DNA of 64,000 nucleotides from contig UQBS01000005.1 in the NCBI GenBank assembly GCA_900539345.1, positions 610 to 64,609 on the forward strand, written 5' to 3'. Below the pieces are notes generated by a model, which saw only the letters and a list, made by a program, of their open reading frames with translations, had not been told where the DNA came from and did no database searches. The stretch's first letter is position 1. Every line of letters begins with the position of its first letter. Position numbers and translations under genes: made by a program. The stretch comes from an uncultured Coriobacteriaceae bacterium (lineage in GTDB: Bacteria > Actinomycetota > Coriobacteriia > Coriobacteriales > UMGS124). Shown piece after piece: positions 1 to 64,000 of this stretch.

Positions 1-186
1 AAGAGAAACATTATCAGCGTAATTGACGGAGTAGTAAGAAATGGGCGCAATATCGACGAAGCGTTGGATTACGTTGATGCAAAGATACTCGTTGGTATAC
101 TTAGCTTCGATGAAGATACCTGTCGCGCATGTAGACGCATATGGAAAACATTGCAAGCAAGGCGCCTCGGCAGAGGCACAAGATAG
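1..186 (+). CDS. 3' end of an unidentified ORF entering from the left edge (partial)
   Basis: Frame +1 is open from nt 1 to the TAG at 184-186 (...DEALDYVDAKILVGILSFDEDTCRACRRIWKTLQARRLGRGTR*). The stop lies 3 nt before the GTG at 190 of the McrB-like gene, so the two are probably in one operon. No recognisable domain in the 61 visible codons. Confidence 0.3.
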   Translation, partial: KRNIISVIDGVVRNGRNIDEALDYVDAKILVGILSFDEDTCRACRRIWKTLQARRLGRGTR

Positions 187-189
187 GCA

Positions 190-2397
190 GTGACTATAAT
201 GACCAGCGCAAAATTTACTTGGATTAGCTTTTATAAAGAGTTATCTGACAAGCTGCTGACCTATCGAGATAGGCGCGACGATCTGATAAACAAGCTAGCA
301 ACTGTCTATGAATCGATCGGGATGAGCCTCCCTAAGCTTGAGGCAGATGAGCTCCAAGACATCGATCCGTTCACCGTCTTCGGCCTCTTCAACAAGGGCA
401 TCACAGACGCAAACCGGAAGAAGATCGTCGCCGGAATCGCCGAGGTGTTCGACATTGGGGCAGATCAGCCCACGGACTTCGAGGGCATCCCCGTGCTCAA
501 CAACCTCAACGCGACCTTCTATGCCTTCGCCAACGACGAACGTCGCGGCGAGCACGACATCGATAACCTCTGGCACGTGTTCGAGGCCGAGCTTGTACTA
601 GCTGCAGACGATAGCGAAGAGAACCGCAAGGCATTCGTCGATGCATTCGATGCCGCCGTCATCCAGTTTTCGCTTGGCTGGAAGCTCACCATGGGCCTCT
701 ACTGGGCAAGGCCCTACAACTTCATCAGCCTGGACAAGCGCAACCGCTGGTTCATGGCCGACGCGGCAAAGGCTGGCTCCACCATTGCCGGCATAGTGCC
801 AAAGGAGAAGGACTCGGCGATTCACGACGGAGAGCGCTATCTCGACGGAGAGCGCTATCTCGCTATTTGCGATGCTGTCAAATCAGAGTTCGGAAGCAAC
901 GAATGCCCGTACGCAGACTTCCCCTCGCTGACGGCTACCGCCTTCGTGGAGTCTGAGCGCGTCAACCGTGAGAGAAAGGTCGCCGAGAAGGCTGCAGCCG
1001 AAAAGGCGGAAGAAAATTCCCTTGGAGACGAGGGGGTCAAGACCACACATTACTGGACTTACTCCCCGGGAGACGGTGCCGCGAGGTGGGATGACTTCTA
1101 CGCACGTGGCGTAATGGGCGTCGGCTGGAGCAAGCTCGGCAACGTCGAGAAATACGCCAGCAAGGAAGACATCCGCAAGAACCTGCGCACCCTGTACAGT
1201 AGCAAGTACTCGCAGAAGAACTCCGCACTCGCGCTCTGGCAGTTCTCGCGCGAAATCAAGCCGGGCGACGTTGTCTTTGCTAAGCGGGGCCGCAGCGTGA
1301 TTATTGGTCGCGGCATCGTTGAGGGGGATTACCAATTCGACGAAAATGGCGACTCCTATCCGAACATCCGCAGGGTACGCTGGACGAGCAGAGGAGAGTG
1401 GCACACGGAAGACCTCCTCGCCGTGAAGACCCTGACGGACATCACCGCCTATCCCGACCTCGTTGAGAAGCTCAACTCGTTCTTCGAGGACGAGGGCGGC
1501 GAAATCGAGGAAGACACGGAGGAGGTTGAATACCCGGCGTACACGTCCGAGGACTTCCTCTCGGAGGTCTACATGGACGGCGAGCACTACAGGGCCCTCG
1601 TCAACGCCCTGCGCGCGAAGAAGAACATCATCCTGCAGGGTGCCCCAGGCGTGGGCAAGACCTTCGCCGCAAAGCGCCTGGCCTACTCCATGATGGGCGT
1701 GAAGGACGCCGGGCGTGTGATGATGGTGCAGTTCCACCAGAGCTACAGCTACGAGGACTTCATAGAGGGGTTCCGCCCGAACGCGCAGGGCTTCGACCTC
1801 GAGAAGGGCGCGTTCTACAACTTCTGCAAGAATGCGAAGGACGATTCTGACAACGACTACTTCTTCATCATCGACGAAATCAACCGTGGCAACCTCTCGA
1901 AGATCTTCGGCGAGCTGTTCATGCTCATCGAGAACGACAAGCGCGGGCCCAGGAACACGCTGCAGCTCCTCTACTCGCACGAGCTGTTCTACGTCCCGAG
2001 CAACGTATACCTCATTGGTATGATGAACACAGCGGACCGCTCGCTCGCCATGCTCGACTACGCCCTGCGCCGCCGCTTCGCGTTCTTCGACCTCCGTCCC
2101 GCCTTCGACACGGAGAGCTTCATCGCCTATCAGGAGGGACTTGCCAGCGAGAAGTTCGATAGGCTCATCTCCTGCGTCGTGAAGCTGAACGAGGCGATCG
2201 CGTCCGACGAGTCGCTGGGAGACGGCTTCTGCATCGGCCATAGCTACTTCTGCCGCATGTCCCCGGACGATGTGACGGACGATAAGCTCTCGGCAATCGT
2301 CAACTACGAGCTCGTGCCGATGTTGCGCGAGTACTGGTTCGACGAGCCCACCAAGGTCGACGAGTGGGCCGGCAAGTTGCGCAGGTCAATCCGGTGA
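190..2397 (+). CDS. mcrB: McrB-like AAA+ GTPase subunit of a type IV (modification-dependent) restriction system, with a long N-terminal extension
   Basis: The C-terminal third carries McrB hallmarks: Walker A ILQGAPGVGKTF, FHQSYSYEDFIEGFRP, FFIIDEINRGNLSKIFGELF, MMNTADRSLAMLDYALRRRF. Start is GTG 190 or ATG 199. Residues about 285-410 look like a small Trp-rich beta-barrel (PUA/EVE-like); this is an inference. Confidence 0.85.
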   Translation: MTIMTSAKFTWISFYKELSDKLLTYRDRRDDLINKLATVYESIGMSLPKLEADELQDIDPFTVFGLFNKGITDANRKKIVAGIAEVFDIGADQPTDFEGIPVLNNLNATFYAFANDERRGEHDIDNLWHVFEAELVLAADDSEENRKAFVDAFDAAVIQFSLGWKLTMGLYWARPYNFISLDKRNRWFMADAAKAGSTIAGIVPKEKDSAIHDGERYLDGERYLAICDAVKSEFGSNECPYADFPSLTATAFVESERVNRERKVAEKAAAEKAEENSLGDEGVKTTHYWTYSPGDGAARWDDFYARGVMGVGWSKLGNVEKYASKEDIRKNLRTLYSSKYSQKNSALALWQFSREIKPGDVVFAKRGRSVIIGRGIVEGDYQFDENGDSYPNIRRVRWTSRGEWHTEDLLAVKTLTDITAYPDLVEKLNSFFEDEGGEIEEDTEEVEYPAYTSEDFLSEVYMDGEHYRALVNALRAKKNIILQGAPGVGKTFAAKRLAYSMMGVKDAGRVMMVQFHQSYSYEDFIEGFRPNAQGFDLEKGAFYNFCKNAKDDSDNDYFFIIDEINRGNLSKIFGELFMLIENDKRGPRNTLQLLYSHELFYVPSNVYLIGMMNTADRSLAMLDYALRRRFAFFDLRPAFDTESFIAYQEGLASEKFDRLISCVVKLNEAIASDESLGDGFCIGHSYFCRMSPDDVTDDKLSAIVNYELVPMLREYWFDEPTKVDEWAGKLRRSIR

Positions 2398-3479
2398 TCC
2401 GGATACAGAACATCTACCACATGCTCGCCTATGCGTTCCAGACGCTGCAAGGGCAGGGCTACCGCGACATCACAGCCGAGGAGTTCGACAACACCGCCGA
2501 CCTCCTCGCCGAGATACTGTCACGGGGCGTGAGCCTGCAGCTCAAGCGCGGTCTTGGCCGAGAGTACGTCGACCGCAAGGATATGCTCTCCTCACCGAGG
2601 GGCAAGATTGAGCTGTCCGAGTCCTTGAAGACGCGCTCAATTCTGCGCAGGCAGCTGGTTTGCAGCTACGACGAGTTCAGCACGGACACGCGCATGAACC
2701 GCATCCTCAAGGCGACGATCATGCTCTTGATTCGCTCGGACATCGACAAGGCGCGCAGGAAGGCACTTAGACGGCTGCTTCCGTACTTCGTGGACGTGGA
2801 AGACGTGAACCTTTCGGGCGAAGACTGGCACATGCGCTTCGACCGGAACAACCAGACTTATCGCATGCTCATGAACGTATGCTGGCTGGTCGTGAAGGGC
2901 CTTCTCCAGACGCGGGAAAGCGGGAGTCTCCGCATGATGGACTTCCTCGACGAGCAGCGAATGAGCCACCTGTACGAGAAGTTCATCCTCGAGTACTACA
3001 GACGTGAGCACCCAGGGCTTTCCGCGGGGGCGCCGTACATCAGCTGGGCACTCGACGACGGCTTCGGCGATATGCTCCCCGCCATGCACACCGACATAAC
3101 GCTCACATGGGGCAGGACCGTCCTCATCATCGACGCAAAGTACTACAGTCACACGACGCAGCAGCAATTCGACAAGCAAAGCGTCCACTCCGGCAACCTG
3201 TACCAGATCTTCACCTACGTGAAGAACAAGGAAGCGGAGCTCGCCAGCACTCACGAACAGCATAGCGTGTCGGGCATGCTGCTCTACGCCAAGACCGACG
3301 AAGACGTGCAGCCTGATGGTGTGTATCAGATGAGCGGTAACCAGATAAGCGTGAGGACATTGGACCTGAACCAGCCCTTCGAGACAATACGTTCGCAGCT
3401 CGACGGTATTGCTGAAGCTCATTTCTCTATAGCAATGGGCGCGACTTCGGAAGACGCCGCGCCCATTGGCAAACATTAA
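2394..3479 (+). CDS. mcrC: McrC-like nuclease subunit (PD-(D/E)xK)
   Basis: Lies directly downstream of mcrB. GTG 2394 overlaps the mcrB TGA (GTGA coupling). Nuclease-like motif TDITLTWGRTVLIIDAKYY. Size and position are typical of McrC. The ORF track starts it at 2364, but that start overlaps mcrB by 34 nt. Confidence 0.8.
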   Translation: MIRIQNIYHMLAYAFQTLQGQGYRDITAEEFDNTADLLAEILSRGVSLQLKRGLGREYVDRKDMLSSPRGKIELSESLKTRSILRRQLVCSYDEFSTDTRMNRILKATIMLLIRSDIDKARRKALRRLLPYFVDVEDVNLSGEDWHMRFDRNNQTYRMLMNVCWLVVKGLLQTRESGSLRMMDFLDEQRMSHLYEKFILEYYRREHPGLSAGAPYISWALDDGFGDMLPAMHTDITLTWGRTVLIIDAKYYSHTTQQQFDKQSVHSGNLYQIFTYVKNKEAELASTHEQHSVSGMLLYAKTDEDVQPDGVYQMSGNQISVRTLDLNQPFETIRSQLDGIAEAHFSIAMGATSEDAAPIGKH

Positions 3480-3525
3480 CTGGAAGAATCGTTGTTGGAG
3501 GCTTGGTATTGAATCAAGGTGCGCC

Positions 3526-4497
3526 TTACTTTAGATATTCCTCAAAGAACGCTTTCAGCTTTTCGAACGGAATGATATCCATCTGATCGTAGAGGTCGGT
3601 ATGGCTGGCGCCGGGGATAATGAGCAATTCCTTGTTGTCTCCGGTCAGCTTGCCGTACGCGGTTTCGCTGAAATAGCGTGAGTGCGCCTTCTCGCCGTGC
3701 ACCAGCAGCACGGCGGAGCGGATCTCGCCGGCGTACTGCAAGATCGGCATATTCAAAAACGACAGCGAGGACGTCACATTCCAACCGCCATTGGAGCCCA
3801 GGCTGCGGGGATGGTAGCCTCGCGGAGTCTTGTAGTAGGCGTAATAGTCCGCCACAAACTGCGGCGCGTCATCGGGCAGCTGATCGACCACGCCGCCCGC
3901 CAGCGCGTAGCTGTCATTTTTATAGTCCTCGGTGCGCTGCGCGTTCAGCGCTTTACGCTTTTCAAAGCGCGCCTGCTCAGAATCCTCGGCGTCAAAATAG
4001 CCGTTTGCGATCACGCGGGTCATGTCGTACATCGTCATAGCAGCAGTAGCCTTGATACGGGTGTCGATGGCTGCGGCGTTGATTGCCATGCCGCCCCAAC
4101 CGCAGATGCCGATGATGCCGATGCGCTCCGGATCAACGCTTTCCTGCACAGAAAGGAAATCCACCGCTGCGCAGAAGTCCTCGGTGTTGATGTCCGGCGA
4201 TGCCACATAGCGGGGCGTACCGCCGCTCTCACCGGTATAGGACGGGTCGAAGGCAATCGCGAAAAAGCCCAGCCCCGCCATTTTCTGCGCATAAAGGCCG
4301 GACGTTTGCTCCTTCACCGCGCCAAACGGACCGCTGACGGCGATGGCAGGCAGCTTGCCTTCCACATTCTTCGGCACGTAGACGTCGGCCGCCAGCGTGA
4401 TGCCGTATCGGTTGTGGAAGGTCGCCTTGCCGTGCTCAACCTTGTCGCTTTTGGGAAACACCTTGTCCCATTCCTGCGCCAGATGCAACTGTTCCAT
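3526..4497 (-). CDS. alpha/beta-hydrolase fold protein (dienelactone-hydrolase/peptidase S15-like)
   Basis: 323 aa. Has a nucleophile-elbow-like GICGWGG and a C-terminal LLIIPGASHTDLY (catalytic His region). Substrate unknown. Confidence 0.7.
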   Translation of the reverse strand: MEQLHLAQEWDKVFPKSDKVEHGKATFHNRYGITLAADVYVPKNVEGKLPAIAVSGPFGAVKEQTSGLYAQKMAGLGFFAIAFDPSYTGESGGTPRYVASPDINTEDFCAAVDFLSVQESVDPERIGIIGICGWGGMAINAAAIDTRIKATAAMTMYDMTRVIANGYFDAEDSEQARFEKRKALNAQRTEDYKNDSYALAGGVVDQLPDDAPQFVADYYAYYKTPRGYHPRSLGSNGGWNVTSSLSFLNMPILQYAGEIRSAVLLVHGEKAHSRYFSETAYGKLTGDNKELLIIPGASHTDLYDQMDIIPFEKLKAFFEEYLK

Positions 4498-4499
4498 GC

Positions 4500-5264
4500 C
4501 TAGGCCTCCTTGTCAGTCGCTTTAAAGTATTGCTCGTCGTCCACGGGCTCCAACCACTCGTTGGAGGTCTCCTCGCCCGGAACCTCCAGCGCGAGATGGG
4601 AGAACCAGCTGTCGGGCACCGCACCGTGCCAGTGCTTTACGCCCGCGGGAATATTTACTACATCGCCAGGGCACAGCTCTTGTGCCGGTTTGCCCCATTC
4701 CTGGTAAAGCCCTCGACCAGCCACGCAGACGAGGATCTGTCCGCCACCGCTTTTGGCGTGATGTGTGTGCCAGTTGTTGCGGCAGCCGGGCTCAAACGTC
4801 ACGTTGTAGACGCCGACCTGCTCGGTGGAAAGGGGCGCGAGGTAGCTTTGCCCGATAAAGTACTTCGCGAATACGTCGTTGGGAGCACCGATAGGAAAGG
4901 CCATCTCGTTTTGATGCTCAGTTCTTGCATCAGCGGCATCGCCATCTGCCCAGACCTCCTTCGCCATGCGAAAAGCCGCCCACGCCTTGGGCCATCCCGC
5001 GTAAAACGCCGCGTGCGTAAGGATTTCCGCTATCTCCGTCCTAGTCACGCCATTATTCTTTGCGGACATCAGATGATATTGGAACGAAGAGTCCGTCAGC
5101 CCCTGCGCCATTAGGGCAACCACCGTCACTATGCTGCGGTCGCGCAAGGAAAGCTCGCCCTCCCGGCTCCACACCTCGCCGAACAGCACATCATCGTTGA
5201 GCTGCGCGAATTTGGGGGCGAAGTCCCCCAGGGCATCCCTGCCCGCCGTCTGCTTAATCGTCAT
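4500..5264 (-). CDS. carboxymuconolactone decarboxylase (CMD/AhpD-like) domain fused to a cupin domain
   Basis: The N-terminal half matches the CMD-family pattern (LSLRDRSIVTVVALMAQG...EILTHAAFYAGWPKA). The C-terminal half has cupin motifs (NNWHTHHAKSGGGQILV ... GDVVNIPAGVKHWHGA). Confidence 0.75.
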   Translation of the reverse strand: MTIKQTAGRDALGDFAPKFAQLNDDVLFGEVWSREGELSLRDRSIVTVVALMAQGLTDSSFQYHLMSAKNNGVTRTEIAEILTHAAFYAGWPKAWAAFRMAKEVWADGDAADARTEHQNEMAFPIGAPNDVFAKYFIGQSYLAPLSTEQVGVYNVTFEPGCRNNWHTHHAKSGGGQILVCVAGRGLYQEWGKPAQELCPGDVVNIPAGVKHWHGAVPDSWFSHLALEVPGEETSNEWLEPVDDEQYFKATDKEA

Positions 5265-5325
5265 GTTTGATTCCTCCTGTCGATGGTTTTGAGTGCAAAA
5301 CTGCTTCCGTGCAGCTGAGCCGCGC

Positions 5326-5865
5326 CTAGGCTCCCATGCCCATTCGTCGTGCTTGCTCCAGAGCGGGATGCCCAGCGATTTCGCCCACGCCGTTCACGCC
5401 GCCGGCGAAAACCGTTCCAGCAAGCGTGCAGCGCGAGAAGCAGTCGACCCATCCCTGCACTGCCTTTTTGGCGCCGTCGAAGGTCGAGCGCCCTTCCTCC
5501 GCCGCCGTCGCCAACAGATACGCCTCGGTGAATGCGTAATCGGAGCCGAAGAGCGGGTTGGCGCGGTCCAGCATGGTCTTGAGCTGGCCACAGACGCTGT
5601 AGTAGTAGACGGGCGTTGCGAACACCAACACATCCGCATCGTGCATTTTGGCGGCAATTTCCGCGGCATCGTCTTGGATGACACAATGCCCCAGCTTTAG
5701 GCAGGCAAGGCAGCCCTTGCAGAAGCCTAGCTGCTTTTCGCGCAGGTGCACGATCTCCACGCTGTGACCCGCTTCCCGTGCGCCTTTAGCGAAAGCATCC
5801 GCCAACGTCTCGGAATTGCCATTCTTTCGAGGGCTTGAAGAAACTATCAAAACCGCTTTGCCCAT
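5326..5865 (-). CDS. flavodoxin-like NADPH-dependent FMN reductase / iron-sulfur flavoprotein
   Basis: MGKAVLIVSSSPRKNGNSE... followed by CKGCLACLKLGHC (Cys cluster) and ADVLVFATPVYYYS. ATG at 5865 is preceded by AAGGAG. The upstream part of the 260-aa ORF in the track is discarded. Confidence 0.75.
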   Translation of the reverse strand: MGKAVLIVSSSPRKNGNSETLADAFAKGAREAGHSVEIVHLREKQLGFCKGCLACLKLGHCVIQDDAAEIAAKMHDADVLVFATPVYYYSVCGQLKTMLDRANPLFGSDYAFTEAYLLATAAEEGRSTFDGAKKAVQGWVDCFSRCTLAGTVFAGGVNGVGEIAGHPALEQARRMGMGA

Positions 5866-5916
5866 TACGGAGTACTCCTTGCATTCCCGATTTATATTGA
5901 CGAGAATGAAGGTAAT

Positions 5917-5936
5917 ACCTAAACCTGACTTTAGGT
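5917..5936. promoter_or_regulatory. perfect 7-6-7 palindrome in the divergent MerR/flavoprotein intergenic region (candidate MerR operator)
   Basis: ACCTAAA-CCTGAC-TTTAGGT read directly. It lies between the divergent starts at 5865 (-) and 5970 (+), and a TTGACG hexamer sits at 5897-5902. Confidence 0.5.
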
Positions 5937-5969
5937 CAAGGAGTGTACTCGATATTTTTCGGAGGAGCC

Positions 5970-6410
5970 ATGTACACAATCGGACAGGTGGCGGAGATGT
6001 TCGGCTTGCCCGTCTCCACGCTGCGGTATTACGACAAGCAGGGGTTGTTCCCGGGATTGGAGCGGACATCTGGCATTCGCCGATTCGGCGATACGGAACT
6101 CGAGGCACTCCGAGTCATCGAATGCCTGAAGAAGGCCGGGATGGAGATCAAGGACATCCGACTGTTCATGGAATGGTGCGCGGAGGGCCCATCAACATAC
6201 CCCAAGCGTAAGGCCATGTTCGAGGAACGAAAGGCCCACATGGAATCGGAGATTGCGAAGATGAACCGCGCGCTGGACATGCTGAAGTTCAAATGCTGGT
6301 ACTACGAGCAGGCGATTCAAGATGGCAACGAGGACAGGCTGAAGGCGCTGGTTCCCGACGGTTTGCCGGGAGAAATCAAAGAAGCCTACGAAAACGCCCA
6401 CGCTCAATAA
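5970..6410 (+). CDS. MerR-family transcriptional regulator
   Basis: N-terminus MYTIGQVAEMFGLPVSTLRYYDKQGLFP is a canonical MerR HTH, followed by a coiled-coil dimerisation helix. A GGAGGAG RBS precedes ATG 5970. Confidence 0.85.
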   Translation: MYTIGQVAEMFGLPVSTLRYYDKQGLFPGLERTSGIRRFGDTELEALRVIECLKKAGMEIKDIRLFMEWCAEGPSTYPKRKAMFEERKAHMESEIAKMNRALDMLKFKCWYYEQAIQDGNEDRLKALVPDGLPGEIKEAYENAHAQ

Positions 6411-6465
6411 TGCCATCCGATGCTCAAGGGGCTTCGGACGGGGATTCCTTTCCAGGTAGGCATGC

Positions 6466-6500
6466 AAAAAGAAAGCCTCCGAACCAGAGAGTTCGGAGGC
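6466..6500 (-). terminator. rho-independent terminator between convergent guaA and merR (strong on the minus strand)
   Basis: Perfect 10-bp stem GCCTCCGAAC / GTTCGGAGGC with a 6-nt loop. On the minus strand it is followed by TTTCTTTTTG. Confidence 0.7.
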
Positions 6501-6605
6501 CGTTATTCCCACTATTTCGCTGGTGGCTTTGCCCTTGGGAGGCGCCGAAGCACTACCAGGCGGTACTCGGCGGTATCAAAACGCGAGTTCAGAAACCAGT
6601 TCCCG

Positions 6606-8201
6606 TTACTCCCACTCGATGGTTGCCGGGGGCTTGCTCGTGATGTCGTAGCACACGCGGTTGGCACCGGGGACCTCGGCCACGATGCGGCCGGAGACCT
6701 TGGCCAGCACGTCGTAGGGCAGCTTGGCCCAGTCGGCGGTCATGGCGTCGGAGCTCTCAACGGCACGCAGGATGATGGGGCGCTGATAGGTGCGCTCGTC
6801 GCCCATAACGCCCACGCTCTTGATGTCAGGCAGCACCGCGAAGTACTGCCAGCAGCTGTGCTCGGAATTGCGCTCGCCCGTCTCCTGGAAAAGGCGCTCG
6901 TTGTAGGCGTCGAGCTCCTCACGCACGATGGCATCGGCGTTCTTAAGAATCTCAAGCTTCTCGGCGTCGATGGAGCCGATGATGCGAATGGCCAGGCCAG
7001 GGCCGGGGAACGGCTGGCGGTAGACGATGTGATCGGGAAGGCCGAGGGCAAGGCCAAGCTCGCGTACTTCGTCCTTGAAGAAGTGGTCGAGCGGCTCGAT
7101 GAGGTCGAAGTGCACGCCCTCGGGGAACGGGATGAGGTTGTGGTGGCTCTTGATGGTAGCAGTCTTGCCGCCCGTCTTGCGCGCACCGCTCTCGATGATG
7201 TCGGGATAGATGGTACCCTGCGCCATGAACTGCACGAGGCGGCCGTCTTCGGCAATGTCCTGCGCCACGGTGAAGAACTCGTTCCAGAACTGGGTGCCAA
7301 TGATGTGGCGCTTCTGCTCGGGATCACTCACGCCCTCGAGAAGCTTGAGGTAGCGCTCCTCGGCATGCACGTGCACGAAGTCGACGTCGAACTGCTTGGT
7401 GAAGACTTCCTCGACCTGCTCGGGCTCGCCCTTGCGCAGAAGGCCATGATTCACGAAGACGCACGTAAGCTGCTTGCCGATGGCGCGGGCACACAGAGCT
7501 GCGACCACAGAGGAGTCGACGCCGCCCGACAGACCCAGGATGACACGGGCATCGCCCACCTGTTCGCGAATCTCAGCAACCTTCTGCTCAACGATATTGT
7601 CCATGGTCCACGTGGGTTCAAGGCCGGCGATGTTGAACAGGAAGTTGGAGAGCAGCTCCTTGCCATGCGGGGTGTGGCGCACCTCAGGATGGAACTGCGT
7701 AGTATAGATGCGCTTGCTCGCGCACTCCATCGCAGCCACAGGGCACACGTCGGTGGAAGCGGTAACAGTGAAGCCCTCGGGCACCACAGAGACGGCATCG
7801 CGGTGGCTCATCCACACGCTCTGCTCCTCGGGCGTGCCGTCGAAGAGCTGCGAGGCGCCCTTGCGGTGCAGATCGGCATGACCGTACTCGCCCACCTCGG
7901 AATGGCCGACGGTGCCGCCAAGCGTGACGGCCGTAATCTGATGACCATAGCAGAAACCAAGAATGGGAACACCGAGCTCAAAGATGGCAGGATCGACCTT
8001 GGGGGCGTCCTCGGCATACACGCTGGCGGGGCCACCCGACAGGATGAGGGCAGCAGGGTGCATGTCAGCAAGCTCGGCTGCGGAGATATCGCACGGGACG
8101 ATCTCGGAATAGACATGAAGGTCACGCACACGGCGGGCGATGAGCTGGCCGTATTGCGCACCAAAGTCAAGAACGTAAACTACCTGGTCGGTGGTCGCCA
8201 T
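6606..8201 (-). CDS. guaA: GMP synthase (glutamine-hydrolysing)
   Basis: MATTDQVVYVLDFGAQYGQLIARRVR..., GFCYGHQ (GATase), SGGVDSSV (PP-loop), C-terminal PPATIEWE. ATG 8201 chosen; the upstream 38 codons in the track are non-homologous. Confidence 0.95.
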   Translation of the reverse strand: MATTDQVVYVLDFGAQYGQLIARRVRDLHVYSEIVPCDISAAELADMHPAALILSGGPASVYAEDAPKVDPAIFELGVPILGFCYGHQITAVTLGGTVGHSEVGEYGHADLHRKGASQLFDGTPEEQSVWMSHRDAVSVVPEGFTVTASTDVCPVAAMECASKRIYTTQFHPEVRHTPHGKELLSNFLFNIAGLEPTWTMDNIVEQKVAEIREQVGDARVILGLSGGVDSSVVAALCARAIGKQLTCVFVNHGLLRKGEPEQVEEVFTKQFDVDFVHVHAEERYLKLLEGVSDPEQKRHIIGTQFWNEFFTVAQDIAEDGRLVQFMAQGTIYPDIIESGARKTGGKTATIKSHHNLIPFPEGVHFDLIEPLDHFFKDEVRELGLALGLPDHIVYRQPFPGPGLAIRIIGSIDAEKLEILKNADAIVREELDAYNERLFQETGERNSEHSCWQYFAVLPDIKSVGVMGDERTYQRPIILRAVESSDAMTADWAKLPYDVLAKVSGRIVAEVPGANRVCYDITSKPPATIEWE

Positions 8202-8365
8202 CGGTTTGTGCTCCCTACTTCTACAAAAACAGATACTCGCGCTTTCGAACTCAAATAAAGTTGCAACCGTTTTAACAGACGTTCGATTATGGCATCCCGA
8301 CACGCGACGTTGCACGCCGGGATGCCAACATCAATCAAGCGCAGTCAAAAAAACAGTTGCAAAAT

Positions 8366-9430
8366 TTAAACGTTGAAGCGGAAGTGCATGACGTCGCCGT
8401 CCTGCACCACATAATCCTTACCTTCGACGCGCAGCTTGCCGGCAGCCTTGGCGCCAGCCTCACCGCCAAGCTCGACATAGTCGTCGTAAGCAATGGTCTC
8501 AGCACGGATGAAACCGCGCTCGAAGTCGGAGTGAATGACGCCTGCAGCCTGGGGTGCAGTGTCGCCGATATGGATGGTCCAAGCCTTGACCTCCATCTCG
8601 CCGGCCGTGAAGAAGGACTGCAGACCCAGCAGGTTATAGGCAGCCTTGGCCAGACGGCTGAGGCCGGACTCTTTCAGACCAAGGTCAGCCAGATACATGG
8701 CTGCGTCTTCCTCATCGAGCTCGGCGAGCTCGCTCTCGATCTTGGCACACAGAGGAAGCGGCTTGATGCCACCGATTTCGGGAAGGTCAGCCGTAACCTG
8801 GTCCTCGTCGACGTTGGCGAGCACCATGATGGGCTTCATGGTCATGAGGTGCAGGTCGTAGAGATGAGCGCGCTCTTCGTCATCCATCTCCATGGAGCGG
8901 GCGGGGTTGCCCTCGTTCATCCAAGTGGCAACGCGCTTCACGGTCTCGTACTTGGCAGAAAGCTCCTTATCGCGCTTTGCATCCTTCTCAAGGCGCGGCA
9001 GAGCCTTCTCGACCGTGGCAAGGTCAGCCAGGACAAGCTCAGTGCGAATGATGTCGAAGTCGCTCTCGGGGTTGGTACAGCAATCGGAGCGAACAATGTC
9101 GGGATCCTCGAAATAGCGCACGACCTCGCAGATGGCGTCGCACTCACGGATGTTCGCGAGGAACTGGTTGCCCAGGCCCTCACCCTGGCTGGCACCCTTC
9201 ACCAAACCGGCGATGTCAACAAACTCGACGGTGGCGGGCACGATACGGCCGGGATGTACGATGTTGGCAAGCTTCTGGAGTCGCTCGTCAGGCACAGGCA
9301 CGATGCCCTGGTTGGGCTCGATAGTCGCAAAGGGATAGTTCGCCGCCAAGATGTTCTGCTTGGTGAGCGAGTTGAAGAGCGTCGACTTGCCCACGTTGGG
9401 CAGGCCGACGATGCCGATGGAGAGGGCCAT
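8366..9430 (-). CDS. ychF: ribosome-binding ATPase YchF
   Basis: MALSIGIVGLPNVGKSTLFN..., TIEPN, FVDIAGLVKGAS, C-terminal TGS-like GDVMHFRFNV. AAGGAG RBS. Confidence 0.95.
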   Translation of the reverse strand: MALSIGIVGLPNVGKSTLFNSLTKQNILAANYPFATIEPNQGIVPVPDERLQKLANIVHPGRIVPATVEFVDIAGLVKGASQGEGLGNQFLANIRECDAICEVVRYFEDPDIVRSDCCTNPESDFDIIRTELVLADLATVEKALPRLEKDAKRDKELSAKYETVKRVATWMNEGNPARSMEMDDEERAHLYDLHLMTMKPIMVLANVDEDQVTADLPEIGGIKPLPLCAKIESELAELDEEDAAMYLADLGLKESGLSRLAKAAYNLLGLQSFFTAGEMEVKAWTIHIGDTAPQAAGVIHSDFERGFIRAETIAYDDYVELGGEAGAKAAGKLRVEGKDYVVQDGDVMHFRFNV

Positions 9431-9511
9431 GTCACTCCTTGCAGTCGCAAACACGCTTCGATACGGGCAGATACCAAATCAATCGGAAGTAAATTATAGG
9501 TCCAAGCGAAC

Positions 9512-9539
9512 AAAAAAGGGCCGCCCCTGCGGGCGGCCC
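9512..9539 (-). terminator. rho-independent terminator downstream of the cytochrome gene
   Basis: GGGCCGCCC-gcag-GGGCGGCCC followed by TTTTTTG on the minus strand. Confidence 0.85.
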
Positions 9540-9572
9540 ATAGAATCACTTGCCTGGTGCTTGATTCCGCGC

Positions 9573-10814
9573 TTAGGCCTGAGCCTGAGCGAGAGCCTCG
9601 TCAACGGCCGAGAAGATGGCCTTGGAGGTGACGGTAGCACCGGAGACAGCGTCGACGCCGGCAGTGCCGTTGGCGGCAACAATGGCCTCGGGGAGCTGCT
9701 CGATGGCGTTGCTGCCAATGCCCTGGGTCTCGGAGTTGTCACCAACGGTGACCTCAGCGACCTTGCCGTCCTTGACGGTCACGGTCACAGGGACGTCGCC
9801 GCCAATGCCCTTGCCAGCGGCGGTGTACTCGCCGTCGGTGTAGGTGGCGTCGGAAGCGGCGGCCTCGGTGCTGGCGGAGTCAGCAGCGGGCTCCTCGGCG
9901 GCCTCGGCGGTCCAACCCTCGGGGAGGTTCTCCTCGGTGAAGACGCCGGCGTGGCAGGCGGCGCAAGCAGCAACAGACCTCTCAGCGTGGCAGGTCTGGC
10001 AGCTGAAGTCCTCGATGAAGCCCTCGTGAGCGGTCTTCATCTCGTCAGACATGGAGTGGAAGTTGAAGGGCTGGTCGTTCCAGGTGTACTTAGCCTCAAC
10101 GCCAGCCATGTCGAGCTCGCGAACCTTGGTGCCGTCGTGGCAAGAAGCGCACTTGTCAGAGGGAACGGCGTTCATGTGGTCGGCCATAGCGTTGACCTTA
10201 ACCTCGGGGGTGGTCCAACCCTCGGGAACCTCAACCATGCCGTCATGGCACTCGGCGCACACCATGGTAGAGGTCTTGTGCACGCTGTGGCAGTCGCCGC
10301 AGGTGATGTTCAGACCAGCATGGGCGTCGATGGCGGGCATGTTGTGGGGATCGATGACCTGATCCTTGGTGGACTCTTCCTTGGTGGGAGCATGGTTGAA
10401 CTCATCAAGGTTGCCGTCGTGGCAAGAACCGCAGAACTCGTCGTTGACGAACTCCTTGTGGTCGGTCAGCGGGTCGGTGTAGGAATCGCTGACGTAGAGG
10501 ACGACCTCATGCACGAGGTCCATCATCTTGGCCTGGCTCCAGTGGCAGCCAAGGCAGGTGACGTCGGCCTCAGCGTGCTTGGAGACGAGCAGGGCGTCAT
10601 CCTCGCTGTAGTAGCCATCGACGTACTTCGTCATGTTGTTGTGGCAGATGGCGCTGCAGAAGCTCGGCTCCTCGTGCCAATGCAGGAACGCCGTGAAAAA
10701 CGCGATGACGGCAATGAAAATCACGGAAAGAACGATGGGCCAAACCTTGGTCTTAGGGGCCTTGGTCTTCTTCATCGTCTCAGACTCCGTCGTCACCTTC
10801 TCCTCTTCGGACAT
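9573..10814 (-). CDS. membrane-anchored multihaem cytochrome c (NapC/NirT/NrfH-like) fused to a C-terminal FMN_bind domain
   Basis: N-terminal TM helix VWPIVLSVIFIAVIAFFTAFL. Seven CxxCH motifs (CLGCH, CGSCH, CGDCH, CAECH, CASCH, CQTCH, CAACH) plus one CX3CH (CSAICH). The C-terminal roughly 90 aa (GKGIGGDVPVTVTVKDGKV...GVDAVSGATVTSKAI) is an FMN_bind domain. ATG 10814 with a GAGGAGGAG RBS. Confidence 0.85.
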   Translation of the reverse strand: MSEEEKVTTESETMKKTKAPKTKVWPIVLSVIFIAVIAFFTAFLHWHEEPSFCSAICHNNMTKYVDGYYSEDDALLVSKHAEADVTCLGCHWSQAKMMDLVHEVVLYVSDSYTDPLTDHKEFVNDEFCGSCHDGNLDEFNHAPTKEESTKDQVIDPHNMPAIDAHAGLNITCGDCHSVHKTSTMVCAECHDGMVEVPEGWTTPEVKVNAMADHMNAVPSDKCASCHDGTKVRELDMAGVEAKYTWNDQPFNFHSMSDEMKTAHEGFIEDFSCQTCHAERSVAACAACHAGVFTEENLPEGWTAEAAEEPAADSASTEAAASDATYTDGEYTAAGKGIGGDVPVTVTVKDGKVAEVTVGDNSETQGIGSNAIEQLPEAIVAANGTAGVDAVSGATVTSKAIFSAVDEALAQAQA

Positions 10815-10959
10815 GGGTAACTCCTCCTCTTCCTGGCACGGGCCAGTCTGCCCGCGTCCCTTACCTAACCTAGCTGATGATAGTTTTAGCCGCGAGGTCG
10901 GGCAACAATCAAATGCGCGGAACTGCACTCAAGCCGCCGAATTCTGCCTAACCGCCACA

Positions 10960-11008
10960 AATTGTTGCCATTCGACAACAATTATAGAGGGCGGGTGGTT
11001 TCTTTCAA
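10960..11008 (-). promoter_or_regulatory. sigma70-like promoter (TTGAAA-N16-TATAAT) with an overlapping palindromic operator, upstream of the cytochrome gene
   Basis: On the minus strand: TTGAAA (11008-11003), a 16-nt spacer, then TATAAT (10986-10981). Inverted repeat AATTGTTG-N8-CAACAATT (10960-10983) overlaps the -10 box. A third half-site-like GATTGTTGCC lies further downstream on the minus strand. Confidence 0.5.
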
Positions 11009-11012
11009 GGCG

Positions 11013-12302
11013 TTAGAGCTTCTCTCCGCGGGCCTCGGCCTCGTCGGCTTCCTTCTCCAGCATGTCAATCATCTTCTGGCCGTACTTCTTGGCCTTCTCG
11101 CGGTTCTCGGCTTCCTTCTGGCGCTGCTTCTCGTCTTCCTCGACCTTCTTCTTGGTCTCGGGGTCGTCGACGATGAGGCGGTTGCCGTCAACTTCGATAA
11201 ACTCGATGGCGTCGAGAGGACAGATGTCCGAACACAGGGCGCATGCCACACAGTGCGTGGTGAGTACCGAAATCTTGCCCCCCACGATGTCGATCGCGTT
11301 CATGGGGCACACATCGGCGCACTCGCCGCAGCCGTCGCACTTGTCAGTGGACTGGGGGGCGTCGAGCAAAATGTTGCCAGCCGTCTTGGGATGGTTGGCA
11401 AGAGCCACGAGCATGAGCTGGCGGGTGTTGGTGAGCACGCGCTTCTTGTTTTCGGTGTTCTGTGCACCAGTCAGACGGTCGAGCGACTTCTGCAGCTCGG
11501 TAATCTGCTTGGAATGCTTGGCAAGCTTCTCGGCACCACGAGCGAGCTTGGCGGTGAGGGGGTTCACCTTCGAGGCCGTCATGCCAAGCGACTTGAGGGA
11601 GCCGTTGACAAAGGCCTTGCGCTCGGCCTGATGGTCGACCTCGAGCACCATGTCGCGCTCGCGCTCCACAAGGTCGACGGTCTCGCCGCTCCACTGCTCG
11701 CCCAACGTGATGGCGTCGGTGTAGCACTCCTCGCCGGTGGTGGTGCGGCACTTGTCGCAGATGCCGCGCGGCAGATAGATGCCGACGTTGCCATACTCGC
11801 ACAGAATCGAGTACCACACCTCGGCCGAGACGTCGCCCACGCAGGGCAGGACTACCTGAGCGGCCTCGGGCACATGACCCAGGGCGCGCGTGCAGGTGAC
11901 GTAAACCATCTCGTTGGCCTCGGCAGCCTTGCAGATCTTGTCGTAGAGCATCTTGGGGGCGTGCATGCTCGACACGAGGGCGTCGGTGGGGCAGGCAGCC
12001 ACGCACAGGCCGCACTTGCGGCAGTCGCTCTTGATCTCAAGCGCGCCGTCGTCATCGAAGAAGATGGAGTCTGTCGGGCAAACCTGCAGGCACAGGTCGC
12101 AGCTGGCGTCCTCCTTCTTGCAACGCACGCACATGGCGGAGTTGCCCTTGGGGACGACCTTGTAATCCGACGGCGTCCACACGGGCTCAGCGCTCTCCTC
12201 CGTGGTGGCTCCGCGCACAAAGGCGGTCTCGTCAGAGATCTCGCCCGTGATGGCCTGGAACTCCTTTTGCAGGCCTATGAGTTCGTCGAGGAAGTCTGCC
12301 AT
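11013..12302 (-). CDS. polyferredoxin-like protein (several 4Fe-4S ferredoxin-type Cys motifs) with a Lys/Glu-rich C-terminal tail
   Basis: Cys clusters: CVRCKKEDASCDLCLQVCP, CRKCGLCVAACP, CDKCRTTTGEEC, CDGCGECADVCP, CVACALCSDICP. C-terminal tail DDPETKKKVEEDEKQRQKEAENREKAKKY... No TM segment seen. Confidence 0.75.
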   Translation of the reverse strand: MADFLDELIGLQKEFQAITGEISDETAFVRGATTEESAEPVWTPSDYKVVPKGNSAMCVRCKKEDASCDLCLQVCPTDSIFFDDDGALEIKSDCRKCGLCVAACPTDALVSSMHAPKMLYDKICKAAEANEMVYVTCTRALGHVPEAAQVVLPCVGDVSAEVWYSILCEYGNVGIYLPRGICDKCRTTTGEECYTDAITLGEQWSGETVDLVERERDMVLEVDHQAERKAFVNGSLKSLGMTASKVNPLTAKLARGAEKLAKHSKQITELQKSLDRLTGAQNTENKKRVLTNTRQLMLVALANHPKTAGNILLDAPQSTDKCDGCGECADVCPMNAIDIVGGKISVLTTHCVACALCSDICPLDAIEFIEVDGNRLIVDDPETKKKVEEDEKQRQKEAENREKAKKYGQKMIDMLEKEADEAEARGEKL

Positions 12303-12422
12303 TCTGTGTGCCTTTCCCTCTTAGCAGCCCTATGTCCCAATATGAAACAGGCCCGCAGGTCTTGCGCCCACGGGCCCGAGGTGCAGCGTACCCATTTTGC
12401 GCCGCACCCGTACGCTTAAGTT

Positions 12423-14390
12423 CTAGTAGAGCTTGGCACCTGCGGGGATGGCGTCGCTCACCATCAGCAGGTTGAGGCGCTCCTCGTCGTCCACCTTATG
12501 GATGGCGGAAAGCAGCATGCCGCACGAATCGATGCCCATCATCTTGCGCGGGGGCAGGTTCGTGATGGCCACGAGGGTCTTGCCCACAAGCTGCTCGGGC
12601 TCGTAGTAGGCATGGATGCCCGACAGGATGGTGCGGTCAGCACCCGTGCCGTCGTCAAGCGTGAACTGCAGGAGCTTCTTGGACTTGGGCACCGCGGCGC
12701 AGGCCTTGACCTTCACGGCGCGGAAGTCGGACTTGGAGAACGTCTCGAAGTCAACGGAGTCCTCGAAGAGCGGCTCAATCTGGATGTTCTCCAGCTCTGC
12801 GGCGGCGATGGGCTCGCAAGCTTCCTCAACAGGCGCGCTTGCCACAGCAGCCTGCTCGGCAGCCTTGGCAGCAGCGGCACCGCTCTTGGTGCCGGCCTCG
12901 GGCTTCATGTGCGGGAACAGCAGCACGTCGCGGATGGAGGCGGAGTTGGTAAGCAGCATGACCACGCGGTCGATGCCGATGCCGATGCCGCCCGCAGGGG
13001 GCATGCCGTACTCGAGGGCACGCACGTAGTCCTCGTCGTACTCCATGGCCTCGTCGTCGCCGGCAAACTTCTCCTCCACCTGCTTGCGGAAACGCTCGGC
13101 CTGATCGACAGGGTCATTGAGCTCGGAGAACGCATTGGCGTACTCGTGGCCGGCAATAACGAGCTCGAAGCGGTGCGTGAGACGCGGATCGTCCTCGAAA
13201 CGCTTGGCCAGAGGCGAGACCTCAATGGGGTAATCGCACACGAAGGTGGGGTTCACGATCGTGTCCTCGCCCAGCTCGTCGTAGATCTCGGCGATGATCT
13301 TGCCGGCGGTCCACTCGGGCTTGATCTCGATGCCCTTGGCGCGGGCGGCGCTGGCAAGCTCCTCGACGGGCGTGTCGAGCGTGACCTTGTAGCCAAGCAC
13401 GTCGGAGACGATGTCGGTCATGGGACGGCAGGCCCACTCGCCCGACAGGTCGATGGTCTGGCCCTGATATTCGATGACCTCGGGGTTGCCCACGGCCTTG
13501 TTAGCGGCCTTGATGACACCCTCGGCGAGCCTCTTCATGCCCTCCAGGTCGGAATAGGCGCGATAGGCCTCCATCGTGGTGAACTCGGGGTTGTGCGTGA
13601 GGTCCATGCCCTCGTTACGGAAGATGCGGCCGACCTCGAACACGGCCTCGAAACCGCCCACAAGCAGACGCTTGAGGTGCAGCTCAGTCGCGATACGCAG
13701 GTAGCACTCCTGGTTGAGTGCATTGAAGTGCGTAATAAACGGCTTTGCGGTGGCGCCACCCTGGATGGTCTGCAGGATGGGGGTCTCCACCTCCATGTAG
13801 CCGTCGGCCTCCATGTAGCGGCGGAACGTCGACAGGATGAGCGAGCGCTTGCGGAAGGTCTCGCGCACGTCATCGTTCACGATGAGGTCCACATAGCGCT
13901 GACGATAGCGCGTCTCTTTGTCGGACAGACCGTGGAACTTCTCGGGCAGGGGGCGCACACTCTTGGAGAGCAGGCGCACACCCGTAGGCGCAATGGAGAG
14001 CTCGCCGCGACGAGTGCGCACGACAATGCCCTTGGCCTCGACGATATCGCCCAGGTCGAAGGCCTTGACACTGGCAAGACCTTCCTCACCCAGGTCGTTG
14101 ATACGACAGAAGAGCTGGATGGTGCCCGTGGAATCCTGCAGCTCGATGAAGATGACCTTGCCCTGGCCACGCTTGGCACGCACGCGACCGGCAACGCTCA
14201 CGACGTCGGCCGTGTCGGCGCCGTCCTCGAGGGTGGCGTAACGCTCCACCAGGTCGGCGACATGGTCACTGACCTGACAGTGCTCGGGGTAAGGGTTGAC
14301 GCCGGCCTCAATGAGAGCAGAACGGCGACCGAGGCGCACACTGCGCTCGTCGAGCAGGGCGACGTCGCCCTGAGGCTGATCGGCCGCCAT
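12423..14390 (-). CDS. lysS: lysine--tRNA ligase (class II) with an appended C-terminal Trbp111/EMAP-like tRNA-binding domain
   Basis: Class II motifs (FRNEGMDLTHNPEFT, ELVIAGHEYANAFSELNDP, GIGIGIDRVVMLL). Residues 498-655 are extra: an Ala-rich linker followed by FRAVKVKACAAVPKSKKLLQFTLDDGTG...LVGKTLVAITNLPPRKMMGIDSCGMLLSA. Confidence 0.95.
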   Translation of the reverse strand: MAADQPQGDVALLDERSVRLGRRSALIEAGVNPYPEHCQVSDHVADLVERYATLEDGADTADVVSVAGRVRAKRGQGKVIFIELQDSTGTIQLFCRINDLGEEGLASVKAFDLGDIVEAKGIVVRTRRGELSIAPTGVRLLSKSVRPLPEKFHGLSDKETRYRQRYVDLIVNDDVRETFRKRSLILSTFRRYMEADGYMEVETPILQTIQGGATAKPFITHFNALNQECYLRIATELHLKRLLVGGFEAVFEVGRIFRNEGMDLTHNPEFTTMEAYRAYSDLEGMKRLAEGVIKAANKAVGNPEVIEYQGQTIDLSGEWACRPMTDIVSDVLGYKVTLDTPVEELASAARAKGIEIKPEWTAGKIIAEIYDELGEDTIVNPTFVCDYPIEVSPLAKRFEDDPRLTHRFELVIAGHEYANAFSELNDPVDQAERFRKQVEEKFAGDDEAMEYDEDYVRALEYGMPPAGGIGIGIDRVVMLLTNSASIRDVLLFPHMKPEAGTKSGAAAAKAAEQAAVASAPVEEACEPIAAAELENIQIEPLFEDSVDFETFSKSDFRAVKVKACAAVPKSKKLLQFTLDDGTGADRTILSGIHAYYEPEQLVGKTLVAITNLPPRKMMGIDSCGMLLSAIHKVDDEERLNLLMVSDAIPAGAKLY

Positions 14391-14869
14391 TAGCGGGCCT
14401 CAACAGCCGTGACGGTATAGATGAGCGTCTTGCCGGCCGGGCTCACGAACGACACCGTGTCGCCGGCCTTGTGATCCATCAGAGCCTTGCCCAGCGGCGA
14501 CTCGTTGGAAATCTTGCCCTCGCGCGGGCTAGCCTCGGCGGTGCCCACGAGAGTGTAAACGCGCTCCTTGCCAGCGGCATCCTGCAGGTGCACGACATGG
14601 CCAATCGTGATGCGGCCGCCCTTGGTGGGAGCCGCGACAACGATGCAGTTGGCAAGCTGCTGCTTGAGCACCTGGATGCGGTTCTCATTAGATGCCTGCT
14701 CGTCCTTGGCGTCGTCGTACTCGGAGTTCTCGGAAAGGTCGCCAAAGTCGCGGGCCACGGCGATGGCCTCGGTGATGCGCTCGCGCTCGGTGGTCTCGCG
14801 CCAGGCAAGCTCCTCCTCAAGCTTGAGCTTGCCTTCGGGGGAAAGCACGATTGCCTTGCCTACTTCCAT
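14390..14869 (-). CDS. greA: transcription elongation factor GreA
   Basis: 159 aa. DLSENSEYDDAKDEQ coiled-coil tip and a C-terminal FKBP-like domain. TAATG overlap with the lysS start. Confidence 0.95.
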   Translation of the reverse strand: MEVGKAIVLSPEGKLKLEEELAWRETTERERITEAIAVARDFGDLSENSEYDDAKDEQASNENRIQVLKQQLANCIVVAAPTKGGRITIGHVVHLQDAAGKERVYTLVGTAEASPREGKISNESPLGKALMDHKAGDTVSFVSPAGKTLIYTVTAVEAR

Positions 14870-14989
14870 GGTAAATCTCCTTGTTTCAGCCCTGGCACGG
14901 GCCTCGCCGGCAACAGGGACGTACTTGTTTACGACAAGTGCCCGTCACACATGGCGGGCACCGTTAGAACCTCTCAATAAACGCCGCGC

Positions 14990-15019
14990 GGCGCACGCCT
15001 TCGGTAGAAGACGTGCGCC
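14990..15019 (-). terminator. possible terminator after tatA
   Basis: 8-bp stem GGCGCACG/CGTGCGCC with a 14-nt loop. On the minus strand a GC-rich 8-mer and then TTTATT follow. The weak U-tract keeps confidence low. Confidence 0.4.
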
Positions 15020-15049
15020 ACGCTGTTTAATGCTTGTGATACGACAGGC

Positions 15050-15355
15050 TTACTCGTCGTCGTCAGCGGCGGCCTTCTTGGCAGCAGCGCTGCGCTTCTT
15101 GGCTGCGGGCTTCTTGGCAGCCTCGTCCTCCACGACGTCGGCGTCGTCCTCGTCGACAACCTCGACCTCTTCCTCAACGGCAGCGGTCTTCTTGGAAGAA
15201 GCCTCCTCGTCCTCGTCAGACATGCCCTTGCGCAGGTTCTTCACGGTCTTGCCCAGGGAAGCGCCGAGCTTCGGGAGGTTCTTGGGCCCGAAGATCAGAA
15301 GAACAACGACAAGGATGATGAGGAGCTCAGGAACGCCCATACCCAGAATCTTCAT
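15050..15355 (-). CDS. tatA: twin-arginine translocase subunit TatA/E
   Basis: [44 protein letters not shown], then an acidic/Lys-rich tail. GGAGG RBS. The 324-aa ORF in the track is an artefactual upstream extension. Confidence 0.9.
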
Positions 15356-15517
15356 ACCACAATCCTCCATTAACGGTGGCGGACTTGAATGTGCCTGCGT
15401 CTTCGCAAGAACCCGCCGGTTTTCGGTACGGGGGTATAGTACCCCACGAACCACGCCTATACACGCAAATTTGCAATGCTTTGCGACCAATTTTTCTCGA
15501 CAGGCGCAATTCACAGC

Positions 15518-15551
15518 AAAAAGGGCCGTTGCTTGCGAGAAGCAACGGCCC
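15518..15551 (-). terminator. rho-independent terminator downstream of tRNA-Pro
   Basis: Perfect 12-bp stem GGGCCGTTGCTT / AAGCAACGGCCC with a 5-nt loop. TTTTTG follows on the minus strand. Confidence 0.8.
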
Positions 15552-15566
15552 TTGCATGTACCAAAC

Positions 15567-15643
15567 TGGTCGGGTTGACTGGATTTGAACCAGCGACCTC
15601 TGCGTCCCGAACGCAGCGCTCTACCAAGCTGAGCCACAACCCG
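15567..15643 (-). tRNA. tRNA-Pro (anticodon CGG), CCA encoded
   Basis: Reverse complement: CGGGTTGTGGCTCAGCTTGGTAGAGCGCTGCGTTCGGGACGCAGAGGTCGCTGGTTCAAATCCAGTCAACCCGACCA. 7-bp acceptor stem, anticodon stem CTGCG/CGCAG with loop TTCGGGA, and a TTCAAAT T-loop. Confidence 0.95.
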
Positions 15644-15761
15644 GACTTCGATATAGTAACAGACTTTTGCTGACGTCAACCCAACTTCTTTGAATTGTGG
15701 AGAAAGTGGGACTACACGCCACAAATGCCGAGCGGGCCACCACGTTCGAGGCGCGTCAACC

Positions 15762-16511
15762 CTAGATAACGATTGCGCCGATGCAGCCAAGCACGAGGAT
15801 GTGCACGGGATAGTACAGGTAGAAGAACCACTTAAGGGACCTGCCCCGCGATCCGTCGTAGGCACGTAGCAGGCAAAGCGCCCCCACCCCGCCCACAAGC
15901 TCGTACAAAAGCTCGGGCATCGACGCCGCATCGCCCTGAAGCACACCGCCCAATGCAGGCAGCCCCAGGGCCAGGATGGCAAGAAGCGTCGGGTAAGTGC
16001 GGCGGTCTGGCTCGGGCAGCACATGGGCCATGAGGATCATCACGGGACCCAAGACGCCCCAGTCGAGAACGACGCTTGCAACCGTGCTAGCCACGAACAG
16101 CGCCCAAAAGGCCGGCCGACACCTCATGCGGTCGTAGGCGACGAGCATCGCAAGGCCCAGCAAAAGGGTAAACAAGACATTGCCGGTACAGGGCAGCTGA
16201 AGCAAGGTCTCGCCCAAGTCAAGTACAACCGGCTCAAAGAACAGGCTGTACGGAACCTGAGAGACGACGGCAAACGCAAAGAGACGGCCCGCATAGCGAC
16301 GCACGTTGTGCGTATGGCGATACCCCTCGCTCACGAGGAAGGCCATAATGGGAAACGTGAGACCGCCGAAAGCCTCGCAGACGCAATACACCCAGAACGG
16401 CAGCACGGCCTGGAAGATGACGCCCGCATGGCACAACGTCATGCCTACAATGGCAGCCATCTTGAGCGAAAACGACGAAACAGGAGGAAGGGGGCGCGAC
16501 GGCATGGGCAT
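15762..16511 (-). CDS. TraX-family membrane protein (acyltransferase-like)
   Basis: Polytopic membrane protein with TraX-like motifs ([60 protein letters not shown]). Start is ATG 16511 or 16505; the upstream 83 codons are discarded. Confidence 0.75.
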
Positions 16512-16614
16512 TCCCGATTCTGACAATGAGGCAAACAGCGGACGGACAAAGAAAGAACGACCGCACGGCGTGCTTGGCGCCCCGGCGGCTGCGGCCCTGT
16601 GCTTTGCGGCCGCC

Positions 16615-17487
16615 ATGTTGTTGTACCACATACCGCTGGGGCCAAGCATGGCTGCAGATGCCCTCCATGCCTGCCTTGCCGGTGTCGCGGCGCTTGTGTG
16701 TCTGGCACTTTGGGCGGGGCAAGAAGCAATGAGCGAAGACACGTCGGGCGCACGCGACACTCAAATGGGCAGGACGCACGAGGTCGAAAGCGCGTATATG
16801 AGAAAAGCCTGCGCCAGGAGCATCAATGCCGATGGGGCCGAAAGCGCGCACACGGAAGCAGGTGCCGAACATCCAAGGCCGCTTCGCAGCCTTCCCGCAG
16901 GCCTGGTTGCATTGCTGTGCCTTGTGGGGGCGCTCGTCAGCGTTGCCGTGCCGCTGGCAACAAGCAGCATGGCGGATGCCGGGGCACAAACCGTGCCCGC
17001 GTCCCCACGGGATTCCTTTGCACTGTTTGCAGTGCTGGCCATATCGTGCTTGGGAACCGCGGCGTGGGAAGAGATTGCCTTCCGCCGGCTTGCGATGGAG
17101 GCAGTCGCCGGCGCACTCGAGGAGGGCCGCACCCGCAGGCTCATAGCGGCATGTGTGTGCTCGGCTGTGTTTGCAATGCTGCACCTGCCCGAGATGGGCG
17201 CGGCACTGCCCACAGCCTTGCGTGCCATGCAGGTGTTTCTTTTCGCGCTTGCCATGGCGGGACTCGTGGAAGAAAGCGGCCACCTGGCCCCGGCCATTGC
17301 AGCACATGCGCTTTACGACGTTATATGCTTTGCGCCCACCGCGCTCGGCACCCTTGGCAGCGCCTGGGAGATACCGGCATCTTCCCTTATGGCCCTAGAA
17401 ACAAGCGCGTCGGGAATGTTGGCGAGCCTTCTGTTTTTGGCACCAGCGGCGGCACTGGGAGTGCGCAGGCTTCTTGCGGCACACTAG
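16615..17487 (+). CDS. CPBP-family (CAAX/Abi) intramembrane metalloprotease
   Basis: Motifs AAWEEIAFRRL, FAMLHLP and AAHALYDV, plus several TM helices. Start is uncertain (ATG 16615 or 16648). The 16306 start in the track would overlap TraX by about 200 nt. Confidence 0.6.
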   Translation: MLLYHIPLGPSMAADALHACLAGVAALVCLALWAGQEAMSEDTSGARDTQMGRTHEVESAYMRKACARSINADGAESAHTEAGAEHPRPLRSLPAGLVALLCLVGALVSVAVPLATSSMADAGAQTVPASPRDSFALFAVLAISCLGTAAWEEIAFRRLAMEAVAGALEEGRTRRLIAACVCSAVFAMLHLPEMGAALPTALRAMQVFLFALAMAGLVEESGHLAPAIAAHALYDVICFAPTALGTLGSAWEIPASSLMALETSASGMLASLLFLAPAAALGVRRLLAAH

Positions 17488-18350
17488 GCCAGCGTCGTGC
17501 TGGCGCACGCCCACCAACCATGCTCGCGCGCCTGAACCGAAAGACGCTCGGCCACAGCAAGGTCACCCACGAAGGCGCACACGCATGAGCCGCTGCCGCA
17601 CAAAAGAGGGCCCGCCTGGCAAGCGCCGCTGTCTTGCAGGAAAGCAAAGACCTCCGCGATCGCAGGGGCGAGCTGCAGGGCGGCAGGCTCCATGTTGTTG
17701 GCGACTGCGGCGAGGGCGCCCGGCACATCGCAGGCACGCAGGGCCTCGAGCATCGGCTCCACCCGAGGAGCGGGCGTCGCCATCTCGTCGAGCAGGCGAT
17801 AGCAGGCGCCGGTAGAGACGCCCTGGTCGGGCTTCACAAGCACGATGGGCACGCTGAAAGGCGCAAATGTCTCACGCAGCACGTCTCCCCTACCGTCGAG
17901 ATACGACGGCACCTCATGCAGGAAAAACGCCACGTCGGCGCCGAGGGACTGGGCCAGGCGCACCACACGCTCGTCTTCGAGGTCGATCTGCCACATGCGG
18001 GCAAGGCCGCGCATCACCGCGGCCGCATCAGAAGAGCCTCCGCCCAGACCCGCCTGCGACGGGACACGCTTGCGCAGCGCCACGCTCATGTCGAGCGGCT
18101 TTTCAAATGCCTCGGCCATGCCAACAGCGGCACGATATGCAAGGTTCGTCGCAGGGTCGGCACCCGCTGGCAAAGGATCGGGCTCGCATGAAAAAACGAG
18201 GCCCTCCCCTGCTGCAAGCTCGCAGAGTTCGACCTCGTCATGGAGTTCGAGCGCACACATGACCGTGCGCACCTCGTGGTAGGCACCCTCGCATACCCCG
18301 AGCGTTACCGAGAGAACCAGGTTGACCTTGGCATGGGCGCGTTCTTGCAC
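17484..18350 (-). CDS. ispE: 4-diphosphocytidyl-2-C-methyl-D-erythritol kinase
   Basis: AHAKVNLVLSV..., GHMP-kinase motif KRVPSQAGLGGGSSDAAAV. GTG 18350 sits 7 nt after GGAGG. The stop shares a CTAG with the convergent CPBP gene. Confidence 0.9.
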   Translation of the reverse strand: MQERAHAKVNLVLSVTLGVCEGAYHEVRTVMCALELHDEVELCELAAGEGLVFSCEPDPLPAGADPATNLAYRAAVGMAEAFEKPLDMSVALRKRVPSQAGLGGGSSDAAAVMRGLARMWQIDLEDERVVRLAQSLGADVAFFLHEVPSYLDGRGDVLRETFAPFSVPIVLVKPDQGVSTGACYRLLDEMATPAPRVEPMLEALRACDVPGALAAVANNMEPAALQLAPAIAEVFAFLQDSGACQAGPLLCGSGSCVCAFVGDLAVAERLSVQAREHGWWACASTTLA

Positions 18351-18459
18351 GGCGTGGCCTCCTCTATAAAGAAACGCTGCCGCCGGGCGCTCAAAGCCAT
18401 TCGCACCGGATGTGCCAAGGCCCGTGTGAGGCACGGCTGCAGCGTTTGTGCAAACGGTA

Positions 18460-18756
18460 TTACTGCTGGTCTTCGACGGGCTCAAAGATGAGCTCGCCAG
18501 ATGCCGGGTCAGAAAGCTCCACGGCGCCGGTCAGCACGTCGACGTACTGGTAGGACTGACGGGCGCGACGGCCGCGGCGCTCCTCCACCTCGACGATAAA
18601 GAGAGAGTCGTGGGTCTGCAGCAGCACGCCGTCACGCTCGACGACGCGCGAGCGGCCCATGTTGGCGCGCACCTTGAAGTGCGAGCCGGTCATATGAGAA
18701 AGCTTGTCGTGGATTTCCGCGATTTTGTTTGCGTGCTCTTCGAGTTCCATGTGCAT
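18460..18756 (-). CDS. veg: Veg-family small protein
   Basis: ...IAEIHDKLSHMTGSHFKVRANMGRSRVVERDGVLLQTHDSLFIVEVEE...QSYQYVDVLTGAVEL matches the Veg pattern. It sits between rsmA and ispE as in Bacillus. Start is ATG 18756 or 18750. Confidence 0.8.
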   Translation of the reverse strand: MHMELEEHANKIAEIHDKLSHMTGSHFKVRANMGRSRVVERDGVLLQTHDSLFIVEVEERRGRRARQSYQYVDVLTGAVELSDPASGELIFEPVEDQQ

Positions 18757-18903
18757 AACCTTCCGGGGGGCGCGCAATGAGCGCACTCCCAGTGCTATCA
18801 GGGTGTTTTGGGGACGTGGATAGTACCAGCCACAGGCGCAGATAATATGGATTCATCGGAATACTACGCACTGCAAGCCCATATGGGGCTATATACGCAC
18901 CTT

Positions 18904-19914
18904 TTAAATCATGTCCGGATCGAAGACGGCGCGCTTTTTCTTGGGCTTGGCACACTTCTTGGCCGTAACAGGCGCCGAAGACTCGGTAGGGCGATAACGC
19001 TCGGGCACAGCGCCGTCGCGAAGTGTCAGTGCAAGACCGATGAACTGGTCTTTTGTGAGCGACTCGGCACGGCAGCCGCCGTCGATGGCCATAAGGTCGA
19101 ACGCGGCATCAAGCTGGGCGCGCTCCCACTTCTCACATGCCGCCATGGAGTTGCGCAGGGTCTTGCGGCGCTGGGCGAAAGCCGCGTCGACGACCTCGAT
19201 GGTCGCCGCGGCATCTTCTGCGCTCAGGGCATCGCAGGCAGGCACGCGCTGCAGGCGCACCACGGCGCTCTCCACATGAGGTTCGGGAAAGAAGCTGCGC
19301 GCAGGAACCTGGAAGCGCCCAACGACCTGGGCGAACAGCTGGAGCTTCACCGTATAGGCGCCATAAATCTTGGACGAGGGGAGTGCGCAGATACGGTCGG
19401 CCACCTCGCTTTGCACCATGACCGTGGCGTCCTGGATAAACGGCCACTCCTGGAAATACTGCAGGATGAGCGTGGCTGCCACCGCATAGGGAAGGTTTGC
19501 GACCCAAGCGCTCGGATAGTCGGGCAAATCGGCGAGGGCGGCGTTCTTGGCACGCAGACCGGCGAGCGCCTCGGAAATCTGGGCGGGCGCGACCTTCGTG
19601 GCGTCGCCCATCACAAGGGCGAAGCGCTCGGAATACTCGGCCGTCACCTCGCCCAATGGACCCTGCATGTCGGCATCGGCCTCGATGGCGACCACGGCGG
19701 CGGCACGAGGCAGAAGCGCGCAGGTGAGCGTGCCGCAGCCAGGACCGACCTCGAGCACCGTCTGCGTGGGCGCAACGTCGGCAAGCTCGAGGATGTGGGC
19801 GACGACGGTATCGTCTACCAGGAAGTTCTGTCCCAGCTCATACTTCGCCTCAAGCCCGAAGGCGTCAAGCATGGAGCGGATCGCGCTGCGGTTTGCCATT
19901 TTGGACACAGCCAT
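18904..19914 (-). CDS. rsmA: 16S rRNA (adenine1518/1519-N6)-dimethyltransferase
   Basis: YELGQNFLVD, VLEVGPGCGTLT, NLPY. Has a Lys-rich C-terminal tail of about 40 aa. Confidence 0.9.
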   Translation of the reverse strand: MAVSKMANRSAIRSMLDAFGLEAKYELGQNFLVDDTVVAHILELADVAPTQTVLEVGPGCGTLTCALLPRAAAVVAIEADADMQGPLGEVTAEYSERFALVMGDATKVAPAQISEALAGLRAKNAALADLPDYPSAWVANLPYAVAATLILQYFQEWPFIQDATVMVQSEVADRICALPSSKIYGAYTVKLQLFAQVVGRFQVPARSFFPEPHVESAVVRLQRVPACDALSAEDAAATIEVVDAAFAQRRKTLRNSMAACEKWERAQLDAAFDLMAIDGGCRAESLTKDQFIGLALTLRDGAVPERYRPTESSAPVTAKKCAKPKKKRAVFDPDMI

Positions 19915-19947
19915 CGGGTTGTCCCCCTGTCGGAATCGTCGGTGGTA

Positions 19948-20592
19948 CTAGCGTAGGTCGCGTGCAGCCTGGGCGGCATGCACAAGGTCGCTTGCCCAGG
20001 CAGATACGTTGGAAAGCAGCGCCGCGTCGAAGTTGGGCCCATAGGCGCAGCCAGGTCTCGGGGCCTGCCCAAAGCCCACGAGGTCATGCGTGGCATACAA
20101 CTCGAAGTCAGCCATGCGAAGCGAGGATCGGGAGCAACTTACAAGCGCATCGTAGCCGAAGGGGTCGCCTCCCGCACCCACCACAAAGAGGTCGAGCGGG
20201 CGTCGGCACTCCAGGGGACGCACGGGGCGCTGCCCCAACAGGTAGCGTTGGCACCACAGGGGCTGCATGCGGTCGAGCACGGCTTTGAGCTGCGAAGGCG
20301 GCCCCGAGAAGTACACGGGAGCCACCAAGGCAAGCGCATCTGCCGCTTGCAGGCGCTTGATCAGGCACGCAAAGCCAGGGCGACCCCCGGCCCCCTCGCG
20401 CGCATCGAGCACGCAGGCGCCGGTGCGCTCGCACGCACCGCAGCCCACGCAACCCCGCACTTCGTAATCAGAGAGGAACAACGGTTCAGACACCGCACCG
20501 GCCGCAGGCAGGACGCGTTCGAGCTCGGCGGCAAAGCGGGCGCATGCACCGTGGCTACGCGGGCTGCCCACAAGCACGGCGACGCGGAGCAT
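19948..20592 (-). CDS. flavodoxin-like iron-sulfur flavoprotein / NAD(P)H-dependent FMN reductase family
   Basis: MLRVAVLVGSPRSHGACARF..., CVGCGACERTGAC Cys cluster, ADALALVAPVYFSGPPSQLK. ATG 20592 chosen. Confidence 0.7.
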   Translation of the reverse strand: MLRVAVLVGSPRSHGACARFAAELERVLPAAGAVSEPLFLSDYEVRGCVGCGACERTGACVLDAREGAGGRPGFACLIKRLQAADALALVAPVYFSGPPSQLKAVLDRMQPLWCQRYLLGQRPVRPLECRRPLDLFVVGAGGDPFGYDALVSCSRSSLRMADFELYATHDLVGFGQAPRPGCAYGPNFDAALLSNVSAWASDLVHAAQAARDLR

Positions 20593-20623
20593 GTCTGCGC
20601 CCTCGCTACGCACGGCCCCTCCC

Positions 20624-21613
20624 CTACCCTCGTGCGCCCGCAAGCGGCGCGGGGCGATCGAAGATGCGCCGCGCGAGCTCGTAGGCATCGCGATACGTGT
20701 CAGCGGGTTCGTCGCCGCAGCGCTCACGGCGAAGGTCCGCCACAAACTCAGCGGTGCGAGCGATATAGGCAGGCTCGCACTGTGTGCCGCGCAAGGGCTC
20801 GGGCGCCATGTAGGGCGCGTCGGTCTCAAGGACAAGCTGACCGCGACCAAGAGCAGCCACGGCATCACGCGTGGGTTCGTTTCGCTTGAAGCTCACGGCG
20901 CCACCGATGCCGAGCACGCAGCCCATCTCGAGGAACGGGGCGGCGTCTTCGGGCCCGAGGTCGAAGCAGTGCAGAACAGCCCCGCCCTCACGAGGCAGGC
21001 CGACCTCGGCCATGATCTGCGCGGCCTCGTCGTGAGCCTCGCGCACATGCAACGAAAGCGATGCGTTCAGGCTGCACGCCAGCTTGAGCTGCTCTCGGAA
21101 CACCTCGCGCTGCACCTCGCGCGGCGAGAGGTCGTAGTGGTAGTCCAGGCCGATCTCGCCCACGCCGCAGCAGATGGGTTCGGCCAGAAGGCGCTGCATG
21201 GCCGCATGTGCCTGGGCATCGAAGCCCTTGGCATTGTGCGGATGGCACCCCACCAGAAGACGCACCTCGGGCATCACCGGGGGCTCCCCAAGCGCGTCGA
21301 GCACGCCGGCACTACGCCATGCTTCGAGAATCTCAGCGCACTCGCGCTGCCAGCGGTCAAGATCTGCAAGCACCGCCTGGGGGTCGCGCGCGTCATCGGC
21401 AGAATCGACGACCGTCACCAAAAAGCGCACGCCGGCCACGGCCGCACGCGCAAGGGCGAGCGCGGCATCTATGTGCCTCAGGCTCGTGAGGTGCGTGTGA
21501 CTCTCGGCTATGGGGCCCGATGCCGCGGGAAGCGCGAGCGGCGCCTGCTTCTTCGTGCAGAAGAAGCAGGCGTGCTCGGCATGGGTGGGCGATAAGAGCT
21601 CGGGATTTAGCAC
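20624..21613 (-). CDS. tatD: TatD-family metal-dependent hydrolase/DNase
   Basis: ESHTHL (metal-binding His pair), GEIGLDYHY, LSLHVREAHDE, VLHCF, LETDAPYM. The start is uncertain. GTG 21613 overlaps the metG stop by 7 nt, and no ATG is available upstream of the first His motif. Confidence 0.8.
   Translation of the reverse strand: MLNPELLSPTHAEHACFFCTKKQAPLALPAASGPIAESHTHLTSLRHIDAALALARAAVAGVRFLVTVVDSADDARDPQAVLADLDRWQRECAEILEAWRSAGVLDALGEPPVMPEVRLLVGCHPHNAKGFDAQAHAAMQRLLAEPICCGVGEIGLDYHYDLSPREVQREVFREQLKLACSLNASLSLHVREAHDEAAQIMAEVGLPREGGAVLHCFDLGPEDAAPFLEMGCVLGIGGAVSFKRNEPTRDAVAALGRGQLVLETDAPYMAPEPLRGTQCEPAYIARTAEFVADLRRERCGDEPADTYRDAYELARRIFDRPAPLAGARG
21543..21571. other. perfect 12-bp stem-loop just downstream of the metG stop, inside the putative tatD 5' region
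   Basis: GCCTGCTTCTTC-gtgca-GAAGAAGCAGGC read directly. No U-tract on either strand. Confidence 0.6.
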
Positions 21614-23256
21614 GGCAGGTTGGCCATGTCGAGGCGCGGGAAGAGGGCGTCGCCCTTCTCCACAGGCTGGCCGCCCTCGAACTGACCCCAAGCGCAGGCG
21701 GCCTCAAGGTCGCAGCAGGGCTCGCAGGGCAGACCGATACGGCGCATGACCTCGGCCGACGTTGCCGGCGTGAAGGGCTCGAGCAGCGTGGCGGCGATGC
21801 GGATGGCCTCGATGAGACCCCAGATGACGAAAGCCAGCTCCTCGGCGTTGGCCGGGTCCTTGGCGAGCGCCCAGGGGGCCTTGTCCTCGATGTAGTGGTT
21901 GGCGACGGCCACGAACTCCATGACGTCCTTCGCGGCGCCCTGGTAGTCGAAGGCGGCCATCTTCTGCGCATAGCGGCCGTAGATGCCCTGGGCGGCCTCG
22001 AGCAGCGGGCTCGTGCGCTGCTCCCAGCCCTCGCCACGGGCGGGGCTTGCGCCCTCGAAGTACTTGGCGCTCATGTTGAGCGAGCGACTCACGAGGTTGC
22101 CCCAGCTGTTGGCCAGGTCGGCGTTGTAGACCTGCGCCATGCGCTCGAAGCTGATGGCACCGTCCATGCCGTGCGACACGTCGGTCATGAAGTAGTAGCG
22201 GTAGCCCTCAACGCCGAGGAAGTCGATGACCTGCTGGGGGAAGATGGAGTTGCCGCGGCTCTTCGACATCTTCTCGCCCTTGCCCGTCTCGGGGTTCTTG
22301 ACGAGCAGGAAGCCATGCGCCAGCACGTGCTCGGTCACAGGCAGACCGGCGGCCATGAGCATCGCGGGCCAGATCACGCAGTGGAAGCGGATGATGTCCT
22401 TGCCCACAATGTGCTGCTGAGCAGGCCAGAAGCGCGCAAAGCGCTCGGCGGCCTCGGGGTCGCCATAACCGGCGGCCGTGATGTAGTTGATGAGGGCGTC
22501 GAACCACACATAGGTCACGTGGTCGGGATCGAAGGGCAGCGGGATGCCCCAGTCGAACGTGGTGCGCGTGACGGAGAGATCCTTGAGGCCGCCCTCGACG
22601 AAGCTCACGACCTCGTTGCGGCGAATCTCAGGCTCGATGAAGTCGGGATGGGCGGCATAGAAGTCCAGCAGCGGCTGCTGGAACTCGGAAAGCTTGAAGA
22701 ACCAGCTCTCCTCCTGGATGCGCTCGAGCGGACGCTTGCAGTCGGGGCACAGCGGGATGGCGGTCTCGTCGTAGTTGCCGTCCTCGTCGGTGTTGGCGTG
22801 GCGCACGTCGGTCTCGGTGAAGTAGGTCTCCTCAGGCACGCAGTACCAGCCCTCGTAGGTACCCTTGTAGATGTAGCCCTTCTCCTTGAGGTCCTCCCAG
22901 AAGTGCTGCACCGCCTTGATGTGGCGCTCCTGGGTGGTGCGGATGAAGTCGTCGTTGGTGATCTCGAGCGTGCGCCAAAGCTCCTGGAAGGCAGGGGCCT
23001 GGGAGTCGCACCACTGCTGGGGCGTCATGTCGTGGGCAGCGGCCGAGTCGGCGACCTTCTGGCCGTGCTCGTCGACGCCGGTGAGGAACAGCGTGTCATA
23101 GCCGTCCATGCGACGGAAACGCGCCTGAACATCGGCCACGATGGTGGAGTAGGCCGTGCCCAGGTGCGGGGCGGCGTTCACATAGTAGATGGGCGTGGTG
23201 ATGAAGTACGTGCCCTTATCTTGGGGCTTGTGGTCGGCGCAGCCGCAATCGCACAT
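21607..23256 (-). CDS. metG: methionine--tRNA ligase (short form, no C-terminal tRNA-binding domain)
   Basis: FITTPIYYVNAAPHLGTAYS (HIGH region), Zn knuckle CPDCKRP, KMSKSRGN (KMSKS). Ends soon after the anticodon-binding domain. Confidence 0.95.
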   Translation of the reverse strand: MCDCGCADHKPQDKGTYFITTPIYYVNAAPHLGTAYSTIVADVQARFRRMDGYDTLFLTGVDEHGQKVADSAAAHDMTPQQWCDSQAPAFQELWRTLEITNDDFIRTTQERHIKAVQHFWEDLKEKGYIYKGTYEGWYCVPEETYFTETDVRHANTDEDGNYDETAIPLCPDCKRPLERIQEESWFFKLSEFQQPLLDFYAAHPDFIEPEIRRNEVVSFVEGGLKDLSVTRTTFDWGIPLPFDPDHVTYVWFDALINYITAAGYGDPEAAERFARFWPAQQHIVGKDIIRFHCVIWPAMLMAAGLPVTEHVLAHGFLLVKNPETGKGEKMSKSRGNSIFPQQVIDFLGVEGYRYYFMTDVSHGMDGAISFERMAQVYNADLANSWGNLVSRSLNMSAKYFEGASPARGEGWEQRTSPLLEAAQGIYGRYAQKMAAFDYQGAAKDVMEFVAVANHYIEDKAPWALAKDPANAEELAFVIWGLIEAIRIAATLLEPFTPATSAEVMRRIGLPCEPCCDLEAACAWGQFEGGQPVEKGDALFPRLDMANLPC

Positions 23257-23316
23257 GGTGGGTAGCCTTTCGACGCATTGCACCGGGACGCTCCCGGCGC
23301 TTTCTAGACAGATGGG

Positions 23317-23345
23317 ATAATCGTATCATCTGCGCTTCCTTGCAA
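23317..23345 (-). promoter_or_regulatory. candidate metG promoter (TTGCAA-N17-GATTAT)
   Basis: Hexamers read on the minus strand, downstream of the ech terminator and about 60 nt upstream of the metG ATG. Only 4/6 match in the -10 box. Confidence 0.35.
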
Positions 23346-23390
23346 AGCGCTTGGCACACAGGGTCACATACAAGTTGCGCCGCCGACAAG

Positions 23391-23433
23391 CAAAAAGAAA
23401 GGGCCGGCTTCGGACGCAATCCGTTGCCAGCCC
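23391..23433 (-). terminator. rho-independent terminator after the ech operon
   Basis: Minus strand: GGGCTGGC-N17-GCCGGCCC (one G-U pair) followed by TTTCTTTTTG. Confidence 0.7.
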
Positions 23434-23554
23434 ATTGAGATGCGATTGTTGGCGAGTGAGCGAACCCACCCGGACCCGTGACGCAATGCAGCCACGGACA
23501 AACCCTCGCCCACCTCGACCTGCGGTGCGGGCAGCCCTACGCGGCCGTCCTGCC

Positions 23555-24028
23555 CTACTCCTGCGCGGCTGCCTCTGCCGCGGCCTTCGCCTCGGCCTCG
23601 GCCTTCTTCTTGGCTGCCATCTCGGCCTTGAGCTTGGCTGCCTTGGCGGCCTTCTCAGCTGCAGCCTGCTCGCGGCGCTGGCGCTCCTGAGGGCTCACCT
23701 CGTAGACCTCCACCACGCGCTCCTGGGCGGGGTCGGTGTAGTGGTTGAGCATGCTGAGGGCGCCCTCATGGCACGCCTCGATGCAGCTGCGGCACTGGAT
23801 GCAGCGAAAGCGGTCAATCGACCAGGTCAGCGCCTTGCGATCGACATCAAGCGCCTGGGTGGGGCACACGCTTGCGCACAGGCCGCAATACCTGCACGAA
23901 TCGGGCTCGAGATGCACACGCCCCTTCGTCTGCTCGAAAAAATGTGGCTTCTCCAGGGGATAGAGCCTCGTTGCGGGCTTGGAGAAAAGGCTCTTGAGGG
24001 TCATGCGCCCGAGCTTGAATTCTGCCAT
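23555..24028 (-). CDS. echF: Ech-type hydrogenase 2x[4Fe-4S] ferredoxin subunit (NuoI/HycF-like)
   Basis: CRYCGLCASVCP and CIQCRSCIEAC motifs. Has an unusual Lys/Ala/Glu-rich C-terminal tail of about 45 aa. Confidence 0.85.
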   Translation of the reverse strand: MAEFKLGRMTLKSLFSKPATRLYPLEKPHFFEQTKGRVHLEPDSCRYCGLCASVCPTQALDVDRKALTWSIDRFRCIQCRSCIEACHEGALSMLNHYTDPAQERVVEVYEVSPQERQRREQAAAEKAAKAAKLKAEMAAKKKAEAEAKAAAEAAAQE

Positions 24029-24043
24029 GATGTGTTACCTCCC

Positions 24044-25132
24044 TTAGCGCTCGGCGCAGCTGATGCACGGGTCGATGGTCAGGATGATGTTGGGGACGTC
24101 GGCCAGGTCGCAACCGGCAAGCGCGCCCGCCATGCCGGGGATGTTCGCCGATGTGGGAGTGCGCACACGGAAACGGTCGAGGAACTTGGTGCCGTTGCCG
24201 CGCACGTAGTAGAACGCCTCGCCGCGGGGCTGCTCAACGCGCATGAAGGCCGAGGAGCCCTCCTCGGGGTTACCCTTCACGTCGACGCGCACCTCGCCGG
24301 CCGGGATGCGGCCCACCATCTCGTTGATGATGTCGATGGACTGGCGCACCTCCTCGATGCGCACCTTGCAGCGGGCGTAGCAGTCACCCTCGGTAGACAC
24401 CACGGGGCGGAAATCATACAGCTTGGAGTAGGCGTCGATGCCCGCCATGCGCACGTCCATCTCAATGCCACTTGCACGACCAAACGGGCCCACGCAGCCG
24501 TAGTTGATGGCATCCTGCTTCGAAAGGTAGCCCACGCCCACCAGGCGGTTCTTCACCGAGTCGTCCATGAGGAACGTGTTGGCAATCTGGTCATACTCCT
24601 CAAGCAGGCTTGCAAGGACGCCGCAGATGGCGTTGAGCTCGGTGTTCTCGATGTCCTTGAAGACACCGCCGGGGGTGCAGACCGACAGGATCACGCGGCC
24701 GCCGGCCGTCTTCTCAAAGATGTCGAGCACGTGCTCGCGCAGGCGCCAGGTGTGCATGAAGAGGCTCTCGAAGCCCATGGCGTCGGCCGCAAGGCCCAGC
24801 CACAGAAGATGTGAATGAATACGCGACAGCTCATGCCAGATAACGCGCAGGTACTGGCCGCGCTCGGGCACCTCGATGCCCATGAGGCGCTCGACTGCCT
24901 GGCTGTAGCCCATGGAGTGACCGAAGCTGCAGATGCCGCAGATGCGCTCGGCCACGTGCACAAAGTGCTTGTAGTCACGCTTCTCAACGAGCTTCTCGAG
25001 GCCGCGGTGCACGAAGCCGATCTGGGGGACGGCCTCCACCACACGCTCGTCCTCGAGCACGAGGTCGAGGTGCACGGGCTCGGGCAGCACGGGGTGCTGG
25101 GGGCCGAAGGGCATGACGGTCCTGGTTGCCAT
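24044..25132 (-). CDS. echE: Ech-type [NiFe] hydrogenase large subunit (NuoD/HycE-like)
   Basis: N-terminal Ni-binding RICGICSFGHS and C-terminal DPCISCAER at the very end of the protein. 362 aa is typical of group 4 enzymes. Confidence 0.9.
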   Translation of the reverse strand: MATRTVMPFGPQHPVLPEPVHLDLVLEDERVVEAVPQIGFVHRGLEKLVEKRDYKHFVHVAERICGICSFGHSMGYSQAVERLMGIEVPERGQYLRVIWHELSRIHSHLLWLGLAADAMGFESLFMHTWRLREHVLDIFEKTAGGRVILSVCTPGGVFKDIENTELNAICGVLASLLEEYDQIANTFLMDDSVKNRLVGVGYLSKQDAINYGCVGPFGRASGIEMDVRMAGIDAYSKLYDFRPVVSTEGDCYARCKVRIEEVRQSIDIINEMVGRIPAGEVRVDVKGNPEEGSSAFMRVEQPRGEAFYYVRGNGTKFLDRFRVRTPTSANIPGMAGALAGCDLADVPNIILTIDPCISCAER

Positions 25133-25144
25133 AGCTCAGGCCTC

Positions 25145-25549
25145 CTATTCCGCCGCCGCAGCGGGCTTGGCGGCTGCGACAGGCTTGGCCTTGCCTTGCG
25201 GGGCCTGGGCCATGGGTGCGGGAATGTGCAGGTGATAGAAGCCTCCGCGGTAGTCGAGGTTCATGTCGACCACGGTGAGGCCGTAGAGGTCGTGCATCTC
25301 GTTCTCAAACATGAACGCCACGGGGTAGATGCCGCCCACGCTGGGAATCTCGTCGGAAGAGCTTACGCAGACGCGCAAGTTGGCCACCTCGTTGGTCGCA
25401 TCGTCCACGAAGGAATAGAGCAGCTCGAAGGCGTCGTCGCCGTTGCGCGAGGCGCAGCACTGAGCGAAACGCCAGCCCTTGGCCTTGTACGCCTGGGCAG
25501 CGCCGACGAGCTCGCCCAGGGTCGTCTCGATGAAATCTACCTGTGCCAT
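25145..25549 (-). CDS. echD: Ech-type hydrogenase NuoC-like subunit
   Basis: 134 aa. ...PVAFMFENEMHDLYGLTV resembles the NuoC/HycE-N signature. Position between the small and large subunits. Confidence 0.8.
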   Translation of the reverse strand: MAQVDFIETTLGELVGAAQAYKAKGWRFAQCCASRNGDDAFELLYSFVDDATNEVANLRVCVSSSDEIPSVGGIYPVAFMFENEMHDLYGLTVVDMNLDYRGGFYHLHIPAPMAQAPQGKAKPVAAAKPAAAAE

Positions 25550-25552
25550 GCC

Positions 25553-26110
25553 TTAAGCCTCCTCATGGACGACGTCTGCCTCGTGGGCAATCTGCTCGTC
25601 CTGCTGGGTCGTCATGTGAACGCGGCGCAGCGTCTGCTCCTGCTCGCCGGGGGCCGACATGTGGCCCTGCGGAAGCGGGGCGCCCGCGGCGAGGGCGGCG
25701 CGCTTCTCCTCAAGCACTGCCAGGCCCTTTACCACGCCGTCGATGATGGACTGGGGACGCGCGGCGCAACCGGGCACGTACACGTCGACAGGGATGACCT
25801 TGTCCACGCCGCCCTTCACGTTGTAGCAGTCGTGGAAGATGCCGCCCGAGCAGGCGCAGATGCCCACGGCCACAACGACCTTGGGCTCGACCATCTGCTC
25901 GTAAATCTGCTTGATGACGCCCTCGGCCTGCTCGTTGACCGAGCCGGTGACCAGGAAGATATCAGCGTGCTTGGGGTTGCCCGTGTTGATGATTCCGAAG
26001 CGCTCCACGTCATAGAGAGGCGTGAGACACGCCAGGACCTCGATGTCGCAGCCGTTGCAGCTTGCGCCGTCGTAGTGGATGAGCCACGGGGACTTGCTTG
26101 TAAAAGACAT
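25553..26110 (-). CDS. echC: Ech-type hydrogenase small subunit (NuoB/HycG-like, proximal 4Fe-4S)
   Basis: SCNGCDIE, GICACSGG, PGCAARP motifs. C-terminal extension of about 50 aa. Confidence 0.9.
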   Translation of the reverse strand: MSFTSKSPWLIHYDGASCNGCDIEVLACLTPLYDVERFGIINTGNPKHADIFLVTGSVNEQAEGVIKQIYEQMVEPKVVVAVGICACSGGIFHDCYNVKGGVDKVIPVDVYVPGCAARPQSIIDGVVKGLAVLEEKRAALAAGAPLPQGHMSAPGEQEQTLRRVHMTTQQDEQIAHEADVVHEEA

Positions 26111-26120
26111 GTGCCCCCTC

Positions 26121-27023
26121 CTAGAAGATGATAACGCCGCTGCTCAGATAGTAGAACAGCGAGAAGTTGACGATGCTGGCCACGAGCGCCACGCCCCAGG
26201 CGCCCTTGAGCATGACCTGCCACTTGACGCGGGCGAAGTTGTTGTCGATCAGGATCTCGATGAACCAGACGATAGCGACGACAACGATAGCAAGCAGGAT
26301 GGACAGCGGGTTGGCATTGATGAAGAACATGCCGACCCAGCCCAAGAAGAGCACATTCTCGTACCAGTGCGTGACCTCGACGATGGCCAGCACGCGGCCG
26401 CTCATCTCGGTGGTGGCGCCACGGACGAGCTCCTGGTGAGCGTGGTGCGCCATGGAGAGGTCGAAGGGCGACTTGCGCAGCTTGATGGTAAGCACGAAGA
26501 GCAAGCCCAGGAAGATGAGGGGCATGCACACGGCCAGGGTGGCGTCGCCGGCAAAGAGCGAGGAGACATCGAAGGAACCCTTGCCCTGAGTGGCGGAGGT
26601 GGTGAGGTAGAGCGCGACGCCCACGAAGAGCACCATGGGCTCGTAGGACATGACCTGCAGGATCTCACGCTGGGCGCCGGTCTGTGCCATGGAAGAGGGC
26701 GACAGGTAGCACGCCAGGATGAAGAACAGGCTCGACAGCGTGATGAGGAAGACGCACAGCAGGAAGTTGCCGCCGCAGAAGAAAACGGCGCCCGCGACGA
26801 TGGCAGCGAGAAGCGCCAACACGACCAGGCAGGTCATCACAGGGTCGAGTCGGCTGGTGTCCTTCTCAAGAAGCTTGCGCATATCGTAGTAGGGCTGCAG
26901 CAGAACCGGGCCGCGCCTGCCCTGCATGCGGGCCGTGATGATGCGGTCGGCGCCGGCCAGAAGGCAACCCAGCACGGGCGCCAGGATGATGAAGGCGCAC
27001 ACCGCCACAATGGTGAGGGCCAT
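26121..27023 (-). CDS. echB: Ech-type hydrogenase membrane subunit (NuoH/HycD-like)
   Basis: 300-aa polytopic membrane protein. RMQGRRGP near the N-terminus is typical of NuoH/HycD. Its start abuts the echA stop (no intergenic gap). Confidence 0.85.
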   Translation of the reverse strand: MALTIVAVCAFIILAPVLGCLLAGADRIITARMQGRRGPVLLQPYYDMRKLLEKDTSRLDPVMTCLVVLALLAAIVAGAVFFCGGNFLLCVFLITLSSLFFILACYLSPSSMAQTGAQREILQVMSYEPMVLFVGVALYLTTSATQGKGSFDVSSLFAGDATLAVCMPLIFLGLLFVLTIKLRKSPFDLSMAHHAHQELVRGATTEMSGRVLAIVEVTHWYENVLFLGWVGMFFINANPLSILLAIVVVAIVWFIEILIDNNFARVKWQVMLKGAWGVALVASIVNFSLFYYLSSGVIIF

Positions 27024-29018
27024 TTAAATCACGCTCCCCATGAGGTTGATGAAGACGTAGCTGAGGCCCACAGAGCAGGCGATGCCCGCCAAGGCGATGA
27101 GGATGCAGACAATGGAACCGATGCGAGAAAGCTGCTTCTCGTCGAAGATGGACTCCATGTACCAGGCACGCTGGGCCGTGGAGACCTCGCCGCCCAGGGC
27201 GCCGGCGAAGCTCGTCTGCGACAGGCCCACGCCGCCCAGGTGCGGCATCTCGGCCAGGGAGGAGCGCTTCTTGGCGCGCAGGGCCACGATGAGCGGCACG
27301 ATCACGACGACCACGGCACTCACGGCCATGATGGTCAGGTCGGACAGGCTGGGGGCCAGCATCGAGCCACCCACGAGACGCTTGACATAGGGAGTCACGA
27401 TCGTCGAGCTCACCCAGGGCAGGGCCACGGCGAGGGCGACGACGCCGAAAGCCATGACGGCAAGTGCCGCCCACTCGCTCTTGTGGACGTCCCTCTCAAG
27501 GTTATCTTGACCCTGAACGTTGCACAGGATCTTGCCGAGCCACTTGGCCCAGAAGAAGAACGTGGCGGCGCTGCCGAAGCCCATCATGACGATGAGCATG
27601 AGCACGCCTGAATCGATGAAGGCACCCAGGGCAGCCCACTTGGAGATGAGCATGCCGAAGGGAGCGACGAACATACCGCAGATGCCCAGTGCCATGAGGC
27701 ACGCGAGCTTGGGCATGCGGGAGACGAGCGCGTCCATGCTCTCGATGTCACGGGAGCCGATGTGGTGCTCAGCGGTGCCCACGCACAGGAAGAGCAGCGA
27801 CTTGGCCACAGCGTGGAAGATGAGCAGGAACACGCCAGCCCACACGGCCGCCGCCGTGCCGATGCCAGCGCAGGTGACGATGAGGCCGAGGTTGGCGACC
27901 GTGGAGTAGGCCAGAACGCGCTTGGCGTTGGACTGGGAGATAGCGATGAGCGAGCACACGAGGAACGTGGTGGCGCCCACAAGCATCACGGAGATGCCCA
28001 CGGGGTTGAGCGCGGTCGTGTTGCCACCCGCGGCGAGGTAGGTGCCCATGAGGGGCGACAGGCGAATCAGCAGGAAGACGCCGGCCTTGACCATCGTGGA
28101 GGAGTGCAGAAGGGCACTCGTGGGCGTGGGCGCAACCATGGCGCCGAGCAGCCACGTATGGAAGGGCATCTGGGCGGCCTTGGTGAGCGCCGCAAAGGCG
28201 AGCAGGGCCAGCGGCAGCATGGCGAGGCTGGCAGAGGCGCCGCCGCGGCTCACGAAGGTGCTGAGCTCGAGGGTGTGCATCTGCGAGCCCATGTAGATGA
28301 GGGCAAGCGTGAACGCGATACCGCCGAGCATGTTCATCCAGATCTGACGGAACGAGTTGGCCGTGGCCTCCGCCGTCTTGGTATAGCCGATGAGGAAGAA
28401 CGAGCAAACGGTGGTGACCTCCCACATGGTGAGCATCCACATCAGGTTGTTGAAGAGCACGAGACCGAACATAGCGGAGAGGAAGGCGAACATCACCGCG
28501 AAGAAGACAGGTTGGCGATCGGGCGCAGACTCCTTGCCCTGAGCGGCGAGCTCGTCTTGATGATGCTGGAAGTCACGCATGTAGCCGCAGGCGTACACGA
28601 TGATGCCGCTGCCGATGATGCCCACGATGAGCACCATGATGGAGCTGAGCGTGTCGATGTAGACCGGACGCAGCACGTGCACGCTGTGCGCAACGCCGAA
28701 CTCAAGCACGCACACCGCAATGGCCTGGATGCATGCGAGCGCCAGCACGCCCATACGGCGGGCGTTGATGGCACGCCAGGCAACGTAGGCGGCGAGCAGC
28801 AGGTCGATGGCGAAGCACACCCAATCGAGCCACGGCATGCTATCCCTGTAGTACGTGCCCGCGCCCCTGAGATGGGCACTTGCCAGGGTGATGCTGGCGA
28901 TGATGATGACGGCGGCCGAAACGTACACGACCGCCTCGCGCACCCTGCGTCCCGGGGCCAGCAGACAAAGAACCGCCGCCACCAGCGGGATGAGGATGAG
29001 CAGGCCGATGATACCCAC
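27024..29018 (-). CDS. echA: Ech-type hydrogenase antiporter-like membrane subunit (NuoL/HycC-like)
   Basis: About 660-aa polytopic protein with NuoL/Mrp-like motifs (WEVTTVCSFFLIGY, PTPTSALLHSSTMVKAGVFLL). GTG 29018 follows GGAGG by 4 nt. The TTG 29048 used in the track has no RBS. Confidence 0.85.
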   Translation of the reverse strand: MGIIGLLILIPLVAAVLCLLAPGRRVREAVVYVSAAVIIIASITLASAHLRGAGTYYRDSMPWLDWVCFAIDLLLAAYVAWRAINARRMGVLALACIQAIAVCVLEFGVAHSVHVLRPVYIDTLSSIMVLIVGIIGSGIIVYACGYMRDFQHHQDELAAQGKESAPDRQPVFFAVMFAFLSAMFGLVLFNNLMWMLTMWEVTTVCSFFLIGYTKTAEATANSFRQIWMNMLGGIAFTLALIYMGSQMHTLELSTFVSRGGASASLAMLPLALLAFAALTKAAQMPFHTWLLGAMVAPTPTSALLHSSTMVKAGVFLLIRLSPLMGTYLAAGGNTTALNPVGISVMLVGATTFLVCSLIAISQSNAKRVLAYSTVANLGLIVTCAGIGTAAAVWAGVFLLIFHAVAKSLLFLCVGTAEHHIGSRDIESMDALVSRMPKLACLMALGICGMFVAPFGMLISKWAALGAFIDSGVLMLIVMMGFGSAATFFFWAKWLGKILCNVQGQDNLERDVHKSEWAALAVMAFGVVALAVALPWVSSTIVTPYVKRLVGGSMLAPSLSDLTIMAVSAVVVVIVPLIVALRAKKRSSLAEMPHLGGVGLSQTSFAGALGGEVSTAQRAWYMESIFDEKQLSRIGSIVCILIALAGIACSVGLSYVFINLMGSVI

Positions 29019-29252
29019 GTTGCCTCCACTCTCGAATAGATCCTTCAAGCCGACGGGAAGAGTCCCGTCTGCCTTTACGTAATATCACGAGTTAGCCGTC
29101 TGCAATGTGTGGGTGCTGTGACCCTCCCGACGTTGCCGTTATTTGTCGGCAGGCGGGCAAAGCGGTGGGCAAACGGGCATGCCCGACGGTAGAATGTGAG
29201 GCGTGAAAGGAAACGCGTTCTGAGCAGCCCTGCAGGGCAACGGGAGGTCGGC

Positions 29253-30176
29253 ATGACAATCGGCGCATCGCAAGAGGCCAAAGGATCGCTCACACTCGTA
29301 GGCACCCCCATCGGCAACCGCGCCGATCTGTCGAGCCGCGGGCTTGAGGCCTTGCGCCAGGCCGACACCGTGCTTGCCGAAGACACCCGCGTCTCGGGCA
29401 AGCTTTTGAGCTCGCTGGGTGTGGAGGCAAGGCTTGAGCGCTGCGACGAGAACGTCATCGCCGAGAAGGCGGCCGGGCTCGTGCGCCGCATGATGGCCGG
29501 CGAACGCATGGCGTTCGTCTCCGACGCGGGCATGCCCGCCGTGGCCGACCCGGGCGCACGCCTGGTGGACGCATGCCGCGATGCCGGCGTGCCCGTCGAT
29601 GTGATTCCCGGACCCTCGGCCGTGACCTGCGCGCTGGCGCAGTCCGGCTTTGCCTGCGAGGCATTCTACTTCGGCGGCTTTTTGCCCCGAAAGGACGGCG
29701 AGAGGGCGCGAGTGCTCAAGGCGCTGGCAGGCCTGCCTGCGGTGCTTGTGTTCTACGAGTCTCCCCACCGCGTGGCCGACTCGCTGGGTGCCATCGCCGG
29801 GGTGTTCCCGCGCCGCCGCGTGGCGCTGGCCCGCGAGCTCACAAAGATGTTCCAGGAAGTGGTGCGCGCAAGCGCGACCGAGATGGTAGAGCTCATGGCC
29901 GAGCGCGGAGAGCCCAAGGGCGAGTGCGTGCTGCTCGTAGACGCCCCCGATGCCGAGGAGCTTGCTGCCTGGGAGCGCAAGATGGCGGCGCTGGAGCTGG
30001 GAGCCGCGGGCGCCGGCGAGGGTGAGGACGAGGAGTTCGACCTCGACCGTGCCATCCGCGCAGGCCTCGCCGCCGGCAAGCGCGCGACGGCCCTGGCCAA
30101 AGAACTCGCCCGCTGCTGCGACACTCCGCGCCCAGAGATCTACGAGCGGATTTGCGAGCTGGGGAAAGAGGGGTAG
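29253..30176 (+). CDS. rsmI: 16S rRNA (cytidine1402-2'-O)-methyltransferase
   Basis: LTLVGTPIGNRADLSSRGLEALRQADTVLAEDTR, FVSDAGMPAVADPG. GGGAGG RBS before ATG 29253. Acidic C-terminal extension. Confidence 0.9.
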   Translation: MTIGASQEAKGSLTLVGTPIGNRADLSSRGLEALRQADTVLAEDTRVSGKLLSSLGVEARLERCDENVIAEKAAGLVRRMMAGERMAFVSDAGMPAVADPGARLVDACRDAGVPVDVIPGPSAVTCALAQSGFACEAFYFGGFLPRKDGERARVLKALAGLPAVLVFYESPHRVADSLGAIAGVFPRRRVALARELTKMFQEVVRASATEMVELMAERGEPKGECVLLVDAPDAEELAAWERKMAALELGAAGAGEGEDEEFDLDRAIRAGLAAGKRATALAKELARCCDTPRPEIYERICELGKEG

Positions 30177-30302
30177 CGAGGGGGACCAGGATCGCGCGCG
30201 AGCGAGACGGCGAACGCGCGGACATGGACGCCAGCGGGCGGATGCCGGTGGACACGCGTGCCCGTGCGGGCGGATATGCGCCAACAAGCGTACGTCCTGA
30301 CG

Positions 30303-30393
30303 GATTAACATACATTTCAGGATTTTGAAAAACGCGCTAACTGGTGTTTTGTTGATTTAACATACATTTGGAGCAGTGAAATGTATGTTAAAT
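30303..30393. repeat. AT-rich triple repeat: two direct copies of GATT(T)AACATACATTT, the second forming a 13-bp inverted repeat with AAATGTATGTTAA
   Basis: TTAACATACATTT at 30305-30317 and 30357-30369. Its inverted copy is at 30379-30391 (9-nt spacer GGAGCAGTG). Read directly. An isolated AT-rich patch in GC-rich DNA. Confidence 0.7.
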
Positions 30394-30417
30394 TGCACAG
30401 CCGAGTTCCTTCTTGCA

Positions 30418-30456
30418 CAAAAACGGCCCCACCAAGCGCGTGCCTGATGGGGCCGT
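30418..30456 (-). terminator. rho-independent terminator after the Tat-signal protein gene
   Basis: Minus strand: ACGGCCCCA-N16-TGGGGCCGT followed by TTTTTG. Confidence 0.75.
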
Positions 30457-30564
30457 CGTCGATGTAAGTTGCCTAGGGCACCGCTGCGCCCCCGCTCTGC
30501 CCATGCGCACATCCGCCAGCATGCGTCCACGGCGTGCAAGCCCCCAACTCAATGGCGCTCGGCC

Positions 30565-31287
30565 TTATTCGGGAAAATATTTCCCAGACTGCAGCAGCGT
30601 GCCTACTCCGTCCGATGAGAATACGTGCAGGTGCCGCTCAACTGGGATTTCGCTAGTTACATAGGTCCCCGCGCTTGTAAGCGTAAATGGCGCCCCTGAC
30701 ATAGGGGGCACGAGCGGGAGAGACTGCGACTCGAACGTCGCAGTGCAAAACGCCGCTATGTATGACGCGTCGCCCATATAGTCGCCTATGAATTCTCCGG
30801 CGAAATAGTTCATGTTCGCTGCGTCGTAGTCCTGATTGTCTTTCCATATAAGCTTGTAGGCGCTGCCGTCTCGCCCGAAAGCCATAAACCATATGCCCAC
30901 GGCAATTTCTTCAACCGCTCCCTCAGGATATCCCGCCTGGACCGTTGCCCCGTAAAAATGCCAACGGTCGTCCTCGGAATAGTCGTCGTAGTACCAGTTT
31001 CCCGCAATTGAACACGGGCGGCCCTCGTACATGTCCTGTCCATCGAGCTGGTATGTCCCCTGCGCCTGGCCGGCGTCGGCAGGAAGGGCATACTGCTCGA
31101 CAAATGCGGCGTCATCTGCAGAAATCACGTCGTTGATTTGATACCGGCCGAAAATCTTCTGGAACCGGGCAGCCAGCATATCCCCGTCTGGCTCGTCGGC
31201 ATGGGCCATGGGTACACAGCCAACGCCAGCCCCCACCGCCATCGCGGCTCCTGCCACCTTGACTAGTTCACGACGAGAGATAGCCAT
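30565..31287 (-). CDS. exported hypothetical protein with a twin-arginine (Tat) signal peptide
   Basis: MAISRRELVKVAGAAMAVGAGVGCVPMAHA|DEP... The mature part is rich in Tyr/Asp/Gly with no recognisable domain. GC content is visibly lower than in its neighbours. ATG 31287 preferred over GTG 31296. Confidence 0.65.
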   Translation of the reverse strand: MAISRRELVKVAGAAMAVGAGVGCVPMAHADEPDGDMLAARFQKIFGRYQINDVISADDAAFVEQYALPADAGQAQGTYQLDGQDMYEGRPCSIAGNWYYDDYSEDDRWHFYGATVQAGYPEGAVEEIAVGIWFMAFGRDGSAYKLIWKDNQDYDAANMNYFAGEFIGDYMGDASYIAAFCTATFESQSLPLVPPMSGAPFTLTSAGTYVTSEIPVERHLHVFSSDGVGTLLQSGKYFPE

Positions 31288-31339
31288 GCCAACCACCCTT
31301 CCTATCGTTACCTGTCACAGCAATGATATCAGGGGTGCT

Positions 31340-32119
31340 TTAGTACAGTCCAGTCGTGAGGGCGAAGTCGAGGGCACGGGGGCGGATGCCGGGGTAGTGG
31401 CCGAGCCAGGTTTGGGCAAAGTGGAGTTGGTCGAAACCTGCGGAGAGGCAGGCCTCGTCGGAAGGAAACTCGCAAGCACAGATGTCGGCCAGGCGCAGGG
31501 AGATGAGAGCTCGAGTCCAGGAAAGCACGGACGCGTCCATGGTCTTGATGGCGGCGGCGCAGGCGCACTCGGGACACACCACGCCGCCCTCGCTGATGTC
31601 GAAGGCAACCCTGCCCGCCTGCGCCAGCTCGACTGGCTCGCCACAGCGCACGCAGGTGTCCAGACACGGCCGAAAACCCTGCATGGCGGCCGCCTTGAAG
31701 ACAAAGGCGGCCGTAAGCAGGGGCAATACGGGGGACGGTGCCACCTCAAGGGCCTCCAGCGAGGCTGCAAGCAGGGGCAGCAGGCGCGGGTCGTGGTTGC
31801 CCTCCACCGTGAGCTCGCAGGCACAGTCGAGCGCGGCATCGACAAGCACCGCTCGGTCGTAGTCAGCGGCGACGTTGGCATGCGAGCGCACGAGGCGCGC
31901 CTCGCTCACGATAGGCAGACCCCTCCCCTCGCTCACCAAAAGCTCCACCTCGTTGCCCAGGTTCATGGCGCCGGCCAGCTTGGCAGAAGGTTTGCGCGCA
32001 CCCTTGGCGACGACGCGCAGCTGCCCCGCGCAGTCAGCCAGCAAGGTAACGATGAGGTCGCATTCGGCGAGCTTCGTGCGGCGAAGGACTATGCCGTGTG
32101 CCTTGAACTTGCCCGACAA
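31340..32119 (-). CDS. recO: DNA repair protein RecO
   Basis: FKAHGIVLRRTKLAECDLIVTLLADCAGQLRVVAKGARK (OB fold), Zn-finger CVRCGEP...CPEC. TTG start. Confidence 0.9.
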   Translation of the reverse strand: MSGKFKAHGIVLRRTKLAECDLIVTLLADCAGQLRVVAKGARKPSAKLAGAMNLGNEVELLVSEGRGLPIVSEARLVRSHANVAADYDRAVLVDAALDCACELTVEGNHDPRLLPLLAASLEALEVAPSPVLPLLTAAFVFKAAAMQGFRPCLDTCVRCGEPVELAQAGRVAFDISEGGVVCPECACAAAIKTMDASVLSWTRALISLRLADICACEFPSDEACLSAGFDQLHFAQTWLGHYPGIRPRALDFALTTGLY

Positions 32120-32128
32120 GGAGGCGTC

Positions 32129-33223
32129 CTAGAGGCTCGTGGCCAGGCGGTCGAAGTCGAGCAGAATCTGGCTTGCATGCAGGCACATGAGCTCGACGGC
32201 ACCTGCCTCGAAGAGCTCGACGGCCTCGGCAACGGTGCGGGCGTCGGTGGTGGCACGCACGGCAACGCCGGGCTCGACAGTGGCACACACGAGGCGCACG
32301 TCCTCAGGCGTGGCGCAGCGCTCGGCTCCCGTGCAGGCGACGACGTAGTCGAGGTGCGCGGAAGAGATGGCGTCGACGGCCTGGCAGAGTACCTGCGGGG
32401 TCAGCTGGCCGCACTCGATGGCCACGCCCACCGCAAGAGCGCCGTCGCAGCAGTCGTCATCGTCATGACCGCAGCCGCAGCCACACGCGTCATCATCACA
32501 AGCGTGATCGTGATCATGGCCGCAGGCACAGTCATCGTCGTCGCAGGCGCAGTCGTGATCACGGCCTTGCTCGCATGTGCAGCCCTCGTCATCGCAACCG
32601 CAAGCGCACTCGTGGGTGTGCTTGCTGGCACCCGCGTCGTCGCGGTCGCAATCGTGGTCATGCCCACAGGCACAACCAGCCTCGTCGTCCTCGCAGGTAC
32701 AAGTCTCATCATCGCAGTCACAGCCGCAATCATGGTCATGGCCGCAGGCGCAAGCATCCTCGTCCTCGCACTCTTCGCCGTCGGCGCGGGCGGTGCGAAT
32801 CACGCTGAGCACGGGGTCCATGGCTTCGTCGAACTCGCCTTCGACAAGGGCGGCGGTGTTGGCGGCAAGGCACACCTCGCCCACACCCACCGAGGCGAGC
32901 ATGGCGCACTCAAAACACAGGGCGTCACCGAGCACGCGCCCGTAGGGCCAGCCCAGAAGCGCGGTGACGCTCACGGGAAGACCCTCCTCGCCAAACGACC
33001 AGGCAAGGCGCGGTGCATCCCCCACCCAGGTCGCAAGCGCCTCGTGCCCCGCTCCGGCAGCCTCAAACGCCTGCTGCAGCGTGGCACCCGGGCCCGCAAG
33101 GGGACTGGCGAGCAGCGGGATGAGCCTAGCCGCAAGCTCCTGGCCCAGACCCTCCAGGTCGACCTCTTCGCCTTCGCACAAGCAAGACGCCAAACGCCCC
33201 AGTGTCTCTTCTGCCTGCGACAT
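32129..33223 (-). CDS. DeoC/aldolase-fold homologue lacking the catalytic lysines, with a roughly 110-aa Cys/His/Asp-rich insert
   Basis: Alignment by eye to B. subtilis/E. coli DeoC: VTALLGWPYG ~ VIGFPLGA; EVCLAANT ~ EVDMVINI; GVAIECGQLT ~ KVIIETCLLT; HLDYVVACTG ~ GADFVKTSTG; GVAVRATTDARTVAEAVELFEAGA ~ IGVKASGGVRTKEDVDTMVEAGA. The insert (aa about 148-260) is ...CACGHDHDCGCDCDDETCTCEDDEAGCACGHDHDC...CACGHDHDHACDDDACGCGCGHDDDDCCDG. ATG 33223. Confidence 0.7.
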   Translation of the reverse strand: MSQAEETLGRLASCLCEGEEVDLEGLGQELAARLIPLLASPLAGPGATLQQAFEAAGAGHEALATWVGDAPRLAWSFGEEGLPVSVTALLGWPYGRVLGDALCFECAMLASVGVGEVCLAANTAALVEGEFDEAMDPVLSVIRTARADGEECEDEDACACGHDHDCGCDCDDETCTCEDDEAGCACGHDHDCDRDDAGASKHTHECACGCDDEGCTCEQGRDHDCACDDDDCACGHDHDHACDDDACGCGCGHDDDDCCDGALAVGVAIECGQLTPQVLCQAVDAISSAHLDYVVACTGAERCATPEDVRLVCATVEPGVAVRATTDARTVAEAVELFEAGAVELMCLHASQILLDFDRLATSL

Positions 33224-33362
33224 CTCGATCCCCTTCTCTTTGGTGAGTCGCCGCTTCAGGCGGCGTGCTGTCAAATGGCCCCGGCGTCCCCTGGGCCAAT
33301 ACAAAACGGGCGCCCTGCCGTGGCTGCTTGCCACCTGCAGGACGCCCTGATGTCTCAAAGCC

Positions 33363-35021
33363 TTACGCGCCCTCGCCGTAGCCGAAGCGCTTGATCTGCG
33401 CGGCGTCGCTACGCCAGCCGGGCTTCACCTTGACGTTGAGTTTGAGCATGACCTGGTTGCCGAGCAGGCGCTCCAGGTCGTGGCGGGCCTGCGAGCCGAT
33501 GCGCTTGATCATCTTGCCGCCGGCGCCGATGACGATGCCCTTCTGACCCTCGCGCTCCACGTACACGGTGGCGTTGATGTGCGAGATGTTGGCCTTCTCG
33601 TCATAGCTCGTGGAGTCGACCTCCACGCCCACGGAGTGCGGCACCTCGTCGCGGGTGTTGAGCAGGACCTTCTCGCGGATGAACTCGGCCACCACGACCT
33701 CGGGGGTCATGTCGGTCTGCATGTCCACCGGGAACCACCGCGGACCCTGCGGCAGGTGCGCGGCCACGACCTGCAGGAACCCGTCGACGTTGAAGCCCTC
33801 CTGGGCGCTCACGACGATGGCCTCGTCAAACGGGCAGAACTCGCGCATGTGCTCCACCTGGGCGCGAGCCTGGTCCTGGTCGATGATGTCGGCCTTGGTC
33901 ACCACGAGCACCTTGTAGGCGCGGCTCTCGGCCACGTGCTGGGCCACCCACTCATCTCCGCGACCCGCAGGCTGCGAACCGTCAAGCACCATGGCGACCA
34001 CATCGACATCCTTGAGCGCGTTGAGCGCCGAGATGTTGAGCTCCTCGCCAAGGGCATCCACCGGCTTGTGCAGGCCGGGGGTGTCCACAAGCACGACCTG
34101 CATGTTGGGCTCGTTATACACGGCCGAGATGCGGTGACGCGTGGTCTGCGCGGTGGGCGAGGTAATGAGCAGCTTGTCGCCCACGATTGCGTTGATGAGC
34201 GTGGACTTACCGGCGTTGGGGCGACCGACCAAGCTCACGAAACCGCTCTTGAACGGGCCCTCGTAGGTGGCAGGGTGCATGAAGCGCGTCTCGTCCTCGT
34301 CGTCTTCCTGCGGAGCCTGGGCACCGGCGGCACCCTGGGAGGCAAAGAAGGCGTCGATGAGGGCGGTGCCGGACAGGCCGTCGGGGTTGTCGAAGCCAAC
34401 GACGTCGTCCTCGTCGTCCCAGTCCTCGTCATCGTCGTCGAAGTCCTCGTCGCCCTCAGAAGGCAGGTCCTGCCAAAGAACGGGCTGGCTGGTAGTCGGC
34501 TTGGCGACGGGGCGGGCGTCGGTGCCTTCGGCGGCGTGGTCCACCGTGGGGCCGATGTTGATCTGCTCGGGCGGCACGCCCGTGAAGTCGGCCAGGTAGG
34601 AGCGCTCGAGCGCCTCCATCTCCTCAGCCTCGCGAGTATCCTCGTGGTCGTAGCCCATGAGGTGCAGGCAGCCGTGCGACAGCAAGAGACGCATCTCGTC
34701 GGCCGGATCGTTGCCAAACTCAGGAGCCTGCTTGGCCACAACCGAGGGGCAGATGATGAGGTCGCCCACCATGAAGGGCTCGCCGTCCTCCACGTCGTCG
34801 GGGTCGTCGATGTTGAACGACAGCACGTCGGTGGGCTTGTCGATGCCGCGGTACTCCAGGTTCAGGCGGTGAATCTCGTCGGCGTCGACGAAACTGACCG
34901 AGACCTCGCAAGGCTCGGGGCAACCCTCCCCCTCAAGCACGCACGCCACCAGGCGCTCGATTTCCTCAGCGCTCAGGATATCCTGTTCTACCTCGTCGTT
35001 TATCTCAATGCGCATGTCCAT
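33363..35021 (-). CDS. YbeY (rRNA maturation endoribonuclease) - Era (GTPase) fusion protein
   Basis: A single 552-codon ORF. aa 1-150 are YbeY (...DVLSF..., SHGCLHLMGYDHED zinc motif). aa about 150-256 are an acidic linker (DEDFDDDDEDWDDEDD). aa 257-552 are Era (FVSLVGRPNAGKSTLIN, VDTPG, TKAD, C-terminal KH domain). Confidence 0.9.
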   Translation of the reverse strand: MDMRIEINDEVEQDILSAEEIERLVACVLEGEGCPEPCEVSVSFVDADEIHRLNLEYRGIDKPTDVLSFNIDDPDDVEDGEPFMVGDLIICPSVVAKQAPEFGNDPADEMRLLLSHGCLHLMGYDHEDTREAEEMEALERSYLADFTGVPPEQINIGPTVDHAAEGTDARPVAKPTTSQPVLWQDLPSEGDEDFDDDDEDWDDEDDVVGFDNPDGLSGTALIDAFFASQGAAGAQAPQEDDEDETRFMHPATYEGPFKSGFVSLVGRPNAGKSTLINAIVGDKLLITSPTAQTTRHRISAVYNEPNMQVVLVDTPGLHKPVDALGEELNISALNALKDVDVVAMVLDGSQPAGRGDEWVAQHVAESRAYKVLVVTKADIIDQDQARAQVEHMREFCPFDEAIVVSAQEGFNVDGFLQVVAAHLPQGPRWFPVDMQTDMTPEVVVAEFIREKVLLNTRDEVPHSVGVEVDSTSYDEKANISHINATVYVEREGQKGIVIGAGGKMIKRIGSQARHDLERLLGNQVMLKLNVKVKPGWRSDAAQIKRFGYGEGA

Positions 35022-35151
35022 GCTGTCGCAGCCTTTCTTGTCATACGGCAACTCGGATGTAACACGGGACCACCGCGGCGCAGCAGGCAAGGGCGAGGCG
35101 CGCAATGCACAGCCTCTTGCCCGATGCGGCCGCAGCGGCCCCGCAGGTTTC

Positions 35152-36210
35152 TTATTCCGTGGCTCCCTGGTAGCCGTTGGGGTTCATGCTCTGCCACTTC
35201 CAGGAGTGGGCACACATGTCGTCGATGTCGTACTGGGCCTCCCAGCCCATGAGCTCCTTGGCCTTCGAGGCGTCACAGTAGGTCTCGGCGATATCCCCGT
35301 CACGACGCAGGCAAATCTCGTAGGGCAGTTCCTTGCCACAGGCACGCTCAAAGGCATGGATGACGTCAAGCACGCTGTAGCCGTGGCCCGTGCCCAGGTT
35401 GAACACATGCACGCCGTGCTTGCCGCGCATGTAGTTGAGGGCGGACACATGGCCACGTGCCAGGTCGACGACGTGGATGTAGTCGCGCACGCCGGTGCCG
35501 TCGGGCGTGGGGTAGTCGTCACCGAAGACGTTGATGTGGTCGAGCTGACCCACGGCGACCTTGGCCACGTAGGGCACGAGGTTGTTCGGGATGCCCTTGG
35601 GATCCTCGCCGATGAGACCGCTCTCGTGGGCGCCGATCGGGTTGAAGTAACGAAGGAGCATGACGTTCCAACGCTCGTCGGCCGTGTAAAGGTCGCGCAG
35701 CATCTGCTCGTTCATCGTCTTGGTACGACCGTAAGGGTTCGTGGCCGGCTTGAGCTCGGAATCCTCGCGCACGGGCACATGGTCGGGCTGGCCATAGACG
35801 GTGGCCGAAGAGGAGAACACGATGTCGTACACGCCGTGGTCACGAAGGGCGCGTGCGAGCTCGAGCGTGCCGCCCAGGTTGTTCTGGTAGTACTCGATGG
35901 GCTTGTGCACCGACTCGCCCACCGCCTTGTACGCGGCGAAGTGGATGGCGCCGCAGATGGGCTGCTCGTCGAAGATGCGGTCGAGAAGCGCCCCGTCCTT
36001 CACATCGCCCTGGTAGAAGGCACGAACCTTCTTGCCCGTGATGCGCTCGACGCGCTTGAGGGCGACCTCGCTGGCGTTGGACAGGTCGTCGATCACGACG
36101 ACGTCATAGCCAGCGTTGAGCAGCTCGACGCAGGTGTGGCTGCCGATGAAGCCGGCACCGCCCGTGACAAGGATGCAAGGCTTTTCGGACTCAGTTACCG
36201 TATCGGTCAT
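35152..36210 (-). CDS. galE: UDP-glucose 4-epimerase
   Basis: ILVTGGAGFIGSH, YGRTK (YxxxK), C-terminal ...WKWQSMNPNGY typical of GalE. ATG 36210 with a GAAAGGA RBS. Confidence 0.9.
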   Translation of the reverse strand: MTDTVTESEKPCILVTGGAGFIGSHTCVELLNAGYDVVVIDDLSNASEVALKRVERITGKKVRAFYQGDVKDGALLDRIFDEQPICGAIHFAAYKAVGESVHKPIEYYQNNLGGTLELARALRDHGVYDIVFSSSATVYGQPDHVPVREDSELKPATNPYGRTKTMNEQMLRDLYTADERWNVMLLRYFNPIGAHESGLIGEDPKGIPNNLVPYVAKVAVGQLDHINVFGDDYPTPDGTGVRDYIHVVDLARGHVSALNYMRGKHGVHVFNLGTGHGYSVLDVIHAFERACGKELPYEICLRRDGDIAETYCDASKAKELMGWEAQYDIDDMCAHSWKWQSMNPNGYQGATE

Positions 36211-36227
36211 ACATGTTCCTTTCTCAA

Positions 36228-36815
36228 TCAAATACGCTTCCTGGTACAACCCCTTGGGCCATGAGCGGCCCTCTTTGAACGTGAACGTATGCGCGCAACG
36301 GCGAGGCCACAAGGGCCGTGGACGCAGGTTCGCCCGAGTACGACCAGCCGACCCGGATGCTCGTCGGCCTTGGTCTTGACGGGCGTTGCATGCTCCACAA
36401 GAGCCGCCACCTCGTCCATGGTACGCCGCAGATGTTTCTTTTTAAGCCTGCATTCCCAGACAACAACAACTGTCCAGCCGGCATCGACGAGCTCGGTTGA
36501 ATCACGTGCGTCCCTGGCCTGGTTTCGGGCAAACTTCGCAGACCAGAACTCGACGTTGGACGACGGTGTGCTGGGATGGCAGTAGGGACACCGGTGCCAA
36601 AAGCAGCCGTGCACGAAGATTGCCACGCGCTTGCCCGGATAGGCTACATCAGGCTTGCCGGGGGCCTTCTTCCACTGCAGGCGATACCCGCTGAGACCGC
36701 GTTTGCGCAGGTAGGTGCGCACCACAATCTCAGGCTTCGTGTCGCGGCTGCGGTTGCCCTGCATCGAGTGACGCACGGCAAGACTCGTCGCAGCAGGTAC
36801 GGCGGGTGAAGGCAT
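36228..36815 (-). CDS. vsr: very-short-patch repair endonuclease (T:G mismatch, Vsr)
   Basis: RSRDTKPEIVVRTYL, GKPDVAYPGKRVAIFVHGCFWHRCPYC, FWSAKFARNQARD, GWTVVVVWECRL. Basic C-terminal extension of about 45 aa. Confidence 0.85.
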   Translation of the reverse strand: MPSPAVPAATSLAVRHSMQGNRSRDTKPEIVVRTYLRKRGLSGYRLQWKKAPGKPDVAYPGKRVAIFVHGCFWHRCPYCHPSTPSSNVEFWSAKFARNQARDARDSTELVDAGWTVVVVWECRLKKKHLRRTMDEVAALVEHATPVKTKADEHPGRLVVLGRTCVHGPCGLAVARIRSRSKRAAHGPRGCTRKRI

Positions 36816-36829
36816 GCCGGGCGACTCCC

Positions 36830-37618
36830 CTACTGCTGGACGGGCTCGGCCGCGCCCTGGCCCTCGGCATCGACCGGGGCAGCAGCCTCTTCGCCCGCGT
36901 CTGCGGGCTGAGCGTCTACGGACTGGGCCTCGGCGTCAGCCGGAGCGGCGTCTGCCGCAGGCGCGGCAGGGTCGCTTGCGGCCACAAGCTTGTCCTGCGA
37001 GGCAACGCTTGCCTGCGCAGGATCGAGACCGCCCAGAAGGACACGCACGAGCTCGTCGGAATCCTGGAGCTTCCAAAGCGAGCCATCTTTAACATAGATG
37101 AGCTCGACAGTCTGCGAAACCACTGGCACGTCAGGATTTGCCAGGCACGACGTGAGTACCGAGGCCAGGTGGGCCGTGAGCGCGGCGTCATCCATAGCCG
37201 CAAGAGTGTTGCGGGTCTCGGCGGTCGCAAGCTCGTTGGTCACCTGGGCCGTGTAGTCTTGGAAGACCTGGTTGAGGTCCTTGTTCGAGACGTTAACGAC
37301 GACATGGGCGGTGTTGTTCTCAATCGAGATGGAGCTCACCTCGTAGGCAAGGCTGGAGAACATGGGGCCGTACACGTCGAGCGGGTCGAAGCCGGCAGCC
37401 ACAAGGTCGCTGGTGTAGTCGGAGGCGAACAGCGACGTCGCGGTATCGCTCGTGAGGTCGGTGAGCTGGGCCATGTCGGCCTTGACGCCGTCATTGAGGG
37501 CCTGGGCGGCATCGGAGAAGCTCTGACCACAGCCAGACGCCATGAGCGTGCAAGCAAGCGCGCAGCAGGCAAAGATGGCCGGCACGGTGCGCATCTTCTT
37601 GGTAGACGAAAAAAGCAT
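36830..37618 (-). CDS. lipoprotein, function unknown
   Basis: Signal peptide with lipobox (AIFACCALACTLMASGC|G). The mature domain is followed by a Pro/Ala/Asp-rich tail. GAAGGAG RBS before ATG 37618. Confidence 0.7.
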   Translation of the reverse strand: MLFSSTKKMRTVPAIFACCALACTLMASGCGQSFSDAAQALNDGVKADMAQLTDLTSDTATSLFASDYTSDLVAAGFDPLDVYGPMFSSLAYEVSSISIENNTAHVVVNVSNKDLNQVFQDYTAQVTNELATAETRNTLAAMDDAALTAHLASVLTSCLANPDVPVVSQTVELIYVKDGSLWKLQDSDELVRVLLGGLDPAQASVASQDKLVAASDPAAPAADAAPADAEAQSVDAQPADAGEEAAAPVDAEGQGAAEPVQQ

Positions 37619-37670
37619 GTGCGCTCCTTCCCTAAGAAGCGTCAGTAACGATTGAACGTACACGGCACAA

Positions 37671-38537
37671 TTATGCGCAGTCCTCGGCGGGTTTGGGGCA
37701 GGCAATGCCTTTTTCCAACGCGCCCACCACATCAAGAGCCTCTTCAAGCCCAGCGTGCAGCACGCACACGCCATTGGGCAGCACCTCAACGCGGCTCGAG
37801 AGGGCACCCAGCGGACTCTCCCACAAGCCGCAGGCAAACCCACGGGCGTCCTCGGCAGGCTTGAACGCCACGCGCCAGCCAAAGCCGTGCTCCATGCTGC
37901 GGCGCGCCTCGGCATTGGAGGCATCTTCGGCCAAGCCCGGGTAACGCGCCCACACAACGCGCGGATGATGCGCAAGGAACTGGGCGGCAACGAGAGCCCG
38001 GTCGCAACGCGCCTGCGTGACGAGAGCAAGCTGAGGCAGCATGTGTGCCAGAAGATCACGCACGCCGGACAGACTCGGCGCGGCCGCGTCCGGCGCGTCT
38101 GCCCCGATTGCCCTCATGAACCGCTCGAGGGCCCCCTCGCTGCGTGAGGCCACAAAAGCAAGGCCATCAAAGGCCTCGCCGAAAAGGTCACCGAGGTCCT
38201 CCACCGCGATGTCGGCGCCCATCTGGGGCGGACGACACAGATAGGGACCCGCGCCCTCGTTGACCACGACGCGCAGACCATCGCCAGAAGCGGGAGCCTT
38301 GAGCCAGGGGCGCAGCTCGTCGGCCTCGATGGAGCCCGTTGGCTCCACGTGCAGGGTCCTTCGCACCTCGAGCAACTCGACGCAGGTGTCCGCGTCGCAA
38401 AAAAGCGCCCTGCGCGCGGGTTCACCCGCAAGCAGGGCGCCAGTCTTGGCGTGCTCAAGTTGTGCCATGACCTGCTCGACAGCGAGACCCTGGCTAGCGA
38501 TGGTGGAGAAGTTGCGGTCAGGATGCAGCACTGCCAA
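37671..38537 (-). CDS. truncated, probably non-catalytic homologue of Cys/Met-metabolism PLP-dependent enzymes (cystathionine gamma-synthase/beta-lyase family)
   Basis: Matches to E. coli MetB by eye: GADIAVEDLGDLFG ~ GADLVLHSCTKYLNG (PLP-Lys position is Gly-Asp here); QARCDRALVAAQFLAHHPRVVWARYPGL ~ RMELAQRNAQAIVKYLQTQPLVKKLYHPSL; GFGWRVAFKP ~ GFGAMLSFEL; VLHAGLEEALDVVGALEKG ~ RISTGIEDGEDLIADLENG. The N-terminal roughly 100 aa of the family are missing. Start uncertain (TTG 38537 or ATG 38468). Confidence 0.55.
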   Translation of the reverse strand: MAVLHPDRNFSTIASQGLAVEQVMAQLEHAKTGALLAGEPARRALFCDADTCVELLEVRRTLHVEPTGSIEADELRPWLKAPASGDGLRVVVNEGAGPYLCRPPQMGADIAVEDLGDLFGEAFDGLAFVASRSEGALERFMRAIGADAPDAAAPSLSGVRDLLAHMLPQLALVTQARCDRALVAAQFLAHHPRVVWARYPGLAEDASNAEARRSMEHGFGWRVAFKPAEDARGFACGLWESPLGALSSRVEVLPNGVCVLHAGLEEALDVVGALEKGIACPKPAEDCA

Positions 38538-38546
38538 ACCTAACGA

Positions 38547-39239
38547 TTAGTCCAGGTCGTCGATGGCGGCCTGCACCTGGGTGCCATAGGGGTTGACGGC
38601 GGCCTGCAGCTGCGTGGCAGCAGCGCTGGGGGCGGCGGCAACAGCCTCGGAACCCGAGGGGGCAGACGTAATCAGCGGGAAGTTGGCCGAAGCGGCATCG
38701 GAGAACTTCTGAATAAGGGCGAGGTACTCGGTGCGGAAGTTCTCGCGGGAAACCTTGAGACGCTCGATCTCGTCGAGCTCGGTCTGCTTCTCGTCGAGAG
38801 CCTGGCGGATGACCTTGCGGGCCTGGTTGTCGGCGTCGAGACGAATGCGCTCGGCGTTGGACTTAGCCTCGGCAACGATGCGGTCGGCGGTCTGCTGGGC
38901 AACGATGAGAGCGGCGGAGAGCTGCTCCTCGGTGGCGCTGTAGATGTTGGGCTTGCCATTGTTGGCGGGAGCGGCGGGAGCTGCAGCGGGAGCAGCGGCG
39001 CGGGCGTCGGCCACAGCCTTGTCAGCCTCGGCGCGAACCTTCTCAATCTCGCCCTGGAGCTCGCCGTTCTTGGCCTCGGCGGCGGTCAGGCGGTTCTTGA
39101 GGTCTGCAATCTTGCGCAGCATCGCGTCGATGTCGCGGCTGATCTGCTCGAGGAACTCGTCGACCTCGCTGGGCTCGTATCCACGGCGCTTGGCCTCGGA
39201 GAACGTCTTCTGCTGAATCTCGGCGGGAGTGATAGGCAT
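38547..39239 (-). CDS. divIVA: DivIVA-domain cell-division/polarity protein
   Basis: MPITPAEIQQKTFSEAKRRGYEPSEVDEFLEQISRDIDAM, followed by coiled-coil. Confidence 0.9.
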   Translation of the reverse strand: MPITPAEIQQKTFSEAKRRGYEPSEVDEFLEQISRDIDAMLRKIADLKNRLTAAEAKNGELQGEIEKVRAEADKAVADARAAAPAAAPAAPANNGKPNIYSATEEQLSAALIVAQQTADRIVAEAKSNAERIRLDADNQARKVIRQALDEKQTELDEIERLKVSRENFRTEYLALIQKFSDAASANFPLITSAPSGSEAVAAAPSAAATQLQAAVNPYGTQVQAAIDDLD

Positions 39240-39305
39240 GGTAAGACCTTTCCTTCGTGCATTGCAGCCTCACGGCATCAGCCGAAGGCATCGGTAAACG
39301 GATGG

Positions 39306-39560
39306 CTAAAGTATAGCCAGAATCAGGCTCTCGGCGAGCTGCAGAACGATAATCGCAACCACAGGCGAAAAATCAATCATGCCCAGGGGCGGGATGATGC
39401 GCCTGAAGATGCCCAGATACGGCTCAGAGATGGAAGCGAGCACCGAACGGATGTCCTCGACCCACTTGGACGCGCCGTAGGGAATCCAGCTCATGAGCAC
39501 ATAGACGAGCAGGATGACGGAGTAGATGCGGAAGAGCTGGGCAATGGCAATAGAAAGCAT
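39306..39560 (-). CDS. yggT: YggT-family membrane protein
   Basis: 84 aa with two TM helices. ...EPYLGIFRRIIPPLGMIDFSPVVAIIVLQ matches the YggT signature. Conserved position between sepF and divIVA. Confidence 0.85.
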   Translation of the reverse strand: MLSIAIAQLFRIYSVILLVYVLMSWIPYGASKWVEDIRSVLASISEPYLGIFRRIIPPLGMIDFSPVVAIIVLQLAESLILAIL

Positions 39561-39563
39561 CGG

Positions 39564-40517
39564 CTACCTCATCAGGCCCTGGCGCTTGAGGTCGGCCATG
39601 GTGACGTCGGAGACCTTCACGCCCTTGGGACAGACGGCGAAAAGCTTCTGCCCAAGCTCCTCGATCGTGGCGCCGCTGGCACAGCACACACCGAACGTGA
39701 AGTCGAGAATGCGCTGGCAGGTGGCGTCCGAAGAGCTGCGCATTGCGAGCACCACAGGGCGATGGTCGCCCAGCAGCACCTCAGCGACACGGCGGACGTC
39801 GTCGTAGCCGCGCGTGCGCACGATGACGGCATCGCTGGAAAACGTCGGTGGCTCGGCCACATGCGCGCTCGCTGCGGCCGGAGCGGGCGCAGGAGCAGAC
39901 ACAGCGGCGGACTTGGCGGGAGCCGCAGGGCGAGGCTCTGCGGCGGCCGGCCTGGCAGCAGGCGCAGCAGACTCCTGCATGGGAACCGGGCGCTTGGACG
40001 GCGCGAGTGCAGGGGCTGGGGCGGGCTGAGGAGCGGGGCGAGTCGCCGCATCGGCGGCAACACGCTCGCGCAGGCGCTCAGCATAGGACTTCTGGGGAGC
40101 GCTTGCGCCCGCGGCGCTGCGCGCAGGGCGGGCGTCGCTGCGCGGCATCACCTGAACGCCCTCGTCATCGATGGGCCTCCTTGGAGCAGGGGCGTCACCT
40201 GCAGGCTTGGCTGCGGCGCGACCAGCGGCGGAACCCTCGATGACGCGGAAGCCGCCCTCCGAACGGGTGCTTCCCGCCGCACGCACGACCGACCAGTCGG
40301 CACGACCCTCACCTGCATGCTCCTGCACAAAGGCATCTGCCTCGGCATGGGGGTCGGGGTCGGGATAGGCGGGCAAGAAGGTGCCCGTGTTGTCCATGAG
40401 CTGGAAGTCGCTGACGCCCTCAGGCCAGCTGCCCTCGCGAAGGCCACGCTGAAACTCCTGCTCAACGGCCTGCTCGTTGTTCTTCTTATGGGACTTGAAG
40501 TTATCTAGAAAGCTCAT
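39564..40517 (-). CDS. sepF: cell division protein SepF (long Pro/Ala-rich N-terminal region)
   Basis: C-terminal SepF core VIVRTRGYDDVRRVAEVLLGDHRPVVLAM...ILDFTFGVCCASGATIEELGQKLFAVCP. Confidence 0.85.
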   Translation of the reverse strand: MSFLDNFKSHKKNNEQAVEQEFQRGLREGSWPEGVSDFQLMDNTGTFLPAYPDPDPHAEADAFVQEHAGEGRADWSVVRAAGSTRSEGGFRVIEGSAAGRAAAKPAGDAPAPRRPIDDEGVQVMPRSDARPARSAAGASAPQKSYAERLRERVAADAATRPAPQPAPAPALAPSKRPVPMQESAAPAARPAAAEPRPAAPAKSAAVSAPAPAPAAASAHVAEPPTFSSDAVIVRTRGYDDVRRVAEVLLGDHRPVVLAMRSSSDATCQRILDFTFGVCCASGATIEELGQKLFAVCPKGVKVSDVTMADLKRQGLMR

Positions 40518-41269
40518 ATATGCAGCCTCTCTTCGATGGAAAACGTCGGATCGAAGGCAACTCTACCAAGCCGGACTATCGTAGCACCCTGACGAATACC
40601 TGCCTCGAAGTCCTCGCTCATGCCCATAGAAAGGACTTGCAGGCTCGCCTGTGGATACGCCTGGGCCAGCTCGTCACGGAGCTTGCGCAGACCCTCGAAG
40701 GTGTGCTCAGCAACGCACATGTCGCCTTGCGGCGCCATGGTCATCAAACCGCGCACGCCGATTCCCTCAAGCTCCTGAGCCATTTCGAACATGGCTTTGA
40801 GCTCGTCGGGGGCCATACCCTGCTTGGACTCCTCGCCTGAGACGTTTGCCTCGAGCAGCACCGGCTGCACGATACCGGCAACCACGGCACGCTTCGAGAC
40901 GGCCTCGGCAAGCTTGGCCGACGAGATGGAGTGCACCAGACACGGACGGGCCGCCAGAACATGGTTGATCTTGTTCTCCTGGAGGTTGCCGATCATGTGC
41001 CAGCGCACGCCCTCGAACGCCGGATCGCCTGCAATGAGCGCGAGTTTGCGTTCGAGTTCCTGCGGGCGGTTTTCGGCAAAGTCAGTGTACCCAGCAGTGC
41101 GGGCTGCAGCCACCTGCGGCACGTCGACCGTCTTGCTCACCGCACAGACAACAACATCTTCAGGTTTGCGGCCAGAAGCCTCGCATGCACGCTCCACAAG
41201 CTCTGCGATTTGAGCGCGGCGCTGCCGCAGCTGGGCGGCATACGGCCCGTCGAACTCGATAGAAGACAT
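40514..41269 (-). CDS. yggS: YggS-family pyridoxal-phosphate homeostasis protein
   Basis: VCAVSKTV (PLP-Lys), HMIGNLQENK, LSMGMSEDFEAGIRQGATIVRLG. ATG 41269 follows GGAGG by 6 nt. Confidence 0.9.
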   Translation of the reverse strand: MSSIEFDGPYAAQLRQRRAQIAELVERACEASGRKPEDVVVCAVSKTVDVPQVAAARTAGYTDFAENRPQELERKLALIAGDPAFEGVRWHMIGNLQENKINHVLAARPCLVHSISSAKLAEAVSKRAVVAGIVQPVLLEANVSGEESKQGMAPDELKAMFEMAQELEGIGVRGLMTMAPQGDMCVAEHTFEGLRKLRDELAQAYPQASLQVLSMGMSEDFEAGIRQGATIVRLGRVAFDPTFSIEERLHI

Positions 41270-41281
41270 CTGCAACCTCCC

Positions 41282-42082
41282 CTAAGCTCTCATGAAGGCA
41301 ACGGCGGCGTGGCGGCCGGTCTTGCCATTCTCAGCACGATGAGAGAAGAACCTATCGGTAAGCTTGGCAGTGCACAGCTGCGTGTCACTCACCAATTCGA
41401 GTGCCACCCCGGCCTCCTCCAGGCTCGCGCGCACACAGGCCGACATGTCGAGATGCCGCGGACCCCAGCAGGCAATGTCCCCAAAACGCTGCACGAACGT
41501 GTCGAGCAGCTCCCGGGAGACCTCGTAGGACTCCCCTGAGATATGCGGGCCAATGAAGACCTGCACGTCCGAGGTGTCGCAGCCGCAGGCCTGGGCCAGC
41601 GCGCGAGCGGTCTTGCCTGCGATGCCGGCAAGCGTCCCACGCCAGCCAGAGTGCGCCACAGCGAAACCGCCGGGAGCCACGAGCACGACAGGCGTGCAAT
41701 CGGCAAAGAGCAGCATGACCGCCTGGTTGGGAACCGTACACACCACGGCGTCAGCTCCCGCCTCAAGGCAAGCCGGACGTTCGCCCGCGCTCGTAATGAG
41801 CGCGACTTCATCGCCGTGCACCTGGTTCGGCACGACGAGCGTGTTGACCAATTCGGGCGCCCCAAGCGCCTCCATGACGCGCCTGCGGTTTTCCGCGACG
41901 CAGGCAGGGTCGTCGCCGCCCTTCGTACCCAGGTTCAGGCTGGCGAAAGGCGGGTGCGACACGCCACCCGTACGTTCCGTGAAACAAAACGTGACCCCGC
42001 CCGGCACTGCACTGCAGGTACCGAGAAGGGCCACGCCGTCGTCTACGAAACGCTTGATGTGAATGCGTTCGTTGGCTATCAA
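41282..42082 (-). CDS. pgeF: purine-nucleoside phosphorylase / peptidoglycan-editing factor family (YfiH/PgeF, Cu-oxidase_4)
   Basis: QVHGDEV, DAVVCTVPN, ADCTPV, AHSGWRG, CTAKLTDRFFSHRAE. Start uncertain (TTG 42082). Confidence 0.85.
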   Translation of the reverse strand: MIANERIHIKRFVDDGVALLGTCSAVPGGVTFCFTERTGGVSHPPFASLNLGTKGGDDPACVAENRRRVMEALGAPELVNTLVVPNQVHGDEVALITSAGERPACLEAGADAVVCTVPNQAVMLLFADCTPVVLVAPGGFAVAHSGWRGTLAGIAGKTARALAQACGCDTSDVQVFIGPHISGESYEVSRELLDTFVQRFGDIACWGPRHLDMSACVRASLEEAGVALELVSDTQLCTAKLTDRFFSHRAENGKTGRHAAVAFMRA

Positions 42083-42102
42083 GCGAAGTGCCGCCTGTTC
42101 TC

Positions 42103-43227
42103 CTAGAACCTGCTGCGCTTCAGGAAGTCCGGAATGTCGAACTCAGAAGAGGGGGCCTGCGTCGAAGGAGCGGAGGGACGCGAGGAGCCGCCGGCAGGCG
42201 TGCTGTTGAGGAAGCTGGGGCGACGGTCGGCACCCAGGTCGAGCTTGGACTGACCGGAGGCCTTGGTGTCGCCGCCGAAGCCCGTGGCGATGACGGTGAC
42301 GCGCACGGTGTCGCCCAGGTTCTCGTCGATGACGGTGCCGAAGATGAGGTTGACGTCCTGGCTCACGGCGTCGCTCACGATACCAGCAGCCTCGTTGACC
42401 TCGAAGAGGCCCAGGTTGGAGCCACCGGCGATGGAGAGCAGCACGCGGTCGGCGCCGTCGATGGCGCTCTCGAGCAGCGGGCTGGAGATGGCCTGGTTGG
42501 CAGCGTCGGCGGCGCGGTTGTCGCCCGAGCCAACGCCGATGCCCATCATGGCGGTGCCGGCGTCGCTCATGATGGTGCGCACGTCAGCAAAGTCGAGGTT
42601 GATGAGGCCGGGGACGGTGATGAGGTCGGTGATACCCTGGATGCCCTGACGAAGCACCTCGTCGGCCATGGTGAAGGCATCGAGGAAGGAGACCTTCTTG
42701 TCGGCGACGTCGAGCAGGCGATCGTTGGGGATGGTGATGAGGGTGTCGACGTTGGCGCCGAGCTCCTCGATGCCGCTCAGGGCGTTGCGACGACGGACCG
42801 CACCCTCAAAGGTGAAGGGCTTCGTGACGACACCCACGGTCAGGGCGCCCACGTCGTTGCGGGCGATGTCGGCCACGACAGGAGCAGCGCCCGTACCCGT
42901 GCCGCCACCCTCGCCGGCGGTGACGAAGACCATGTCGGCGCCCTCGAGGGCAGCCTTGATCTGATCGCGAGACTCCTCGGCGGCGTCGCGGCCGACCTCG
43001 GGCTTGGCGCCAGCGCCCAGGCCCTTGGTGAGGTCGGTGCCGATGTGCACCTTCGTCTCGGCGTCGGAGTTGAGGAGAGCCTGGGCGTCGGTGTTGACAG
43101 TCACGAACTCAACACCCTGCACACCGGAGGCAATCATACGGTTCACGGCGTTGCAACCGCCACCGCCCACGCCAACGACCTTGATTACCGCCATATAGTT
43201 GTTGGTGGCGTCGCCCTGTCCGTACAT
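42103..43227 (-). CDS. ftsZ: cell division GTPase FtsZ
   Basis: [41 protein letters not shown], conserved C-terminal peptide [11 protein letters not shown] 43227 is preferred because the GGAGG RBS overlaps the first ATG (43239). Confidence 0.95.
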
Positions 43228-43295
43228 CCTGACCTCCATAGTCTTTGTAAACTGTAATGCTCGACTTTACAGTTAGATAGCTCGCATATCATTTT

Positions 43296-43324
43296 ATAAT
43301 CGCACGCGCACCTTAGACTGTCAA
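43296..43324 (-). promoter_or_regulatory. ftsZ-proximal promoter candidate (TTGACA-N17-GATTAT)
   Basis: Consensus -35 TTGACA (43324-43319) and GATTAT (43301-43296), read on the minus strand in the AT-rich 150-nt ftsQ-ftsZ spacer. An 8-bp inverted repeat AACTGTAA/TTACAGTT lies in the leader (43250-43274). Confidence 0.45.
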
Positions 43325-43377
43325 TGAAGGCCTTGACCTTCTTGACGTTGCCCCAGGTAGCGCACGAGAGAAACACA

Positions 43378-44628
43378 CTAGCCTAAATCAACCCACGTCT
43401 CGTTGCCTGACTCGTCCACCTTATAGTACCCGTGTACGAGGTTGCCATCTTCATAGTAATAGTTAACCCACGTTTCACCATCGGACAAATAGTAGCCTCC
43501 ATTGTACGCCGCATCTGACGGTACGTCGGAGTCGCTCGTTGCCGTGGATCCATCGGTTGCGTCATGGGTGGGAGACGCAGCGGCGGCATCCGTAGTCGCG
43601 TCGCCCGCCTGTGCCTGGTACGGCAGAGCATCGGCCGAGGCGGCCGCGCCGTCTTGGGTGGCAGTGCCCTCCGTAAGGCCGCGGTAAGTGGGATTTGCGG
43701 GCGTACGTACGTTGATATAGCTTATCTGGCCCTGGAACTTGTCAAGGATCCCCAGCACCGTCTGCTCCTTGAGGGCGATGTCGTCCGGAGCGCCCAGCGA
43801 CACCTTGATGCCATTTGAGAGCACAACGGCAATGGACTCCTTGCTCGTGGCGCAGGCGCTCACAATCTGGTCGCGCAAGGCCGACGAGAATCCCTCGATG
43901 TACTGGATGAGACCGAGAAGCCCTGCGTCGGTGCACTTGTCACCCGCCTGCGGAGAAAGCGCTGCGGAAACCTCGCTCACGTACACCACACCGGCCTGGG
44001 CCGCCGCGTCCTTGGCTTGGACGTCATAGGCCTGCACGCCGTTGTCGGCCGTGACGACGGAAAGCTCCACGGGCTCAAGCCATACACCGTCCGTCGAAAG
44101 CTTCCAGGCACTTTGCCCGTTTGAGAGCATGGCGATCGCGGCAACGCTGCGCTCCTCCACCTCGACGGTAAGCGTGTCGGGAAGGTTGCGCGTCAGGCGC
44201 ACCGACTTGATCCAGGGGTTAGCAAGCAGGCGCTTCTCGACGCCGCTCTCGTCGAACCCGAAGAGCGTGGAGCCGGCCGGGATGGCGGCAAGCTCACTCA
44301 CCTGGGCGCTGCTCACCTGCACGGTGGGCATGACGACGATGCGCCTGATCTGGAAGAGAGGCGACCACACGCACACCACGTAGGCAAGAAAGAGCGCGGC
44401 TATCGCGACGATAGAGAGCACGAAGATGCTCTTGCGCCTGTCAAACGACTTGCCTCCCGAGCCGCTCGCACGACCACGCGTGCCGGGGCGAGACGTTTCT
44501 CGCGCAGTTGAAGAGGCGCTACCCCGTTGCGACCGACGAGGTGAGGTGCCCTCTCGAGGGGTTCGGTCGCGCTGTGGCTCACGCGGGGAAGCCGAGGAAC
44601 TTGACCTCGGGTCTGAGTTCGACGCCAT
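43378..44628 (-). CDS. ftsQ: cell division protein FtsQ/DivIB (POTRA) with basic N-terminal and Tyr-rich C-terminal extensions
   Basis: Single TM helix (IFVLSIVAIAALFLAYVV), then a POTRA-like region FQIRRIVVMPTVQVSSAQV...RLLANPWIKSVRLTRNLPDTLTVEVEER. Position between murB and ftsZ. Confidence 0.8.
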   Translation of the reverse strand: MASNSDPRSSSSASPREPQRDRTPREGTSPRRSQRGSASSTARETSRPGTRGRASGSGGKSFDRRKSIFVLSIVAIAALFLAYVVCVWSPLFQIRRIVVMPTVQVSSAQVSELAAIPAGSTLFGFDESGVEKRLLANPWIKSVRLTRNLPDTLTVEVEERSVAAIAMLSNGQSAWKLSTDGVWLEPVELSVVTADNGVQAYDVQAKDAAAQAGVVYVSEVSAALSPQAGDKCTDAGLLGLIQYIEGFSSALRDQIVSACATSKESIAVVLSNGIKVSLGAPDDIALKEQTVLGILDKFQGQISYINVRTPANPTYRGLTEGTATQDGAAASADALPYQAQAGDATTDAAAASPTHDATDGSTATSDSDVPSDAAYNGGYYLSDGETWVNYYYEDGNLVHGYYKVDESGNETWVDLG

Positions 44629-45493
44629 GGCGTTTTCTTACCTCCTCGAGTACATGAATGATGACGCGGGCAACATCGGCCGCCGTGGCGCCACCCAGGT
44701 TGACGATAAAGTTTGCGTGCACGGTCGACACCTCGGCGTTGCCGACCCGGTATCCCTTGAGGCCGCACGCATCGATGAGGCGGGCCGCCTTAAGGTCTGA
44801 AGAGTTGCGGAACACGCTGCCGCATGACGGCAGGTTGAGCGGTTGTGCCGCACGGCGGCGCTGCAGGACCGCCTCCATCGTCTCCTTGACCACGGCGGCA
44901 TCCCCGGGGACAAGTTCAAGCACGACCTCAAGGATGATTTCGGTGCCGGGAAGGTCGGTTGCGCGGTAGTACCACGAGATGTCGCTGCGCGCGTAATGCA
45001 CAAGACCCGTACCAGGGCGGAAGACTACGACCTCCGCAATGACGGAGTCCATCCAATGGTTGGCCGTGCCCGCGTTCATCGAGACGGCGCCGCCCACGGT
45101 GCCGGGAATGCCCACTGCAAACTCCAGCCCCGACAGGCCTTTGTCGAAAGCCTCGGTCACAACGCGCTGCAGCACCGCGCCTGCGCCCACATGCATTCGC
45201 CCCGTCTCGTCGACGGTAAAACGGCGAAAGTCGCGGCCAAGCACGAGGACGGCGCCCTGATAGCCCTCGTCGCTCACGAGCACGTTGGACCCGCGGCCCA
45301 TGATGACCCACGGCACGCGTTCCTGGCCCAATATCTCGACCGCTTGACGGACGTCGGCATAGTCGTCGCAGGTCACGAACAGTGCCGCCGGGCCACCGAT
45401 GCGGTAGCTCGTATGGCGGCTCATACGCTCGTTGGCGGTGACGGTGCCGTGCAGACACCCCTCGAGACGTTCTAGTGCTTCGAGAAGACCCAC
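44579..45493 (-). CDS. murB: UDP-N-acetylenolpyruvoylglucosamine reductase
   Basis: HTSYRIGGPAALFV, ILGRGSNVLVSDEG, PSCGSVFRN. GTG 45493 follows GGGGGAG by 4 nt. The 3' end overlaps ftsQ by 50 nt. Confidence 0.9.
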   Translation of the reverse strand: MGLLEALERLEGCLHGTVTANERMSRHTSYRIGGPAALFVTCDDYADVRQAVEILGQERVPWVIMGRGSNVLVSDEGYQGAVLVLGRDFRRFTVDETGRMHVGAGAVLQRVVTEAFDKGLSGLEFAVGIPGTVGGAVSMNAGTANHWMDSVIAEVVVFRPGTGLVHYARSDISWYYRATDLPGTEIILEVVLELVPGDAAVVKETMEAVLQRRRAAQPLNLPSCGSVFRNSSDLKAARLIDACGLKGYRVGNAEVSTVHANFIVNLGGATAADVARVIIHVLEEVRKRHGVELRPEVKFLGFPA

Positions 45494-45610
45494 GGCACTC
45501 CCCCACCTAGACTCGACGACGATACAACAAGCGACCCTTCGCAGAGCGCGCAAGACAACGCGGCCTCAGCCACGCGGCCCTGCACGCCCCGACATGCGTG
45601 AATGCGAGAA

Positions 45611-47008
45611 CTACCTCGCCTTGAGACCCTCGACGATGGCCGGGCCCAGCAGCGTGACGTCGCCGGCGCCCATCGTGATGATGAGGTCGCCGGGACGGGC
45701 GGTCTTCACCATGTGGTCGACGACGGTGTGACGGTCGGGCATATAGCTCGCCTGGGCATCGGGGCGATGCGCGAGCACGGCGTTGCAGACCGTCTTGCCC
45801 GAGACGCCAGGAATGGGCACCTCACCAGCAGCGAACACATTGAGGACCACGAGCTCGTCGGCATTGTCGAACGCAGGGCCAAACTCGGCGGCCAGCGACT
45901 CGGTGCGCGAATAGCGGTGTGGCTGGAACGCGACACGCACGCGCTTGAAGCCAAGGCCCTTGGCTGCGGCAAGCGTGGCCGCGATCTCGGTGGGATGGTG
46001 GCCGTAGTCGTCGATGACGCGCACGCCGTCCACCTCGCCCACAAGCTCGAAGCGGCGGTGTACACCAGCAAAGCTCGAGATGGCCTGGGCGGCCACGTCG
46101 CAGGGCAAGCCAAGCACATAGGCAAGTGTCAACACGGCAGTGGCGTTGAGGCAGTTGTGCAGGCCGGGGTTGTGGTCGAGATGCAGGCTGTACTCGTGGC
46201 CGTCGGGCAGGCGCACGGAGAAGGCGTTGACACCCTCGCCCTCTTTGGGCGTGCAGACGACATCGTTGCCCTCGCCGAAGCCATAGGTGAGAACGGGGCG
46301 GCCGCAGGAGCGGGCCAGCTCGGGCACATGGGGGTTCTCGCCACACACGATGACATGGCCGTCCTCGGGGACGGAGCCCATGAACTGCACGAACGTCTTC
46401 TCGATAGCCTCAAGCGAGCCATAGTGGTCGAGGTGGTCGGCCTCGATGTTAGTGACAATGACGACGTTGGGGTCGAGGTTCAAGAACGACCCGTCGCTCT
46501 CGTCGGCCTCGGCGACGAAGTAGGGGCCCTCGCCGGAGTTGCCGTTCGTCTCGTAACCGTCGATGATGCCGCCGATGAGGAACGTCGGCTTGAGGTTCAT
46601 GCGCTCGAGCATCGTGGCAGCCAGCGACGAGGTCGTGGTCTTGCCATGGGTGCCGGCGCAGGCAATCGTGATGGCGTCGCCCGACAAAAACGACAGCATC
46701 TTGGCGCGGTGCCACACCTCAATACCCAGCTCGCGGGCACGCACAAGCTCGGGGTTGGACTGGGGGATGGCCGTGGAGATGACCACGACATCGGGCTTGA
46801 CCTCGTCGATGGTGCGGGCATGGTGGCCCACGAAGACTTCGATTCCCTCCTTGACCAGGGCGCGGGTGTACTTCGAGGCCTTCAGGTCGCTACCGGTAAC
46901 ATGGAAGCCACGCTGATGCAGCACCAGTGCGATACCGGACATGCCGGCGCCGCCGATACCAATGAAATGGACGCGCTCAAAGGGGCGAGCGTTGGTTTCT
47001 TGAGCCAT
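45611..47008 (-). CDS. murC: UDP-N-acetylmuramate--L-alanine ligase
   Basis: VHFIGIGGAGMSGIA, GTHGKTTTSS, DDYGHHPTEI. ATG 47008 with a GAAGGAAGG RBS. Confidence 0.95.
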   Translation of the reverse strand: MAQETNARPFERVHFIGIGGAGMSGIALVLHQRGFHVTGSDLKASKYTRALVKEGIEVFVGHHARTIDEVKPDVVVISTAIPQSNPELVRARELGIEVWHRAKMLSFLSGDAITIACAGTHGKTTTSSLAATMLERMNLKPTFLIGGIIDGYETNGNSGEGPYFVAEADESDGSFLNLDPNVVIVTNIEADHLDHYGSLEAIEKTFVQFMGSVPEDGHVIVCGENPHVPELARSCGRPVLTYGFGEGNDVVCTPKEGEGVNAFSVRLPDGHEYSLHLDHNPGLHNCLNATAVLTLAYVLGLPCDVAAQAISSFAGVHRRFELVGEVDGVRVIDDYGHHPTEIAATLAAAKGLGFKRVRVAFQPHRYSRTESLAAEFGPAFDNADELVVLNVFAAGEVPIPGVSGKTVCNAVLAHRPDAQASYMPDRHTVVDHMVKTARPGDLIITMGAGDVTLLGPAIVEGLKAR

Positions 47009-47105
47009 GATGTCAGACCTTCCTTCGTACTTCCTCATGCGGGAAGCGATATAGGCAATCCGCCCTATTCTAGCCGCGTTGCACCTGCGGGCACAACGAG
47101 CAGGA

Positions 47106-48218
47106 CTAACGTGCGACAGCTTCTACAGCATCTGCCAAACGTGCCGTGGCACCCGAGTAGCCAAGCGCCTCGACGTGGGAGCGCATAGCCGCAAGACGCG
47201 CGGCGTCGTCAAGCAGCGCCAGGAAGTTGCCCGCAAACTCGGGGGCATCGAGCGCGTCGTCTTCCACGACAACCGCACCGTCGACATCGCTGAGCAGAAG
47301 CGCGTTCTGGGCCTGGTGGTTCTCCGTGGCATACGGATACGGAACCAGCACCGAAGGCACGCCGCGTGCGGCAATCTCGGCGATGGAAGAGGCACCGGCG
47401 CGCGAGAACACCAGGTCGGCGGCGGCAAGGCACGAACCCATGTCGTCGATGTAGGGCATGAGGCGCCAGCGGGCGGCCTCAGCGTCGGTAAGCGCAAGGG
47501 TCTGTTTGGCTTGCTCGTAGTCGCGCTTGCCAGCCGCATGGATGACATAGACGTCAGTGCGCCCAAGCAGTTCGGACTTGAGGGCGGCGGCGGCCTGGTT
47601 GAGATGTGCAGCACCCAGGCTTCCGCCAAACACAAGCAGCACGCGCGCCTGGGCGGGAATGCCCAATGCGGCACGACCCTCCTCGCGGGTGGGTGCCAGC
47701 ACGGATGCCCTCACCGGGTTGCCTACGACCTCGACGCGCGTTGCGGCGCCAAGTTTGCCTTTGAACTTTGCCTGAGAGACGGGATAGGTAAGGGCGAGCA
47801 CGGCAGCGTCCTTGGCAAGCGCCTTGTTGGCCATGCCAGGCACGGAATTCTGCTCATGGAGCGCCAGCGGAACCCCGGCCTTTGCGGCAGCCGCGGCAAG
47901 AGGGAAGCACACGTACGCCCCGAAGCCCACAGCTGCGGCAGGCTTGCCGTCGCGCGCGAACTCGGCGAGCAGAGCCTTGCGGGCGCGTTGCATCTTGATC
48001 AGGGCCGTGATGGCCGTCCAGGGGCGCGACCGGTCGAAACCGCTGACGTCGAGGCCCTCGAACGAGAAACCCTCCTGCGGCACAAGCGTGGCCTCCATGC
48101 CCTTCTTCGTGCCGTAAAAACGCACCTCATGGCCGCGGTTGCGCAACTCATGGGCAAGTGCCAACGCCGGGTTGATATGACCGGCGGTGCCGCCAGCTGC
48201 AATGGCAAACACGCTCAT
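47106..48218 (-). CDS. murG: undecaprenyldiphospho-muramoylpentapeptide beta-N-acetylglucosaminyltransferase
   Basis: AAGGTAGHINPALA, LLVFGGSLGA, SRAGASSIAEI, QAQNA. Confidence 0.95.
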   Translation of the reverse strand: MSVFAIAAGGTAGHINPALALAHELRNRGHEVRFYGTKKGMEATLVPQEGFSFEGLDVSGFDRSRPWTAITALIKMQRARKALLAEFARDGKPAAAVGFGAYVCFPLAAAAAKAGVPLALHEQNSVPGMANKALAKDAAVLALTYPVSQAKFKGKLGAATRVEVVGNPVRASVLAPTREEGRAALGIPAQARVLLVFGGSLGAAHLNQAAAALKSELLGRTDVYVIHAAGKRDYEQAKQTLALTDAEAARWRLMPYIDDMGSCLAAADLVFSRAGASSIAEIAARGVPSVLVPYPYATENHQAQNALLLSDVDGAVVVEDDALDAPEFAGNFLALLDDAARLAAMRSHVEALGYSGATARLADAVEAVAR

Positions 48219-49627
48219 CGTCTGCTTCCCTCCTGGCGCCTAGACCGCTCGGCGGCCTCAGGCCCCTGTGACTGTCTTGCCTGTTCCCGTGCGTCATAAT
48301 CCCCTTGGTTGCGACTGGTGTCAGGGCGCGTACGCACAACCTCGCCGGGCACGCGCAGGGCGGGCCTGGCCGGCGCCATGTCTTCCTGATATGGGCGACC
48401 GCCCTCAACAACCGACATGCGTTGCTTGGCACGAGCGCGCCTGCGCTCGCGACCCTCGCGCACGTCGCGCGCGTTGTCTTGCGCCACACCCGCAATGAGA
48501 CCCGCCATAATGAGACAGGCAAGAACGGATGAGCCACCAGCCGTGATGAAGGGAAGCGGCCTGCCCGTCAGCGGCAAGATGCCCGTAACGCCCGCCATGT
48601 TGAGAAACGCCTGGAACTCGACGAGCACCGTAAGCGAGGCAGCCAGCAGGCTCGCCGAAAGGTCGCCGCGCTTGCGAGCATCAAACGCGATGCGCAAACC
48701 GCAATACGCAAAGAACACGAACAGCCCGATGAGCACCATGCAGCCCAAGAACCCCAGCTCCTCGCCGATGATGGCGAAGATGTAGTCGTTCTCGGCCTCG
48801 GGTAGGTAAGCGTACTTCTGACGCGACTCGCCCAGGCCCATCCCAAAGAAGCCTCCCGAGGCAAGCGCGCGGAAGCCATGAATCGACTGCCAGCCGTTTC
48901 CGTAATAGTCCGACTCAGGATCGAGCCAAATGGAGAAGCGCGCAGAGCGGTAGCTTGCAATGGAGATGGCCGCAACGACAAACAGGAGGGCCACAATGGC
49001 GGCTCCCACAAGATAACGGGGCTTGACGCCAGCCAGATACAGCATGGCAAACAGAGCCACACCGATGATGATGATCGTGCCGAGGTCCTTCTCGGCAAAA
49101 ATCAGGCCGAAGGGGACAACGACAGGCAGCAGCAAGCGTATGGCACAAACGGACGGGCGCATATCGCCCTGGGCACAGCGTCCCACGTAATGCGCGCACG
49201 CCATGACGATGGTGATCTTTGCGAACTCAGAGGGCTGTAGCGTGAAATTGCCGATAGGCAGCCAACGCGTGGCACCGTTTGTGTTCTTGCCCGCCACAAG
49301 CACTAGGATGAGAAGCACGATGGCGAGGGCCGAGAGTCCCACAAGCCACTTGAACTGCATGAACCGGTTTGCGCCCGCATGCCTCAGGACACAGAATGCG
49401 ACCGTTCCCAATGCCATGTAAATGGCCTGCATCTTGAAGGTATGGTAACTGTCGCCACCCGCCATCACCAGCTCGATGGAGGAAGCCGAGAACACCATCG
49501 TGAGACCGAAAACACACAGAAGCACCGTGGCGACCTCGAGCAAAAAGAGAGGCGACGTCAGGTGGCCAATGGTCCAAAACGCACCGGCGTTAACCCTGTG
49601 CGACACCTTGGCGCGTGCCTCACTCAT
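48215..49627 (-). CDS. ftsW: SEDS-family peptidoglycan polymerase FtsW
   Basis: Polytopic. LQPSEFAKI, GNGWQS..., EAENDYIFAIIGEELG, PLPFITAGGSS. ATG 49627 overlaps the murD stop by 8 nt. Basic C-terminal tail. Confidence 0.9.
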   Translation of the reverse strand: MSEARAKVSHRVNAGAFWTIGHLTSPLFLLEVATVLLCVFGLTMVFSASSIELVMAGGDSYHTFKMQAIYMALGTVAFCVLRHAGANRFMQFKWLVGLSALAIVLLILVLVAGKNTNGATRWLPIGNFTLQPSEFAKITIVMACAHYVGRCAQGDMRPSVCAIRLLLPVVVPFGLIFAEKDLGTIIIIGVALFAMLYLAGVKPRYLVGAAIVALLFVVAAISIASYRSARFSIWLDPESDYYGNGWQSIHGFRALASGGFFGMGLGESRQKYAYLPEAENDYIFAIIGEELGFLGCMVLIGLFVFFAYCGLRIAFDARKRGDLSASLLAASLTVLVEFQAFLNMAGVTGILPLTGRPLPFITAGGSSVLACLIMAGLIAGVAQDNARDVREGRERRRARAKQRMSVVEGGRPYQEDMAPARPALRVPGEVVRTRPDTSRNQGDYDAREQARQSQGPEAAERSRRQEGSRR

Positions 49628-51044
49628 GCGCAGCCTCGCACACAGCCTCGTTGGCGACAAGGGCAGCCACCCAGCCCTGGAACACCTCACCGCGCTGCAC
49701 ATAGCCCGTGAACTCGTCAAACGACGAGCATGCCGGCGAAAGCAGAACCACGTCGCCAGACACGGCAAGCTCGCATGCAGCCTCGAAGGCGTCGCGCATC
49801 TTAGGAACAAGACGCAGCTCGCAGCCAGGATGGGCCAACACCGCCTCTTCAAGCGCGCGATGGATGCGCTGGCCGGCCTCGCCGTAGCACACGGCCGCCT
49901 TGCAGTTCGCGACTACCGTTGAGGCGAGCTCAGACAAATCGGTGCCCTTGTCGTGACCGCCCAGCAGCACGACGGCACGGCCCGACTCGAACGACTTGAC
50001 AGCCTTGATGGTGGCATCGACGTTTGTGCCCTTGGAGTCGTCGAAGAACTCGACGCCACGCACCTGCCCACAGGGCTCGATGCGATGCGCCAGGGGCGCG
50101 AAGTCGCGCAGACCCTGGGCGACAGCAGCCTCCTCGGCGCCGAGCTCAAGGGCGCATGCCGCTGCTGCCAGGGCGTTCTGCACATTGTGGGGACCCTTGA
50201 TGCGCATGTCGCCGACACCGCAGAGCACATGGTCGCGCCCAGAGAGGCGCACGACGAGCTGGCCCTGGGCATCGACCCAGGCAGCGTCGGTCTCGTCGGC
50301 AAGCGGCTCGCGCCCCAGCACGGCAACGCGCACGCCACGGGCACACAGGCGCTCCCCTACCGCCTGGCACGTCTCGTCGTCGCCGAGCACGGCGAGGTCG
50401 TCGCCAGCCATGTTGGCGAAAAGCTTCTCCTTGGCCTGGGCGTAGGCCTCAAGGCTGCCGTGCCACTCCACATGGTCAGGCGTGACATTGAGCAGCACGC
50501 CCACATGCGGGGCAAACTGCTTGGAACTCTCAAGCTGGAAGCTAGACAGCTCAGCGACAAACACCTCGTCGGCAGCGCGGTCTTCCACGCAGGCAATAGG
50601 CGGCAGGCCGATGTTGCCCACCGTGCGGGCAGCCATGCCGGCGGCGCGCAAAAGCTCGCAGGCAAGCGTCGTCGTTGTCGTCTTGCCGTTCGTGCCCGTG
50701 ATGCCCACCCAATGCTGCGGGCTCACACGCCAGGCCAGCTCGGGCTCGCTGATGAGCTCGGCGCAGTGCGCAAGGCCCGAACGGTAGAAACCGCCCGTGC
50801 AAGGAATGCCGGGGCTCACAACGCCCAGGTCGAAGTCACAGGGCAGCTCCTCGGAGCCAACCTCAATGCGCACGCCCATCTCCTCGAGCTCGCGCGCCTT
50901 GACCTTCTGGGCCTCGCTCAGCGAGGGCACCACAAGCGTGACCGAGTCGACATGACTCGGATTGTGTGCGGCGAGATAGCGTGCGGCAGCCTCGGTGGAA
51001 GCGCCGAGGCCGAGCAAGACGATATTGCCTGTAGGTTCAAACAT
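49620..51044 (-). CDS. murD: UDP-N-acetylmuramoylalanine--D-glutamate ligase
   Basis: GITGTNGKTTTTT, NVTPDHVEWHGS, FFDDSKGTN. Confidence 0.95.
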   Translation of the reverse strand: MFEPTGNIVLLGLGASTEAAARYLAAHNPSHVDSVTLVVPSLSEAQKVKARELEEMGVRIEVGSEELPCDFDLGVVSPGIPCTGGFYRSGLAHCAELISEPELAWRVSPQHWVGITGTNGKTTTTTLACELLRAAGMAARTVGNIGLPPIACVEDRAADEVFVAELSSFQLESSKQFAPHVGVLLNVTPDHVEWHGSLEAYAQAKEKLFANMAGDDLAVLGDDETCQAVGERLCARGVRVAVLGREPLADETDAAWVDAQGQLVVRLSGRDHVLCGVGDMRIKGPHNVQNALAAAACALELGAEEAAVAQGLRDFAPLAHRIEPCGQVRGVEFFDDSKGTNVDATIKAVKSFESGRAVVLLGGHDKGTDLSELASTVVANCKAAVCYGEAGQRIHRALEEAVLAHPGCELRLVPKMRDAFEAACELAVSGDVVLLSPACSSFDEFTGYVQRGEVFQGWVAALVANEAVCEAAHE

Positions 51045-51056
51045 GGGAGGATCCCC

Positions 51057-52079
51057 TTACCCGATGGTCTGGAAGTACAGCGCAAATCCCAGCGCGGCGC
51101 ATGCGGCGCTGATGATCCAGAACCTCGTGACGACTTTCGTCTCCGCCCAACCCTTTTTCTCAAAGTGATGGTGCAGAGGCGCCATGAGAAACACGCGCTT
51201 GTGGGTGAGCTTGAAGCTTGCCACCTGGATGATGACGCTCATGACCTCGACGATAAAGATGCCGCCGATCACAATGGAAGCAACCTCGCTCTTGGTAAGT
51301 ACCGCAATGGCGGCGAAGGCCGTGCCCAGGGCGAGAGAACCGGTGTCGCCCATGAAGATGGACGCCGGATAGCAGTTGAACCACAGAAAGCCGATGCACG
51401 CGCCCACGCACGCAAAGGCGAAAACCGACAGGCCGAGGTTGCCCTGGGCAAACGCCACCATGCCCATGACGCCCAAGGTCACTGCCGAGCAGCCGCCGCA
51501 CAGACCGTCAAGGCCGTCGTTGAGGTTGACGGCGTTGGAGAAGCCCGCCATAAGCAGGTAGACGAACACGAGGTATAACCAAGGCACCTGCACACCGGCA
51601 ATCGTGGTGGTAAGAACGCCCAAATCGATGTTGGCCAGGCCGAAGAGGCTCACGACCGGCGACACGCCGGCCACGTTGACAGCCGCAAGCGTGAAGATGA
51701 TGACGATAAGCGCCTGGCCGATAAGCTTGGCGGAAGGTGTGAGGCCAAGCGAGCGCTTGTGGGCCACTGACTCGAAGTCGTCAGCGAAGCCCAGAAGGCC
51801 GGTGAGGACGGTTGCGAGCATCGCGAGCGCAAGCGGGGCGTTCATCGGGGCCAGCACGAGCGTCGCCACGATGACGGCAGTGAGGATGACGACGCCGCCC
51901 ATGGTGGGCGTGCCCTGCTTCTGCAGGTGGCGCTGCGGACCATCGGCCCTAATCTGCTGGCCAATCTTGTTGCGACGCAACAGCTTGATCCAGCCGGGCA
52001 TGAGAACGCACACAATCGCCGCCGCCACAAAGATCGCGACGAAAATTACGTAGCTCGGGTAGTTAGATGCTATGCCCAT
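51057..52079 (-). CDS. mraY: phospho-N-acetylmuramoyl-pentapeptide transferase
   Basis: KQGTPTMGG, NAVNLNDGLDGL, FMGDTGSLALG, PLHHHFE. Confidence 0.95.
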   Translation of the reverse strand: MGIASNYPSYVIFVAIFVAAAIVCVLMPGWIKLLRRNKIGQQIRADGPQRHLQKQGTPTMGGVVILTAVIVATLVLAPMNAPLALAMLATVLTGLLGFADDFESVAHKRSLGLTPSAKLIGQALIVIIFTLAAVNVAGVSPVVSLFGLANIDLGVLTTTIAGVQVPWLYLVFVYLLMAGFSNAVNLNDGLDGLCGGCSAVTLGVMGMVAFAQGNLGLSVFAFACVGACIGFLWFNCYPASIFMGDTGSLALGTAFAAIAVLTKSEVASIVIGGIFIVEVMSVIIQVASFKLTHKRVFLMAPLHHHFEKKGWAETKVVTRFWIISAACAALGFALYFQTIG

Positions 52080-53515
52080 GCCTGGGTCACCGCCTCGACA
52101 GTCTTTTCCAATCCAGTTGAATGCGAGGCCTTGACGAGCAACGCGTCGCCCTCACATGCAAGTTCCTTCAAAACGTTCGCGGCACCGGCGGCATCTGCAA
52201 CCTCGACCACGTTGTTTTCGCTCATGCCCATGAGCAGGGCCGCCTGGGCCATGGAGCGCGACAGCGGCCCCACAGCCACGAGCACGTCGACGCCCTTGCC
52301 GGCGGCATACCCTCCCACGGCGGCATGAATGACCTCGGAATCCTCGCCCAACTCGCCCATGTCGCCCAAGCAGGCAATGCGACGGGCTGCCTTGAGGCTG
52401 CAGAGCACGTCGAGCGCACGACGCATCGAGTCGGCGTTTGCGTTGTAGCAGTCGTTGATGAGCGTGATGCCGGCAGCGCAGCGCACGACCTGCTGACGGT
52501 TGCCCTCCAGGCGCAGACCCGCGAGCGCCTGAGAGATTTGCTCGGCAGCGATACCAAGCAGGTCGCCCATGGCGGCGGCGGCCAGCGCGTCGCTCACGTT
52601 GTGGACACCGGGAAGGCCCAGGTCGAGCTGCATGGAAGCGCCGCTTGGCAGTGTCGCCGTGCCATGGGCGCACCCCAACTCGTCAAGCTCGACGTTTGCG
52701 CACGATGCGTCGTCGGCCTCACTTGTGCCGAACGTGAGGGTGCGCACGCCCGCAGGGGCAGCAACGTTGCTGGCAATCCAAGGGGTGTAGTCGTCCTGGC
52801 CCCACAGAAGCACGCAAGGCTCAACGTCCAAGGAGTTGCCCGCCTGCTGTCCCAAGGCCGCGACCAGCTCGGACTTTGCGCGGGCGATGTTGAGGCGGCT
52901 GCCAAGGATGCCGATGTGCGCCGTGCCCACGTTCGTGATAATGCCGATGTGAGGGCGGGCAACAGCAGCGATAGCCTCAATCTCATGCATGGCGTTCATG
53001 CCCATCTCCACTACGAGCGCCTCGGCGTCGAGCGGGCACGACAACACCGTGAGGGGCGCGCCAAGCGTGGAGTTGAGGTTGCCAGCGGTGGCATGCGTCT
53101 TGAACTTGGTCGCAAGGACGCGCGCGCACATCTCCTTCGTCGTGGTCTTGCCCGACGACCCTGTGACGCCGACCACCACGCAATGCAGCTTGTCACGCCA
53201 CCAAGAGGCAAGGTCCTGCAGGGCCTTCTCTCCCGAAGCGGCCAGGAGCAGGGCCGCATTGCAGGCACGAGCACGCGCAAACTCAGCCTCGGTAGGCTCG
53301 CGGGTCATGATGACCGCCGCCGCACCCGCCTCAAGCGCCCGCCCAACGTAGTCGTTGCCGTCAACGCGCTCACCCACAAGGGCGACAAACAGGCAACCGT
53401 CCTCAACCTTGCGCGAGTCGATGGCGACCCCCACAACACGTCGGGGCTGCCCCGGGCACTCTATGACGCGCGCGCAGACCGCCTGGGCGATCTCGCGCGG
53501 CTCGGCGTTAAACAT
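52070..53515 (-). CDS. murF: UDP-N-acetylmuramoyl-tripeptide--D-alanyl-D-alanine ligase
   Basis: IDSRKVEDGCLFVALVGERVDGNDY, GVTGSSGKTTTKEM (MurF-type P-loop), INDCYNANADS. Confidence 0.9.
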   Translation of the reverse strand: MFNAEPREIAQAVCARVIECPGQPRRVVGVAIDSRKVEDGCLFVALVGERVDGNDYVGRALEAGAAAVIMTREPTEAEFARARACNAALLLAASGEKALQDLASWWRDKLHCVVVGVTGSSGKTTTKEMCARVLATKFKTHATAGNLNSTLGAPLTVLSCPLDAEALVVEMGMNAMHEIEAIAAVARPHIGIITNVGTAHIGILGSRLNIARAKSELVAALGQQAGNSLDVEPCVLLWGQDDYTPWIASNVAAPAGVRTLTFGTSEADDASCANVELDELGCAHGTATLPSGASMQLDLGLPGVHNVSDALAAAAMGDLLGIAAEQISQALAGLRLEGNRQQVVRCAAGITLINDCYNANADSMRRALDVLCSLKAARRIACLGDMGELGEDSEVIHAAVGGYAAGKGVDVLVAVGPLSRSMAQAALLMGMSENNVVEVADAAGAANVLKELACEGDALLVKASHSTGLEKTVEAVTQAWA

Positions 53516-53541
53516 CGAGCCTCTCCTTTCGTGCTAACAAC

Positions 53542-55458
53542 CTAATATGAAGGCGGGATCTGAAGCTTTTTCAGAGCCGTCTCCATGATGACGGACCACA
53601 CGGGACCCGCAGCCTCCGAACCCGTGGCGCCGGTTACATAGTCGATCATGACGTATACAAGAACCTTCGGGTCATCGGTAGGGCCAAAGCCGATGAACGA
53701 CACCGTGTTCGTGTTCGCGAAGTACAAGCCGGTCGTGTCGTCAACGCGTTCGGCCGTACCAGTCTTACCCGACAGGCGATACCCCTCGACCTTGCCGGTG
53801 TTGCCGTAGCCGTTCTCGATAACGCTGTACATCATCTCGGAGACCTGGCGGGCCGTGTCAGACGAAATGGCCCTGCCAACCTCGGGATAGCTCTGCTGCT
53901 GCCCGGCGATGCTCACAAGGAAATGCGGCTGCACGAGCACGCCGTCGTTGGCGATGGCACTGATGGCACGGGCCATCTGGAACGGGGGCACGGCGAGTGC
54001 CTGGCCAAACGCCATGGACGCCCAAGCGCCGGTGTACTCGCTGTACTCGGGCACGATGCCTGAGACCTCACCGGGGTAATCGATGCCCGTGAGGGTGCCG
54101 ATTTTGAAGCGCTGCGTGTAGTCGTAGAAGTTCCGGGAGCCGAGACCCTCGGCGCACTCAACCATACCGACGTTGCTCGAACGCTCGAGCACCTCGGTGA
54201 GCGTGAGGTCGATGTCGTAATCACGCTTGTCCGAGTCGCCGACCCAGTCGTCACCGACCTGAATCTCGGCGGGGCAATAATAGTTTGTCGTGGGAGTGGC
54301 GATACCCAGGTCAATGGCAGCGGAAGCCGTGATCGGCTTGAAGGTGGAGCCGGGCTCATAGGAGTCGCTCACGCATTTGACGTTGAACGCCTCGGTCGCG
54401 GCGGCCTTGATGTTGGACAGGTCGAGGTAGGGCGTGGAGACGCATGCAAGGACCTCACCGGTCTCGGGCTGCATCACGATGGCAACGCCCGAGCGTGCAC
54501 CCCATTCAGCCACGGCCTTCGCAATCTGCTCCTGCGCCGTACGCTGGATGTCGAGGTCGATGGATATGACGATGTTCTCGCCGTCGACGGGGTCGATGCG
54601 CACGGCCTCGCCCCCCACGATGGGATCGCCATCGCGGGAACGCTCCTGCACGAGGTAGCCATCGGTGCCGGAGAGTACGTCTTCATATTGGAGTTCGAGG
54701 CCCGTGATGCCCTTGTTCTCATCGCCGCCTATGATGCCGATGACGTTGCCCGCAACCTCGCCTTGCGTGTACACGCGCTTCTGCACGTCTTCGTACTCAA
54801 AGCCCGAAATCGCGACAAGACCGGCCTTCTTACGATCGATGTTGGCTGTCTCAAGCGCCGATTTGAGGTTTGCCTTCAACAGGGGGTCGGCATTTTTGGC
54901 GAGATATTCGTACACCGAGTCGCGCGAGCAAATGTCGGCATACGTGCTTGCATCGCCACCGAGCACCTCGGCAATGAGGTTGGCAGTGGCGTTGATCGCA
55001 TCGTTGTTTTGCACCACTTTGGGGTGGATGGCGATGTTGACGGCGTCGACCGAGCGGGCAAGCACGTTGCCGTTGCGGTCGTAAATGGCACCGCGCCTAT
55101 GGGGCAGCGTGAGGTTTGCCGTACGCTCCTCTGAAGCGTCCGTCGAAATCTCGCCCGTCTCTATCGCCTGAAGATAAAAGAGCTTGGCGGTTACAACAAA
55201 AAAGGCCAGACCGAGGACACCGCCCACCACCGCTTCGCGGGAATAGGGTGTCTCGTTGAACCACGCCAAAGCATGCTGGGCGAGCTTGCCGGGTACGCTG
55301 TCTTGCGCGCGCCTGGCACTGGGCCGCTCATCGGCTGAAACGGTGTTGGGGGCATCGTTGCGCTCAGGGGCGCCTGGCCTGCTGGTACCGGGAGCGGTCT
55401 TGGACGAGTCGCGCCCGGAGGAGCTGCGCACCCGCGATTCTTCATCGCGCGCGGACAT
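53542..55458 (-). CDS. ftsI: class B penicillin-binding protein (FtsI/PBP2B-like transpeptidase)
   Basis: TM anchor, PBP dimerisation domain, and transpeptidase motifs STFKP, SSN and KTGTA. Confidence 0.9.
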   Translation of the reverse strand: MSARDEESRVRSSSGRDSSKTAPGTSRPGAPERNDAPNTVSADERPSARRAQDSVPGKLAQHALAWFNETPYSREAVVGGVLGLAFFVVTAKLFYLQAIETGEISTDASEERTANLTLPHRRGAIYDRNGNVLARSVDAVNIAIHPKVVQNNDAINATANLIAEVLGGDASTYADICSRDSVYEYLAKNADPLLKANLKSALETANIDRKKAGLVAISGFEYEDVQKRVYTQGEVAGNVIGIIGGDENKGITGLELQYEDVLSGTDGYLVQERSRDGDPIVGGEAVRIDPVDGENIVISIDLDIQRTAQEQIAKAVAEWGARSGVAIVMQPETGEVLACVSTPYLDLSNIKAAATEAFNVKCVSDSYEPGSTFKPITASAAIDLGIATPTTNYYCPAEIQVGDDWVGDSDKRDYDIDLTLTEVLERSSNVGMVECAEGLGSRNFYDYTQRFKIGTLTGIDYPGEVSGIVPEYSEYTGAWASMAFGQALAVPPFQMARAISAIANDGVLVQPHFLVSIAGQQQSYPEVGRAISSDTARQVSEMMYSVIENGYGNTGKVEGYRLSGKTGTAERVDDTTGLYFANTNTVSFIGFGPTDDPKVLVYVMIDYVTGATGSEAAGPVWSVIMETALKKLQIPPSY

Positions 55459-55460
55459 GA

Positions 55461-55919
55461 CTACTCGGTTTCTGCGGCCATATCAGCCGGGACGCCGGAT
55501 AGGTCCACCTCGGCACTCTGCTCAGGATAGGTCATGCCGTAGACCTGCGTCGCAATCGACCAGACGCGATCCTTGTCGCTGTAGATCGAGTTCTGCACCT
55601 CAAGTTCGGAGGCGCTGTAGCGCGCTGCCTCAAGCTGAGTGTCGAGGTCGGTGTTCTGGGAAAGGTAGCCAAACGTCGCTGCAACAAGAAAAACCTTGAC
55701 AAGGCCCGTAAGCAGCACGGTAGCAAGAAGAGCACCGACGCACTTAGCAACAGTGATAACAACAGGCGACAGCGGCGTTGTGGCATGCGGGGAGTTTCCA
55801 CCCTCAACGACGTTCCAATCGCGGCGCACACGCTCGTGCTGTGGCGCGGTCTGCTCAGGCATAGCATAGGCATGCATATCGTAAGCTGTGTTGTCGTCGT
55901 ATCGTGCCAACCCTGTCAC
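55461..55919 (-). CDS. ftsL: FtsL-like septal membrane protein
   Basis: Single TM helix (VVITVAKCVGALLATVLLTGLV) followed by a short coiled-coil. Conserved position between rsmH and ftsI. Start uncertain (GTG 55919, TTG 55910 or ATG 55877). Confidence 0.6.
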   Translation of the reverse strand: MTGLARYDDNTAYDMHAYAMPEQTAPQHERVRRDWNVVEGGNSPHATTPLSPVVITVAKCVGALLATVLLTGLVKVFLVAATFGYLSQNTDLDTQLEAARYSASELEVQNSIYSDKDRVWSIATQVYGMTYPEQSAEVDLSGVPADMAAETE

Positions 55920-55967
55920 CTCCTCATGTCATCGCGTGCCGTCGTGTGCGGCACAGGGGTAGTGATT

Positions 55968-56957
55968 TTAGACCAATTTCACCGCAGATCGGACCTTAGC
56001 AGAGCGAGAGCGCGGATTACGTACAATCTCTTCTTCACTGGGAACGCGAGGCTTGCGTTCTTGGAGTTTCAGTACAGATTTGCAGCCGCACACGCACACC
56101 GGAAGGCCGGGCGGACACGTACACCTCTCCGTGAAGGACTTGAACGTCTCCTTCACGATGCGGTCCTCAAGCGAGTGGTAACTGATGACGCAGATGCGAC
56201 CACCCGGGTTGAGCCAACGTACGGCCGCGTCCAAGCCGGACTTGAGCGCATCCATCTCGTGGTTGACCTCGATACGGATGGCCTGGAACGTCTTGCGCGC
56301 CGGATGATGGCCGCCGCTTCGACGCTCGGCCGCCGGGATACCCTCTTTGATGACGTCAACCAGCTGCAGCGTCGTCTCGATCGGGGCACTCGCCCTGCGG
56401 GCGACGATACGGGATGCAATGCGGGAAGCCCACTTTTCTTCGCCGTAGACGCGAAGGATGCGAGCCAGATCAGCCTCGGTGTAATGGTTCACGACCTCAT
56501 AGGCGGTCAGCGTGTTGTTGGCCGTGTCCATGCGCATATCAAGCGGGGCGTCCTCGTGATAGGAGAAGCCGCGCTCGGGAATGTCGAGCTGGGGCGAGCT
56601 CACACCCAGGTCGAACAGGAAGCAATCGACACCGGGGACCTCGGCCTGCTGCAGCAGGCGATCAAGCTCGGAGAAGTTGCCCTTGAGCTGCAAAGACCTC
56701 AGCTCGGGCAGCTGCTCGCGAATGCGCGCACCAGCATTTGCGAGGGCGAGGTCGTCCTGGTCGACGCCGATGAGCATGCCCGTGGGGCCGCACAGCTTGC
56801 CCATCTCAAGGGAATGGCCGGCACCGCCGAGCGTGCAGTCGCACACGACGTCGCCATCGGCGGGGCGCAGCGTCTCGAGAACCTCGTCAAGCATGACGGG
56901 AATGTGATGAAATTCAACCTGAGGGGCTTCGGCCCCGGCGAGTTCCTGTGTGGTCAC
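55968..56957 (-). CDS. rsmH: 16S rRNA (cytosine1402-N4)-methyltransferase
   Basis: HIPVMLDEVL, DCTLGGAGHS, DLGVSSPQLD, ISYHSLEDRIVK. Confidence 0.95.
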   Translation of the reverse strand: MTTQELAGAEAPQVEFHHIPVMLDEVLETLRPADGDVVCDCTLGGAGHSLEMGKLCGPTGMLIGVDQDDLALANAGARIREQLPELRSLQLKGNFSELDRLLQQAEVPGVDCFLFDLGVSSPQLDIPERGFSYHEDAPLDMRMDTANNTLTAYEVVNHYTEADLARILRVYGEEKWASRIASRIVARRASAPIETTLQLVDVIKEGIPAAERRSGGHHPARKTFQAIRIEVNHEMDALKSGLDAAVRWLNPGGRICVISYHSLEDRIVKETFKSFTERCTCPPGLPVCVCGCKSVLKLQERKPRVPSEEEIVRNPRSRSAKVRSAVKLV

Positions 56958-56960
56958 CTG

Positions 56961-57401
56961 CTACTCCTCCAAAAAATCCAGGGCGAGCAGGTCTTCCTCC
57001 GCACGCCGATAGGCAGCTCCGTCGCAGACCTCGAGATGGTCCCCGCCGCCCACGATGGCGACGTCCTTGTCGAGGCCCACGATTTGGCGCAACCTGCCCG
57101 GGATGCCGATGCGACCGGCCGAGTCAATGGCGGTCTCTTCGGTAAATGCGAGCAGGCGCGTGCGAAGCTGCACGTCGCGCGTGGAGCGCGGGTTGAAGCC
57201 CTCGCTGAAGAACGACTTGACCCATGCGTCGTAGGCCTCGGGCGCAAAGACGTAGACCGCCTTTTTGTCCAGAGACAGGACGCACTTCACAATCTCAGGC
57301 AGATAGCGGCGCGCCTTGGCGGGAAGCGAGACACGGCCCTTTGCGTCGAGCGTGTGCTCGGCAACGCCGGTAAAGCACGTATCTTGTGCCTCGATGTCCA
57401 T
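56961..57401 (-). CDS. mraZ: transcriptional regulator MraZ
   Basis: FTGVAEHTLDAKGRVSLPAK and a second SpoVT/AbrB-like repeat DSAGRIGIPGRL. 146 aa. Confidence 0.95.
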   Translation of the reverse strand: MDIEAQDTCFTGVAEHTLDAKGRVSLPAKARRYLPEIVKCVLSLDKKAVYVFAPEAYDAWVKSFFSEGFNPRSTRDVQLRTRLLAFTEETAIDSAGRIGIPGRLRQIVGLDKDVAIVGGGDHLEVCDGAAYRRAEEDLLALDFLEE

Positions 57402-57480
57402 GTGCGCCTCCTCTCAGCCTGATTTTGAGCCGAATCGTCCAACTTGACTGTCAGGATACACCATAGCGGAGTGCTTTTAT

Positions 57481-57531
57481 CCCACTCCATGCAACTTCAT
57501 AGCTCTTTTCCCCCACTTTATCCCACCCCAC
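57481..57531 (-). promoter_or_regulatory. cluster of GTGGG direct repeats upstream of mraZ (candidate MraZ operator)
   Basis: On the minus strand, GTGGG occurs at 57531-57527, 57526-57522, 57516-57512 and 57485-57481. GTGGGATAAA occurs twice. Two boxes are 10 bp apart. Confidence 0.45.
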
Positions 57532-57540
57532 ACACAGCAC

Positions 57541-57698
57541 AACGCAGCGGACGAGGTTCCGCATCACTCTAAAACGCGGGTTCTCGTCCGCAAGGCGCCG
57601 GGAGGCGATGCGTACTGGACGTACGTGAGCCTCCCGGCACGGAGCGCCCTTTGCGACGAGTCCCGTGGAGAACGCAGCGGACGAGGTTCCGCAACTCC
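57541..57698 (-). repeat. nested-palindrome repeat element, array A (one full 117-nt hairpin unit plus a half unit)
   Basis: Half arm at 57541-57562, linker ATCACTCTAAAAC, and a full hairpin at 57576-57692 (outer stem CTCGTCCGC/GCGGACGAG, inner stem CCGGGAGGC/GCCTCCCGG). Same family as 62031-62458. Ends ...GGTTCCGCAACTCC immediately before the xerD stop codon. Confidence 0.85.
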
Positions 57699-58652
57699 CT
57701 ACAGGTGGGCGCGGGGGTGGGCCGTAAAGTATTCCTCGCGTATATGTTCCCTATCCACATGTGTGTAAATCTGCGTCGTGGATATGTCGGCATGGCCGAG
57801 GATCTCTTGGAGAACGCGCAGGTCAGCGCCACCGGCAAGCATGTGGCTTGCAAAGGCGTGGCGAAGCACGTGGGGATGCAGGCCCGCGATGCCCACGGCG
57901 GCTCCGCAACGCTCCACCACATTGAAGATGCTCTGTCGGCTGATGCGCCCACCGCGAGCGTTGAGGAAGACCGCGCGGGGGTCTTGAGATGCCGCCGACG
58001 ACGTCAGATGCAAGAAAGGTCGGCCCTCATCGAGATACGTCCGCAGCGCAACAAGCGCGCTGCCCACGATGGGCACAAGCCTCTCCTTGCTGCCCTTGCC
58101 AAAGATACGCAGGAATCCGGCGTCGAGATAGCAGGCGGAAAGGTCGAGACCTGCAAGCTCGCTCACACGCAGGCCGCAGCCGTAGAGCACCTCGAGCATC
58201 GTCTTGTCGCGCATGCCGATGGGCGTTTCAGGAAACGGCTGGTCAAGCAACTCGAAAGCCTTCTCCACCGAGATGGTCTCAGGCAGGCGCTGGGGCTTGC
58301 GGGGGGCTTTCACTTCAGAAGTAGGAAGCTTTTCCGCAAGCCCGTCGACATAGAGGAACTTATGCAGGCCCTTGATGGCCGAGACAGCCCTCTGGATGCT
58401 CGTAGCGGCCTTGCCCTCGTCGTGTAGGTGGGCCTGGTACGCTTCCACAAGACCGCGTTCCACCTGGTCGGGAGCGTTGACATTGTGCTCGTCTGCCAGC
58501 CATGCGACCCAGGCGGTCAGGTCACGCCTGTAGGCATCCACCGTGTTCTTGGAAGAGCCCTTCTCAACGCGCAGGTAATCGATATAGTCGGCCAAGCCCG
58601 CCTCAAGGGCGGACCTGGCCTGATTCGCTCTGTCAGTCTTCGGCGCCGTCAC
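57699..58652 (-). CDS. xerD: tyrosine site-specific recombinase XerD (XerC/XerD family)
   Basis: N-terminal SAM-like domain, then ...RDKTMLEVLYGCGLRVSEL, HVLRHAFASHML, LGHADISTTQIYTHV (catalytic Tyr). The pyrG-xerD linkage is as in other Actinobacteria. GTG start. Confidence 0.85.
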   Translation of the reverse strand: MTAPKTDRANQARSALEAGLADYIDYLRVEKGSSKNTVDAYRRDLTAWVAWLADEHNVNAPDQVERGLVEAYQAHLHDEGKAATSIQRAVSAIKGLHKFLYVDGLAEKLPTSEVKAPRKPQRLPETISVEKAFELLDQPFPETPIGMRDKTMLEVLYGCGLRVSELAGLDLSACYLDAGFLRIFGKGSKERLVPIVGSALVALRTYLDEGRPFLHLTSSAASQDPRAVFLNARGGRISRQSIFNVVERCGAAVGIAGLHPHVLRHAFASHMLAGGADLRVLQEILGHADISTTQIYTHVDREHIREEYFTAHPRAHL

Positions 58653-58655
58653 AGC

Positions 58656-60287
58656 TTACCGCTCGTCGGCCCGAGCGCAGGAGGCCTTGATGAAGTCGCG
58701 GAACAAGGGGTGCGGCTTGGTGGGGCGGCTGCAAAACTCGGGGTGGAACTGGCCCGCGACAAACCAGGGATGGACGTCGCGAGGAAGCTCGATCATCTCG
58801 ACGAGGCGGCCGTCGGGCGAGGTGCCCGACACAACCAGGCCCGCCTCCACAAGCTGGGGGCGGAACTCGTTGTTCACCTCGAAACGATGGCGGTGACGCT
58901 CGGAGATATGCTCCTGGCCATAGGCCTCGGCACCCAGCGTACCAGCAACAACGTCGCAGGGATAGGCGCCCAGGCGCATGGTGCCGCCCATATCGACGAT
59001 GCCGGCCTGGTCGGGCATGAGGGCAATGACGGGATGCTGAGTCGTCTCGCTGAACTCGGCAGAGTTGGCATCAGCCCAGCCAAGCACGTCGCGAGCAAAC
59101 TCGGTTACGGCAACCTGAAGGCCCAGGCAGATGCCAAGGTAAGGAATCTTGTGCGTGCGGGCGTAACGGGCCGCGCAAATCTTGCCCTCGAATGCGCGCG
59201 AGCCAAAACCGCCAGGAACAAGGATGCCGTCGGCGCTGCCCAGAACTTCATCGGCATTGGCGTCGCAAAGTGTCTCGCCGTCGATGAGCTCGATGTCAAC
59301 GGCGCGGCCGTTGGCGACGCCAGCGTGATGCAGGGCCTCGATCACCGACAGGTATGCGTCGGGAAGCTGGGTGTACTTACCCACAAGCTTAATCTTGACC
59401 TCGCCGAGCGTGTCGCGGGTTGCCTCAGCGGCCGCCTTGGCATCGAGGAAGGCATCCCACTCGGCCATGTCGGACGTACGGGGGTCCAAGCCCAGGCGCT
59501 CACAGACCTTGAGGTCAAAGCCCTGGTCGGCAAGCATTTTGGGCACGTCGTAGATGGAGGGGCAGTCGCCGTTCACAAAGACCTCGTCGGGGTCGACGTC
59601 GCAGAACGACGCGATCTTGTGGCAGATCTTGTCGTCCACCTCGTGGTCGGCGCGCAGAACAATGATGTCAGGAGAGACACCCAGGCCACGCAGCTCTTTG
59701 ACAGAGTGCTGGGTAGGCTTGGTCTTCACCTCGTGCGATGCGGCGATGTAGGGAAGCAGCGACACGTGGATGTAGCAGACGTTCTCGTATCCCACATCCT
59801 TGCGGAACTGGCGGATGGCCTCGATGAAAGGCTGTGACTCGATGTCGCCGATGGTACCGCCAATCTCGGTGATGACGACGTCGGCGCCGGCCTTGTCGGC
59901 CACGCGGTGCATACGTGCCTTGATCTCGTTGGTGACATGGGGAATAACCTGCACCGTGCCGCCAAGGAAGTCGCCATGGCGCTCGCGGTTGATGAGGGTC
60001 TGATACACCGAACCCTGCGTGACGTTGGAGTCACGGTTGAGGCTCTCGTCGATGAAGCGCTCGTAGTGGCCCAGGTCGAGGTCACCCTCATGGCCGTCGT
60101 CGGTCACAAAGACCTCGCCATGCTGGAAGGGGCTCATCGTGCCGGGGTCGACGTTGAGATAGGGATCCATCTTCTGCATCGTGACCTTGTAGCCGCGGCT
60201 CTTGAGAAGGCGGCCCAAGGACGCTGCAGTAATGCCCTTACCCAGGGACGATACGACTCCGCCAGTCACGAATACATGTTTTGTCAT
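58656..60287 (-). CDS. pyrG: CTP synthase
   Basis: [46 protein letters not shown]. Confidence 0.97.
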
Positions 60288-60443
60288 AGGTGAGTTCCCG
60301 TTCCTCTCGCCATGCCGTACGCGGCGGCAGCCGTTAAGTTACGGGGCTTCATTTTAGCACGGCCATGTTTCAAGTCGTGTTCACCGCAGATATCAATAAA
60401 ATATTGAAAATATTGCCAATCCAAGGAGAGCACTGTGCCTCCC

Positions 60444-61898
60444 CTACTCGCCCTTGCCTTCGACCAAGTCGATAAGCTCCTGGTGAGAGTGGATGTCGAG
60501 CTTGGCATAGATATGCTTGACGTGGGCCTTGACTGTATTGCGCGAAACGCTTAGACGCTCTTCGATGTACTCGCGGTTGCGACCGCGTGCAAGCATCTCG
60601 AACACCTCGGCCTCGCGGGGCGTGAGCTGATAGGCGGCCGCCACCTGGGCGCAACGCTCAGCGAAAACCTCATCGGCAGAGACGTGGATCTCGATGTCGG
60701 GCTCGGGAGGCACAACGCCCTCGATCGTGACACGCAGCGAAAACCCGCGCAGGCCAAAGAGAATGTAGGCGACAAGAACCAGCAGCATGAAGGCGACAAA
60801 GAAAGCGAGCTGCTGGTGGCCGGCCGCAACCTCGATGCGGTTTGCCGTGGTGCCCAGAAGGGCGCCCAACGTCGTTGCCAGGCCTGACATGCCCTGACCC
60901 CATCCCACGATGGACAGGGCGGCCAGAGGGTTGCGGGCAGCGAGGGCGACAAGCGTGAAATTGAGGGCGATGCCGAACACGCAGGTACCAACCGTAAGAA
61001 GGCCGTTCGCCAGCATGACACTGCTCGAACCGCCCACCATGACAAGCAAAAAGCCCGCAGTGAGGGCAAGAAGCGACACGTTGACGATCTCGTCGCCGAT
61101 GAATCGTCCGCCCAGCGCGAGCGTCACCAACACGAGCACGACCGCGAACGCAAGGCCAAGGTTGCCAAAAGACGGCACGCCGGCCACCTCGCCGAAGCGC
61201 AGCGCAAAGCCGAACGCAACCTGTACGAGAATGATGCAGATATAGAGATTGCTCGTAAGCGGCACATACGAGGCAGGGCGCGTGACGGAAAGCTCGGCGG
61301 CGGCAGGACCGGCGGCGATCTCGTCGGCAAGGGCGCCGGCGCGGCGATGGGCGCACACCAGGCACACGGGGATGAGAACCACAAGCAACACGGCAGAAAC
61401 CTGTTGAGGAAGAGCGACGCGCACAAGCAGGTCGAACAGCTGCGCAAACACGGCACCCATCGTAATGGCGACGACTGCCTGGGGCGCAGGCAGCGACACA
61501 GCAGCCAGGTTCGAACTGATGGAGGTCCATCCGCGGCTTGTCACAAGCAGACATGCGCCCGGCACCAGCAGAGCAGGGACACGCAAGCCCAGTCCCGCAA
61601 GCACGCCAACGACGCCAAGCGCCCAGATGACCAACATCGAGAAAAAGAGGCCCCTGCCGCTCAAAAGCGCAGGCCAGACAAGCGAGATAAGGCCGAGCGC
61701 AATGGAGACGAGCGCGCTGCACGTGATCGAGATATCGCGCGCGTAGGTAAACACGCCATCGAACAGGGGAAAGAGCGACCGGTTCATGAGCTGCACGGTA
61801 AGGCCCGCCATGCCCATCGCGCAACAGACAAGCCAGAACTCGCGACTGGCAAACGTCACCCGGCAAAACTCGCGCACCTGTCGTAGTGCCTGTGCCAC
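60444..61898 (-). CDS. membrane-anchored LuxR-family transcriptional regulator (polytopic N-terminal domain plus C-terminal HTH)
   Basis: About 400 aa with roughly 10-12 hydrophobic helices, then LTPREAEVFEMLARGRNREYIEERLSVSRNTVKAHVKHIYAKLDIHSHQEL (LuxR/GerE HTH). GTG start after AAGGGGG. Confidence 0.85.
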   Translation of the reverse strand: MAQALRQVREFCRVTFASREFWLVCCAMGMAGLTVQLMNRSLFPLFDGVFTYARDISITCSALVSIALGLISLVWPALLSGRGLFFSMLVIWALGVVGVLAGLGLRVPALLVPGACLLVTSRGWTSISSNLAAVSLPAPQAVVAITMGAVFAQLFDLLVRVALPQQVSAVLLVVLIPVCLVCAHRRAGALADEIAAGPAAAELSVTRPASYVPLTSNLYICIILVQVAFGFALRFGEVAGVPSFGNLGLAFAVVLVLVTLALGGRFIGDEIVNVSLLALTAGFLLVMVGGSSSVMLANGLLTVGTCVFGIALNFTLVALAARNPLAALSIVGWGQGMSGLATTLGALLGTTANRIEVAAGHQQLAFFVAFMLLVLVAYILFGLRGFSLRVTIEGVVPPEPDIEIHVSADEVFAERCAQVAAAYQLTPREAEVFEMLARGRNREYIEERLSVSRNTVKAHVKHIYAKLDIHSHQELIDLVEGKGE

Positions 61899-62030
61899 CG
61901 TCCCGCCCCCTTCGCGCGCAAACCGCTCTTACACCCGCGATTCTACACGCGAAAGGGGCAGCCCTCAGCCCATGGCCGAAGACTGCCCCTCAAACACTCA
62001 AACTACCCTCTAACCCCACAGCCGGGGCCC

Positions 62031-62458
62031 ACGCACAGCGCCGCACGCGAGGTTCCGCAACTCCTCAAAAGCGGGTTCTCGTCCGCAAGGCGTCGGGAGG
62101 CGATGCGTACTAGGTCTGGAGAACGCAGCAGACGAGGTTCCGCATCCCTCTAAAAGCGGGTTCTGATGCGCAAGGCGCGCGATGCCGACGTGCGCGGTGC
62201 GGGCCTTTGGCCTACTGGAGTACTCTAGGCCCTGCGGAACGCAGCGCATCAGGTCCGCATCCCACTAAAACGCAGGTTCTCACGCGCAAGGCGCGCGGAG
62301 TCGATGTGTACTGGAGTACATGAGACTCCGCGGAACGCGGCGCGTGAGGTTCCGCAGCTCCTCAAAAAGCGGGTTCTGATGCGCAAGGCGCGCAGGGCCG
62401 ACGTGTACTGGAGTACTCTAGGCCCTGCGGAACGCAGCGCATCAGGTTCCGCAACTCC
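62031..62458 (-). repeat. nested-palindrome repeat element, array B (four tandem hairpin units plus a half unit)
   Basis: Hairpins at 62071-62143, 62156-62258, 62271-62355 and 62369-62452, separated by 12-13-nt linkers (ATCCCTCTAAAA, ATCCCACTAAAA, AGCTCCTCAAAAA). On the minus strand each hairpin is followed by TTTT(T). Ends ...GGTTCCGCAACTCC immediately before the reductase stop codon. Confidence 0.9.
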
Positions 62459-64000
62459 CTAGTTGGCGAACTCCTGGCCAAGGATGTAGGCCTCGGTGGT
62501 AGTACGCCCGCACGCAAGGCCGGTGAACAGGTTGGGGTAGCTCACGCAGAAGAAGCCGCCCGAGCAGTCACCGATGGCGTAGAGGCCCTCGATGGGGTTG
62601 TTGTCCTGGTCGAGAACCTGCATGTGCGTGTTGATGAGCAGGCCGTCGAACGTGGCGAGGTGCCAGGCGCCGGTGCGCACGCCATAGAAAGGCGGCGTGT
62701 CGAGCTTCGTGAGGCGGTAGGCCTCCTTGTAGTAGTCGGGGTCGGCGCCCTCGTCGCAGTAGCCGTTGTACTTCTCAACCGTGGCCGCAAGGTTCTCAGC
62801 GGGGATGTTGAGCTTCTCGGCAAGCTCCTCGATGGTGTCGGCCTGCTGGATGTAGCCGTCCTCGATAAGCTTGGCGTTCATGTTGTTCCACACCACGTCA
62901 AACGGGATGTTGTTCTGGGCACCGTTGTCGAAGGGGAACAGACGACAGCAACCGACCTCATTGAGCTGCTCAGCCTTGGCCTTGGCGTCGGAGTCCCAGA
63001 TGTCGCAGTAGGTGTGGTAAGGCTGGCTCCACGTGGAGTGCAGCATGTAGTCGTAGGGACCGCTCTCGTTGCAGAAGCGCTCGCCGTTGAGGTTGACCTT
63101 GAGGAAGGGCTGCTCGCCGAACCAGAACCAACGGCCCACGACGCCATTGCCGGCAACCTCGTCGGGCATGACGCAGCAGCGGTTGAACAGGATCGAGGTG
63201 CCAATCGGGTCCTTGCGGGCACCGAGCCACATACCAGCCTTGATGCCGGAGCCGTCATCGGTGGAACCAGAGGTGCACAGGATGCGACCGTCGACGATCT
63301 CGGGCTGCAGGGCGCACATCATCTCGGAGTTCGTGGAGTAACCACCCGTGGCAAGTACGACGCCCTTGGAAGCATTGATGCGCACGTAGTGGCCATCGGT
63401 GGTGTCCTGGGCGATAGCGCCGGTCACGCGGCCGGACTCGTCCTGCTCGAGCTTGACCAGGGGGCAGCTCCAGCGCACCTCGGCACCGGCGTCGATGGCA
63501 GCCTGGCGCATGACCTTGGTGTAGGAATCGTCGTCGCCAGCGGCCTCGGTCTTCTGGGGGCTGTGGCCCGTGGCGTAGGCGCGGTCGCGACCCTCGCCGT
63601 CCTGGTTGCCGATGCCACCCTCGAACTCCATGACGAACTTGCCGGTAGCCTCGATGGTCTCGGTGATCCAGTCGATGACCTCGCCGGAGCGCTGAGCCCA
63701 CATCTTGATGAGGTCATAGTTGCAGAAGCCGTTGGCGTAGCGGACGATGTCCTCGACGGCGTCCTTCTCCTCAATCTTGAACTCGGGGAACTCCTCGAAG
63801 GAGGCCAGCTGGAGCTTGGAGTTCATGGCGCCGATGTCCTCGCGCATCTGCTGGCAGGTCTCCTCGGCGTCACGCTCGATGACGAGGGTCTTGCTGCCGT
63901 TCTGTGCGCAGGAAAGCGCGCAGGGCACACCGCCGGTGTTGAAGCCGCAGACAAGAACCTCGGTCTCGAGGGTCTCGGTGATGTCGGCCTCGGCAACCTC
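62459..64000 (-). CDS. FAD-dependent oxidoreductase of the fumarate-reductase/urocanate-reductase flavoprotein family (5' end outside the window)
   Basis: The reading frame stays open to nt 64000 (…EVLVCGFNTGGVPCALSCAQNGSKTLVIE = dinucleotide-binding start). VLATGGYSTNSEMM. C-terminal GLYAIGDCSGGFF, typical of FAD_binding_2 reductases. Confidence 0.85.
   Translation of the reverse strand, partial: EVAEADITETLETEVLVCGFNTGGVPCALSCAQNGSKTLVIERDAEETCQQMREDIGAMNSKLQLASFEEFPEFKIEEKDAVEDIVRYANGFCNYDLIKMWAQRSGEVIDWITETIEATGKFVMEFEGGIGNQDGEGRDRAYATGHSPQKTEAAGDDDSYTKVMRQAAIDAGAEVRWSCPLVKLEQDESGRVTGAIAQDTTDGHYVRINASKGVVLATGGYSTNSEMMCALQPEIVDGRILCTSGSTDDGSGIKAGMWLGARKDPIGTSILFNRCCVMPDEVAGNGVVGRWFWFGEQPFLKVNLNGERFCNESGPYDYMLHSTWSQPYHTYCDIWDSDAKAKAEQLNEVGCCRLFPFDNGAQNNIPFDVVWNNMNAKLIEDGYIQQADTIEELAEKLNIPAENLAATVEKYNGYCDEGADPDYYKEAYRLTKLDTPPFYGVRTGAWHLATFDGLLINTHMQVLDQDNNPIEGLYAIGDCSGGFFCVSYPNLFTGLACGRTTTEAYILGQEFAN

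Follow-up and report, generated by a model that had tools for sequence, protein, structure and literature searches.

The window, by which we mean the whole 64 kb stretch of DNA analysed here, carries a family of palindromic repeats that motif searches place at two loci only, 62031-62461 and 57541-57701 (Table 1). The first lies between a FAD-dependent reductase gene and a LuxR gene, and the second (array A) between xer and mraZ in a conserved pyrG-xer-mraZ context. A reading made from the letters alone (hereafter the sequence-only reading) had described a tandem array of four units and a partial one at the first locus and a fifth full unit at the second; direct reading and TRF (period 97, 2.5 copies) confirmed the array, and the fifth unit was likewise found, preceded by a partial unit. 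A repeat search of the window recovered the direct families and the arms independently. The array does not fill the reductase-LuxR gap, as had been supposed, but covers about 430 of its 560-641 nt, the remainder being the hairpin at 61953-61991 on the minus strand and the LuxR upstream region. This hairpin, conserved in the orthologous loci L026, L100 and L071, lies outside the repeat family and probably serves the reductase gene as its native terminator.

Table 1. Repeat units, linkers and neighbouring genes at the two loci
Feature	Position	Strand	Evidence
mraZ, next gene downstream of xer	56961-57401	minus	
Gene-distal truncated unit of array A (AACGCAGCGGACGAGGTTCCGC)	57541-57562	plus	
Unit A, 117 nt, outer CGTCC, inner CCGGGAGGC	57576-57692	plus	
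6-nt linker GGAGTT and xer TAG stop codon (57699-57701)	57693-57701	minus	
Xer-type tyrosine recombinase gene	57699-58652	minus	
Unique 18-bp hairpin, then UUUCGCGUGU, downstream of array	61953-61991	minus	-41.1 kcal/mol, z -5.4
Gene-distal truncated unit, right arm only, ending GCGCCGCACGCGAGGTTCCGC	62031-62058	plus	direct reading
Unit 1, 73 nt	62071-62143	plus	nhmmer match, score 52.8
Unit 2, 103 nt, outer allele GATGC	62156-62258	plus	model matches
Unit 3, canonical 84 nt, outer CACGC/GCGTG, inner CGCGGAGTC/GACTCCGCG	62272-62355	plus	
Unit 4, canonical 84 nt, outer GATGC/GCATC, inner CGCAGGGCC/GGCCCTGCG	62369-62452	plus	110 bits
6-nt linker (GGAGTT on minus strand, AACTCC on plus strand) and reductase TAG stop codon	62453-62461	minus	
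FAD-dependent reductase gene	62459 to beyond 64000	minus	

Unit 4 is the closest to the reductase stop codon, whose complement stands at 62459-62461 of the plus strand. Unit 1, with outer allele CGTCC and inner allele TCGGGAGGC, is orthologous to the sole unit of L026 and of L100 in the locus comparison, and direct reading bore out that it has lost its apical right arm. The inner stem of unit 2 is a hybrid (left CGCGATGCC, right GGCCCTGCG), and the unit has a 20-nt 'type I' module, CGCGGTGCGGGCCTTTGGCC, on the 5' side of its loop; unit A has a 32-nt 'type III' side hairpin, CACGGAGCGCCCTTTGCGACGAGTCCCGTGGA. These insertions had been taken as a sign of turnover, but they are not random: they recur in many copies of other genomes, type I in 13 other full-length units of 103-104 nt and type III in units of 116-117 nt and 133-137 nt. 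The (G)TTTT(T) said to follow each hairpin on the minus strand is there. A small ORF within the array (62010-62249, minus strand) was rejected, the period of 96/97 nt and a unit content that varies by strain leaving it without conservation.

The copies predicted in related genomes were found: among ~476 kb of fetched loci, which stem from about nine assemblies of uncultured Coriobacteriales of the gut, the family numbers 150 units in 79 arrays. When the species genomes of GTDB were scanned with a pattern, all true matches fell in MAGs of this group, two of which are mislabelled bins. A covariance model run over 433 kb (57 loci of other phyla and of viruses) found no match; four chance matches in viral contigs had the wrong spacing and none fitted the model. 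When the window was scanned against Rfam 15 at gathering and permissive settings, only a tRNA reached its gathering score, the best matches within the array scoring 12-18 bits against thresholds of 44-168. In the literature searched, no paper describes repeats of this kind for Coriobacteriia or Eggerthellaceae, and within that scope and Rfam the family is undescribed. Housekeeping genes adjoin the arrays (xer, pyrG and the dcw cluster for division and cell wall); the flanking Xer protein occurs in 755 blocks of public assemblies and the flanking MraZ protein in 1908.

Anatomy and folding of the units

A family unit of about 85 nt consists of a conserved scaffold (GCGGGTTCT, GCAAGGCG, GTAC..GTAC, GGAACGCNGC and AGGTTCCGC) enclosing two variable self-complementary boxes, an outer one of 5 nt and an inner one of 9 nt, to which up to three optional modules are added. 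About 10 outer and at least 20 inner stem alleles occur on this single scaffold. The sequence-only reading had pointed to a conserved apical loop core; across the family, the invariant apical feature is instead the GTAC/GTAC stem, and the loops fall into several classes (TGGA, TGGAC, TAGAT, ACATG, GCCTG and others). GTAC is neither avoided nor enriched in the genome (observed/expected 0.93), and its interpretation as a restriction or methylation site was rejected on that ratio. The unpaired scaffold blocks are much more conserved than the stems, also in units outside the search-pattern selection. There are also core-hairpin mini-variants, which keep only GCAAGGCG-stem-GTAC loop-stem-GGAACGC, have unrelated outer stems and stand without a U run between co-directional genes (e.g. 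L020:4425).

Units 3, 4 and A form the nested hairpin on both strands (z-scores -4.2 to -5.9, with 0 of 200 shuffles as good), units 1 and 2 fold poorly, and RNAalifold returned the identical nested fold de novo for both strands. The stem covariation reported earlier proved strong, with 98.1% of cells paired as against 84.6% in shuffles and 31-47% in slid controls, and 17 pairs altered on both sides across the family units. It does not show selection on an RNA: half-compensated pairs are strand-symmetric (~70 G.T cells against 65-78 A.C cells), left/right hybrids make up 21 of 129 units (16%), and the stem alleles are a few discrete blocks common to different loci. The hybrids at this frequency show that the hairpin is not strictly required, and the sharing of blocks across loci suggests that block exchange between copies would explain much of the covariation pattern. 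By the same symmetry the half-compensated pairs do not distinguish the folded strand. The only pointers are three fixed wobble positions, and these speak for the strand antisense to the mRNA; it is because of these fixed G.T positions that the antisense strand folds better in 118 of the 129 units, a bias that suits a role at the DNA level or in antisense no less than one in the mRNA. We found no significant tendency for neighbouring units to differ in their stems and so avoid mis-pairing, either in the outer box (9 the same, 11.3 expected) or in the inner box (1 the same, 4.2 expected, P = 0.06).

Position, polarity and turnover of the arrays

Arrays contain one to four or more units, single-unit arrays being the commonest class, and run head-to-tail in a single orientation. 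Abutting units are separated by a conserved spacer of 12-13 nt with no unique sequence between them, on which grounds a CRISPR array was rejected. The gene next to the array ends there, on the strand carrying hairpin and U run, in 67 of 73 cases, and on this mRNA strand U3-6 follows the hairpin at nearly every unit. Measured from the stop codon, the core lies at -1 to 12 nt in 58 of 62 arrays and most often at 6 nt (23/62); the linker has the consensus nnnG(t/a)t, and the TAG or TAA found there is the stop codon of the gene, at a variable 1-12 nt. The few arrays in reverse orientation (L004, L030, L048) follow a native terminator and sit in the 5' region of the next gene, a place in which the U-run orientation would be polar. 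Stop-codon type was rejected as a target signal: the TAG and TAA beside arrays (57/60) mirror the usage of the genomes (TAG 46%, TAA 38%, TGA 16%; Fisher P = 0.02 against array-adjacent stops), and arrays do not use intergenic TAR trinucleotides elsewhere.

Arrays are best preserved beside the stop codon, the HMM score dropping from 69.7 to 46.1 with distance from it (P = 6e-5), and their distal end is usually a truncated unit; in 52 of 66 arrays such a piece stands ahead of the first full unit, where chance would give 5%. Arrays are also points at which MAG contigs break, and L007, L048 and L053 have arrays at both contig ends.

Orthologous sites are occupied across species with flanks 85-100% identical, and genomes with 93-99.8% identical flanks differ in the units, or in their number, at one site. 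Both loci of the window vary between strains in this way, and the turnover is rapid. The reductase site holds 4, 1, 1 and 1 units in four genomes, the additional units of the window lying on the stop-codon side of the shared old unit, and at the xer-mraZ site 15 genomes with xer genes of 93-99.8% identity (the window, L114-L119, L126-L128 and L130-L134) show at least eight array haplotypes. L127 and L128 contain hybrids and recent tandem duplicates. Identical units of 85 nt are found at loci that are not orthologous, and in strains with 99.8% identical flanks a whole unit plus linker has been replaced right up to the stop codon. Truly empty sites numbered 2 in about 60 comparisons, and there was no empty xer-mraZ site among 10 further genomes retrieved via the mraZ protein; one filled/empty pair (L017/L004, 87% identity) is too diverged to define an insertion boundary or target-site duplication. 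The sequence-only reading had called the organisation BIME/REP-like, and REP/BIME-like behaviour of the family was supported.

Relation to known repeats and proposed role

Like the REP/BIME elements of E. coli and relatives, the family consists of high-copy extragenic imperfect palindromes (150 units in 476 kb) that form mosaics with optional motifs in 3' UTRs, putative ones in our family, at loci that vary between strains. Its units are nested hairpins of 84-137 nt (85-137 nt when set against the 20-40 nt of a REP), however, and run head-to-tail instead of alternating as in BIMEs; they have no consistent GTAG/CGTC tag, their stem alleles are discrete and compensatory, and no RAYT was found in the DNA searched. 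Pseudomonas REPINs also form long imperfect hairpins of ~100 nt that are kept by compensatory change and whose copies make up populations of related sequences, but they consist of two inverted REPs with a single-copy RAYT, whereas the arrays described here are polar, stop-codon anchored and without a RAYT found. The modular BOX elements of Streptococcus pneumoniae and Correia/ERIC-type MITEs share a stable predicted structure and a proposed effect on neighbouring transcripts, and for BOX, as for our family, no mobilising enzyme is known; there is no sequence relation, they are not stop-codon anchored, and Correia/ERIC elements are bounded by TIRs with a TA duplication. In a MITE reading, the outer stem could take the part of the terminal inverted repeats; no parent IS was seen. 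Mycobacterial interspersed repetitive units (MIRU) and other VNTR-type repeats, attributed to Supply et al. 1997, are reported to be head-to-tail intergenic units of 40-100 bp, operon-oriented, abutting stop codons and variable in copy number between strains; they differ in not being long palindromes and in having small in-phase ORFs, for which the 96-97 nt period here keeps no reading frame.

Integron attC sites likewise show structure conserved above sequence, a place directly behind an ORF, a fixed orientation and polar arrays. They were rejected nonetheless, as the family has no R''/R' boxes (RYYYAAC...GTTRRRY) and ends in GCGGAACC...AGAACCCGC, with GAACC a direct and not an inverted repeat; the units are adjacent with no ORFs between them, the neighbours are housekeeping genes and the adjoining recombinase is of Xer type. 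The Tuberculosis Rho-independent terminator motif of Mycobacterium (TRIT; Gardner et al. 2011) resembles the family in being an actinobacterial, lineage-restricted, sequence-conserved palindrome of ~150 copies; it is reported as Mycobacterium-restricted, and its placement with respect to stop codons varies very little (PMC3152330). TRIT overlaps the ORF end (~-8), is mostly bidirectional and is not described as forming tandem arrays (PMC3152330), whereas in this comparison, made by description only, the hairpin of our family starts at ~+6 and is orientation-specific and arrayed. A position near stop codons is also documented for REPs, many of which lie within 15 nt of one (PMC12306157), and such REPs stall ribosomes (as cited in PMC12306157).

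Our preferred reading, to which as a whole we give an even chance, is a REP/BIME/TRIT-like family of palindromic DNA repeats specific to one lineage, interspersed, modular and arrayed in tandem, with an architecture of its own and a putative role as 3'-UTR hairpin or weak terminator; the locus is one of its sites. The array would be transcribed as the 3' UTR of the upstream gene, with each hairpin a barrier at the 3' end and an intrinsic terminator of weak or partial effect; because it starts inside the footprint of the terminating ribosome, the first hairpin may also modulate translation termination, as reported for REPs within 15 nt of a stop codon. Comparisons between copies suggest that arrays evolve via tandem duplication, unequal crossing-over and copying or conversion between dispersed copies, that the conserved scaffold blocks permit exchange of whole nested boxes with complementarity intact, and that hairpin-breaking hybrids are purged only slowly. 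The tight stop-codon spacing and the orientation bias could, on the other hand, stem from the insertion mechanism instead of from function.

A rival that follows the sequence-only reading, with its intrinsic terminators in series, takes each unit as an efficient intrinsic terminator and the array as a serial insulator between reductase and luxR under RNA-level selection. Termination by four units in series is plausible on the predicted structures, given the hairpin and U run in the mRNA sense at nearly every unit, the orientation of 67 of 73 arrays, its reversal where read-through is needed and the precedent of TRIT. Against this, the U tract is U3-6 only, compared with ~7-9 nt in the definition of an intrinsic (Rho-independent) terminator; the helix next to it is a weak one of 4-5 bp, closed by a 3x3 internal loop that sets it off from the main stem; and a consensus terminator scan did not call the units. 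A strong native hairpin is retained between the array and luxR, and the same is seen elsewhere: canonical terminator-like hairpins lie downstream of 14 of 50 arrays, compared with 17% behind genes without arrays, and at this background frequency the arrays have not, therefore, replaced native terminators. The mini-variants lack a U run altogether, and since one site has 1 or 4 units in near-identical strains and single-unit arrays are commonest, seriality is not conserved. We consider an efficient serial insulator very unlikely. Only a slim chance attaches to a protein recognition element (RNA- or DNA-binding), for instance a processing or ribosome-release signal or a BIME-like nucleoid/gyrase-type site, in which the invariant unpaired blocks (GGTTC...GGTTC, AAG/A loop, GAA bulge) and GTAC stem are functional and the variable stems serve as scaffold. 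Conservation of the unpaired blocks far above that of the stems, also in units not selected by pattern, and the reduction of the mini-variants to the core would suit it, and the TRIT authors too suggested a binding factor (PMC3152330); there is, however, no candidate protein and no resembling Rfam family, GTAC frequency in the genome is unremarkable, and the conserved blocks could equally be anchors of recombination homology.

The units might alternatively be selfish non-autonomous mobile DNA (MITE/REPIN/PATE-like) without host function, copied by a trans-acting enzyme such as an HUH/Y1 single-strand transposase or another site-specific system, in one orientation, beside a short target supplied by stop codons and with new copies on the stop-codon side, their position reflecting this mechanism and the purging of harmful insertions. 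Identical units at non-orthologous loci, replacement of unit and linker up to the stop codon between 99.8% identical flanks, the polar gradient from the best units to a truncated oldest one, the extra units of the window on the stop-codon side, the native terminators kept downstream and the contig breaks at arrays are all consistent with it. The RAYT/IS200-type transposase that the sequence-only reading had envisaged did not appear: tblastn with approximate queries gave no Y1, RAYT or IS200 match in ~0.9 Mb of fetched DNA (partial genomes, ~476 kb of it from family genomes; a weak negative), and neither these nor another transposase were found by Pfam in the 36 window genes, nor Y1/RAYT/IS200 in three L022 ORFs near arrays. 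Moreover, no target-site duplication could be defined in L017/L004, array-adjacent TAG/TAA follows genomic usage, TAR trinucleotides elsewhere go unused, orthologous sites are nearly always occupied, unlike the presence/absence typical of MITEs, and local tandem duplication as in L127 and L128 is enough to explain array expansion. On balance we think selfish DNA rather unlikely. Distinctly unlikely, in our view, is a bolder possibility, that a dedicated site- and orientation-specific copying system adds units at the stop-codon end, with arrays ageing outward like CRISPR or integron arrays, and/or that the fixed 6-nt spacing couples the first hairpin to the terminating ribosome; either way, the result would be a system of hairpin cassettes anchored at stop codons, their stems interchangeable and unable to pair with one another.

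Read as a lineage-specific family of palindromic repeats, the arrays extend to a third lineage the rule seen for REPs and TRIT, that conserved hairpins are pinned within the ribosome footprint of the stop codon. With 58 of 62 arrays so placed, the pinning is far cleaner here than in E. coli, and the role of stop-proximal hairpins is directly testable. The family also carries a caution for ncRNA discovery, in that massive 'covariation', strand-neutral in this case, can arise in DNA palindromes via block exchange. The many stem alleles on one scaffold amount to a natural hairpin library. Finally, the repeats are abundant and unannotated in a lineage prevalent in the human gut, where they break MAG contigs and where their arrays could serve as a VNTR-like strain marker.

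Repeat units in the window and in related genomes

Re-reading 61700-62700 and 57450-57800 bore out the units described in the sequence-only reading, which match at both loci: u1 to u4 in the reductase-luxR array and uA in array A, between xer and mraZ. TRF gives a tandem period of 97, and the repeat search also recovers the families and arms. Folding gives u3, u4 and uA a nested hairpin on either strand (z-scores -4.2 to -5.9); u1 and u2 fold poorly. The U run claimed behind each minus-strand hairpin is present as (G)TTTT(T) 3' of every one. The reductase-luxR array does not fill the intergenic gap as had been thought: it takes up only about 430 nt, and a separate single-copy hairpin also lies there. 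No further copies were found in the 64 kb window by motif searches or covariance model.

Features of the two arrays and their neighbours, with three mini-variants from other assemblies (units and truncated units by direct reading of the sequence)
Feature	Position	Strand	Length	Remark
ftsL	55461-55919	minus		public gene calls
rsmH	55968-56957	minus		public gene calls
mraZ	56961-57401	minus		public gene calls
Truncated unit, array A	57541-57562			
uA	57576-57692		117 nt	type III module
Xer-type tyrosine recombinase gene	57699-58652	minus		stop codon adjoins uA via AACTCC linker
luxR	60444-61817			ATG start per public assemblies' gene calls
Single-copy hairpin, between array and luxR	61953-61991	minus	18 bp	then UUUCGCGUGU; -41 kcal/mol, z -5.4
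Truncated unit, reductase-luxR array	62031-62058			
u1	62071-62143		73 nt	
u2	62156-62258		103 nt	type I module
u3	62272-62355		84 nt	
u4	62369-62452		84 nt	
FAD_binding_2 reductase gene	62459 onwards	minus		TAG stop; AACTCC linker between u4 and stop complement
Mini-variant	L020:4425-4481			outer stem unrelated, locus-specific
Mini-variant	L034:2202-2269			outer stem unrelated, locus-specific
Mini-variant	L069:5444-5646			outer stem unrelated, locus-specific

A 545-aa ORF at 55785-57422 (plus strand), without a Pfam match, was rejected as a shadow ORF; the minus-strand genes mraZ, rsmH and ftsL are genuine, which places array A between xer and the dcw cluster. The window also carries an AAA_5/McrBC-type restriction gene pair at its start (190-3479, plus strand). 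Across its whole length GATC (observed/expected 0.57) and CTAG (0.54) are under-represented and GTAC (0.93) is not.

Run on one genome per GTDB species, the pattern GGTTCTN5GCAAGGCGN{25,55}GAACGC returned at least 113 loci. Among the matches listed, the family spacing of 64-65 nt occurs only in uncultured human-gut Coriobacteriales/Coriobacteriaceae MAGs (CAKUKJ, CAKUAI, CAKUFZ, JAHZGC, JAHZHK, CABQHM and USJP) and two mislabelled bins, and matches from other phyla are spaced differently. The repeat-rich contigs in these bins, CAVEWV and CAVJGP (labels Acutalibacteraceae and Alistipes onderdonkii), are probably mis-binned, being 85-96% identical to Coriobacteriales MAG loci. A covariance model built on 80 distinct units found none in 433 kb of the other-phyla matches, and viral contigs gave four chance matches only. 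Further copies were found when related genomes were scanned: an HMM of the 85-nt core recovered 150 units, 129 of them full length, in 79 arrays (61 loci, 476 kb). Arrays of one, two, three and four units number 34, 25, 14 and 6, counts that include arrays cut by contig ends. Nothing in Rfam resembles the repeat, and the searchable literature reports no such repeat for Coriobacteriia.

Unit anatomy and the maintained palindrome

In the alignment, a conserved scaffold (AAA-GCGGGTTCT, GCAAGGCG, G.NG.GTAC-loop-GTAC, GGAACGCNGC and AGGTTCCGC) encloses two variable boxes, an outer one of 5 nt and an inner one of 9 nt, each complementary to its partner. Three scaffold blocks were prerequisites of the search pattern and AGGTTCCGC never was; all show the same degree of conservation in the 42 full-length units missed by the pattern. 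Standard pairs occupy 98.1% of 2640 pair cells, compared with 84.6% when partners are shuffled and 31-47% when slid; both sides are altered at 17 of 33 pairs, and the inner helix is variable at all nine positions and shows as many as five pair types. RNAalifold recovers the identical structure de novo on both strands. The boxes are discrete alleles common to different loci and species (outer: GATGC 42, CGTCC 35, CACGC 18, GGCCT 16, GGCGC 9 and others; inner: TCGGGAGGC 27, CACAGGTGC 14, CCGGGAGGC 12 and others). Outer-box complementarity is perfect in 98 of 129 units, where about 22% would be expected at random as estimated from allele counts, and 21 of the 129 are hybrids with two or more mismatches.

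Of the 129 units, 118 fold better on the aligned strand (window plus; mean -54.3 vs -47.7 kcal/mol), because three G.T positions are fixed. Half-compensated pairs at variable positions are symmetric (about 70 G.T cells vs 65-78 A.C cells), and the covariation therefore shows that the palindrome is maintained and is silent on which strand folds and on RNA versus DNA. The stem covariation described earlier is upheld by the pairing and the double changes; selection on an RNA is not shown by it.

Length classes of 84-85, 103-105, 116-117 and 133-137 nt arise from recurrent optional modules. Type I (CGCGGTGCGGGCCTTTGGCC) adds 20 nt 5' of the loop; type II, on the 3' side of the loop, is the reverse complement of type I and forms a flip/flop pair with it; type III is a 32-nt side hairpin. 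A few mini-variants comprise the core alone (GCAAGGCG-stem-GTAC loop-stem-GGAACGC), without GGTTC block or U run; they may reflect insertion of the inner module into loops of existing hairpins.

Stop-codon anchoring and strain-level turnover

Genes were called with a GC3-based caller that reproduces the window's genes except for the shadow ORF, corrected via public calls. For 67 of 73 arrays, the gene lying 3' of the array on the aligned strand is encoded on the opposite strand and terminates at the array; the six exceptions include L037, a gene miscall. The stop codon lies -1 to 12 nt from the hairpin base in 58 of 62 arrays (exactly 6 nt in 23), and the linker nnnGtt is similar to the inter-unit spacer TTT-TAG-nGaGTT. 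Of 60 array-adjacent stops, 57 are TAG or TAA, a proportion that we discarded as a distinct signal since it reflects the stop usage of the host genomes (TAG 46%, TAA 38% and TGA 16% in related MAG loci L001-L111). The window itself (62.6% GC) has 23 TAG, 20 TAA and 6 TGA stops; such rarity of TGA is unusual in a high-GC actinobacterial lineage. The arrays of L004, L030 and L048 are reversed: each follows a native, canonical terminator and lies in the next gene's promoter/5'-UTR region, where the usual orientation would place hairpin and U run before the gene. A reversed unit in the divergent MAG JAHZGC (L034:5016-5100) appears to fall on or within the end of a tsaB-like reading frame and may be an intragenic insertion.

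Arrays are polar. Of 66 cases, 52 have a truncated unit at the gene-distal end (chance expectation 5%), and from position 1 to 4, counted from the stop codon, mean HMM scores are 69.7, 59.8, 54.0 and 46.1. The proximal unit outscores the distal in 27 arrays and underscores it in 8 (P = 6e-5), and the share of canonical-length units goes from 74% at position 1 to 0% at position 4.

Orthologous sites are occupied across species (coding flanks 85-100% identical), with only two truly empty sites in about 60 comparisons; despite this, array content changes quickly. In the proposed comparison of unit number between strains, counts vary at the reductase-luxR site, where flanks are 98-100% identical: the window has a partial and four units, locus L026 a partial and one, L100 a partial and one with a type I module, and L071 a longer partial and one with other alleles. 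In the window, the additional units are found between the stop codon and the old unit that is shared. At the xer-mraZ site, 15 genomes (window, L114-L119, L126-L128, L130-L134; xer genes 93-99.8% identical) hold eight or more array haplotypes, each with one or two units, in five allele combinations, and linker, spacer and distal partial unit also vary. The xer gene of L118 matches that of the window at all but 2 of 954 positions, yet the L118 unit is different; L131 and L133 have the proximal unit in common and differ in spacer and partial unit; in L127 and L128 there are recent tandem duplicates as well as left/right hybrids. Identical 85-nt units recur at non-orthologous loci of separate assemblies (e.g. 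L060, L072, L086, L100:1576). The LuxR and FAD-reductase segment (60444-64000) upstream of pyrG is itself strain-variable, P-II and 152-aa genes standing there instead in five of six conspecific contigs (L114-L119).

Spread and possible function

Most of the observations can be put down to local tandem duplication, unequal crossing-over and copying from one dispersed unit to another. Tblastn with approximate IS200, IS608 and RAYT query sequences gave only noise in about 0.9 Mb (about 476 kb from family genomes), and Pfam found housekeeping functions and no transposase among array-side ORFs and 36 of about 50 window genes; together these searches span only part of any one genome. The sole usable filled/empty pair, at 87% identity, is too diverged for a target duplication to be defined.

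The array is a candidate terminator-like or 3'-UTR element, a role consistent with an orientation that yields hairpin and U run and is flipped where read-through is needed, and with the persistence of occupied sites. Efficient termination, however, is argued against by U runs of only 3-6 nt, by an adjoining helix of 4-5 bp closed by a 3x3 loop and by a consensus terminator scan that calls no unit. Moreover, canonical hairpin and T-run terminators are retained distal to 14 of 50 arrays, the window's single-copy hairpin among them, vs 17% behind array-less genes. Selection on RNA structure and terminators in series, as put forward from sequence alone, are only partly supported. Judging from the stop spacing, the 4-bp basal helix of the first hairpin would fall within the terminating ribosome's footprint. 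The closest precedents are two: REPs of E. coli situated no more than 15 nt from a stop codon, which a report cited in PMC12306157 describes as stalling ribosomes, and the Mycobacterium TRIT, whose 147 copies are very narrowly positioned near the stop codon and whose authors suggested a binding factor (PMC3152330). The repeat family is real and previously undescribed, of the REP/BIME/TRIT kind, with an architecture of its own: long nested palindromes, interchangeable compensatory boxes, head-to-tail polar arrays, stop-codon anchoring and strain-level unit replacement.
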